Position numbers and translations under genes: made by a program. 30,586 bases of DNA, taken from positions 1 through 30,586 of IMG/VR virus record IMGVR_UViG_3300008262_004862. One strand, 5' to 3'. This document shows positions 1 through 30,586 of the stretch, piece after piece (the stretch's first letter is position 1; each line of letters starts with the position of its first letter). This DNA is from a virus (Duplodnaviria; Caudoviricetes). The notes under the pieces were generated by a model, which saw only the letters and a list, made by a program, of their open reading frames with translations, had not been told where the DNA came from and searched no databases.

Positions 1-1403
1 CTACTGTATTCTATCCTATTTGGCATCATCAGTTTGATGACCTTATTGTACTTAAGAACAACCAAGGAACAGAAGAAACCCGAGTCCGTCATATGGATTA
101 TGGGGTTGTGCTTAACGCTATGTTCTGGAGAAGATTTAAAAACAAAGAAAACATAACTTTCTTTGATCCAAACGAAGTACCAGATTTATATGAAGCATTT
201 TATCAGAACACTGATCGATTTGAAGAGCTGTATGTAAAATATGAAAAACGTAAAGATCTTCGAAAGAAAGTCATCAGTGCCGAAGAAGTTTTCAAGGGTG
301 GTATACTGAAAGAACGCACAGACACAGGTCGCATCTATTTGGTGTTTATTGATAATGTAATGAATCAAGGACCCTTTGATCCTGAATATCATACGATATA
401 TCAGAGTAACTTGTGCTGTGAGATCCTATTACCCACACGTCCCTTTAAACGACTCGACGACGATAGTGGTCGCATAGCGTTATGTACACTGGGATCTATC
501 AACTGGGGATCGTTCCGAAATCCAGAGGACATGCGTAGAGCCTGTAGGGTTCTACAGCGTAGCCTGTGTAACATCCTTGACTACCAAGACTTCTTGTCGA
601 TACAGAGCAAACTCAGTAACGATGAGATACAGCCATTAGGCATTGGAGTTACAAATCTAGCCTACTGGCACGCCAAACGTAGTTTACGTTATGGAGAAAA
701 AGATGCTCTACAAGAAGTTAAAACATGGATGGAGCATCAGGCCTATTACCTAACAGAAGCAACAGTTGAGCTGGCCAAAGAAAGAGGTGCTTGTCAGCAT
801 AGCTCACATACCCGATACGGCCAAGGCACATTCCCTTGGGAGTCACGTGCCCACGGAGTCAACGAGTTAGCCGACTTTACTCCTGAACTTGATTGGGAGA
901 TATTACGCAAGGAGATGAAAGAACATGGAGTACGAAATGCCACTCTTATGGCTATTGCTCCTGTGGAGTCAAGCTCTGTTGTTATTAACAGTACTAACGG
1001 TATTGAATTGCCTATGAGTTTGATCTCTACTAAAGAAAGCAAAGCCGGTTCCTTTACACAAGTAGTACCTGAATACCAAAGGTTGAAAAACAAATATCAA
1101 TTGATGTGGGAACAGAAAGACTGTGATGGTTATATTAAAACCGCAGCAGTATTAGCTGCTTATGTTGATCAATCAATTAGTACAAACACATTCTATAATC
1201 CAGCACACTTTGCGGATCGTAAAGTTCCAACTACATTGATTGCTAAGAACCTAATGCAGGCTCATATGTGGGGATTGAAAACATTCTACTACAGCCTAAT
1301 CAATAAGGCAGGTGCTAAAGCAGTAGCAGAAGAATTACCGCCACAACCAGGACAAGCAACAGAAGAATTTATTGAAGAGGACTGCGAAAGCTGTAAACTA
1401 TAA
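1..1403 (+). CDS. nrdA: Ribonucleotide reductase class Ia alpha subunit, 5'-truncated by the window edge
   Basis: Frame open from position 3 (TVFYPIWHHQF...). Contains QSNLCCEI, ALCTLGSIN, AIAPVESSS, DQSISTN, GLKTFYY and a C-terminal CESCKL redox pair. Confidence 0.97.
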   Translation, partial: TVFYPIWHHQFDDLIVLKNNQGTEETRVRHMDYGVVLNAMFWRRFKNKENITFFDPNEVPDLYEAFYQNTDRFEELYVKYEKRKDLRKKVISAEEVFKGGILKERTDTGRIYLVFIDNVMNQGPFDPEYHTIYQSNLCCEILLPTRPFKRLDDDSGRIALCTLGSINWGSFRNPEDMRRACRVLQRSLCNILDYQDFLSIQSKLSNDEIQPLGIGVTNLAYWHAKRSLRYGEKDALQEVKTWMEHQAYYLTEATVELAKERGACQHSSHTRYGQGTFPWESRAHGVNELADFTPELDWEILRKEMKEHGVRNATLMAIAPVESSSVVINSTNGIELPMSLISTKESKAGSFTQVVPEYQRLKNKYQLMWEQKDCDGYIKTAAVLAAYVDQSISTNTFYNPAHFADRKVPTTLIAKNLMQAHMWGLKTFYYSLINKAGAKAVAEELPPQPGQATEEFIEEDCESCKL

Positions 1404-2062
1404 TGTTAGAAACTTGCTGCGATATTTTAGTAGACGCTTATAAGCGTAATTGGATCACCAGTAGAGATGGTAACATCAGTATTCGTCACCACGATCGTGA
1501 TCATTTTTATGTTACCCCTAGTGGTGTACGTAAACAAAACATGCAGCCAGAAATGTTTAAAAAAATTAAAATCTGGAAAACAATTAACAGCGGAGTAGGT
1601 ACTGGTGTTTTTAATTATAACTGGGAAGTTATTGAACAAACTGACCTAAGTGGCAATCTTGAACCCAGCGGCGAGATGCCTTTACACTTTGGCCTACAAA
1701 AAGAATTAGGTCAGCACAAAGACGATGTCCGTGTTGTAGTACACGTTCATCCTACGTATTGTGTAGCCGCAATGCATGCTGGAATTGATTTAAGTACCGT
1801 AGTAAATGATTTTCCAGAACTCAGCAGATATACCAAGGTAGCACCTAATGTTGGCGATGTACCTCCTATTAGTCAAGAACTAGGTGACCAGTGCCATCGT
1901 AATTTAAAGTTAGATAAAGACGGAAATATTGCCTACGACATTGTAGGTATCAAAGGTCATGGAGTAGTTGCTATCGATAGTACTCCGTGGCGAGCATACG
2001 AACATATAGAAAGATTAGAACACATTTGCAAGATAGTTCTTGCTTCAGGAAAATACAAATGA
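1403..2062 (+). CDS. Class II aldolase/adducin-family metalloprotein
   Basis: DGNISIR, VTPSG, PSGEMPLH, VHVHP and GHGVV motifs. Overlaps the nrdA stop (TAATG) and the nrdB start (ATGA). Confidence 0.88.
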   Translation: MLETCCDILVDAYKRNWITSRDGNISIRHHDRDHFYVTPSGVRKQNMQPEMFKKIKIWKTINSGVGTGVFNYNWEVIEQTDLSGNLEPSGEMPLHFGLQKELGQHKDDVRVVVHVHPTYCVAAMHAGIDLSTVVNDFPELSRYTKVAPNVGDVPPISQELGDQCHRNLKLDKDGNIAYDIVGIKGHGVVAIDSTPWRAYEHIERLEHICKIVLASGKYK

Positions 2063-3159
2063 GCAAACAACAATACAATCTACACATAAAGACAGATTAC
2101 TTACATCGCAAGATGTTCCTAGATCCAGCCGGCCCTGTAACTGTTCAGAGATTTGAAGAAGTAAAATATAATAAAATTTCTGATTTTGAAAAAACAGCAC
2201 GTGGCTTTTATTGGGTGCCGGAAGAAATTAGTCTAAGCAAAGATGCCAACGACTTTAAAGATGCCAGTGATGCTGTCAAACATATCTTCACTAGTAACTT
2301 GTTACGTCAAACAGCACTAGATAGTTTACAAGGGCGTGGGCCTAGTCAAGTGTTTGCTCCAGTAGTCAGCTTACCTGAAATCGAAGCATTAATCTACAAC
2401 TGGACATTCTTTGAAACTAATATTCACAGTCGTAGTTACAGTCACATTATCCGTAACATTTATAATGTGCCTAAAGAAGTGTTTAACACCATTCACGACA
2501 CTAAAGAAATTGTAGATATGGCGTCAAGTGTTGGCAGTTACTATGACCAACTACATCTTATTAATTGTCGCAAAGAGCTAGGCGAAAAAATCACCGAAGA
2601 AGAACATATCAAGGCTATTTGGATGGCCTTACACGCAAGTTACGCATTAGAAGCGTTCCGCTTTATGGTATCATTTGCCACAAGCCTAGCAATGGTAGAA
2701 AACAAGATCTTTATTGGCAACGGCAACATTATTAGCCTAATCTTACAAGACGAATTATTACACAAGGGTTGGACTGCGTTTTTGATTAATCAGGTAATCA
2801 AAGAAGATCCAAGATTCGCTAAAGCTAAACAAGAATGCGAACAAGAAGTATATAATCTATACATGGATGTTATACGCGAAGAAAAAGAATGGGCTGACTA
2901 TTTGTTTAAGAAAGGTCCTGTGATTGGTTTGAACGCTGCCATTCTCAAAGACTTTGTTGACTATACCGCTGTTAATGCTCTCAAAGAGGTCGGTATCAAA
3001 TATCATTCTCCTGCTCCAAAAACTACACCAATACCGTGGTTCAATAAACACAGCGATACCAGCAAAAAACAAACTGCGTTACAAGAAAACGAATCAACCA
3101 ACTATGTAATCGGAGTCATGAGTGACAAAATTGATTACGAAGAATTACCAACAATTTAA
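2059..3159 (+). CDS. nrdB: Ribonucleotide reductase class Ia beta subunit
   Basis: YWVPEE, DSLQGR, ETNIHSRSY (radical Tyr), LEAFRF and DELLH di-iron motifs. Start moved from the track's 1987 to ATG 2059 because of the ATGA overlap. Confidence 0.96.
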   Translation: MSKQQYNLHIKTDYLHRKMFLDPAGPVTVQRFEEVKYNKISDFEKTARGFYWVPEEISLSKDANDFKDASDAVKHIFTSNLLRQTALDSLQGRGPSQVFAPVVSLPEIEALIYNWTFFETNIHSRSYSHIIRNIYNVPKEVFNTIHDTKEIVDMASSVGSYYDQLHLINCRKELGEKITEEEHIKAIWMALHASYALEAFRFMVSFATSLAMVENKIFIGNGNIISLILQDELLHKGWTAFLINQVIKEDPRFAKAKQECEQEVYNLYMDVIREEKEWADYLFKKGPVIGLNAAILKDFVDYTAVNALKEVGIKYHSPAPKTTPIPWFNKHSDTSKKQTALQENESTNYVIGVMSDKIDYEELPTI

Positions 3160-3168
3160 GGAAATTTT

Positions 3169-3399
3169 ATGAAAGCTATTGTATGGAGTAAGTACAACTG
3201 CCCCTACTGCGATCAAGCCAAGGCATTGTTAACAGCAAAGGGTATCCAATTTGAAGAGAAGAAAATTGGCGACGGATTCACTAAAGAAGATTTGCTAGAA
3301 GCTGTACCAACAGCAAGGACTGTGCCACAGATTTTTCTAGGAGAAGAGTTAGTGGGCGGATTTACAGAACTAAAGAAAAGGTTAACAAATGCTAATTGA
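3169..3399 (+). CDS. Glutaredoxin
   Basis: CPYC active site, TVPQIF, VGGF. Lies directly after nrdB. Confidence 0.95.
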   Translation: MKAIVWSKYNCPYCDQAKALLTAKGIQFEEKKIGDGFTKEDLLEAVPTARTVPQIFLGEELVGGFTELKKRLTNAN

Positions 3400-3679
3400 T
3401 AAAGGTGTTACGGCAGGTGAAGTAATAACATTAAAACTTACCAGCGGCGAAGAAATCGTAGCTACTTTGGTAGAAGAAACAGCTACTTATTATAAGTTAA
3501 AACGACCTATGGTTTTAGGCATGGGACAACAAGGCCCAGGACTAATGCCCTATCTGTTTACCGTTAATCCAGACAAAGAAATCAAACTGTTAAAAAACAC
3601 AGTAGTAATGGCAGAAGCCACTGATAAATCATTTGCTGATCAATTCATTCAAAGTACCACCGGAATCAAACTGGTGTAA
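3389..3679 (+). CDS. Hypothetical phage protein, possibly Sm-like fold
   Basis: TLKLTSGEEIVA beta-rich pattern. Overlaps the glutaredoxin end. The fold is an inference. Confidence 0.6.
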   Translation: MLIDKGVTAGEVITLKLTSGEEIVATLVEETATYYKLKRPMVLGMGQQGPGLMPYLFTVNPDKEIKLLKNTVVMAEATDKSFADQFIQSTTGIKLV

Positions 3680-3705
3680 ATAATAGTAAGATTTAGGAGA
3701 AATAG

Positions 3706-4419
3706 ATGGGAGAAAGACTTACAACCACGATGGGGGCCACAGGCGGAGCGGGTACATTCACCGTTGTTGATTATACTAATGACCTTAATACACTTTTTAC
3801 CAAGATGGATCAATTGACAAATGCAGTTACCTATCTAGATGATACCATTGAACAATGTTTTGGAGCGACATCAGTACCTAACAGCATAAATTCTGTTGCT
3901 AAGGCTACTGCCGATAACTTAAAAGCCATTAATGGTTTACTAAAAGACATAGATAAAAAAATGGTTGATCAAACTGGAGCAGGACTCCAACAGATTTCTA
4001 ACCATTTAAGTGGCGTTGCTTCAACATTGAATACCGGTGTTGCTACGCAGTTTATTCTTACAGCTGACCAGATGAAGAAAAATGCTTTTGATAAAGCTGC
4101 AACGCAGGCAGCACTAAAAAGAAATAACCTTCCAGAAGTTACTGTATCTAACGCTGATTTTATAACTACATTAGAATCAGTATTACAAGACGCAGGTAAC
4201 GTTGCTGCTCAAGCTTCAGCTACTGGATTTGTAACAACACAGGCCAATAGAGCTATTACTGCTGCCACTGATTTTATCACTGGTTTAGATCTTAAGCCGG
4301 GTGAAATATTTAATAGATTTAAATCAGCATTTGTAGCACGTTCTGCAGATAAAGAAGGTACAGTAGTTCAAAGTGAAGCGACAGTACTTAGGGCCCAATC
4401 AGATACTAGGTACACTTAA
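3706..4419 (+). CDS. Hypothetical Ala/Thr-rich helical protein, probably late or virion-associated
   Basis: 237-aa ORF with AGGAG SD and TAAATA at 3677-3682. Precedes the PAAR-like gene. Confidence 0.65.
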   Translation: MGERLTTTMGATGGAGTFTVVDYTNDLNTLFTKMDQLTNAVTYLDDTIEQCFGATSVPNSINSVAKATADNLKAINGLLKDIDKKMVDQTGAGLQQISNHLSGVASTLNTGVATQFILTADQMKKNAFDKAATQAALKRNNLPEVTVSNADFITTLESVLQDAGNVAAQASATGFVTTQANRAITAATDFITGLDLKPGEIFNRFKSAFVARSADKEGTVVQSEATVLRAQSDTRYT

Positions 4420-4421
4420 TT

Positions 4422-4673
4422 ATGACTGGTAAAGCCGCAGCTAGAATACAAAACGACGCAGCAGAATCTGTACTGGTTTCTGGTTCATTAGACGTCATTA
4501 TGGACTTCAATGGAATAGCCTTTGAAGGTTCTATCACAGCGTTTGGGAATGCTGTAGTAACTTCTTCTCGTAGCGTACTAGTCAACGGTAAAGGCATAGC
4601 TAGAGAATCCGATCTTACAGCACAAGGTCCTGCTATACAGACAGGATTTCAAGACGTTTGCGTAGGTGATTAA
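4422..4673 (+). CDS. PAAR-like spike-tip protein
   Basis: 83 aa. AAARIQND, VLVNGKGIARESD and terminal DVCVGD resemble PAAR repeats. Confidence 0.65.
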   Translation: MTGKAAARIQNDAAESVLVSGSLDVIMDFNGIAFEGSITAFGNAVVTSSRSVLVNGKGIARESDLTAQGPAIQTGFQDVCVGD

Positions 4674-5083
4674 TGAAAAAATTATTTTGGAACATATTAG
4701 GTTTCCTAAGTCTAGGAATGGCCTACATTGGAGTTATAACTCCTGGCATACCCTATAGTCCTTTTGTGGTGTTTGCCGCATACTGTTTTAGCAAAGGCAG
4801 CGAACGTATGCATAGATGGATTTATAATCATCCGCTGTTTGGCCCATTCTTGACTAACTGGAATACCAAACGTGTATTCCCAACTAAGATGAAATTTTTT
4901 ATGATAGCTATGATGTCAACTAGCCTAATTATTATGTACTTCACAGGTGTTAAACTTATAGGTATATTCAGTACAGCAGTATTCATGGCACTGGTAGCTA
5001 CATGGGCTTGGAGATTTCCAGGCAGCGTAGAAGAGCATCAACGTAGATTAGACAGCGGAGAAAAGGTAGGTTGGTTCAGATGA
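4673..5083 (+). CDS. YbaN/DUF454-family inner membrane protein
   Basis: Matches the family pattern LG.....IG...PG.P..PF...AA.CF.KGS.R.H.W...HP.FGP....W. Confidence 0.85.
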   Translation: MKKLFWNILGFLSLGMAYIGVITPGIPYSPFVVFAAYCFSKGSERMHRWIYNHPLFGPFLTNWNTKRVFPTKMKFFMIAMMSTSLIIMYFTGVKLIGIFSTAVFMALVATWAWRFPGSVEEHQRRLDSGEKVGWFR

Positions 5084-5706
5084 CCTACAAAATGCACAAT
5101 CTGTTTCCTATTCCGTTGTATCAGACTTCAATCAAAGGACCTGATCCGATAATAGAAAAGATATTGATCAATTCAGAGTTTAGTAACTTCAATGATTCTG
5201 ACCCTACACACTTAGAAACACCTAAAAGACATTTGTTAGATCAACCACAATTTGCCAATCTTAAAAAACAGATACAAGAAAAAGTCGATGAATATGTCTA
5301 CGAGGTGTTGGGCGTGACTAGAAAACAACAGTGGCTAATAACCACTAGTTGGTTGAATAAATCATTGCCTGGTGGATATCACTCAATGCATTGGCACAGC
5401 AACAGCATGGTCAGCGGAGTATATTACCTAAAGACCAATCCTAGGTCTGGAGCTATTGGTTTTCACAAAGAACGCTCACATAACAATCTATGGCGTGACA
5501 CATTCTGTATAGACTTTGATAAGACTACAGAATATAACACTGACTGTGCTATTAATCCAAAAAATAACGATCTACTGTTATTTCCATCAATATTAAATCA
5601 TAGTGTTATGGATAATCTATCAACTGAAGATCGCTATAGTCTAGCTTTCAATGTTTTTCCTAGAGGCATAATTGGTGAAGGCGGCAACAGCGAATTGACT
5701 CTATGA
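5080..5706 (+). CDS. Putative 2OG-Fe(II) oxygenase (TIGR02466-like)
   Basis: LFPIP, SWLN, HWHSNS.VSGVYY, LLLFPS.L.HSV, RYSLAFN. Start placed at the ATGA overlap at 5080. Confidence 0.85.
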   Translation: MTYKMHNLFPIPLYQTSIKGPDPIIEKILINSEFSNFNDSDPTHLETPKRHLLDQPQFANLKKQIQEKVDEYVYEVLGVTRKQQWLITTSWLNKSLPGGYHSMHWHSNSMVSGVYYLKTNPRSGAIGFHKERSHNNLWRDTFCIDFDKTTEYNTDCAINPKNNDLLLFPSILNHSVMDNLSTEDRYSLAFNVFPRGIIGEGGNSELTL

Positions 5707-6347
5707 ATTATCAAGTCACTCCGTTATTTGCTATTCCCTTATACCAAACCCAACTGGCTAAATTAACTTCTCTAGAACATGAATTTATTCTAAATCTAGA
5801 ATATGAAAGAATGCCAGCTGACAACGGTGACTACACCAAAGACAAATATGTTTTAGAAAAGCCAGAGCTAACCTTTCTAAAAGAACGCATTGTAAAAGGC
5901 ATAGAACATTTTGTCTACGAAGTGCTAGATTGTTCACGTGAAGTTAAATTTGAAATACAAAACAGTTGGGTCAATAGGCACGGCCAAACAGACTTTGCCG
6001 GCACCCACAGACATTCAAATAGTTTGATCAGCGGTGTGTACTATATCGATGTTGATCAACAAAGCGGTGCTATTGTATTTGAAAAAGATAAAAGTTACTA
6101 TAATCTTTGGCCTAATGTTATAGACATTGAATTCAATTATCAAACACACGAAGACCAAAGTAGGTTAAACATATTCAACGCTGACGGATGGGGCATCTAT
6201 CCTAAAGTAAACGAATTAATAATGTTTCCTAGCCATCTGTATCACGGAGTAGGCGAAAATCATTCCAATATCGTCCGTTATAGTCTAGCATTTAATGTAT
6301 TCCCCAAAGGTAATCTAGGCGGCAAATTGAACACTTTATACATATAG
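5703..6347 (+). CDS. Putative 2OG-Fe(II) oxygenase (TIGR02466-like), tandem paralog
   Basis: LFAIP, SWVN, HRHSNS.ISGVYY, MFPSHLYHGV, RYSLAFN. Confidence 0.85.
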   Translation: MNYQVTPLFAIPLYQTQLAKLTSLEHEFILNLEYERMPADNGDYTKDKYVLEKPELTFLKERIVKGIEHFVYEVLDCSREVKFEIQNSWVNRHGQTDFAGTHRHSNSLISGVYYIDVDQQSGAIVFEKDKSYYNLWPNVIDIEFNYQTHEDQSRLNIFNADGWGIYPKVNELIMFPSHLYHGVGENHSNIVRYSLAFNVFPKGNLGGKLNTLYI

Positions 6348-6377
6348 TTGACAAAATCTAAAAAAGAGTATTAAATA
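6348..6377 (+). promoter_or_regulatory. Promoter for the tmRNA, possibly dual sigma70/late
   Basis: TTGACA at 6348-6353, 17-nt spacer, then TTAAAT. A TAAATA overlaps at 6372-6377. Confidence 0.6.
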
Positions 6378-6380
6378 TAA

Positions 6381-6697
6381 GTTATTGCTGTATGAAGCAA
6401 AGAGAAAAGTGTTCTGGACGCGGGTTCGACCCCCGCCAGGTCCACCATAAAGGAGATTAGCATGAATGACGATCTAACTAACGTAGGAATAGGCGTAGTT
6501 GTTGTTCTTGTAGTATTTGCTCTAGTTCTTTTATGATGGGCCTGACATTGGTTTCGACAGGGCAAAGAGTAACAGAGTGGACAGCACGTCAGGAGTAGAC
6601 GTAAAAAGCAAAACAACGTAAACGCAAACGACGAACAGTTCGCATTAGCAGCCTAAACACTGCTTAGGGTAAGACATACCTCGTAACAGAAACTCAG
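6381..6697 (+). ncRNA. ssrA: Circularly permuted (two-piece) tmRNA, tag peptide ANDEQFALAA
   Basis: The T-arm GCGGG-TTCGACC-CCCGC (6420-6436) and acceptor 3' strand CAGGTCC-A-CCA (6437-6447) lie upstream of the 5' strand GGGCCTG (6538-6544). Together they form a 7-bp stem with G3:U. Tag frame is 6624-6656. Outer ends are approximate. Confidence 0.93.
6462..6536 (+). CDS. 24-aa hydrophobic peptide MNDDLTNVGIGVVVVLVVFALVLL inside the tmRNA intervening segment
   Basis: AAAGGAG SD (6449-6455) 6 nt before ATG. A 17-residue apolar run. The ORF fills the spacer almost exactly. Confidence 0.6.
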   Translation: MNDDLTNVGIGVVVVLVVFALVLL

Positions 6698-6719
6698 AAC
6701 CCGCTTCGGCGGGTTTTTT
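6698..6719 (+). terminator. Intrinsic terminator after the tmRNA
   Basis: AACCCGC-TTCG-GCGGGTT followed by a T run. Sits between convergent genes. Confidence 0.88.
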
Positions 6720-7593
6720 ATTCTATAAATTTTATTGCTACAAATCTGTTGTTCGACACCGGGCCACTAAACTTAACTTGTCCAATGGCAAATTCGTAGG
6801 GCACAGTCTTCGGATCAATATTATAAGTTTTTAACCATTTGATAAACTCAGGGTGCTGATAAATTTTTTTTCTATTTTCGTTAACATCGATACAAAACCC
6901 CCCAAATGAACCTAACCGTCCTGTACAGTCAAGCTCTCTTGGGTAATCATTGTCAAAAAATGATTGTAAAAAACTTTTACCTAATATAGATTGATTTAAT
7001 ATAGCAACTGGACCTTCAGTCTGCATAAAGTTAAAATTTTGTTGTTGTTCTTCTTTGGTAAATTCTAGGAAATTTAAAGAACTTGCGTCTGTTTCAAAAT
7101 CTAAAAATTCCAAAGGCAATATATCGAACAGGAATTTATTTTTATTTGGGTGTACAACATTTTCTAACTTATGTACAGCATCGTTTATAGGATCAATTAA
7201 TGCTAACCAATCTTTAAATTTTTTAATAAACGGCGGCGGATGAAAATTGGGATCAAATGGATTAGGTTGATGATTACGAAATTCCCACCACATACAGTTA
7301 TAAGTGAAAAATCTGTGTATTTGATTTAAGACCTTTTGATCATAGTTAAAATTGGGAGAAATTTCAAACGGTATTTTATATTCAATAGCTTTTAAATTTT
7401 CAAATGCCTGTAGGACATTTTCCCATTCGGCAGGATTCTTGTTATTACCAATCAGTCCAGATCTTCTTAAGAATGATTTTTTAAATTTGTAATCTAAAGT
7501 TTTTGAAAATTCAAACCATTTTCGTATGCCGGGATTATCAAACAACTCTACCGTAACTAAATTTGAATTTTCAAAAAGTATTTCTATCTTCAT
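6718..7593 (-). CDS. Hypothetical protein
   Basis: Long AT-rich ORF. Start MKIEILF at 7593 chosen because TATAAATA (7598-7605, minus strand) lies 4 nt upstream. Confidence 0.7.
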   Translation of the reverse strand: MKIEILFENSNLVTVELFDNPGIRKWFEFSKTLDYKFKKSFLRRSGLIGNNKNPAEWENVLQAFENLKAIEYKIPFEISPNFNYDQKVLNQIHRFFTYNCMWWEFRNHQPNPFDPNFHPPPFIKKFKDWLALIDPINDAVHKLENVVHPNKNKFLFDILPLEFLDFETDASSLNFLEFTKEEQQQNFNFMQTEGPVAILNQSILGKSFLQSFFDNDYPRELDCTGRLGSFGGFCIDVNENRKKIYQHPEFIKWLKTYNIDPKTVPYEFAIGQVKFSGPVSNNRFVAIKFIE

Positions 7594-7668
7594 GAAATAT
7601 TTATAACCCACATTCCCTTCACTGATCCAATATATTTGTTATATACTTGTCCTATACAAACACTCAGT

Positions 7669-7746
7669 ATTGAAATTTCCTATAAGCATCATTAAAAAAT
7701 ATTTAGGAAAAATCTATTGATTTTGTATTCTAATAGGATATATAAT
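7669..7746 (+). promoter_or_regulatory. OxyR-like binding site with a sigma70 promoter for ahpC
   Basis: ATTG-N7-CTAT-N7-ATTA-N8-TTAG-N7-CTAT (7669-7717) abuts TTGATT-N18-TATAAT (7717-7746). Confidence 0.55.
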
Positions 7747-7800
7747 TTACACATACAACATAGGTTGTTAAGTTTTCAAAACACACACTAAGGAGAAGAT

Positions 7801-8358
7801 ATGAAAACAGTTGGCGATAAACTAGAAAAATTTGCAGTAACAGGTGTTAAACCTGGTCAGCCCAGTGATGCTTTTTTTGACATCACAGAAAAATCTTTTG
7901 AAGGTAAATGGAAAGTAGTTGTTTACTATCCAAAAGATTTTACATTTGTGTGCCCAACAGAAATCGTTGCCTACGACAAATTGTCTAAGGATTTTGAAGA
8001 CCGCGATGCTGTTCTACTTACAGGTAGCACAGACAACGAGTTTTGTAAAGTCAGCTGGCAAAATGCCCACCCTGATTTAAAAAATATCAAACACTTTCAA
8101 TTCGCTGATACACAGCGTTGGAATAATGACACTATGGAAGACCTAAGCCTAATTAACCAGCTTGGTATATTCTATGCTCCGGCGGGTGCGGCATTACGTG
8201 CTACATTCATCATTGACCCAGAGAACGTTATCCAACACGTGACTGTCAACAACTTGAACGTCGGTCGCTCACCAGAAGAAACTCTGCGTGTGTTAGACGC
8301 ACTTCAAACTGGCGAACTATGTGCTTGTAACCGTACAGTAGGCGGAGAGACTCTATAA
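7801..8358 (+). CDS. ahpC: Peroxiredoxin (alkyl hydroperoxide reductase C)
   Basis: YPKDFTFVCPTE, RATFIID, VGRS.EETLR.LDALQ, GELC. AAGGAG SD. Confidence 0.95.
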   Translation: MKTVGDKLEKFAVTGVKPGQPSDAFFDITEKSFEGKWKVVVYYPKDFTFVCPTEIVAYDKLSKDFEDRDAVLLTGSTDNEFCKVSWQNAHPDLKNIKHFQFADTQRWNNDTMEDLSLINQLGIFYAPAGAALRATFIIDPENVIQHVTVNNLNVGRSPEETLRVLDALQTGELCACNRTVGGETL

Positions 8359-8864
8359 TGGCATTCATTGACGCCATCAAAGAAGCGTTGCCAGACTACG
8401 CAAAGGACACTAAGTTAAATCTTGATGCTGTTCTTTTGCGTAGTACATTGGATGCTGATGTGGCCATGGGTTGTGCCGTAGCCGCATTAGCCGCAACTGG
8501 TAACGGAAAGGTACTGGCTGTATTACTAGCTGATGCTCCGGTTCACGCAGACTCAGCAATGACAGCCGCAAGCATTATGGCACAGAACAATGTGTGGTAC
8601 CCATTTGTTGAGATGGCTGACGATCCAGCACTAAAGGGATTGCCGGCAGGTCTACGTATGAACGCCATTGCTAGCCATGGCGGAACTACCAAGTCAAACT
8701 TTGAAGCATTCAGTTTAGCCGCTAGTATTGTTGGCAAGTGTCACTTCTGTGTGAAAGCACATTACGAAACACTCAAGCAAGAAGGCTACACAGTTGAACA
8801 GCTTCGTGACATTGGTCGCATTGCCAGTGTTATGAACTCAGTAGCCAAAGTGTTGAATAGCTAA
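8358..8864 (+). CDS. ahpD: Alkyl hydroperoxide reductase D
   Basis: LPDYAKD.KLNL, MAQNNVWY, LRMN, SIVGKCHFCVKAH. Coupled to ahpC by TAATG. Confidence 0.92.
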   Translation: MAFIDAIKEALPDYAKDTKLNLDAVLLRSTLDADVAMGCAVAALAATGNGKVLAVLLADAPVHADSAMTAASIMAQNNVWYPFVEMADDPALKGLPAGLRMNAIASHGGTTKSNFEAFSLAASIVGKCHFCVKAHYETLKQEGYTVEQLRDIGRIASVMNSVAKVLNS

Positions 8865-8971
8865 AATCGCTAACTTCTTTTAATGATATTCACTATGTGT
8901 TTTATGGTGATTCTGTCATATAATAACGATACATACTAGTGCAGTATGTTTTTATTAAAAGGAGTACGATT

Positions 8972-9043
8972 ATGTGGACAACACCAGAAGCAGTTGAAAT
9001 GCGTTACGGATTCGAAATCACTATGTACGTGATGAATCGATAA
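8972..9043 (+). CDS. pqqA: PQQ precursor peptide PqqA (MWTTPEAVEMRYGFEITMYVMNR)
   Basis: 23 aa with the family pattern MW..P....R.GFE.T.Y, including the E-x3-Y core. Has an AAGGAG SD and its own terminator. Missing from the ORF track. Confidence 0.92.
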   Translation: MWTTPEAVEMRYGFEITMYVMNR

Positions 9044-9052
9044 TAAAGACCT

Positions 9053-9075
9053 AGCCCACTTCGGTGGGCTTTCTC
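9053..9075 (+). terminator. Intrinsic terminator after pqqA
   Basis: AGCCCAC-TTCG-GTGGGCT followed by TTCTC. Confidence 0.8.
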
Positions 9076-9104
9076 TTGACTTAAATTTCAAAAGGTAATA
9101 TACT
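9076..9104 (+). promoter_or_regulatory. sigma70-type promoter
   Basis: TTGACT-N17-TATACT. Confidence 0.75.
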
Positions 9105-9134
9105 ATATCTATGATTGAAATTTTCGGAGGAATA

Positions 9135-9533
9135 ATGTTAGATTGTTTAATTATGGGTGACAGTATTGCTGTAGGCACAGCCCAGGTGCGACAAGAATGT
9201 GTTTCATATTCCAAAGGCGGCATCAACAGTTACCAATGGTTGAACTCAAACGTAGGTAAAAGTCCTTACGTTGCCAAAACTGTTATTATCAGTTTGGGAT
9301 CAAACGATCACAAATATGTAAAAACGGAAAGTGAAATACGAACCATTAGAACACTTACTAAAGCAGATCGTGTTTATTGGATTTTGCCAGCTATCAAACC
9401 CAATATTCAAGAAATTGTTATAAAGGTAGCGGCTGAATTTGGCGATGTAGTTTTGCCAATAACACGACTACAAAAAGACGGCGTCCATCCAAGTTGGGCA
9501 GGTTACAAAGAGTTAGCTGCTCAAACTAAGTGA
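9135..9533 (+). CDS. Small SGNH/GDSL-family hydrolase
   Basis: GDSIAVG, SLGSND and DGVHP blocks. The GGAGGA SD favours ATG 9135 over 9111. Confidence 0.8.
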   Translation: MLDCLIMGDSIAVGTAQVRQECVSYSKGGINSYQWLNSNVGKSPYVAKTVIISLGSNDHKYVKTESEIRTIRTLTKADRVYWILPAIKPNIQEIVIKVAAEFGDVVLPITRLQKDGVHPSWAGYKELAAQTK

Positions 9534-9562
9534 TTGACAATCTCCGGGAGAAATAGTATACT
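9534..9562 (+). promoter_or_regulatory. sigma70-type promoter
   Basis: TTGACA-N17-TATACT. Confidence 0.8.
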
Positions 9563-9592
9563 ATGTACTGTTAATACTTTTGGAGATTTATT

Positions 9593-9973
9593 TTGAGTAT
9601 GCATTTAGAAGGTCCGTGGCTGTCAACTACGGGCAAGAAAAAAGGCAAAAAGAAGTTTGCTTCGGCAGAACATGCTAGAAAGGCTCGTGAGCAAGCAGAG
9701 GCTTGGCAAGACCTTTTAAAACGACATAACATTACTTCATCTCCAAAAAAGAAATCCAAATCCGAAACATATAAACCTCGCGAAGAAGCATATCGTCGAG
9801 AGACTCCGCATATACCTAGTTTGGACCCTACCAATATGGCACCTTGCCTTAAGTCTCCAAATAAAGTATATACTGGCACTATGATCAAAGGCATTGGTAC
9901 TATGCATAAGTCCAATGCTGTGCCAATTTTTTCCGACGAAGAAGCAATTGATATTGCTACAATGAGGAGGTAA
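9593..9973 (+). CDS. Basic hypothetical phage protein
   Basis: The C-terminal YTGTMIKGIGTMHKSNAVP motif is recalled from T4-like phage hypotheticals. GGAG SD precedes the TTG start. Confidence 0.75.
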   Translation: MSMHLEGPWLSTTGKKKGKKKFASAEHARKAREQAEAWQDLLKRHNITSSPKKKSKSETYKPREEAYRRETPHIPSLDPTNMAPCLKSPNKVYTGTMIKGIGTMHKSNAVPIFSDEEAIDIATMRR

Positions 9974-9974
9974 T

Positions 9975-10400
9975 ATGACATTTTTTGAAAAATACGGAGA
10001 ACCAATAGATATGGATAATAGAGAACGATATAGGCATCGTGCTTTGACAAATGCTTATAATGATCCAGGGCCGTGGATGTCTGTTAATATTATTTCAGAC
10101 AGTAGAAAGCGAGCACTCAAGCACGGCTTCAATCATAACTTAGATCGTGAATATCTTGTAGCTCTTTATTGGGAACAAAAAGGAAAATGTGCTATCAGTG
10201 GCGTAGAGATGGAATTCCAATCAGGTACTAGAGAGTGTAAAAATCCAAATCGATTAAGCATTGATAGGATAGATAACACCAAAGGTTATATTAAAGGCAA
10301 TGTGAGATTGGTTACTCATTGGGTCAACAATGCCAAAAGTACGTATGGTGATGATGTTTTGATGGAATACTCAAAAAAAATTGCCAAAAAACGTCGATAA
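9975..10400 (+). CDS. His-Me finger/HNH-like endonuclease
   Basis: QKGKCAISG...SIDRIDNTKGYIKGNVRLV...N.AK. Confidence 0.7.
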   Translation: MTFFEKYGEPIDMDNRERYRHRALTNAYNDPGPWMSVNIISDSRKRALKHGFNHNLDREYLVALYWEQKGKCAISGVEMEFQSGTRECKNPNRLSIDRIDNTKGYIKGNVRLVTHWVNNAKSTYGDDVLMEYSKKIAKKRR

Positions 10401-10698
10401 TTACCAATTTTTGTGCTATAATAGAGAAAGTATGCTATATATTAAACGTTTCGCAAAGAAACTGAGATAGTAGGTCCAAAGTATGTCAAAAGCAGAAAAG
10501 GATCCGCGAGTCTTGGCCTATGAGAAACCCGTGAGATTCGGGCGGTCAAGGCTCCAAAGGCACATGAGTTATGAGATCATGCGTCCAATGGAGACAACTA
10601 CACGAACCCAGGGTTCTTTCAATGAGCCTCGTGAAGTTTACTCCCTTAATGTAATGTAATATGAAGTTCGTATTACACCAAATGAAAGGAGATACAAT

Positions 10699-11250
10699 AT
10701 GGAAAAGTCATTAAGACTAATCGCCTATGTGGCGGGATTTATTGCGGTTGTTTATCTAGTTCAGATGATAACCACTAGTAAATTTACAACCCTTAAAGCA
10801 CAGAATGGTTATTACAGCCAAGATGTGATTTCAATCAAAACACGTGAACGCCAATTAGATTGTTTAGCGATGAACATCTATAGAGAAGCTGGCTACGAAA
10901 ATTTTGAAGGTAAAGTAGCTGTAGCACAAGTGACCCTTAACAGAGTCAAACACCCAAGTTTCCCCAAAGACGTTTGCGGTGTGATTTACCAAAAGAGTGT
11001 GATCATGGACAAAGTCGTGTGCCAATTCTCATGGTACTGCGAGTCAGGGCATAAAACACGTCCTGTTAATCCAGTTGCTTATAAAGAAAGCTATGAAGTA
11101 GCTAAAAAGGTTCTTTTGGAAGACTTCCGGTTAAGCGTTCTTAAAGATGCGTTGTATTATCATGCTAACTATGTGAATCCAAAATGGAATTTAGATAAAA
11201 TTGGATCAATTGGTAATCATATTTTTTATAGAGAAAGGTCTCGGATATAA
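10699..11250 (+). CDS. Cell wall hydrolase, SleB/Hydrolase_2 family
   Basis: N-terminal TM/signal, CLAMNIYREA, AVAQVTLNRV, VCGVIYQ, CQFSW, YYHANYVNPKW, IGNHIFY. Confidence 0.92.
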   Translation: MEKSLRLIAYVAGFIAVVYLVQMITTSKFTTLKAQNGYYSQDVISIKTRERQLDCLAMNIYREAGYENFEGKVAVAQVTLNRVKHPSFPKDVCGVIYQKSVIMDKVVCQFSWYCESGHKTRPVNPVAYKESYEVAKKVLLEDFRLSVLKDALYYHANYVNPKWNLDKIGSIGNHIFYRERSRI

Positions 11251-11252
11251 TC

Positions 11253-11573
11253 ATGTTAGAAAACAAAGATTGGAAATTTAATCTCGAATCAGTTAAAAGT
11301 TTTTTCAACGAAAAATTAAGTCATATCTCAGCAGAAGCATTGGGTTGGTTAGCTGTATTAGTTCTCCATGCTTCAACACTGCCTAGCCTATTAGCAGTGA
11401 TGGCAGGACTAACAGATCGTCTGCCTGGGGTCGATTTGGTACTGCTTGTTTGGACCGGTTTATCGTTGATGTTTATCCGTGCTGCAGTCCAAAAAGATAT
11501 TTTGCTGTTGGTAACTATAGGTTTTGGATTTATCGTCCAGGCCGCAATGATGGCATTGATCTTTTTCAAATAA
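11253..11573 (+). CDS. Small membrane protein with about 3 TM segments
   Basis: Three hydrophobic segments. Directly follows the cell-wall hydrolase. Confidence 0.7.
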   Translation: MLENKDWKFNLESVKSFFNEKLSHISAEALGWLAVLVLHASTLPSLLAVMAGLTDRLPGVDLVLLVWTGLSLMFIRAAVQKDILLLVTIGFGFIVQAAMMALIFFK

Positions 11574-11590
11574 ATTGGTTATCACCGTAG

Positions 11591-11619
11591 TTGACATTGG
11601 TTGGCTACGGTGCTATAAT
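11591..11619 (+). promoter_or_regulatory. Consensus sigma70 promoter with extended -10
   Basis: TTGACA-N17-TATAAT with TG at the extended position. Confidence 0.88.
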
Positions 11620-11656
11620 TAATACTGTAATAATTCACACACACAGAAAGGCACAT

Positions 11657-12136
11657 ATGAAAAAGGCAATCGCAGTAGGCATTTTGGCAGCAGCTATCAC
11701 TGGCTGTTCGTCTATGAAAGACATTCCAGATCGTAAAACATACGCACAACCATCGTGGTATCAGGACTGTGCCCAAGAAGGTGTTAAAGGTTGGTTCTGG
11801 TGGAAAGAAGATATGGTATATGCTTGTGGTGCTGGCGAATCTCTTTTCGCTCAAGCCGCCGAAGAGCAAATGGATGCCATAGCGATGAATAACTTTGCCA
11901 AACGTATCAATGGCATAGTTAACTCTGAAACTGTCATTGATATCAAAGATGACAAAAAGGCAACACGCACTTTGATTTCTTACAAAGTGGATAATACATC
12001 AATCCGTAAACATGTAAAAACGGAAAAAGGTCACTTTACTATGAATGGACGTCACTATACCTATGTGCGTCTTGAAATGAAGAAAAGTGTTTTTGAACAA
12101 CTAATCGCAGAATCTAAAACCGCAAAGGCACAGTAA
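11657..12136 (+). CDS. Lipoprotein, possibly LPP20-like
   Basis: Lipobox signal MKKAIAVGILAAAITGC. The track's TTG start at 11591 is the -35 box, so the start was moved. Confidence 0.8.
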   Translation: MKKAIAVGILAAAITGCSSMKDIPDRKTYAQPSWYQDCAQEGVKGWFWWKEDMVYACGAGESLFAQAAEEQMDAIAMNNFAKRINGIVNSETVIDIKDDKKATRTLISYKVDNTSIRKHVKTEKGHFTMNGRHYTYVRLEMKKSVFEQLIAESKTAKAQ

Positions 12137-12495
12137 TGAACAATTACAAAGTAAAAAACTATCTTTGGATAGTCGTTGCTTTGCTGTTTATTGTAATTGC
12201 TTTGACAGGGTGTGGTTCTAATCCTAAAATTGCTGATACTGGTCACCAATACTGTTTCAATAATAAAAGGATCACAGTCAAAGACGGCAAAGAAGTTTCT
12301 AGCGAAAGTGTCACTACATGTAGTGATGATGTAGTAGGAAAACTAGTAGATGTTAGAGCCGGATTGGCTAAGAATTGCGGTTACACAGAAATGTATATGC
12401 AGAAAGGACCAAAAAATTATGTACCCCGTACGGTTATTGTTTGTAAAGATCCTAATGGTGATTCCAATATTCTGTTCAGCACAGCAATTAAGTGA
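12136..12495 (+). CDS. Cys-containing lipoprotein
   Basis: Hydrophobic signal ending in LTGC. Coupled upstream by TAATG. Confidence 0.75.
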   Translation: MNNYKVKNYLWIVVALLFIVIALTGCGSNPKIADTGHQYCFNNKRITVKDGKEVSSESVTTCSDDVVGKLVDVRAGLAKNCGYTEMYMQKGPKNYVPRTVIVCKDPNGDSNILFSTAIK

Positions 12496-12823
12496 TTCTC
12501 CAAAACTTCTTTACAGAGATACATTAAGAATAGCTCCTACTATTAGTCTTGGTTGGTTCAAAACTTTTACTGATGAACAGATGGAACACTATTCCATGGC
12601 ACAGTGGCATGCCATGGTATACGCCGAAGTTAATGAAAAAGTTAAATGGTCTAACGGCGGTGCTCACGGTTACAGCCAAGTTCTACAACTAGAACCCAAA
12701 GCTGGGGGCTATTGTAAACATGTAAGAACAGTGGTATTTGCCTTTGATCAAAGGGTAGCACAGACTCATGCCGCTTGTCATACCTACTGGAATAATTATT
12801 GGTCGTGGTACAATATAGAATAA
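12419..12823 (+). CDS. Secreted protein, weakly resembling 17-kDa surface-antigen domains
   Basis: AAAGGA SD before ATG 12419, signal-like N-terminus, and a W.N....G...YC...AC....W pattern. The family call is tentative. Confidence 0.6.
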   Translation: MYPVRLLFVKILMVIPIFCSAQQLSDSPKLLYRDTLRIAPTISLGWFKTFTDEQMEHYSMAQWHAMVYAEVNEKVKWSNGGAHGYSQVLQLEPKAGGYCKHVRTVVFAFDQRVAQTHAACHTYWNNYWSWYNIE

Positions 12824-12833
12824 ATATTACTCT

Positions 12834-14252
12834 ATGACATTTGCCCTATTACTATTTTTAACAGGTGTAACCTTATCCGCTGTAGCTATCTATTACAGCG
12901 TTATAGGGTTAACTTCTATATTTGCCGCAGCTTTTTGGCCTGTGGTTATAATGGGCACTACCTTAGAAGTTGCTAAATTGGTAGCTGCCAGTTGGTTAAA
13001 AGCCTATTGGGAAACAATCCCTAGGTTTATGAAAATCTATATGTCTATAGCAGTGGTCGTTTTAATGTTGATCACATCTATGGGTATTTTTGGATTCCTA
13101 AGTAAAGCACACTTAGACCAAAACATTGTCAGTGGTGATGTTCAAAGTAAGATTGCTATCTATGATGAAAAGATTAAGACCAGCAAGGAAAATATAGATG
13201 CGAACCGGAAGGCGATTAAACAGATGGATGAGGCTGTGGACCAAGTTATGGGTCGAAGCCAAGATGAAAAGGGTGCCGATAAAGCTGTTGCGATCCGAAG
13301 AGCACAGCAAAAAGAACGTGTCCGCCTTCAATCTGAGATTGCGGCCGAACAGAAAACTATTGCCGCCCTTAGCGAAGAAAGAGCACCAATTGCTGCCGAG
13401 GTTCGTAAGGTTGAAGCAGAAGTTGGCCCAATAAAATATATCGCTAAACTAATATACGGCGATAACCCAGATGCTAATCTTCTTGAAAAAGCAGTCACTT
13501 GGGTGATTATGATTATTGTGTTTGTATTTGATCCATTAGCAGTTTTATTGTTGTTAGGTAGTCAAATGACCTACCAATGGGTTAGGGGAATCAAGAAGCC
13601 AGAGCCCGATGAAGCAAAAGATGAAACAATAAATGAACCCTCTGACACACACTTAGCCAGCAAGTTCTGGCCGTTTCCATTAAGAAACCCAGACCCAGAT
13701 GCGGCGATCCTGGCCAATGAAGTTTCAGATGATCAACCTAATGAAACAAAATTAAGATTATCAAATATTTTAAACTCAGTTAAAGGGTTTACATTAGGCT
13801 CGTCTAAAGAAGAGACCAAAGACGAAGAAAAATCTGCTCTAGAAGATTGGAACAAGATGATCGAAGAAGCAGAACGTGCCGCTCAGGAAGAACAAGACAA
13901 AGAAGACGAAGAAATGATCGACGGTGCTGATCGCTTAGAAAAAGAAGCGATGACCGCTTGGAAGGCCGAACATCCACATGATAGTCTAAAGCGTCAAAGA
14001 CGAATGTTTGATCACGGGACTATTACAGAATTACCGTGGATGAAAGAGCCTTATTATGTTACAGATTCTCTTTCTCCAGAAATTATAGCAGATAGTTACA
14101 ATGCTATAGTCCAACAAGAAGAAAGATTTAAACCTGATCTCACAGAGGTTATAGAGCCAAGCGAATCTCTAAAACTCAGCGATCTAAAAAAAAAGGATAT
14201 GACCTATCTAGAGAAGATGGGCTCAACACAGATACAGAAACCACTCAAGTAG
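12834..14252 (+). CDS. Membrane protein: 3 N-terminal TMs, coiled coil, a further TM, acidic tail (zero-frame product)
   Basis: 472-aa ORF, apparently leaderless 7 nt after TAAATA (12821-12826). Confidence 0.85.
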   Translation: MTFALLLFLTGVTLSAVAIYYSVIGLTSIFAAAFWPVVIMGTTLEVAKLVAASWLKAYWETIPRFMKIYMSIAVVVLMLITSMGIFGFLSKAHLDQNIVSGDVQSKIAIYDEKIKTSKENIDANRKAIKQMDEAVDQVMGRSQDEKGADKAVAIRRAQQKERVRLQSEIAAEQKTIAALSEERAPIAAEVRKVEAEVGPIKYIAKLIYGDNPDANLLEKAVTWVIMIIVFVFDPLAVLLLLGSQMTYQWVRGIKKPEPDEAKDETINEPSDTHLASKFWPFPLRNPDPDAAILANEVSDDQPNETKLRLSNILNSVKGFTLGSSKEETKDEEKSALEDWNKMIEEAERAAQEEQDKEDEEMIDGADRLEKEAMTAWKAEHPHDSLKRQRRMFDHGTITELPWMKEPYYVTDSLSPEIIADSYNAIVQQEERFKPDLTEVIEPSESLKLSDLKKKDMTYLEKMGSTQIQKPLK

Positions 14253-14524
14253 GATACAGACAAAATTCTGAACAGAATGAATCTACTATTTGGAAAAGTT
14301 TTAAAAACGTCAAACACGAAGATCATCGATTTGATCTTATCAACGAACTTTACACATACCTTTCCAACGAAATTATCGACACTTATGAATTTCCAGAAGT
14401 TGAGGATGCTGAATATCAACGTATCATTAATCTTATCATCCAGTTAAGATCAAGATTGATAAATCCAGAAGACTTAGAAACATTAGATCTTGAAACCATA
14501 ACCGAAATACTCAAGAAAATATGA
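14195..14524 (+). CDS. -1 frame extension (109 aa) of the 12834 protein, reached by frameshift or slippage
   Basis: Open frame GYDLSREDG...ILKKI* has no usable start codon, begins at an A9G run (A_AAA_AAG), and its TGA overlaps the next ATG. Confidence 0.7.
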   Translation, partial: GYDLSREDGLNTDTETTQVGYRQNSEQNESTIWKSFKNVKHEDHRFDLINELYTYLSNEIIDTYEFPEVEDAEYQRIINLIIQLRSRLINPEDLETLDLETITEILKKI

Positions 14525-14919
14525 TAGGTAATAAATTACTGCTAGTAACTCCCCCTGATGATATAAACATAGACGGACTTAGAATATTATTAGTGGGAAT
14601 ATCTCATGATAAAACTAATCTAATATCAACAGCCCTAACACAACTGCCTTCCATACCTAATACCGTTTTATACATGTGGGCAGCAGGTAACGATATTTCA
14701 TGGCTGATGGATAAAAAGAATAAAAGTCATTTAATTATTTTTGATGTAGAAAACCTACCAGGAGAATTAGTTGGCTATTTTAGTGCCCAATTAAATAGTT
14801 ATTATTTTGGCCACCTGCGTGACCTAGGCATAATTAATAACAACAGTATTTTAGATGTAGATCAATGTTATCAACTTTTGGAGAACACAATAACAACCTA
14901 TGAAAAATCAATACGATAA
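14521..14919 (+). CDS. Hypothetical protein
   Basis: 132-aa ORF overlapping its neighbours at both ends. Confidence 0.7.
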   Translation: MIGNKLLLVTPPDDINIDGLRILLVGISHDKTNLISTALTQLPSIPNTVLYMWAAGNDISWLMDKKNKSHLIIFDVENLPGELVGYFSAQLNSYYFGHLRDLGIINNNSILDVDQCYQLLENTITTYEKSIR

Positions 14920-15145
14920 CCGAATCTGTAAAGGTGTTACAGTTTATGTTAAAGAAGGAGAACACATTGAACGTGCTCTCAAAAAATTTAAGAATAAAAT
15001 AAGCGATTCTAAACTGCTAGAAACTTTGAGGGCTAAAGAGTTCTACGAAAAACCTACTACAGAACGCAAACGCAAAAAGTCTGCTGCCAAAGCACGTTGG
15101 AAAAAAAGACTTAAAGATCAACAGTTACCACCAAAACTGTATTGA
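14900..15145 (+). CDS. rpsU: Ribosomal protein bS21
   Basis: V.VKEGE.IERALKKFK...EFYEKPTTERKRKK.AA..R. GGAG SD. Confidence 0.9.
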   Translation: MKNQYDNRICKGVTVYVKEGEHIERALKKFKNKISDSKLLETLRAKEFYEKPTTERKRKKSAAKARWKKRLKDQQLPPKLY

Positions 15146-15170
15146 CATTTTAAATCCCAGATGTTATAAT
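15142..15170 (+). promoter_or_regulatory. Consensus sigma70 promoter with extended -10
   Basis: TTGACA-N17-TATAAT with TG at the extended position. Confidence 0.88.
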
Positions 15171-15199
15171 AGTAATATATTATACATAGAAAGAGATTA

Positions 15200-15781
15200 A
15201 TGAAAACAGATATTATGATAGACTTAGAGACGTTGGATATTTTACCAACGGCTACTATTTTAACTATCGGAGCAGTGAAATTTGATCCGTTTGGGGAAGA
15301 AATAGCTGAACCTAATATGGAAAAATTCTATGTTAAAGTTGACATTGACAGTTGTGATAAGTTAGATTGTACTGTATCACAATCTACACTTGATTGGTGG
15401 GCAAGTCAAAGCAAAGAAGCACAAGAAGAAGCATTTAGTCCCGACAACAGAATTGATATTATAGATGCTATGAATCAACTGTACAAATTCTGTTGGGGAG
15501 CAAAGCGTGTATGGAGTCACGGTGCTGGCTTTGACATTATCATTTGCGAGCATTTATTCCGTAAAATTGGCAAGGCAATTCCATGGCAATTTTGGGAAGT
15601 TCGCGATACCCGCACACTGTTTGACATTGGAGTTGACCCTAAGCGTCCGCCCGTACTAAAACATCATGCTTTAGAAGATGCTTGGAATCAAGCAGTAGGT
15701 GTCCAAAATGTATACAAAAAATTAAGATCATCTAGTAGCATAGATGGTGTTTTAATTAGACCGCTAGCAAATCAAAGATAA
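15200..15781 (+). CDS. DEDDh 3'-5' exonuclease (Rv2179c-like)
   Basis: MIDLETL, IGAVKF, WSHGAGFD, RDTRT, HHALEDA. Confidence 0.88.
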   Translation: MKTDIMIDLETLDILPTATILTIGAVKFDPFGEEIAEPNMEKFYVKVDIDSCDKLDCTVSQSTLDWWASQSKEAQEEAFSPDNRIDIIDAMNQLYKFCWGAKRVWSHGAGFDIIICEHLFRKIGKAIPWQFWEVRDTRTLFDIGVDPKRPPVLKHHALEDAWNQAVGVQNVYKKLRSSSSIDGVLIRPLANQR

Positions 15782-15787
15782 ATAATT

Positions 15788-15862
15788 TTGTAGGACGCTT
15801 CGGGTTCTACAAACGGGCAGTAGCCCAAAATTAAATCTTGCTTAATTAAAGGAGATAACATT
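15788..15862 (+). promoter_or_regulatory. Structured dnaK leader with a ROSE-like SD hairpin
   Basis: Hairpins at 15788-15812 and 15815-15826, then TCTTGCTT-aatta-AAGGAGA (15836-15855) with a bulged G. Confidence 0.6.
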
Positions 15863-17728
15863 ATGAGCAAAGTCATCGGTATTGACCTCGGAACCACCAA
15901 TTCATGCGTGGCTATCATCGAGTCAGGAAATTCCAAAGTTATTGAAAATTCAGAAGGTGCCCGTACTACACCTAGTATTGTTGCCTATACTGAAAATGAA
16001 GTACTAGTTGGTGCTTCGGCAAAACGCCAAGCAGTAACTAATCCAAAAAACACCATTTATGCTTCAAAGCGTTTAATTGGTCGTAAATTTAAAGAAAAAG
16101 AAGTACAAAAAGACATCGACTTGATGCCATACGAAATCATGGAAGCCAGCAATGGCGATGCTTGGATTAAGGCACAAGACAAAGAACTTGCCCCACCACA
16201 GGTCAGTGCTGAAGTTCTGCGTAAAATGAAAAAAACAGCGGAGGACTATCTAGGTCATGAAGTTACACAAGCCGTTATCACAGTTCCTGCGTACTTTAAC
16301 GACAGCCAAAGACAGGCAACTAAGGATGCTGGAAAAATCGCAGGCTTGGAAGTACTGCGTATTATTAACGAGCCTACTGCGGCAGCTCTTGCTTATGGCG
16401 TTGATAAAGCTGATAAAGCTGACAGGAAAATTGCTGTTTACGATCTTGGTGGCGGTACTTTCGATGTATCGATCATTGAGATCGCGAATGTAGACGGCGA
16501 CAAGCAAATTGAAGTTCTAAGTACCAATGGTGATACATTCTTAGGTGGTGAAGACTTTGACCAACGCATTATGGATTATTTGGTTGATGAGTTTAAGAAA
16601 GAACAAGGCTTTGATTTGACTAAGGACATGCTGGCTCTACAACGTCTAAAAGACGCAGCTGAAAAAGCCAAAATTGAGTTGTCCAATAGTTCACAAACAG
16701 AAGTCAACTTGCCATATATCACCGCCGATGCTTCGGGTCCTAAACATCTAATCGTTAAACTCACTCGTGCTAAACTAGAAAGTCTAGTAGAAGATCTTAT
16801 CAATCGTTCATTGGCACCTTGTCGAGTGGCTATGAAAGATGCCGGCGTAAGTGCTTCAGACATCGACGAAGTTATCTTAGTTGGTGGTCAAACACGTATG
16901 CCTAAGGTACAAGAAGAAGTTGAAAAGTTGTTCGGCAAAGCACCAAGACGTGATGTTAATCCAGACGAAGCAGTAGCAGTTGGTGCGGCTATCCAAGGTG
17001 CTGTTCTAGCAGGTGATCGCAACGATGTGTTGTTGTTAGATGTTACTCCGTTAAGCCTAGGTATTGAAACTATGGGCGGAGTGTTTACTAAACTTGTACA
17101 AAAGAACACAACGATTCCGACTAAAGCATCACAGGTGTTTTCAACTGCTGAAGATAACCAACCTGCTGTTACTATCAAAGTTGGACAAGGCGAACGTGAG
17201 CTATTCCAATATAATAAATTGCTAGGTGAATTTAACCTAGAAGGCATTGCTCCTGCTCGCAGAGGTACACCCCAAATTGAAGTAGCCTTTGATATTGATG
17301 CTAACGGCATTATGAATATATCGGCTAAGGATAAAGGCACAGGTAAAGAAAATAAGATCACTATCAAATCAGATTCTGGTCTAAGCAAGGATCAAATTGA
17401 TCAGATGATCCAAGATGCTGAAGCCAATGCTGAAGCTGATAAAAAAGCACGTGAATTAATTGATGCCAAGAATAATGCCGAAGCATTAATTAATACTGTT
17501 GAAAATGACATGAAAGAAGTTACTCTAGCAGAATCAGATAAGAAAGCAGTTGAGGACGCTATTGCTGAACTTCAGAAAGAATTGACTGGCACAGACAAAG
17601 ACGCTATCACTCAAAAGACCAGCGACTTAATTGCTGCCAGTCAAAAGATCGCAGAGTCTAAGCAATCTCAAAATACCGAGGACAGCAAAGACGATGTGGT
17701 CGATGCGGAGTTTAAGCAAACTACTTAA
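15863..17728 (+). CDS. dnaK: Chaperone DnaK (Hsp70)
   Basis: [48 protein letters not shown], terminal VVDAEF. Confidence 0.98.
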
Positions 17729-17733
17729 ACTCA

Positions 17734-17786
17734 AGGGTGCTCAGGTGAGGCCCTAAATCATTCTTGCTTAAAAAGGAGAAAATAAA
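17734..17786 (+). promoter_or_regulatory. ROSE-like RNA thermometer upstream of hsp20
   Basis: Hairpin at 17734-17754, then TTCTTGCTT-aaa-AAGGAGAA (17761-17780). Confidence 0.65.
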
Positions 17787-18227
17787 ATGAATGGTAATTT
17801 AACACGTTTTGATACTAATGCTCTTAACAGAGCTCTAATTGGGTTTGATCAGTTGTTTGATACTTTTGAAACACGATTCGCTAATCAATTAACCAATAAC
17901 TATCCGCCATACAATATTGAGAAAGTTTCAGAAAATCTCTATGATATTGTTATTGCTGTAGCCGGTTTTGAAAAAAACGAAGTCAACGTAGAAATTGAAG
18001 GTGGACAACTAACAATCCGTGGACAAAAAACAGTAGCAGAATCTCATGCTCCAGAATATCTACATCGTGGACTTGGTTTCCGAGATTTCGAGCGTAGATT
18101 TACACTTGCGGAACATATGGAAGTAATTAAGGCTGAAATTAAAAACGGTCTACTATCAATCCAGATCGAACGCAAAGTTCCAGAGGCTCTATTACCACGC
18201 CAGATTGAAGTGGTTGAGGTTAAGTAA
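17787..18227 (+). CDS. Small heat shock protein (Hsp20/IbpA-like)
   Basis: IGFDQLF, NYPPYNI, IAVAGF, YLHRG, FERRFTLAE, NGLL.I. Confidence 0.95.
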   Translation: MNGNLTRFDTNALNRALIGFDQLFDTFETRFANQLTNNYPPYNIEKVSENLYDIVIAVAGFEKNEVNVEIEGGQLTIRGQKTVAESHAPEYLHRGLGFRDFERRFTLAEHMEVIKAEIKNGLLSIQIERKVPEALLPRQIEVVEVK

Positions 18228-18274
18228 TAGTATGTAATCCGGGGGAGGAAACTCCCCCTAAACGGAGCAATAAA

Positions 18275-18577
18275 ATGGCTGATACAGATATCCAAATAGA
18301 AGACAAAATTAAAATAGAACTTCAACCACCAAAAATGTGGAAAGTGGTGTTCTTAAACGATGACCATACTCCTATGGAATTTGTTATAGAATTGTTGATG
18401 GGTGTGTTCAAACACGATGAAGCTAGATCAAGAGACATCACATTAGAGATACACGAAACTGGTGCTGCTGTAGTAGGTGTCTATACATACGAAATAGCAG
18501 AAAACAAAGGTGTTGAATCAAGTCGGCTAGCTCAAGAGCACGGTTTTCCTTTACAGATTCGCGTAGAGGAAGAATAA
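18275..18577 (+). CDS. clpS: Clp protease adaptor ClpS
   Basis: PPKMWKVVFLNDDHTPMEFV, IHETG.AVVG.Y.YEIAE.K, FPL. Confidence 0.95.
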   Translation: MADTDIQIEDKIKIELQPPKMWKVVFLNDDHTPMEFVIELLMGVFKHDEARSRDITLEIHETGAAVVGVYTYEIAENKGVESSRLAQEHGFPLQIRVEEE

Positions 18578-18581
18578 TTTT

Positions 18582-18627
18582 TCCTGGTATACGCAGATCA
18601 ATAAATATCTGCGTATATATTTCAGGA
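18582..18627 (+). promoter_or_regulatory. SD-occluding hairpin containing a late promoter
   Basis: Perfect 11-bp inverted repeat (18588-18598/18607-18617) with TAAATA at 18602-18607. TCCTG pairs with CAGGA of the SD. Confidence 0.6.
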
Positions 18628-18634
18628 GTACTAA

Positions 18635-19192
18635 ATGAGTCTTAAAGAACTTACTAAAGAAAAGCACCAGGACGCAGAACGCACAGAATTTGCTAAACTT
18701 TTGTTGAGCGGAAAAATCAGCAAAGAAATGTACGGGCTCTATCTAGCCCAGATGTTAGAAGTCTACGGCAAATTAGAATATTATTGTGTAAAAGCAGAAC
18801 TACTAAAAGATTTACCCGGACTAGGTCGTGCTTTATATATTTTTGAAGATCTAAAAGAACTAGACATTCCCCTAACTGGTATAAAGATACTAGAAGCTAC
18901 TAGTGCCTATTCCGAATACCTTGCTACCCTCGCAGAAGATGAAACCAAACACCACTTACTAATGGCTCATCTATATGTACGACATATGGGCGATCTATAT
19001 GGCGGTCAGATGATTGCTAAAAAAGTGCCTGGCAGCGGTAAGTTTTATCAATTTAGAAATAAAGAAGAATTAATAGGTAAGATACGAGCCAAACTCACGG
19101 ATGACCTAGGCGATGAAGCTAATATCGCATTTGATCATGCTATTGCTATTATGAAGGAACTTAATGAGTCTAGTTTGGAACACGCTGATTGA
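18635..19192 (+). CDS. hemO: Heme oxygenase
   Basis: LKELTKEKHQDAE (proximal His) and AHLYVRHMGDLYGGQMI. Confidence 0.92.
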   Translation: MSLKELTKEKHQDAERTEFAKLLLSGKISKEMYGLYLAQMLEVYGKLEYYCVKAELLKDLPGLGRALYIFEDLKELDIPLTGIKILEATSAYSEYLATLAEDETKHHLLMAHLYVRHMGDLYGGQMIAKKVPGSGKFYQFRNKEELIGKIRAKLTDDLGDEANIAFDHAIAIMKELNESSLEHAD

Positions 19193-19844
19193 AATCCAAC
19201 ATCAGCTAGAAAAACAATTCGAAGAAACCGGAATTGAAACTCAAGAGCCGGGTATGAGTAGATTCAATCAGCCGGGTTGGGTAAACAGGGTATGGACTAG
19301 TGGCAATTATCGTAGAGCTCATATCGATGTAGTCGATGCCCGATCCACAAAGGGCCTCTGGATGATGCACTGTTGTGTATTTCCTCATATCCATAACCCG
19401 GCACCCATATTTGGATTTGATGTAATCGCAGGTAAGAACAAAATTACAGGGTGTTTCTTAGACTATAGTCCTACTACAGATCGTGAACATCCGATGATAG
19501 AATACTTTGCTGAAGAAGTGTCTAGATATGAGTGGATACGTAAGCGTGAACTACCAGACTGGGCACAACGTATTTTTAGTCCACATATGGTAGCTGCGGG
19601 CAATGTACAAGCAGAAGATGAACTAAGTCAAATTTCTAATCTAGCACATGTTATGATAAACCATTACTTAGAAACTGTGGGTGAAACTAATAACATGACA
19701 GCTGATACTACTTTTGAACAAAATTTTTATGCTCAAAATCAAAAACAAAATCCACACACGCCTAGAGTAATGACCAGTCTTGGTCTAGATGAAGAGGATG
19801 TCAAAGTCTTTATACAAGACTGTTTATTCCCCGAATTACGCTAA
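19164..19844 (+). CDS. pcyX: Ferredoxin-dependent bilin reductase, PcyX/PcyA type
   Basis: RRAHID(55), MMH(69)CCVFP, PIFGFD(86), LPDWAQRIFS, QKQNPHT. Overlaps the heme oxygenase gene. Confidence 0.85.
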   Translation: MSLVWNTLIEIQHQLEKQFEETGIETQEPGMSRFNQPGWVNRVWTSGNYRRAHIDVVDARSTKGLWMMHCCVFPHIHNPAPIFGFDVIAGKNKITGCFLDYSPTTDREHPMIEYFAEEVSRYEWIRKRELPDWAQRIFSPHMVAAGNVQAEDELSQISNLAHVMINHYLETVGETNNMTADTTFEQNFYAQNQKQNPHTPRVMTSLGLDEEDVKVFIQDCLFPELR

Positions 19845-20957
19845 TTTTTCCCAGCTGATATATTGAGGATTTCTTAGTGTTTGTACACGTACTGTAGGAT
19901 TTGACTCAAACATGCCGTTGGCATATCTCACATAGATATCTAGTTCAGCGAATCCCTGACTGTCTGGTCTTCCTAACTGAGCTACAAATAATTGACTAGT
20001 TCCGTCGGGCTCTCCATATTTCAAACCCTGTAGCTGAAGATCTTGAACTTCGTTAATTGTAGGTACAAAATATAATCCAGAAGTGCTGAGATAAAAATAT
20101 GGTTTATCTGCAAACCTTAACATGTTAACCAAGCTAGCACTTTTTTGTAAGTGTTGTTCGATAGTAACTTCAAATTCTCTAGCAATCTTAGTGAACAACG
20201 GTGTTGCGTAAGATTTCTTTTGTTTCCAATTAGCTTGGAACCAATCACCAAATACTCGTTGCCATGGACTATTTTTAGCAACAGAATTTAAAATAGTCTG
20301 AGCATCGGCAGTTAATGTTTTTTTGCCTGTACAGGTATATTTGTCTGTTGTATCGTCATAGACAATAGTATATTTGTCTGTAAGCGGTGCTATAACTTGT
20401 CCCGGTTGTGCTTTGGCCTGTTCCAAAACATCGTTAAAGATATTAGTCTTCATATCTTTGAATTCTTGCTGGGCATATTGATAAAAAATATCATTGCCTT
20501 TTTCAGGAGTTAATCCCAGTGCCTTAGGTGTTAAATTAGCTAACGTAATGCCGCCTTCGGCCTTGATACTCATACCAGCAACCTTAGAACCTTCAAATCC
20601 TACGTCAGCAGCATTATCGGCTTTGTTTTTACCGCCTGCCCATGAAAACTGACCTAATTGAGTTTCTTTCTCAGCTAATTTGCTATTGATGATATCTTTA
20701 TATCCATTAGTCTTATTATACCAGCCTTGGAACAGTGCTTGATCATAGTTAGGAACTAATAGTTTTTTAATATCGTTGTATGCTGCCTTAGGATTAGCCA
20801 ATACCGATTCGGGTATAGTCTGTTCAGGATTGGATGGATCAAACGAAGAGATGTCAACATCTGCTAAAGCACATAAAACAGCAATTTCACTGTTATAACG
20901 CCTACCGCCCGATGCTCCACCTTCTTGTAATGATTGGTTAAATTCAAAAAATCTCAT
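19836..20957 (-). CDS. Hypothetical protein, possible PD-(D/E)xK-like nuclease
   Basis: 373 aa with ADV...MSIK spacing. TAAATA lies 7 nt upstream on the minus strand. The function is tentative. Confidence 0.6.
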   Translation of the reverse strand: MRFFEFNQSLQEGGASGGRRYNSEIAVLCALADVDISSFDPSNPEQTIPESVLANPKAAYNDIKKLLVPNYDQALFQGWYNKTNGYKDIINSKLAEKETQLGQFSWAGGKNKADNAADVGFEGSKVAGMSIKAEGGITLANLTPKALGLTPEKGNDIFYQYAQQEFKDMKTNIFNDVLEQAKAQPGQVIAPLTDKYTIVYDDTTDKYTCTGKKTLTADAQTILNSVAKNSPWQRVFGDWFQANWKQKKSYATPLFTKIAREFEVTIEQHLQKSASLVNMLRFADKPYFYLSTSGLYFVPTINEVQDLQLQGLKYGEPDGTSQLFVAQLGRPDSQGFAELDIYVRYANGMFESNPTVRVQTLRNPQYISWEKLA

Positions 20958-21048
20958 AGTATGTTATTTACCGTAACTTATTAACTACCTGGTTAATTTT
21001 TCTATGTTAGTTAGTAAATAATATTACGGGTTACCGGGAGCGAATAAA

Positions 21049-21678
21049 ATGAAAAAAGTATTAATAACCGTGGCGTTATTTGCGATGGTTGGATCAGTAT
21101 CAGCAGCAGATCCTATCGTAACTGATTCTACATCAAGAAGTACCGTAGATTCAAATTCTACAACAACAATAAAATCTCCACCACCTACAGCAGTAGCACC
21201 AGCAATTACTACCATTAATAATGATGTATGTGCCGTAGCAGCGAGTGGAGCAGTCCAAACGCAGATTCTTGGTATCTCCATGGGTGGTACGATGAGAGAT
21301 ATGAATTGCGAAAGAATCAAACTTTCAAAGAACTTATATGACATGGGCATGAAGGTAGCTGCTGTAGCTTCTTTATGTCAAGATGAACGAGTGTTCGCAG
21401 CTATGTTGGCTGCTGGAACACCTTGTCCTATTGATGGTAAGATCGGCGAGCAAGCAAAATCAGAATGGCAAGCACGTGGTGTCATTGATAACCAAAAGAA
21501 AGAAAATGTTGGTTATTATGCTACCAAAGCACCTACAGTAGATTTAAGGGAACCACCTAAAGATTCTCAGCCCAAAGATGCGGCTGGTAAGGAGGTATCC
21601 AAAAGTAACAACGTGGGGAAGTGTGATGCTTATACTGGTGATGATCCTGTTGTAAGAGCGAGAGTCTGTGGTAAATGA
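21049..21678 (+). CDS. Secreted Cys-containing protein
   Basis: Signal peptide ending VSA-A, SPPPTAVAP, six Cys. TAAATA at 21015-21020 and a GGAG SD. Confidence 0.8.
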   Translation: MKKVLITVALFAMVGSVSAADPIVTDSTSRSTVDSNSTTTIKSPPPTAVAPAITTINNDVCAVAASGAVQTQILGISMGGTMRDMNCERIKLSKNLYDMGMKVAAVASLCQDERVFAAMLAAGTPCPIDGKIGEQAKSEWQARGVIDNQKKENVGYYATKAPTVDLREPPKDSQPKDAAGKEVSKSNNVGKCDAYTGDDPVVRARVCGK

Positions 21679-23921
21679 AACAACTAATAAAGTTTGCAGC
21701 GGCAGTAGTCATGTCGATCGTCGGGTCGATAGCTGCCGCACAGACTGTTCAAACTACACCTAATTTAATTCAACCAAATCATTGGGCAGGTGTAACCTAC
21801 GGAGTCCATCCAGGAGATTGTTGTACTGGTGGGCCGCAACCACTTTATGATACAAGTAATAACTCAATAAACTTTTCTTATGGCAACTATAATGTTGCCC
21901 AACTAGTTGCGTTAAATCAAGCACTGTCAGGAACAGGTATAAATGTTCGTGGATTTAATTATTCGTGGACTATTACTACTGCAACTCAAAATGGCGTTGA
22001 TCCTCTTAATGCCAGTGTTGGGCTTTATAGTTCTTCTGGAAATTATCTAGAAGGATTTAATTATTCTTATAACAATGCTGTGACAAATCAAACGTACTCG
22101 GGTACGGAGAATTTTTCACAACACTATCCATTGGCTAGTCTTTATGGGATACAATTAAATTTTCAATCAGTAGATAATGGATTCTGGGCAGGATATTATG
22201 GACCAAGAGTAAGTAATATCAGTTTGACTGCTAATTATGGTGTTGATCCCTGTGCCGCTAATCCAGCATATTCTCCATCATGTCCCGGATTTAACACAGT
22301 AATAACCAGCGGTAATCTACTGTCTGGTACAACTGGTGTACAGGCATATGCTATCAATCAAGCATTGGCCTTAGCAGGAGCAGGTGCTACTATTCATGGG
22401 TTTGATTACGGTTACAATTATAATGTTGCTGGAAGACAATGTGCTGTGTGGGATTTATTTGGTCTTTGCTTAACAGGTTTTAACTATTCCGATGCCGGTG
22501 TTTCAACAGTTATCACAGATAGTAATAATGCTACAATCTTCAGTGAATCCAACACACATAATGGTGGTGACAATGGAACTTCTGGAACATTTAGCAAACA
22601 ATTTAGATTTGGTTCCTCTTTGCCAATGTCAACGTTGGGCGGGTTTGCCATGGCCCCATGGACTAGCGGTAATGCTAGTATAACAAACATGTACAGTAAT
22701 GCGGTATATACTCCTGATGTTTGCATATCAAATCCTTTGTATTCTCCTTCATGCCCTGGATATGCTGCTGCTTATTTTACACAGCAATGTACAGCTAATC
22801 CTTTATATGACTCAAGTTGTCCTGGATATGCTCAAGCGTTTTTTACACAACAATGTACAGCAAATCAATTATATAATCCTGCTTGTCCTGGGTATGCTGC
22901 TGCTTATCTAAATCAACAATGTACAGCTAATCCTTTATATGCTACACAATGCCCAGGATATGAAACTGCTTATCTAAATCAACAATGTACAGCTAATCCT
23001 TTATACTCAACAAGCTGTTCTGGATATCAAACAGCAACAACACAATGTTCTGTAAATCCATTAAGCAATACTCTGTGCTCAGGATATACTACAGCTTCCA
23101 ATACATGTTCTAATAACCAATTGACTTATTCTTATTGCCCTAACTATACCACTACTCTTGCTTCCTGCGGATCTAATCCACAGAGTAATACTATGTGCCC
23201 AGGATATAGCACAACTAAATCTACATCAACTGGAGGTGGTGGATTTTCAACATCTTCCACATCAGAACCATCTTTATCTGTTAGTTCTTCAGGTAAAGTA
23301 GAAGCTACAGTTTCTAAAACTGGCGATAGTAATGTAGACAGTGTGGTAGATAGACAATCAACATCTGCTTCACCTAGCGACACAACCGCAGCGGTAAAAC
23401 TAGCTCCGGCTCCAGCTCCCCCGTCACAGGGATCTAATCCTTCAGCTGGTCCAGCAGCCCCTATGGCCGCTGCCGCTGCTAAAGAAGAAAAGAAAAAAGA
23501 CGAACAAAAGGCTGAAACATCATCAGGCGGTCAAGGACCTATGGCTAAATCTTCCGGCCCATCAGACGGTGGTGATAAAGACAGACCTAAAACTGCTAGA
23601 CAAGAGATACAAGAAAAACGTGAAGCTGCCGCCAAAGCCAAAGCTGTTGAGGAAGGAAAACAACTAGCAGGCAAAATGGGAGATTCTGTATCGATGGAAC
23701 AACAGATTGCTGTACAAAATGTAGTATTACAGGCAATGGGATTTACACCGGGATTCGATGTTTATAATCGTGCTATAATGCCTGACGCTGTAGGTTACAG
23801 ACCATTTGAAATTTATCGTGGTCAACGAAACATAGACACACCGTCATCACGCAGATTGTTAAGTGGGTCAGATAGGCTCCACACTGAAATGATTGATCAA
23901 CAATATAATAGGGGGCAATAA
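21675..23921 (+). CDS. Large secreted protein with Cys-rich repeats and a low-complexity linker
   Basis: Signal peptide, two related beta-rich domains, tandem C..NPLY...CPGY repeats, a Ser/Pro/Ala linker and a charged C-terminal domain. Confidence 0.85.
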   Translation: MKQLIKFAAAVVMSIVGSIAAAQTVQTTPNLIQPNHWAGVTYGVHPGDCCTGGPQPLYDTSNNSINFSYGNYNVAQLVALNQALSGTGINVRGFNYSWTITTATQNGVDPLNASVGLYSSSGNYLEGFNYSYNNAVTNQTYSGTENFSQHYPLASLYGIQLNFQSVDNGFWAGYYGPRVSNISLTANYGVDPCAANPAYSPSCPGFNTVITSGNLLSGTTGVQAYAINQALALAGAGATIHGFDYGYNYNVAGRQCAVWDLFGLCLTGFNYSDAGVSTVITDSNNATIFSESNTHNGGDNGTSGTFSKQFRFGSSLPMSTLGGFAMAPWTSGNASITNMYSNAVYTPDVCISNPLYSPSCPGYAAAYFTQQCTANPLYDSSCPGYAQAFFTQQCTANQLYNPACPGYAAAYLNQQCTANPLYATQCPGYETAYLNQQCTANPLYSTSCSGYQTATTQCSVNPLSNTLCSGYTTASNTCSNNQLTYSYCPNYTTTLASCGSNPQSNTMCPGYSTTKSTSTGGGGFSTSSTSEPSLSVSSSGKVEATVSKTGDSNVDSVVDRQSTSASPSDTTAAVKLAPAPAPPSQGSNPSAGPAAPMAAAAAKEEKKKDEQKAETSSGGQGPMAKSSGPSDGGDKDRPKTARQEIQEKREAAAKAKAVEEGKQLAGKMGDSVSMEQQIAVQNVVLQAMGFTPGFDVYNRAIMPDAVGYRPFEIYRGQRNIDTPSSRRLLSGSDRLHTEMIDQQYNRGQ
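22720..23210 (+). repeat. Coding tandem repeat with a 66-nt (22-aa) period that decays to shorter units
   Basis: A 40-nt exact duplicate at 22900-22939 and 22966-23005. Unit is QQCTANPLYxxxCPGYxxAY. Confidence 0.9.
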
Positions 23922-24127
23922 TGGAAATGTCGCTGTTGTTTGAATCTTTTATGATATTTTATCTATTAGAAGTATTACTTTTAGTTTCTATATACGTTTG
24001 GTATTATAAAGAATCTAAAAATATAACAGTTACACAAAGTGAAAGCCAAAAAAGTTCTGGGCCAACAGCGTCAGAACTTATTAAAATGAGACAGTTGGCC
24101 AATCAACTGAATCGTGGACAACAATAA
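23921..24127 (+). CDS. Small single-TM protein
   Basis: Hydrophobic N-terminus, TAATG coupling, AGGGGG SD. Confidence 0.65.
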   Translation: MEMSLLFESFMIFYLLEVLLLVSIYVWYYKESKNITVTQSESQKSSGPTASELIKMRQLANQLNRGQQ

Positions 24128-24140
24128 AGGGGTTATTAAA

Positions 24141-24767
24141 ATGTCCGAAGAAAAAGATCTAGACAAAAAAGTTGACGAGTTAGAAGCAGCTAAAGAAAAG
24201 TATCTCAGCGATAATACTGTTATTAGTATAGGCGGTTATGCTTTTACACCTGCTAAATTGATGATCGCCGGCGGTATCATATCATCTGTTCTTGGTGGCC
24301 TTTATGGTTCTTTTGAAGTTTATAAAGATTACATGGATATGAAAGACAAGATCGCAAATTATGTCACACCAGACTTAACTGAGATTTATAAAAAGATGGA
24401 AGTCTTAGATGCTAACACAGGCAAGATGGTTGAATACACCCAAGACATTAAAAACGATCTTAAAAATGATATTAGAAGAGTAGAAGGTGTAGTTGAAAAT
24501 CTTGAAAGAAAAAGCGGCAGTGCTATTAGGGACACCGATAATACTGTTAAAGATATTAAACGAGAAGTAGACACTACAACCAAGGAGCTGAGAAAAGATG
24601 TTGACGGAACTCTTAAAGAAGTTAGAAGGTATAGTGATCAAACTATTAAAGAAGTCAATCAAGAAATGACACGTAACCAGAAAGAAACACAAAACGAACT
24701 ACGTGCTATTAGAAGAGAAGTTGACGATAAAATTAAAAAAGCGTTAGACAACCCATTGTCTAACTAA
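24141..24767 (+). CDS. Single-TM coiled-coil protein, long paralog
   Basis: TVISIGGY.FTPAKLM, TM, 11-residue repeats, ALDNPL end. The SD favours ATG 24141. Confidence 0.8.
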   Translation: MSEEKDLDKKVDELEAAKEKYLSDNTVISIGGYAFTPAKLMIAGGIISSVLGGLYGSFEVYKDYMDMKDKIANYVTPDLTEIYKKMEVLDANTGKMVEYTQDIKNDLKNDIRRVEGVVENLERKSGSAIRDTDNTVKDIKREVDTTTKELRKDVDGTLKEVRRYSDQTIKEVNQEMTRNQKETQNELRAIRREVDDKIKKALDNPLSN

Positions 24768-24778
24768 GGAGGAGGGAG

Positions 24779-25255
24779 ATGGGAGAAGAAATTAAAGACG
24801 TAAACAAAAAGGTCGACGACCTTGAAGCAGCAGCAAAAAAGTATGCCAGTAAAGATACTGTTATCAGCATTGGTGGGTACGAATTTACTCCTGCTAAGTT
24901 AATGGTAGCTGCAACTATTGTGTCATCTACATTGGGTGGATTATACGGTGCCTTTGAAGTATATAAAGATTATCAGAGTATGAAAAAACGTATCGCAGAA
25001 TATGTTGCTCCGGATCTCAGCGAACTGAATAAGAAGATGGAAATCACTATGCAGAATAGTGAAAAGTCTGTTCAGTATACGCAAGATATCAAGAACGATC
25101 TAAAACAAGATATCCGCAGACTTGAAAAAGTTGTTGAACAAGTAGAGCGTGACGGTAAGCAGTTGTCTCGCGAAACTGATCAAGACCTAAGGACTATCCG
25201 TAAAGAAATAGATATGAAGATACAACGAGCTTTAGATAATCCATTAGCAAAATAA
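24779..25255 (+). CDS. Single-TM coiled-coil protein, short paralog
   Basis: Same motifs as the previous gene. AAGGAGG SD. Confidence 0.82.
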   Translation: MGEEIKDVNKKVDDLEAAAKKYASKDTVISIGGYEFTPAKLMVAATIVSSTLGGLYGAFEVYKDYQSMKKRIAEYVAPDLSELNKKMEITMQNSEKSVQYTQDIKNDLKQDIRRLEKVVEQVERDGKQLSRETDQDLRTIRKEIDMKIQRALDNPLAK

Positions 25256-25275
25256 TAGTAGCATATTATCAAAAC

Positions 25276-25306
25276 AAAAAGCCCAGAAGAAATTTTGGGC
25301 TTTTTT
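25276..25306 (+). terminator. Intrinsic terminator
   Basis: AAAAA-GCCCAGAA-gaaa-TTTTGGGC-TTTTTT. Confidence 0.85.
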
Positions 25307-25348
25307 GTTAAATAAACGTGCAGTAATTATTAGGAGCGAAGGAGCGAT

Positions 25349-25630
25349 ATGAATGCTGATTTAAAATTGTTTAAATGGGTGGTTATTCTGTTAGCACTTC
25401 CTTTGGGTCTAGCTATATTTGGTGGTGATAGTTTTCGCTATCCATGTCAAGACCCTAAAAACTGGGATAAAGAGATGTGTAAGTTGCCTACTTGCGATGT
25501 TACACGAACTTGCCCAGAACACATCTTCAAAGGTGGCAGAGATCCTAGATTAGGACCTCCAAAAGATGGAGAAGTTTCTCCAACAACGAAACCGATGGTT
25601 TCAGTACCTCAAGATAAAGGATGCAAATGA
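25349..25630 (+). CDS. Small membrane-anchored Cys-rich protein
   Basis: TM followed by FRYPCQDP.NW....C..P.C.V...CPE. TAAATA at 25309-25314. Confidence 0.78.
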   Translation: MNADLKLFKWVVILLALPLGLAIFGGDSFRYPCQDPKNWDKEMCKLPTCDVTRTCPEHIFKGGRDPRLGPPKDGEVSPTTKPMVSVPQDKGCK

Positions 25631-26181
25631 TGGAAATTCTAACAAAATTTAAAAAAGAAGATAAGGACACAGGAGAACACTTTATCTATACCGAAGAGCA
25701 ATTAATGGCTAGACTTAAATTCTTTATTGGAATTTGCCTAGCACTAACATTAACAGGAATCGTTTTTGTGGTGTTGTATTCGATTATTTTCGTTACACAA
25801 CCACTAAACGCTATATCTCCAATTGATCAAAAATTCTTTGAGTTGATCATACCGATCGCTACATTCTTAACAGGAACCCTGTCAGGTATTATGTTAGCTG
25901 GTAATGACAAAGATCTTAGAGCTAAAGCATTAGAAGCTGCTAACAAAGCCCCAACAGTATCACCTAGCCCTAGCACACCACCAACATCTGGCGGATTCAG
26001 TGCTTCAGCTAACTTTGGCGGTGCTAATTTAAGTTTTAGCAAACCAGCGATGTCAACACCGGGAGCAACACCGGCAGCAGGACCGTTTGGAGCTGCAAGC
26101 TCTTTCAGTCCGCCAGCTCAACCAATGATGAGTTCATTAGGCAAACCAATGCCTGTGCCCCCAGAAGATCCTGAGCTGTAA
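25627..26181 (+). CDS. Two-TM membrane protein with a Pro/Ser-rich tail
   Basis: Two hydrophobic helices and an ATGA overlap. The start could be 25621, 25627 or 25630. Confidence 0.78.
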   Translation: MMEILTKFKKEDKDTGEHFIYTEEQLMARLKFFIGICLALTLTGIVFVVLYSIIFVTQPLNAISPIDQKFFELIIPIATFLTGTLSGIMLAGNDKDLRAKALEAANKAPTVSPSPSTPPTSGGFSASANFGGANLSFSKPAMSTPGATPAAGPFGAASSFSPPAQPMMSSLGKPMPVPPEDPEL

Positions 26182-26183
26182 TT

Positions 26184-26214
26184 AAAAAAGCCCGTTTTAA
26201 ACGGGCTTTTCTTT
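26184..26214. terminator. Bidirectional intrinsic terminator
   Basis: AAAAAA-GCCCGTTTTAAACGGGC-TTTTCTTT between convergent genes. Confidence 0.85.
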
Positions 26215-27045
26215 CTATCCAAATTTACTCATCTGGAACATGGACAGTATGTTCCTTGTTTTTATTGTAGATTTTCGCTGCTCTACTTTTACAGAGTCAA
26301 GTTCTTTGGCTATAAAATTGCGATTCTCTAATGAGTCTGCTGTTAATATCCCCAACTCAAACTCTGTAGTAAGATCTAATTCTAGATCATTGGCAAAAGT
26401 ATTGTAGACCTTGTCTAATAGCACATCGTGATTTCTTAGACATAGGTGATTGTATCTAGGATCTATACCTTGTATAAGACTGTTATAAGCATTGTTGGTA
26501 TGACCGCCGGGTATTTCGGGAGTGGCTACATTTTCTGTAAGACTACCTTTGGAAAATTTTATGTTATCAAAGTCATCGTAACCGGGGATCATCTGATCAA
26601 ATCCAAAAATCAATAACGGTTTACGCCACTTTCGTTTATCTACGATCGCAGATAACCAACCTATCCGTTGTAAAGTTGCTACGCTATCTAATTGCGGACG
26701 TTGTATGTATCGTTCCCACATTTCGGCAGTCTTGGCTATGATAGGATCAATGTGTGAGGCTTCTTTTAAAAACTCAACCTTACCTAATGTAGGGTCTTCA
26801 ACAGTCCACCATCGCCTAGCAGGATGAGTAGCTACAATCAATAGATAATCATCTGGTTGTATTTGATCTAATTGGACCTGAAGCATATACCAAGCATATT
26901 CTTGTGCTGATCCAATCATAGAGAAATTAGTGAATCCATTACAGCCTAATTTTTGTGCTAGACGGAACCACCAGGTCTTTTCTTGATCGCGACCTTGCTT
27001 TTCTGCTGCTGTAAAACTATCTCCAACAATGTATAATCTTGACAT
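26215..27045 (-). CDS. Hypothetical protein, SGNH-like
   Basis: N-terminal YIVGDSF and a late RYNHL motif. Confidence 0.65.
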   Translation of the reverse strand: MSRLYIVGDSFTAAEKQGRDQEKTWWFRLAQKLGCNGFTNFSMIGSAQEYAWYMLQVQLDQIQPDDYLLIVATHPARRWWTVEDPTLGKVEFLKEASHIDPIIAKTAEMWERYIQRPQLDSVATLQRIGWLSAIVDKRKWRKPLLIFGFDQMIPGYDDFDNIKFSKGSLTENVATPEIPGGHTNNAYNSLIQGIDPRYNHLCLRNHDVLLDKVYNTFANDLELDLTTEFELGILTADSLENRNFIAKELDSVKVEQRKSTIKTRNILSMFQMSKFG

Positions 27046-27073
27046 GTAAATAATTATCTAGGTTAAATATAGT

Positions 27074-27241
27074 ATGAACAATTCGTGGAACGCTTTAGAT
27101 AATGTGTTCGATTTACAAATTTGGTTTTTCCTACAGATGTACTATTGGCCTTATTATGCTATAGGCAAACAAGATGATTGGAAAGACTGGGTTGGATCTA
27201 GTTTAAACGGATGGCGTGTTTCTAATCTTTGCAAGCCTTAA
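27074..27241 (+). CDS. Possible 55-aa aromatic-rich peptide
   Basis: MNNSWNALDNVFDLQIWFFLQMYYWPYYAIG... ATG is 4 nt after TAAATA (27064-27069). Its 3' end overlaps the desaturase. Confidence 0.4.
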   Translation: MNNSWNALDNVFDLQIWFFLQMYYWPYYAIGKQDDWKDWVGSSLNGWRVSNLCKP

Positions 27242-27919
27242 AAACTTTAACACGATTATATAAAACCATCCAATATCAAATTCATACCATTTTTTACTGA
27301 ACTTGGCACTAGCACCATCGCCGTGGTGATTATTATGCAACATTTCTCCACCAATCCAAAAATCAATTGGTAGTAAATTGCGGCTAGTGTCTTTAACATC
27401 GTAGTTGCGATAACCCCACCAATGAGCAGCACCGTTAATAACACCTGCTGCCCAAAATGGAATCCATATCATTTGGACTCCCCACACAATCATCCCTGTA
27501 GGGCCAAAGAGCAATAGGTCTATGACCAACATCAAAAGAATCCCTGCGAGGGGGTAGGGAGTGTAAACTTTTTCTTCAATCCAATCATTAGGTGTACCGT
27601 GACCTAGATCGTTAATTAATATTTTATTACGTTTTGCTTTGACATATAAAAATGCTCCGCCAAACAATACCCGCCATATGCCATGCTGTTTAGGACTATG
27701 TGGGTCTTGTTCTGTATCTGCTGCTTGGTGATGTTTTCGATGTACAGCGACCCACTCACGAGTGTTCATGCCTGTGGTCATCCATAACCAAAATCGCATA
27801 AAATGTGCCACTATCGGATGAAACTGTACCGATCTGTGTGCTTGTGATCTGTGTAAGTAGAGTGTAACACATGCTATGGTAATTTGAACCATAACTAAAG
27901 TTGCTATTATTTTATCCAT
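27203..27919 (-). CDS. Membrane fatty acid (delta-9 type) desaturase
   Basis: His boxes HRSQAH, HRKHH and HNNHH, plus DPHSP and HWWGY. Confidence 0.93.
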   Translation of the reverse strand: MDKIIATLVMVQITIACVTLYLHRSQAHRSVQFHPIVAHFMRFWLWMTTGMNTREWVAVHRKHHQAADTEQDPHSPKQHGIWRVLFGGAFLYVKAKRNKILINDLGHGTPNDWIEEKVYTPYPLAGILLMLVIDLLLFGPTGMIVWGVQMIWIPFWAAGVINGAAHWWGYRNYDVKDTSRNLLPIDFWIGGEMLHNNHHGDGASAKFSKKWYEFDIGWFYIIVLKFLRLAKIRNTPSV

Positions 27920-27946
27920 CTAGTATTTATGGTAATTTAGTAGGGC

Positions 27947-27975
27947 TTGACAAACTTATTAACTGAGTATATAAT
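27947..27975 (+). promoter_or_regulatory. Consensus sigma70 promoter giving a leaderless transcript
   Basis: TTGACA-N17-TATAAT with the ATG 6 nt downstream. Confidence 0.85.
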
Positions 27976-27981
27976 AATAGT

Positions 27982-28830
27982 ATGAAAATTCAAATTGTAT
28001 CAGATCTCCACCTAGAATTCGCAGACATTTTCATTAAAAACGAAAATGGTGCTGATGTCTTGATTTTATCAGGTGACATTATGGTAGCCAACGATCTCCA
28101 CGAATCGCCGCTACTGTCAACCCCTTACCTGCCAAACGAAGCTGCTTCCGATACTAAAAAAGGCCGGGCCGCTAGGTATCGTGATTTCCTTAGTAGATGC
28201 TCTTTCCAATTTAAGGATGTAATCGTCGTTATGGGCAATCATGAGTTCTATCATGGTCGGTGGCATGCCAGTGTCCAGTGGATGCGTGACGAATGTAGTA
28301 GATTCCCCAATGTTCATTTCTTAGAAAATGATACCAAAGATATTGGTGATGTAAGATTCATTGGTGGTACACTTTGGACTGACATGAACAAATACGATCC
28401 TCTTACTCTCCATGCTGTTCGAGACATGATGAACGACTTCCGTTGTATCCGTAATGATCAACTGGGATTTATTCCTTTGAAACCTGCTGATACCTGCGAA
28501 CGGCACAGGAAAACTTTGGCATACTTTAAGTTCTGTTTAGAAGGCATGCCTAATACTAAGTTTGTGGTAGTTTCTCACCACACACCTAGTTTCCAGAGTT
28601 GTGCTCCGGAGTACGCTCATGATCATATCATGAACGGTGCGTATCACAGCGAACTTAGCGAGTTTATACTTGATCACCCACAGATCAAACTGTGGACTCA
28701 TGGACATACACATCATGCGTTTGATTACATGATAGGTGAAACTAGAGTGGTTTGTAATCCTAGAGGTTATGAGTCTAGTAACTGGAAAGAACAAACTGGT
28801 TGGGACATTAATAAGATTGTAGAAGTATGA
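27982..28830 (+). CDS. Calcineurin-like metallophosphoesterase
   Basis: SDLHLE, LSGDI, MGNHEFY, SHH.P, HGHTH, NPRGY. Confidence 0.92.
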   Translation: MKIQIVSDLHLEFADIFIKNENGADVLILSGDIMVANDLHESPLLSTPYLPNEAASDTKKGRAARYRDFLSRCSFQFKDVIVVMGNHEFYHGRWHASVQWMRDECSRFPNVHFLENDTKDIGDVRFIGGTLWTDMNKYDPLTLHAVRDMMNDFRCIRNDQLGFIPLKPADTCERHRKTLAYFKFCLEGMPNTKFVVVSHHTPSFQSCAPEYAHDHIMNGAYHSELSEFILDHPQIKLWTHGHTHHAFDYMIGETRVVCNPRGYESSNWKEQTGWDINKIVEV

Positions 28831-29222
28831 ATATCACTGTTTATAGTCGAAATCGATTATACGAAACATTCTCAAAGTGGGATGTTCCTCGGGACTTTGC
28901 TGATCCCATGGCCAATTATTTGGTCTACGGATACAGCCCCGGCGGCTTCTTTACCTCTGTGTTAGCTAATGACTTCCATGGTGCTGTTAGCCGCAGTCAT
29001 CCTAGTAATACTATTGAAGCATTAAAGTGTCTAGGTGGGTGGGTAACAGACTGTATGCCTCGCGAAGCTCACGGCAGCTATGATGTTGTTGCTGATTGGC
29101 TTACATATGACAGTGGTGTTCGTAGACTTATTCTTGAAGAAAATAATTTGATCTACACCGAACAAGAAGAAGTAATGTTAGCTCTTCGAGATGAATCTAC
29201 AACCGAACCAATACTGTATTAA
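28827..29222 (+). CDS. Hypothetical phage protein
   Basis: ATGA-coupled 131-aa ORF. Confidence 0.75.
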   Translation: MNITVYSRNRLYETFSKWDVPRDFADPMANYLVYGYSPGGFFTSVLANDFHGAVSRSHPSNTIEALKCLGGWVTDCMPREAHGSYDVVADWLTYDSGVRRLILEENNLIYTEQEEVMLALRDESTTEPILY

Positions 29223-29223
29223 G

Positions 29224-29691
29224 ATGAAAAAAATCTACTACGAAAAACGTGGTCGCCGGTATGTGCCTGTGAGTGAATACGACAGTGAATACTTGGACAG
29301 TTTCTCTAAGGGCACACACCTTGTGATGGTATACCCAGGCGGCCAAAGTCGCCGGTACAACATCGATCCTAACTATGCGGCTATGATTGCCGCAGGTCGT
29401 GTAGCGGAAGATGCTATCTGTCAAGCTATTAGCAAGGCCAGCGAAATGCGTCCTCAACGAACTCCAATTACTCCCGGACAGAAGAAGGCCTGGGAGAAGC
29501 TGGCCAAAGAGCTCGGTGATGAACTATGTCCGTTGACCTATGGTAGTGCCAGGGATCATGCTGAGGCCGGCGTCCAAGCCATGCAGGAAGAAGCAGAGAA
29601 ACTAATGAAGCACGAAAGTGTTCGTAAAGCCTATGATCATTTTATTTTAATGTGTCAATTGGTAAAGGAAAAAAATGAGTTCGGTGTTTGA
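29224..29691 (+). CDS. Hypothetical phage protein
   Basis: Start MKKIYYEKRGRRY lies just after the upstream stop. Confidence 0.75.
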   Translation: MKKIYYEKRGRRYVPVSEYDSEYLDSFSKGTHLVMVYPGGQSRRYNIDPNYAAMIAAGRVAEDAICQAISKASEMRPQRTPITPGQKKAWEKLAKELGDELCPLTYGSARDHAEAGVQAMQEEAEKLMKHESVRKAYDHFILMCQLVKEKNEFGV

Positions 29692-30349
29692 TTTTAATGA
29701 AATATTTGGTTCAGCCGTTGCTACGCCACCACACCCTAACTACGGAAAAGCAATTGATGTAGTAGAATTTCCTACAATACATAAAAACGACAATGAACCA
29801 ATTAATTTAATCTGGCCCGATATTAATCGTGGACCATGGATTGCTGGCGGTGCTTGCCTGCGTTGGTTTCAAGGTCAACCTGTGGGAGAAAACGATATTG
29901 ATGTGTTCTGTGCTAATGCTAAACAGGCCGCAGATATCATTGATAACATCAAGAGTTATGGTCGATATTCTACTAAATTTGAAAGCGAAAACGCAGTAAC
30001 TTTGGACTACTGGTCAAAAGAAGAGTATAATAAACGCTGGACTGTCCAAGTGATTACTAAACGATATTTTTCTAGTCTAGACGAAATCATCAACAACTTT
30101 GATATCACAGTCTGCGAAATTGGAACAGCAGGCAACGAATGGAAGCTAGGACCGTTTACAGCTCGCGATATCCGAGAGCGTAATCTTAGATTTAAAATGC
30201 CTCTACAACCAGACGCACTTAAACGATTAACCAAATATTGGACCTACGGTTATCGACCAGTTGAAGGAACTATAGAAGCTATCCAAAACAATCCTGTAGC
30301 CAAATGGCAATTTAGTGCCGAAACTGAGGACTATCAAAATGCGTTCTGA
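29675..30349 (+). CDS. Nucleotidyltransferase-fold protein, resembling a CCA/poly(A) polymerase head
   Basis: WIAGGA.....DIDVF, FDITVC, R..KY..YGY. Confidence 0.7.
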   Translation: MSSVFDFNEIFGSAVATPPHPNYGKAIDVVEFPTIHKNDNEPINLIWPDINRGPWIAGGACLRWFQGQPVGENDIDVFCANAKQAADIIDNIKSYGRYSTKFESENAVTLDYWSKEEYNKRWTVQVITKRYFSSLDEIINNFDITVCEIGTAGNEWKLGPFTARDIRERNLRFKMPLQPDALKRLTKYWTYGYRPVEGTIEAIQNNPVAKWQFSAETEDYQNAF

Positions 30350-30586
30350 ACAATCTTGGAGCCTTCTAGATCCTAGACCTGTGCTATTATATCTGCCCAA
30401 AGTAAACGAATACATCGTTTATTGGAACGGTATTGTCATGCCTCATACTATAGCACTGTGTTTGGCTATGGAAAACTTTGGAGTATGGGCCACCCCAGAA
30501 ATGAAAACATCCATGGAAAAAGACTACGAACGTATCTATTATGCCAACGGGTTTGATACCCGTGCCTGGGATAGCAAAGTTTCATC
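30339..30586 (+). CDS. Hypothetical protein, 3'-truncated by the window edge
   Basis: GAGGA SD and ATG 30339. Frame MRSEQSWSLLDPRPV... stays open to the end. Confidence 0.65.
   Translation, partial: MRSEQSWSLLDPRPVLLYLPKVNEYIVYWNGIVMPHTIALCLAMENFGVWATPEMKTSMEKDYERIYYANGFDTRAWDSKVS

Follow-up and report, generated by a model that had tools for sequence, protein, structure and literature searches.

A probable exchangeable and often gene-bearing slot in the spacer of phage two-piece tmRNA genes

The permuted tmRNA locus

The window, by which we mean the whole 30,586-nt stretch of virus record IMGVR_UViG_3300008262_004862 (Duplodnaviria; Caudoviricetes), is a 30.6-kb contig encoding ribonucleotide reductase, 2OG-Fe(II) oxygenases, ribosomal protein S21, Hsp20 and DnaK. 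ARAGORN calls a permuted tmRNA gene at 6355-6747 with the tag ANDEQFALAA*, and the locus scores 140 bits with Rfam profile RF01850 and 130 bits with RF04321. The acceptor piece lies 5′ of the coding piece with an intervening sequence between them, the arrangement of a beta-type two-piece tmRNA. This is the single tmRNA gene of the record, which is itself a fragment.

All parts of the gene lie on the plus strand. The acceptor piece (6386..6447, from ARAGORN and Rfam, the 5′ end being approximate) contains the T arm (6420-6436), the acceptor 3′ strand (6437-6443), the discriminator A (6444) and an encoded CCA (6445-6447). The coding piece (6538..6720) begins with the acceptor 5′ strand (6538-6544), carries the tag frame at 6624-6656, and ends in a hairpin and T run resembling an intrinsic terminator (6696..6722). 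Alanine identity is present, with a G3-U70 pair, the discriminator A and the CCA (6437-6447 set against 6538-6544), and a tag ending in AA; one pair of the acceptor stem shows compensatory changes in 12 of 26 homologues. Gene order, the G3-U70 acceptor stem, encoded CCA, tag and terminator are all shared with betaproteobacterial two-piece tmRNAs (RF01850, RF04321) and with that of phage Melnitz.

A weak candidate promoter, picked by eye, lies at 6348..6377 (+) and consists of TTGACA (6348-6353) and the T4-late-like TTAAATA (6371-6377); the T4 late consensus is given as TATAAAT (PMC9004378). A sigma-70 scan found no site there, and none on either strand in 6200-6800, spacer included. Convergent with the tmRNA terminator is a 297-aa ORF (6718-7611, minus strand) that has no PHROG match and no Atlas look-alike. 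Farther away, 8-12 kb downstream of the tmRNA gene (14900-19192, plus strand), are S21, DnaK, Hsp20 and a ClpS-sized match to an ATP-dependent protease family.

The intervening sequence occupies 90 nt (6448..6537), and its excision is expected from the known biology of two-piece tmRNAs, whose spacer, as Keiler in 2000 and Sharkady and Williams in 2004 are said to have described, is released by RNase P and 3′-end processing. The initial annotation described this spacer, between the CCA ending at 6447 and the mature 5′ G at 6538, as filled almost wholly by a membrane micropeptide gene, and each element was found in its place: an SD, AAAGGAG, at 6449-6455, an ATG at 6462, the claimed peptide, and a TGA at 6534-6536 that ends 1 nt before the G. 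The ORF (6462..6536, plus strand) encodes the 24-residue MNDDLTNVGIGVVVVLVVFALVLL, with an acidic N-terminus and one predicted membrane helix, followed by TGA. It had also been proposed that the spacer ends pair and bury the SD, and folding agrees, since region 6433-6547 is predicted to form one long helix together with the acceptor stem (z = -3.27). By folding, the 5′ arm of this terminal stem (6448..6460, plus strand) includes the SD, whose duplex with the anti-SD is put at -8.7 kcal/mol (calculated on the identical spacer of L058). The 3′ arm (6522-6533) doubles as the last codons, and with the 4-nt end TGAT it completes the element at 6522..6537 (plus strand); the TGAT faces ACCA in the helix and provides the stop codon. 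Eight sequencing runs (search shares at most 0.31) hold contigs with the tmRNA halves of relatives only, leaving the spacer interior uncovered.

Selection on the spacer gene, and the geometry of the stem around it

Spacers were collected from IMG/VR by five pattern scans that yielded 119 of about 400, 119 of about 300, 119 of about 330, 45 and 97 stretches. The first two scans were unselected for SD or ATG; the other three were selected and played no part in the frequency tests. Only records in which ARAGORN or a tag motif confirmed a permuted tmRNA were retained (32 viral records failed), and merging of identical spacers left 248 distinct ones among the matches listed, of which 98 are filled by an ORF, 25 have an ORF that runs on into the coding piece, 5 are partly filled and 120 are non-coding.

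Filling ORFs are more frequent than chance provides. In the two unselected scans, ATG-led filling ORFs occur in 20 of 102 and 19 of 72 distinct spacers among the matches listed, against means of 3.3 and 2.5 (maxima 8 and 7) in 100 shuffles of the spacer interiors with arms kept. An SD-like motif within the first 10 nt is found in 27 of 32 filled spacers and in 15 of 119 unfilled ones; these counts and the shuffle counts come from 290 ARAGORN-confirmed records. That the TGA ends 1 nt ahead of the 5′ G does not in itself argue for coding, since non-coding spacers share this ending: 219 of the 248 spacers, of all kinds among the matches listed, end in TGAT or TAAT.

The window's peptide family was found in at least 30 distinct spacers in 31 backbone contexts. 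A conserved gene had been expected to keep its SD, frame and hydrophobicity among homologues, and all three are kept in 30 distinct spacers; the contrary outcome, homologous spacers that keep the stem and lose the ORF, was looked for as well, and the homologues retain the ORF. A tree-based codon model gives omega 0.13 (lnL -964.6, against -1030.5 at omega = 1, or 66 log units better), from quick trees searched separately. Selection was measured on the core, with the first codon and the last four codons removed; pN/pS is 0.47 overall, and 52 close pairs, which are not independent of one another, have pN 0.081 and pS 0.333. The distance from ATG to the 5′ G is 70, 73 or 76 nt only, so that length differences are whole codons, and stops close one shifted frame in 30 of 30 sequences and the other in 24 of 30. 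A strongly hydrophobic stretch of 17 residues is common to the 30 peptides, which all have a net charge of -1 or -2 and are uncharged over their last 14 positions. The peptide has no Pfam match and no PHROG match. On these comparisons of sequences, the ORF is judged to be under purifying selection at the protein level.

The family is confined to tmRNA spacers as far as our searches extend. A flank-independent pattern for the N-terminal half gave 33 matches (19 viral and 14 metagenomic, partly from the same contigs), all 33 inside tmRNA spacers, as were 8 of 8 confirmed family matches in a separate search; narrow pattern searches of viral and metagenome sequence found no free-standing copies. 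This fits a specialised resident of the slot better than a casual passenger. One member, L388, is on a 7.6-kb contig of a metagenome bin, which is probably misbinned phage DNA. Relatives that carry the family reach 278-353 kb.

The geometry of the terminal stem is conserved. Among 242 spacers of at least 50 nt in the matches listed, 184 have a stem that begins immediately behind the CCA with 4 nt left over, and 44 more pair on the same diagonal. Pairing between the two arms of one spacer is much stronger than between arms swapped among spacers (-10.1 vs -4.8 kcal/mol). The window was aligned with 24 other family members and one close relative; in these 26 rows, 91.6% of the cells of a 12-pair stem are paired and three pairs have changed on both sides; the covariation score comes mostly from the acceptor stem. 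Stems of coding spacers are weaker than those of non-coding ones (median -7.65 vs -12.65 kcal/mol) and richer in G-U pairs (24% vs 9%), which may reflect only the base make-up of SD sites. On truncated nascent transcripts, folding predicts an open SD (probability 0.54-0.64) as long as the 3′ arm is missing; with the full precursor the mean falls to 0.08, and the excised spacer gives 0.14. Folding of the spacer interior gives no signal (median z -0.31).

Some spacers from bacterial genomes (L582, L584, L586, L594 and L609) have the same terminal stem and a short overhang, so the geometry is not specific to phages. The bacterial set had 42 loci, of which 41 were parsed: 30 top-scoring Alphaproteobacteria, seven more with long matches, and four Burkholderiales. 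An SD-led filling ORF was found in none of these 41 spacers, a small sample. The median spacer is 27.5 nt in the 30 top-scoring Alphaproteobacteria vs 87 nt in phages, and the length-matched bacterial pattern control was a poor one, as only 6 of its 82 matches were permuted tmRNAs, L388 among them.

Exchange of cargo between tmRNA genes

The 128 coding spacers fall into 61 clusters among the matches listed, some of whose small hydrophobic members may be distant relatives of one another. Cargo ranges from 17 to 146 codons and has no common sequence. The Pfam cut-off was passed by three of 49 cargo proteins, a thioredoxin (L179), an SNase nuclease (L304) and a PGDYG protein (L265), and the majority of the 61 clusters match no family. 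Fourteen of the 61 are membrane-like; a membrane peptide is thus a common cargo, not the rule. Other cargo families were also tested for selection, and dN/dS is below 0.45 in nine of 11; the remaining two, at 0.57 (four sequences) and 0.91 (three sequences), give a weak signal or none.

Near-identical loci carry different cargo. Unrelated cargo separates L031 from L047, two loci with 97.7% identity over 2.1 kb, and L060 from L465, with about 95%; 15 locus pairs were compared in this way, most others having only the tmRNA gene in common. For tmRNA backbones at least 97% identical, cargo differs in 14 of 22 pairs, a share inflated by the merging of identical spacers, and 5 of the 22 pairs set a coding against a non-coding spacer. 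The window's family occurs in backbones from 50 to 97% alike. On a backbone tree of 230 rows and 210 nt, which is poorly resolved and whose backbones are themselves mosaic, that family is nearly as dispersed as randomised labels, requiring 24 changes against a shuffled mean of 27.7 (1 of 200 shuffles as low), and coding status requires 58 against 76.7. Coding status tracks the backbone tree, so lineage matters too and swapping is not free. Tags range from 10 to about 31 residues among tmRNAs with the window's cargo family; the tag region is therefore exchanged or extended independently.

Several individual spacers deserve mention. In L046 a complete tRNA-Asn(GTT) fills the spacer (1224-1301, plus strand), and tRNA or tRNA-shaped cargo is also seen in L049, in L052, L087 and L097, and in L069 and L091. 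ARAGORN at a relaxed threshold calls tRNAs in 6 of 114 non-coding spacers, and a T-loop motif is present in 10. A candidate reading of non-coding cargo as structured RNA in bulk was rejected, since interiors fold no better than their shuffles (median z -0.48, with 17 of 96 at or below -1.5); in 20 loci searched with Rfam, the spacers matched no family other than tmRNA. The membrane-peptide cargo of L055 (1221-1303, minus strand) and L345 has its frame broken soon past the start, which is consistent with dispensable cargo. The 122-aa cargo of L504 has a relative, 67% identical, inside a larger ORF of L679 (601-951, plus strand), where a short direct repeat bounds the segment and the surroundings hold no tmRNA; 15 of 16 matches to the L504 cargo show tmRNA flanks. 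The L679 case suggests a domain captured from an ordinary gene.

The run-on ORFs (L020, L023, L541 and others, 25 spacers) have a strong SD and stop 13-153 nt inside the coding piece, at a position that differs with the backbone inside one family; one run-on entry, L552, in fact comes from a longer spacer that was parsed wrongly. A circular-RNA reading was dropped, as no joints were found in the sequencing runs (which hold relatives' tmRNA halves) and the frame in which run-on members terminate varies within one family. Two cultured phages, BUCT-ZZ01 (L234, ON615601.1) and RsoM2USA (L235, MG752970.1), have unannotated permuted tmRNA genes; the spacer of the former is 111 nt without an SD-led ORF and that of the latter is very short.

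Interpretation and related systems

Coding selection, conserved stem geometry and exchange of cargo between near-identical loci are observed. We consider it probable that they describe an exchangeable slot, which in the window holds a conserved 24-residue gene for a predicted single-pass membrane protein, likely translated from the tmRNA precursor as a passenger. The slot would be closed by a stem of about 11 bp that prolongs the acceptor helix, and we infer that the tRNA-like domain can therefore fold with any cargo. Ribosome loading would take place chiefly during transcription, when the SD has been made and the 3′ arm has not yet closed over it; RNase P and 3′-end processing would then release the spacer with its SD mostly buried. 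Cargo would thereby ride on a strong, self-contained transcription unit, with the stem limiting output, and is likely swapped by recombination within the conserved tmRNA halves and arms. We take the peptide to be, most likely, an accessory protein that can be dispensed with, and our guess is that it acts on a host or phage membrane protein. The exchangeable slot is the larger finding, and it goes beyond what the initial annotation had seen.

That annotation had proposed a dedicated system in which translation of the peptide, a putative toxin or protease regulator, is coupled to tmRNA maturation. The selected gene for a single-pass membrane-type peptide stands, but the dedicated coupling is not supported in the form proposed, because near-identical tmRNA genes carry unrelated ORFs or non-coding spacers and so require neither the peptide nor any translation of the spacer. 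A regulatory form of coupling, where ribosomes in the spacer open the stem, cover the acceptor 5′ strand at the TGA and delay maturation, tying tmRNA level to ribosome traffic, is in our view unlikely. Competition is physically likely with an SD in the stem and a stop adjoining the RNase P site; of the 43 SD-led families that lack their own stop, 31 use the one in the arm, where chance would give one third (p = 3e-7), and the window's family is found solely in the slot in all 33 pattern matches. Yet 120 of the 248 spacers among the matches listed are non-coding, near-identical pairs differ in coding status, cargo of very different length shares no sequence, and the stop position is fixed by a motif common to all kinds of spacer, non-coding ones included, which makes an obligatory coupling to maturation unlikely. 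It is similarly improbable that the apparent slot is a device for expression gated by trans-translation, in which the uncut precursor is translated, RNase P leaves a message that is non-stop or has its stop at the very end, and the product is tagged by the phage's own tmRNA; if this were true, cargo output would report the ribosome-rescue state of the infected cell, and a cassette swap would change which gene is controlled.

A feedback like that of arfA, in which the RNase P-cut spacer is a non-stop or nearly non-stop message whose product is tagged and degraded and accumulates only when maturation or trans-translation lags, seems to us quite improbable. The 25 run-on spacers (12 of 56 SD-led families) would become non-stop once cut, three run-on families are under purifying selection (dN/dS 0.19-0.28), and the window itself has only 4 nt after its last sense codon; rescue activity is reported to fall beyond about nine nucleotides, and arfA and brfA to be controlled by non-stop messages (PMC8012679). 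Against it, most families, the window's included, keep an in-frame stop before the cut at the above-chance rate just given, the SD would still be paired in the excised spacer, and thioredoxin, nuclease and membrane peptides have no evident tie to ribosome rescue. A selfish or neutral mini-gene, similar to that for S23p, that spreads by recombination and is hardly expressed would agree with the buried SD, the scattered distribution and the frameshifted cargo of L055 and L345, and Coxiella S23p is apparently not produced in vivo (PMC4990558). We regard this as very improbable, since there is no mobility gene and an omega of 0.13 on the amino-acid sequence means that the product must be made and matter. 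Lastly, the ORF might be a by-product of RNA constraints, namely a GU-rich spacer, a fixed TGAT end and a purine-rich arm, and the stop and part of the SD do sit in structurally constrained arms. The synonymous bias was measured on a core that excludes these ends, indels preserve the frame and the interior lacks a folding signal; to judge from the selection results this reading is largely refuted, and we find it scarcely tenable.

The exchangeable slot has partial precedents. In the accessible part of PMC9004378, 53 of 133 unique phage tmRNAs are two-piece and no spacer protein gene is mentioned, whereas the window's spacer has one. The S23p ORF, the nearest case known, lies in 23S rRNA intervening sequences of Coxiella, Leptospira, Xanthomonas and Brucella, and is likewise an ORF in a stem-bounded piece excised from a stable RNA without religation, sporadic and horizontally moved like the tmRNA spacer cargo (PMC4990558). 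As described in that source, however, the host is rRNA, excision is by RNase III, there is one protein family, the SD is poor, and the gene is decaying and apparently not made in Coxiella. Here the host is tmRNA, a strong SD is built into the stem, there are 61 cargo clusters among the matches listed, and purifying selection is evident. The window's spacer shares the stem of complementary ends with S23p-type sequences and lies in a tmRNA instead of an rRNA helix, and no S23p match was found among the 49 cargo proteins scanned. Permuted tmRNA genes whose intervening sequence holds a repeat or a tRNA-Ala gene (PMC11915505) have a passenger in the same slot, and tRNA-shaped passengers were seen here too; in the accessible part of that source they are single, non-coding curiosities, with no protein genes or exchange reported.

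PeSL cassettes of T4-type phages likewise shuffle small unrelated ORFs between conserved flanks of expression signals, but they are repeated promoter-terminator modules (PMC2839356), whereas here a single structural RNA gene supplies both flanks, as its two halves, and its precursor encloses the cargo. No repeated module of promoter and stem-loop was seen in the window, with one tmRNA gene in the fragment and no promoter in the spacer. In arfA and brfA (PMC8012679) the likeness is that RNA cleavage could also remove or crowd the stop of the run-on class, which by sequence applies to the 12 run-on SD-led families; unlike them, the window's ORF still has its stop, which ends 1 nt short of the presumed cut, and it does not encode a rescue factor.

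In the window, a small hydrophobic peptide is combined with an SD that is sequestered in the predicted structure. Both features are found in type I toxin-antitoxin systems, whose toxins are small and hydrophobic, with an SD sequestered by mRNA structure and a cis-encoded antisense RNA, and are toxic when expressed; many have basic C-termini.

The literature searched, mostly open-access and including the accessible parts of PMC4131195, PMC7162821, PMC3978253 and PMC10085705, yielded no description of protein genes in tmRNA spacers, in agreement with the initial annotation, which knew of none; the tmRNA database of PMC11915505 may bear on novelty. A gene nested in the excised piece of a stable-RNA precursor is known, and the known cases lack the exchangeable character of the slot. 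In phages, the spacer of two-piece tmRNA should probably be read in many cases as an exchangeable place for genes rather than as a processing leftover, which points to a hidden class of small phage genes. This reading also explains why long-spacer phage tmRNAs are missed by ARAGORN, which made 21 tmRNA calls in 65 such sequences. The slot offers a compact natural system in which translation and RNase P processing meet on one transcript, and a testable reason for aquatic phages to retain the permuted form of the tmRNA gene.

What the first reader, a model, noticed from the sequence alone, without database searches (positions are those of the whole stretch)
8956..9075. Stand-alone pqqA in a phage genome
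Seen: a 23-aa peptide with GFE-ITM-Y, a strong SD and its own UUCG terminator, with no pqqB-E in the window. Known: the Glu and Tyr of PqqA are cross-linked by PqqE/PqqD to make PQQ, so the peptide is consumed stoichiometrically. PQQ serves methanol, alcohol and glucose dehydrogenases. Inferred: a 72-nt auxiliary metabolic gene feeding the host PQQ pathway, for energy or, beside ahpCD, redox protection, or acting as a decoy. It suggests a PQQ-using, possibly methylotrophic betaproteobacterial host. Gene callers would miss it.
Basis: partly seen in the sequence, partly recalled or inferred. Interest (0 to 1): 0.85.

Follow-up and report, generated by a model that had tools for sequence, protein, structure and literature searches.

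The report
Jumbo-phage pqqA with host regulator box
A large uncultured phage carries an intact 23-codon copy of the bacterial gene pqqA behind a DNA box that also precedes bacterial pqqA genes, so it likely supplies extra precursor peptide for the host's cofactor PQQ under a host regulator's control; phage pqqA itself was reported in 2020.

Summary
Confirmed: a real pqqA at 8972-9043 (+), above the Pfam and NCBIfam cut-offs, with Glu15-x3-Tyr19, SD and UUCG terminator. The contig is viral; syntenic relatives are ~350-kb T4-like phages. No pqqB-E or PQQ alcohol dehydrogenase was found in the window or six related records. The gene is accessory (15 of 80 related ahpD loci) and under purifying selection, strongest on the core (pN/pS 0.09), which favours substrate over decoy. 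All 48 IMG/VR matches to this promoter pattern precede pqqA. A NarL-family response regulator that co-occurs with pqqA (94 of 97 genomes) and often adjoins it is the predicted activator. Host: a PQQ-making betaproteobacterium; methylotrophy plausible, not shown. The link to ahpCD is loose. Phage pqqA is published (Lake Baikal, 2020), and this scan has noted it on other DNA many times (131 findings), box included. Nothing is tested at the bench. New member of a known kind; interest 0.4.

The parts
8880..8896 (+). 17-bp imperfect palindrome (TTAATGA-TAT-TCACTAT), predicted binding site of a host NarL-family activator
   Evidence: Best site (11.3 bits) in the 30.6-kb window for a matrix built only from bacterial pqqA upstream regions; conserved at fixed spacing in relatives; 48 of 48 promoter-pattern matches precede pqqA
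8919..8924 (+). -10 hexamer TATAAT, 39 nt after the start of the box; no consensus -35
   Evidence: the sigma-70 scan does not list this promoter
8931..8949 (+). Short hairpin (7-bp stem) at the predicted 5' end of the mRNA; predicted stabiliser
   Evidence: Predicted at the 5' end in 12 of 15 distinct boxed leaders with a stem of 7 bp or more, with swapped arm sequences and loops of 5-11 nt; single z-scores weak, +0.2 to -2.8
8960..8964 (+). Shine-Dalgarno AGGAG
   Evidence: invariant in 11 of 11 aligned leaders
8972..9043 (+). pqqA, 23 aa; Glu15 (9014-9016) and Tyr19 (9026-9028)
   Evidence: Glu15 and Tyr19 invariant in 31 of 31 distinct 72-nt alleles
9053..9078 (+). Intrinsic terminator, C(UUCG)G loop, predicted on both strands; overlaps the -35 of the next promoter (9076)
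   Evidence: a terminator-like hairpin follows pqqA in 13 of 15 ahpD-found loci
7801..8864 (+). Context: ahpC-ahpD pair directly upstream; no terminator predicted between ahpD and pqqA
   Evidence: linkage to pqqA is variable

Best explanation
The phage carries an intact, self-contained pqqA cassette that likely makes extra precursor peptide for the host's own PQQ enzymes, and is predicted to be switched on by a host two-component regulator. Shown: the gene, its Glu-x3-Tyr core, purifying selection, the box at fixed spacing, the absence of pqqB-E in the records searched. Inferred steps: (1) after infection the host NarL-family regulator binds the box next to the -35 position and recruits sigma-70 RNA polymerase; (2) a ~150-nt mRNA protected by a 5' hairpin and a 3' terminator gives much peptide; (3) host PqqDEBC made before infection convert it to PQQ; (4) PQQ keeps periplasmic alcohol or methanol dehydrogenase feeding electrons to respiration during the replication of a ~350-kb genome. 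The phage needs only the consumable part of the pathway, which costs it about 200 bases.
For: Family scores above cut-offs. pN/pS 0.21 overall, 0.09 for codons 12-20, 0.45 for the leader, over 31 alleles. The same core RYGFEITMY stands directly beside pqqB in 5 bacterial-type contigs, and 11 of 121 Tyr12-pattern loci adjoin pqqB, so the core is a natural substrate sequence. Motif found de novo in bacterial upstream regions; its best window site is this one; >=10 bits in 9 of 12 ahpD-found upstream regions versus 0.8% of shuffles, and in 39 of 112 pattern-found viral ones versus 0.5%. 48 of 48 promoter-only matches precede pqqA. Regulator orthologue in 97 of 401 sampled genomes, 94 of them with pqqA; directly upstream of a pqqA copy in 42 of 61 genomes checked; the 3 genomes whose pqqA lacks the box also lack it. 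No pqqB-E, dehydrogenase or regulator in the window or 6 related records. Hosts multiply pqqA themselves (up to 7 matches per genome; five copies in the strain of PMC9851590).
Against: No expression, binding or complementation data. An 11-bit site is by itself near chance (11 and 12 sites >=10 bits in two ~355-kb genomes); position and conservation carry the claim. The promoter pattern was drawn from pqqA loci of one clade, so 48 of 48 partly reflects shared descent. Three boxed host genomes had no regulator match (G042, G182, G345), and related genomes are not independent in the co-occurrence count. The box was not found in front of 6 host PQQ-dehydrogenase genes (12 loci). The gene is dispensable: 4 of 5 near-complete relatives found through AhpD lack it, among them the syntenic G003. 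Some phage copies have lost or weakened the box (L014, L250). That PqqA limits PQQ supply is not established; the one paper read points also to PqqE, PqqB and PqqC. The host is unidentified.
Confidence: 0.72

Rival explanations
1. Redox cassette: pqqA is read through from the ahpCD promoter and the PQQ serves as an antioxidant that protects the infected cell.
For: Adjacent to ahpD with no terminator between; 10 of 15 pqqA-bearing ahpD loci have it 102-121 nt downstream; the ahpC upstream region shows OxyR-like spacing in relatives (consensus recalled).
Against: It has its own conserved promoter. It lies 0.4-3.3 kb from ahpD in many relatives, behind gp23 in G002, and in G006, which has no ahpC or ahpD match. 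65 of 80 ahpD loci show no intact pqqA within the DNA held.
Confidence: 0.1
2. Decoy: the peptide occupies PqqD or PqqE and lowers host PQQ output, or the box titrates the host regulator.
For: The leader that binds PqqD is retained (W2, T3, P5, A7, R11 invariant in 31 of 31 alleles); this allele differs from the closest bacterial copies found at 5 of 23 positions (78%).
Against: Glu15 and Tyr19 are invariant and the core is more constrained than the leader; the core sequence occurs in pqqA genes beside pqqB; the phage box is weaker than host boxes (11 versus mostly 21-29 bits), a poor titrating site.
Confidence: 0.07
3. Passenger: a small host cassette picked up in a variable slot and kept by chance or by selection acting only in some hosts.
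For: Patchy among close relatives; syntenic loci exist with and without it.
Against: Synonymous changes far exceed replacements; the spacer between box and -10 varies in sequence but keeps its length; unrelated phages carry it too, including 9 records of cultured Methylophilales phages.
Confidence: 0.08
4. The contig is bacterial and the rest of the pqq operon lies elsewhere.
For: Many host-like genes (dnaK, rpS21, ahpCD, desA, tmRNA).
Against: Classed as a virus record; 99.98% identical over its whole length to IMG/VR record G422, estimated 14% complete at 49 kb; 25 of 30 window proteins have homologues, in the same order, in 353-kb G003, which encodes gp23.
Confidence: 0.01

Closest known systems
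Viral PqqA of Lake Baikal population VP_266 (Coutinho et al. 2020, PMC7678222; passages and section 9 read)
   Same: pqqA in a T4-like freshwater virus, proposed as an auxiliary metabolic gene that boosts PQQ; that paper also lists nrdAB and a class II aldolase for its two populations, as in this window.
   Different: That report assigns a Methylophilaceae host and a viral methanol dehydrogenase, and says nothing in the section read about promoter, selection or distribution. Here no dehydrogenase was found, the clade is ~350 kb and the host is open. Its gene tables were not in the supplement held, so the sequences could not be compared.
Bacterial PqqA (PF08042, TIGR02107), above all the dispersed extra copies in Burkholderiales genomes
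   Same: Length, leader, Glu-x3-Tyr core, upstream palindrome; 78% identity to the best copies, e.g. in two 1.3-Mb genomes with three copies each.
   Different: No pqqBCDE or regulator in the phage; one medium-strength box 39 nt before -10 instead of a strong box at 61-62 nt plus a weak site at 38-39 nt.
Unannotated pqqA in cultured Methylophilales phages (P19250A, Venkman, MEP301, MEP401, MEP402, Melnitz)
   Same: 68-78% identical peptides; box of 8.5-17.3 bits in 4 of 5 regions opened, with a -10-like hexamer 38 nt on in P19250A and MEP301; MEP402 shares the leader PEAVEMR.
   Different: 35-142-kb phages with known methylotroph hosts, not shown to be kin of this clade.
Viral pqqA/pqqD/pqqE in reservoir sediments (PMC13188868; passages read)
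   Same: pqqA listed among virus-encoded genes.
   Different: Read there as a phosphate-solubilisation gene; no analysis of the cassette in the passages seen.

Membership tests
PqqA precursor peptide (PF08042 / TIGR02107) | Score above the curated cut-offs | tested here: met
   33.3 vs 21.1 bits; 32.9 vs 20 bits
PqqA precursor peptide (PF08042 / TIGR02107) | Conserved Glu-x3-Tyr near the C-terminus of a 23-24-aa peptide | tested here: met
   Glu15/Tyr19, invariant in 31 of 31 alleles; Glu-16/Tyr-20 in the peptide of PMC10906245
PqqA precursor peptide (PF08042 / TIGR02107) | Leader bound by PqqD, core cross-linked by PqqE, converted to PQQ | not testable with these tools
   Needs biochemistry; the peptide is below the 30-residue chain length asked for by the complex tool, and no PqqA chain was found in the PDB search
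pqqABCDE operon | pqqB-E in the same locus or genome | tested here: not met
   None in the window or in G002, G003, G006, G009, G422, G423; no PqqD family hit in 5 records; none beside 210 viral loci
Phage auxiliary metabolic gene | Lies in a viral genome among viral genes | tested here: met
Phage auxiliary metabolic gene | Intact and under purifying selection | tested here: met
   pN/pS 0.21 overall, 0.09 in the core
Phage auxiliary metabolic gene | Expressed during infection | tested here: inconclusive
   A relative's pqqA lies on a 3,084-nt contig of one freshwater RNA library; contigs cannot show transcription
Phage auxiliary metabolic gene | Changes host metabolism or phage yield | not testable with these tools
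   Needs a cultured phage-host pair
Phages of methylotrophic Methylophilaceae | Host is a methylotroph | tested here: inconclusive
   Closest PqqA copies are in small genomes with a PQQ methanol/ethanol dehydrogenase and in cultured Methylophilales phages; DnaK 71-75% and S21 42-61% across the order give no signal; two-piece tmRNA is absent from those genomes
Regulon of the pqq-linked NarL-family regulator (not a described family; candidate proposed here) | Palindromic box at host spacing from a -10 | tested here: met
   39-nt spacing equals that of the host's second site
Regulon of the pqq-linked NarL-family regulator (not a described family; candidate proposed here) | The regulator binds the box and activates | not testable with these tools
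   Only co-occurrence and adjacency

The most novel reading that the evidence does not exclude
Unrelated phages, from 35-kb genomes to ~350-kb jumbo phages, have converged on a ~200-base device: pqqA behind a shortened one-site version of the host's two-site PQQ promoter, read by an undescribed host PAS-kinase/NarL-family regulator pair. The phage would thus plug into the host's own signal of PQQ demand, supplying only the consumable substrate, and in this clade possibly in a non-methylotrophic betaproteobacterium.
Probability: 0.45. Interest if true: 0.65.

Novelty: new member of a known kind. Interest (0 to 1): 0.4.

Why it matters
It would show a phage steering host respiration by supplying a consumable peptide substrate instead of an enzyme, at almost no genomic cost, and it points to an overlooked class of tiny auxiliary genes (about 2,700 stored IMG/VR stretches match one pattern, estimate). 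The phage promoters also expose a candidate regulator and operator for PQQ synthesis in betaproteobacteria, whose regulation one 2023 paper calls unclear (PMC9851590). Cultured phage-host pairs that carry the gene make the test possible. The occurrence of pqqA in phages is itself not new.

Tried and rejected
Host assignment: AhpD against genome contigs gave 50-58% to Burkholderiales (76 of 80 loci); the four better hits (64-93%) lie on 6.5-23-kb MAG contigs of four unrelated labels at 37-44% GC and look like misbinned phage pieces, so not used. DnaK: 71-75% among the 150 matches listed of 363 genomes; the protein search returned only unnamed metagenome relatives. S21: 42-61% in 78 of 80 genomes, no pattern. 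tmRNA: weak BLAST matches in 14 of 401 genomes; identical tag in G018 and G217, which have one-piece genes and unboxed pqqA; two-piece form in 4 of 80 genomes, 1 with pqqA; 0 of 9 genomes of G259's genus have pqqA. Box as a mark of a wider phage regulon: rejected, the top sites in G002 and G003 are at chance level and mostly inside ORFs. Box in front of host dehydrogenase genes: not found. Tyr12 as a phage-specific change: rejected. Expression: two RNA runs held 6% of the words, contigs only; no evidence either way. PDB search: no PqqA chain. A complex prediction with PqqD was not run (peptide too short, textbook pair). NrdA against cultured phages: best 55%, no cultured member of the clade. 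Literature on the box or regulator: searches listed nothing on it by title or abstract start (one search returned 0 papers); only PMC12997753 was opened (passages: Pseudomonas pqq operon likely under AgmR, no motif in the passages). The metaHi-C preprint has no mention of pqq. The Melnitz paper mentions PQQ only as a medium additive.

Full report
OBSERVATION. The sequence shows an ATG at 8972, 23 codons (MWTTPEAVEMRYGFEITMYVMNR), two stop codons from 9041, AGGAG 7 nt before the start, and a 7-bp stem with a C(UUCG)G loop at 9053-9070 followed by a T-rich tail (z -3.64). The peptide passes PF08042 (33.3 bits, cut-off 21.1) and TIGR02107 (32.9, cut-off 20). None of the other 43 window proteins scanned is a pqq gene.

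IT IS A PHAGE. The window is a 30,586-base virus record, 99.98% identical to part of IMG/VR record G422 (49 kb, estimated 14% complete). AhpD finds relatives on contigs of up to 357 kb. G003 (353 kb, 98% complete) shares 25 of 30 tested window proteins in the same order and encodes T4-type gp23. The closest cultured phage by NrdA is only 55% identical, so the clade appears uncultured.

STAND-ALONE AND ACCESSORY. Host PqqB, C, D, E, a PQQ alcohol dehydrogenase and the regulator pair described below gave no tblastn hit at E<=1e-3 in the window or in G002, G003, G006, G009, G422 and G423 (G002 and G006 are near-complete and carry pqqA). Family searches for the dehydrogenase and PqqD found 0 of 5 records each, and none lay beside 210 viral loci (80 pattern-found, 130 from the clade searches). 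An intact pqqA lies within the DNA held downstream of ahpD in 15 of 80 loci, 10 of them at 102-121 nt; 5 of the 80 had under 1 kb downstream. Of 5 near-complete genomes found through AhpD, 1 has pqqA, and there it follows gp23. Syntenic loci exist with and without it. One degenerate pattern matches about 2,700 stored stretches of IMG/VR (estimate from 3 of 64 parts). Twelve GenBank phage records matched the peptide, 10 at 68-78%, 9 of them cultured Methylophilales phages; in 5 of 5 regions opened the gene is not annotated on its strand.

SELECTION. Over 31 distinct 72-nt alleles (window, the AhpD-found and hairpin-found loci and two more; 24-aa alleles left out), Glu15 and Tyr19 never change; pN/pS is 0.21 overall, 0.09 for codons 12-20 and 0.45 for codons 2-11 (uncorrected pairwise counts on related sequences). 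By the passages read in PMC10906245, the leader binds PqqD and the C-terminal Glu and Tyr reach PqqE. Stronger constraint on the core fits a substrate better than a decoy. Tyr12 was absent from the 74 bacterial copies first fetched but occurs in 1 of 80 pqqA-bearing genomes and in 11 of 121 loci that adjoin pqqB, 5 of them with the very core RYGFEITMY.

THE PROMOTER. Earlier notes of this scan spoke of a host box before phage pqqA; I tested that here. A de novo search on 74 bacterial pqqA upstream regions (40 genomes from a 401-genome sample of the order of G010, a Paraburkholderia genome by the title) gave the palindrome CT(A/C)ATGA-WWW-TCATGAG. With a matrix from those regions alone, the best site in the window is 8880-8896, 92 nt before the ATG, at 11.3 bits. 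That score alone is near chance (11 and 12 sites >=10 bits in two ~355-kb genomes). Position decides it: >=10 bits in 9 of 12 distinct AhpD-found upstream regions against 0.8% of shuffles, and in 39 of 112 pattern-found viral regions against 0.5%. In the clade a -10 hexamer usually starts exactly 39 nt after the box, while the 22-nt spacer varies in sequence. In hosts, 68 of 74 regions have a box of >=12 bits (training set), -10-like hexamers pile up at 61 (43) and 62 (19) nt, and a weak second half-site lies at +23, that is 38-39 nt before the -10. So the phage keeps one site where the host has its second. The same short spacing peaks in other phages: 19 and 12 of 52 boxed regions at 38 and 39 nt, against at most 7 at any other offset, and it appears in cultured P19250A and MEP301. 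A scan of IMG/VR with the promoter pattern only gave 48 loci; 47 were followed by pqqA by pattern and the 48th by a variant visible in the output; the pattern came from this clade, so descent contributes. There is no consensus -35 (one search does not list the promoter), as expected where an activator is needed (inference). Exceptions: L014 has no box; L250 (G002) and several others score only 4-7 bits. A small 5' hairpin is conserved with exchanged arms but is weak singly.

CANDIDATE REGULATOR. In G258 and G386 the stand-alone pqqA copy follows a PAS histidine kinase and a NarL/GacA-like response regulator, below the cut-offs of all named NCBIfam models shown; strong boxes there lie before the two pqqA copies. 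This regulator has matches at E<=1e-62 in 97 of 401 genomes; 94 of them are among the 108 with pqqA (the tallies include G308, flagged unpublished). It lies directly upstream of a pqqA copy in 42 of the 61 genomes for which I entered both places, within 2.5 kb in 8 more, and unlinked in 11. Of 40 genomes scored for the box, 34 have box and regulator, 3 have neither, and 3 have a box but no regulator match. These genomes are related, so the counts overstate independence. Binding is untested. The box was not found before host dehydrogenase genes, so it marks PQQ synthesis rather than the whole methanol regulon.

HOST. Named bacterial AhpD relatives are almost all Burkholderiales, the tmRNA scores 140 bits to the betaproteobacterial two-piece model, and pqqA, box and regulator occur in that order. 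Finer assignment failed: DnaK 71-75%, S21 42-61%. For a methylotroph: the closest bacterial peptides (78%) include two 1.3-Mb genomes, one shown to hold a methanol/ethanol-family PQQ dehydrogenase, and cultured carriers infect Methylophilales. Against: those genomes lack a two-piece tmRNA and are not among the best DnaK matches; but a phage tmRNA need not match the host, as reported for Melnitz (PMC9004378, passages). I put a methylotrophic host at about even odds.

MECHANISM. Most likely (0.72) the peptide is a real substrate fed to host PqqDEBC, keeping PQQ dehydrogenases supplied during infection; the regulator step is a prediction. That PqqA is consumed while the enzymes turn over follows from the known pathway (PMC12997753 passages; own knowledge); hosts carry several copies (PMC9851590 passages). 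Whether PqqA limits flux is not shown. The redox, decoy and passenger readings are weaker for the reasons listed under rivals. Expression is untested: a relative's pqqA lies on a contig from one freshwater RNA library, which cannot show transcription.

WHAT IS KNOWN. Coutinho et al. 2020 (PMC7678222; passages and section 9) reported PqqA in T4-like Lake Baikal viruses of predicted Methylophilaceae hosts; its supplement as held (1 file, 572 characters) has no gene table, so kinship of VP_266 to this clade is open. PMC13188868 lists viral pqqA in reservoir sediments (passages). Searches listed no other paper on phage pqqA, and those none on this box or regulator, judged from listings; subscription papers are mostly not covered. 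This scan holds 131 earlier findings on phage pqqA in at least 112 genomes, several naming the box; two word look-ups for the regulator or spacing returned none, which does not prove it unnoted.

VERDICT. A real, conserved, probably functional phage pqqA: a new member of a known kind. The added value is the shortened host promoter and a testable candidate regulator. Interest 0.4.

Noticed in passing
window ~7660-7750, upstream of ahpC: Spacing like an OxyR site (consensus recalled): 18 of 61 distinct ahpC upstream regions of relatives match >=12 of 16 positions versus 2% of shuffles; the window matches 11 of 16. A second host regulator may control a phage gene here.
   Followed up: partly
window 6334-6747: Two-piece (permuted) betaproteobacterial-type tmRNA, tag ANDEQFALAA; relatives carry very different and longer tags.
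   Followed up: partly
window 18635-19844: Heme oxygenase plus ferredoxin-dependent bilin reductase (PcyA-like, below cut-off) in a phage of a probably non-cyanobacterial host; present in G002, G003 and G006 too.
   Followed up: no
window 14900-18577: Host-like translation and protein-quality block: ribosomal protein S21, 3'-5' exoribonuclease, DnaK, Hsp20, ClpS.
   Followed up: partly
window 27206-27919 (-): DesA-family fatty acid desaturase above the NCBIfam cut-off (403 vs 400 bits).
   Followed up: no
window 9111-9533: GDSL/SGNH-like hydrolase that moves around ahpC, ahpD and pqqA in relatives; the slot between DUF454 and the ORF at 9593 is a swap region for small host-like genes.
   Followed up: partly
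G258:C1:1504551-1506951; G386:C346:10007-12441: PAS histidine kinase and NarL-family regulator between two pqqA copies; no named model reached its cut-off.
   Followed up: yes
L633, L635: Phage pqqA variants with changes beside the Glu and Tyr (GFECTMY; GMEITAY) behind the intact promoter: natural tests of core tolerance.
   Followed up: no
L201, L207, L230, L232: Phage pqqA cassettes with 24-aa alleles that keep the host-type 61-nt spacing, possibly more recent captures.
   Followed up: no
L646 (MZ577095.1 ~74885-74956): In Melnitz-1 the annotated hypothetical gene lies on the strand opposite to pqqA, which is itself unannotated.
   Followed up: yes
window 5071-6347; 21675-23921: Tandem 2OG-Fe(II) oxygenases; a 748-aa protein with cysteine-rich repeats and no Pfam match.
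   Followed up: no
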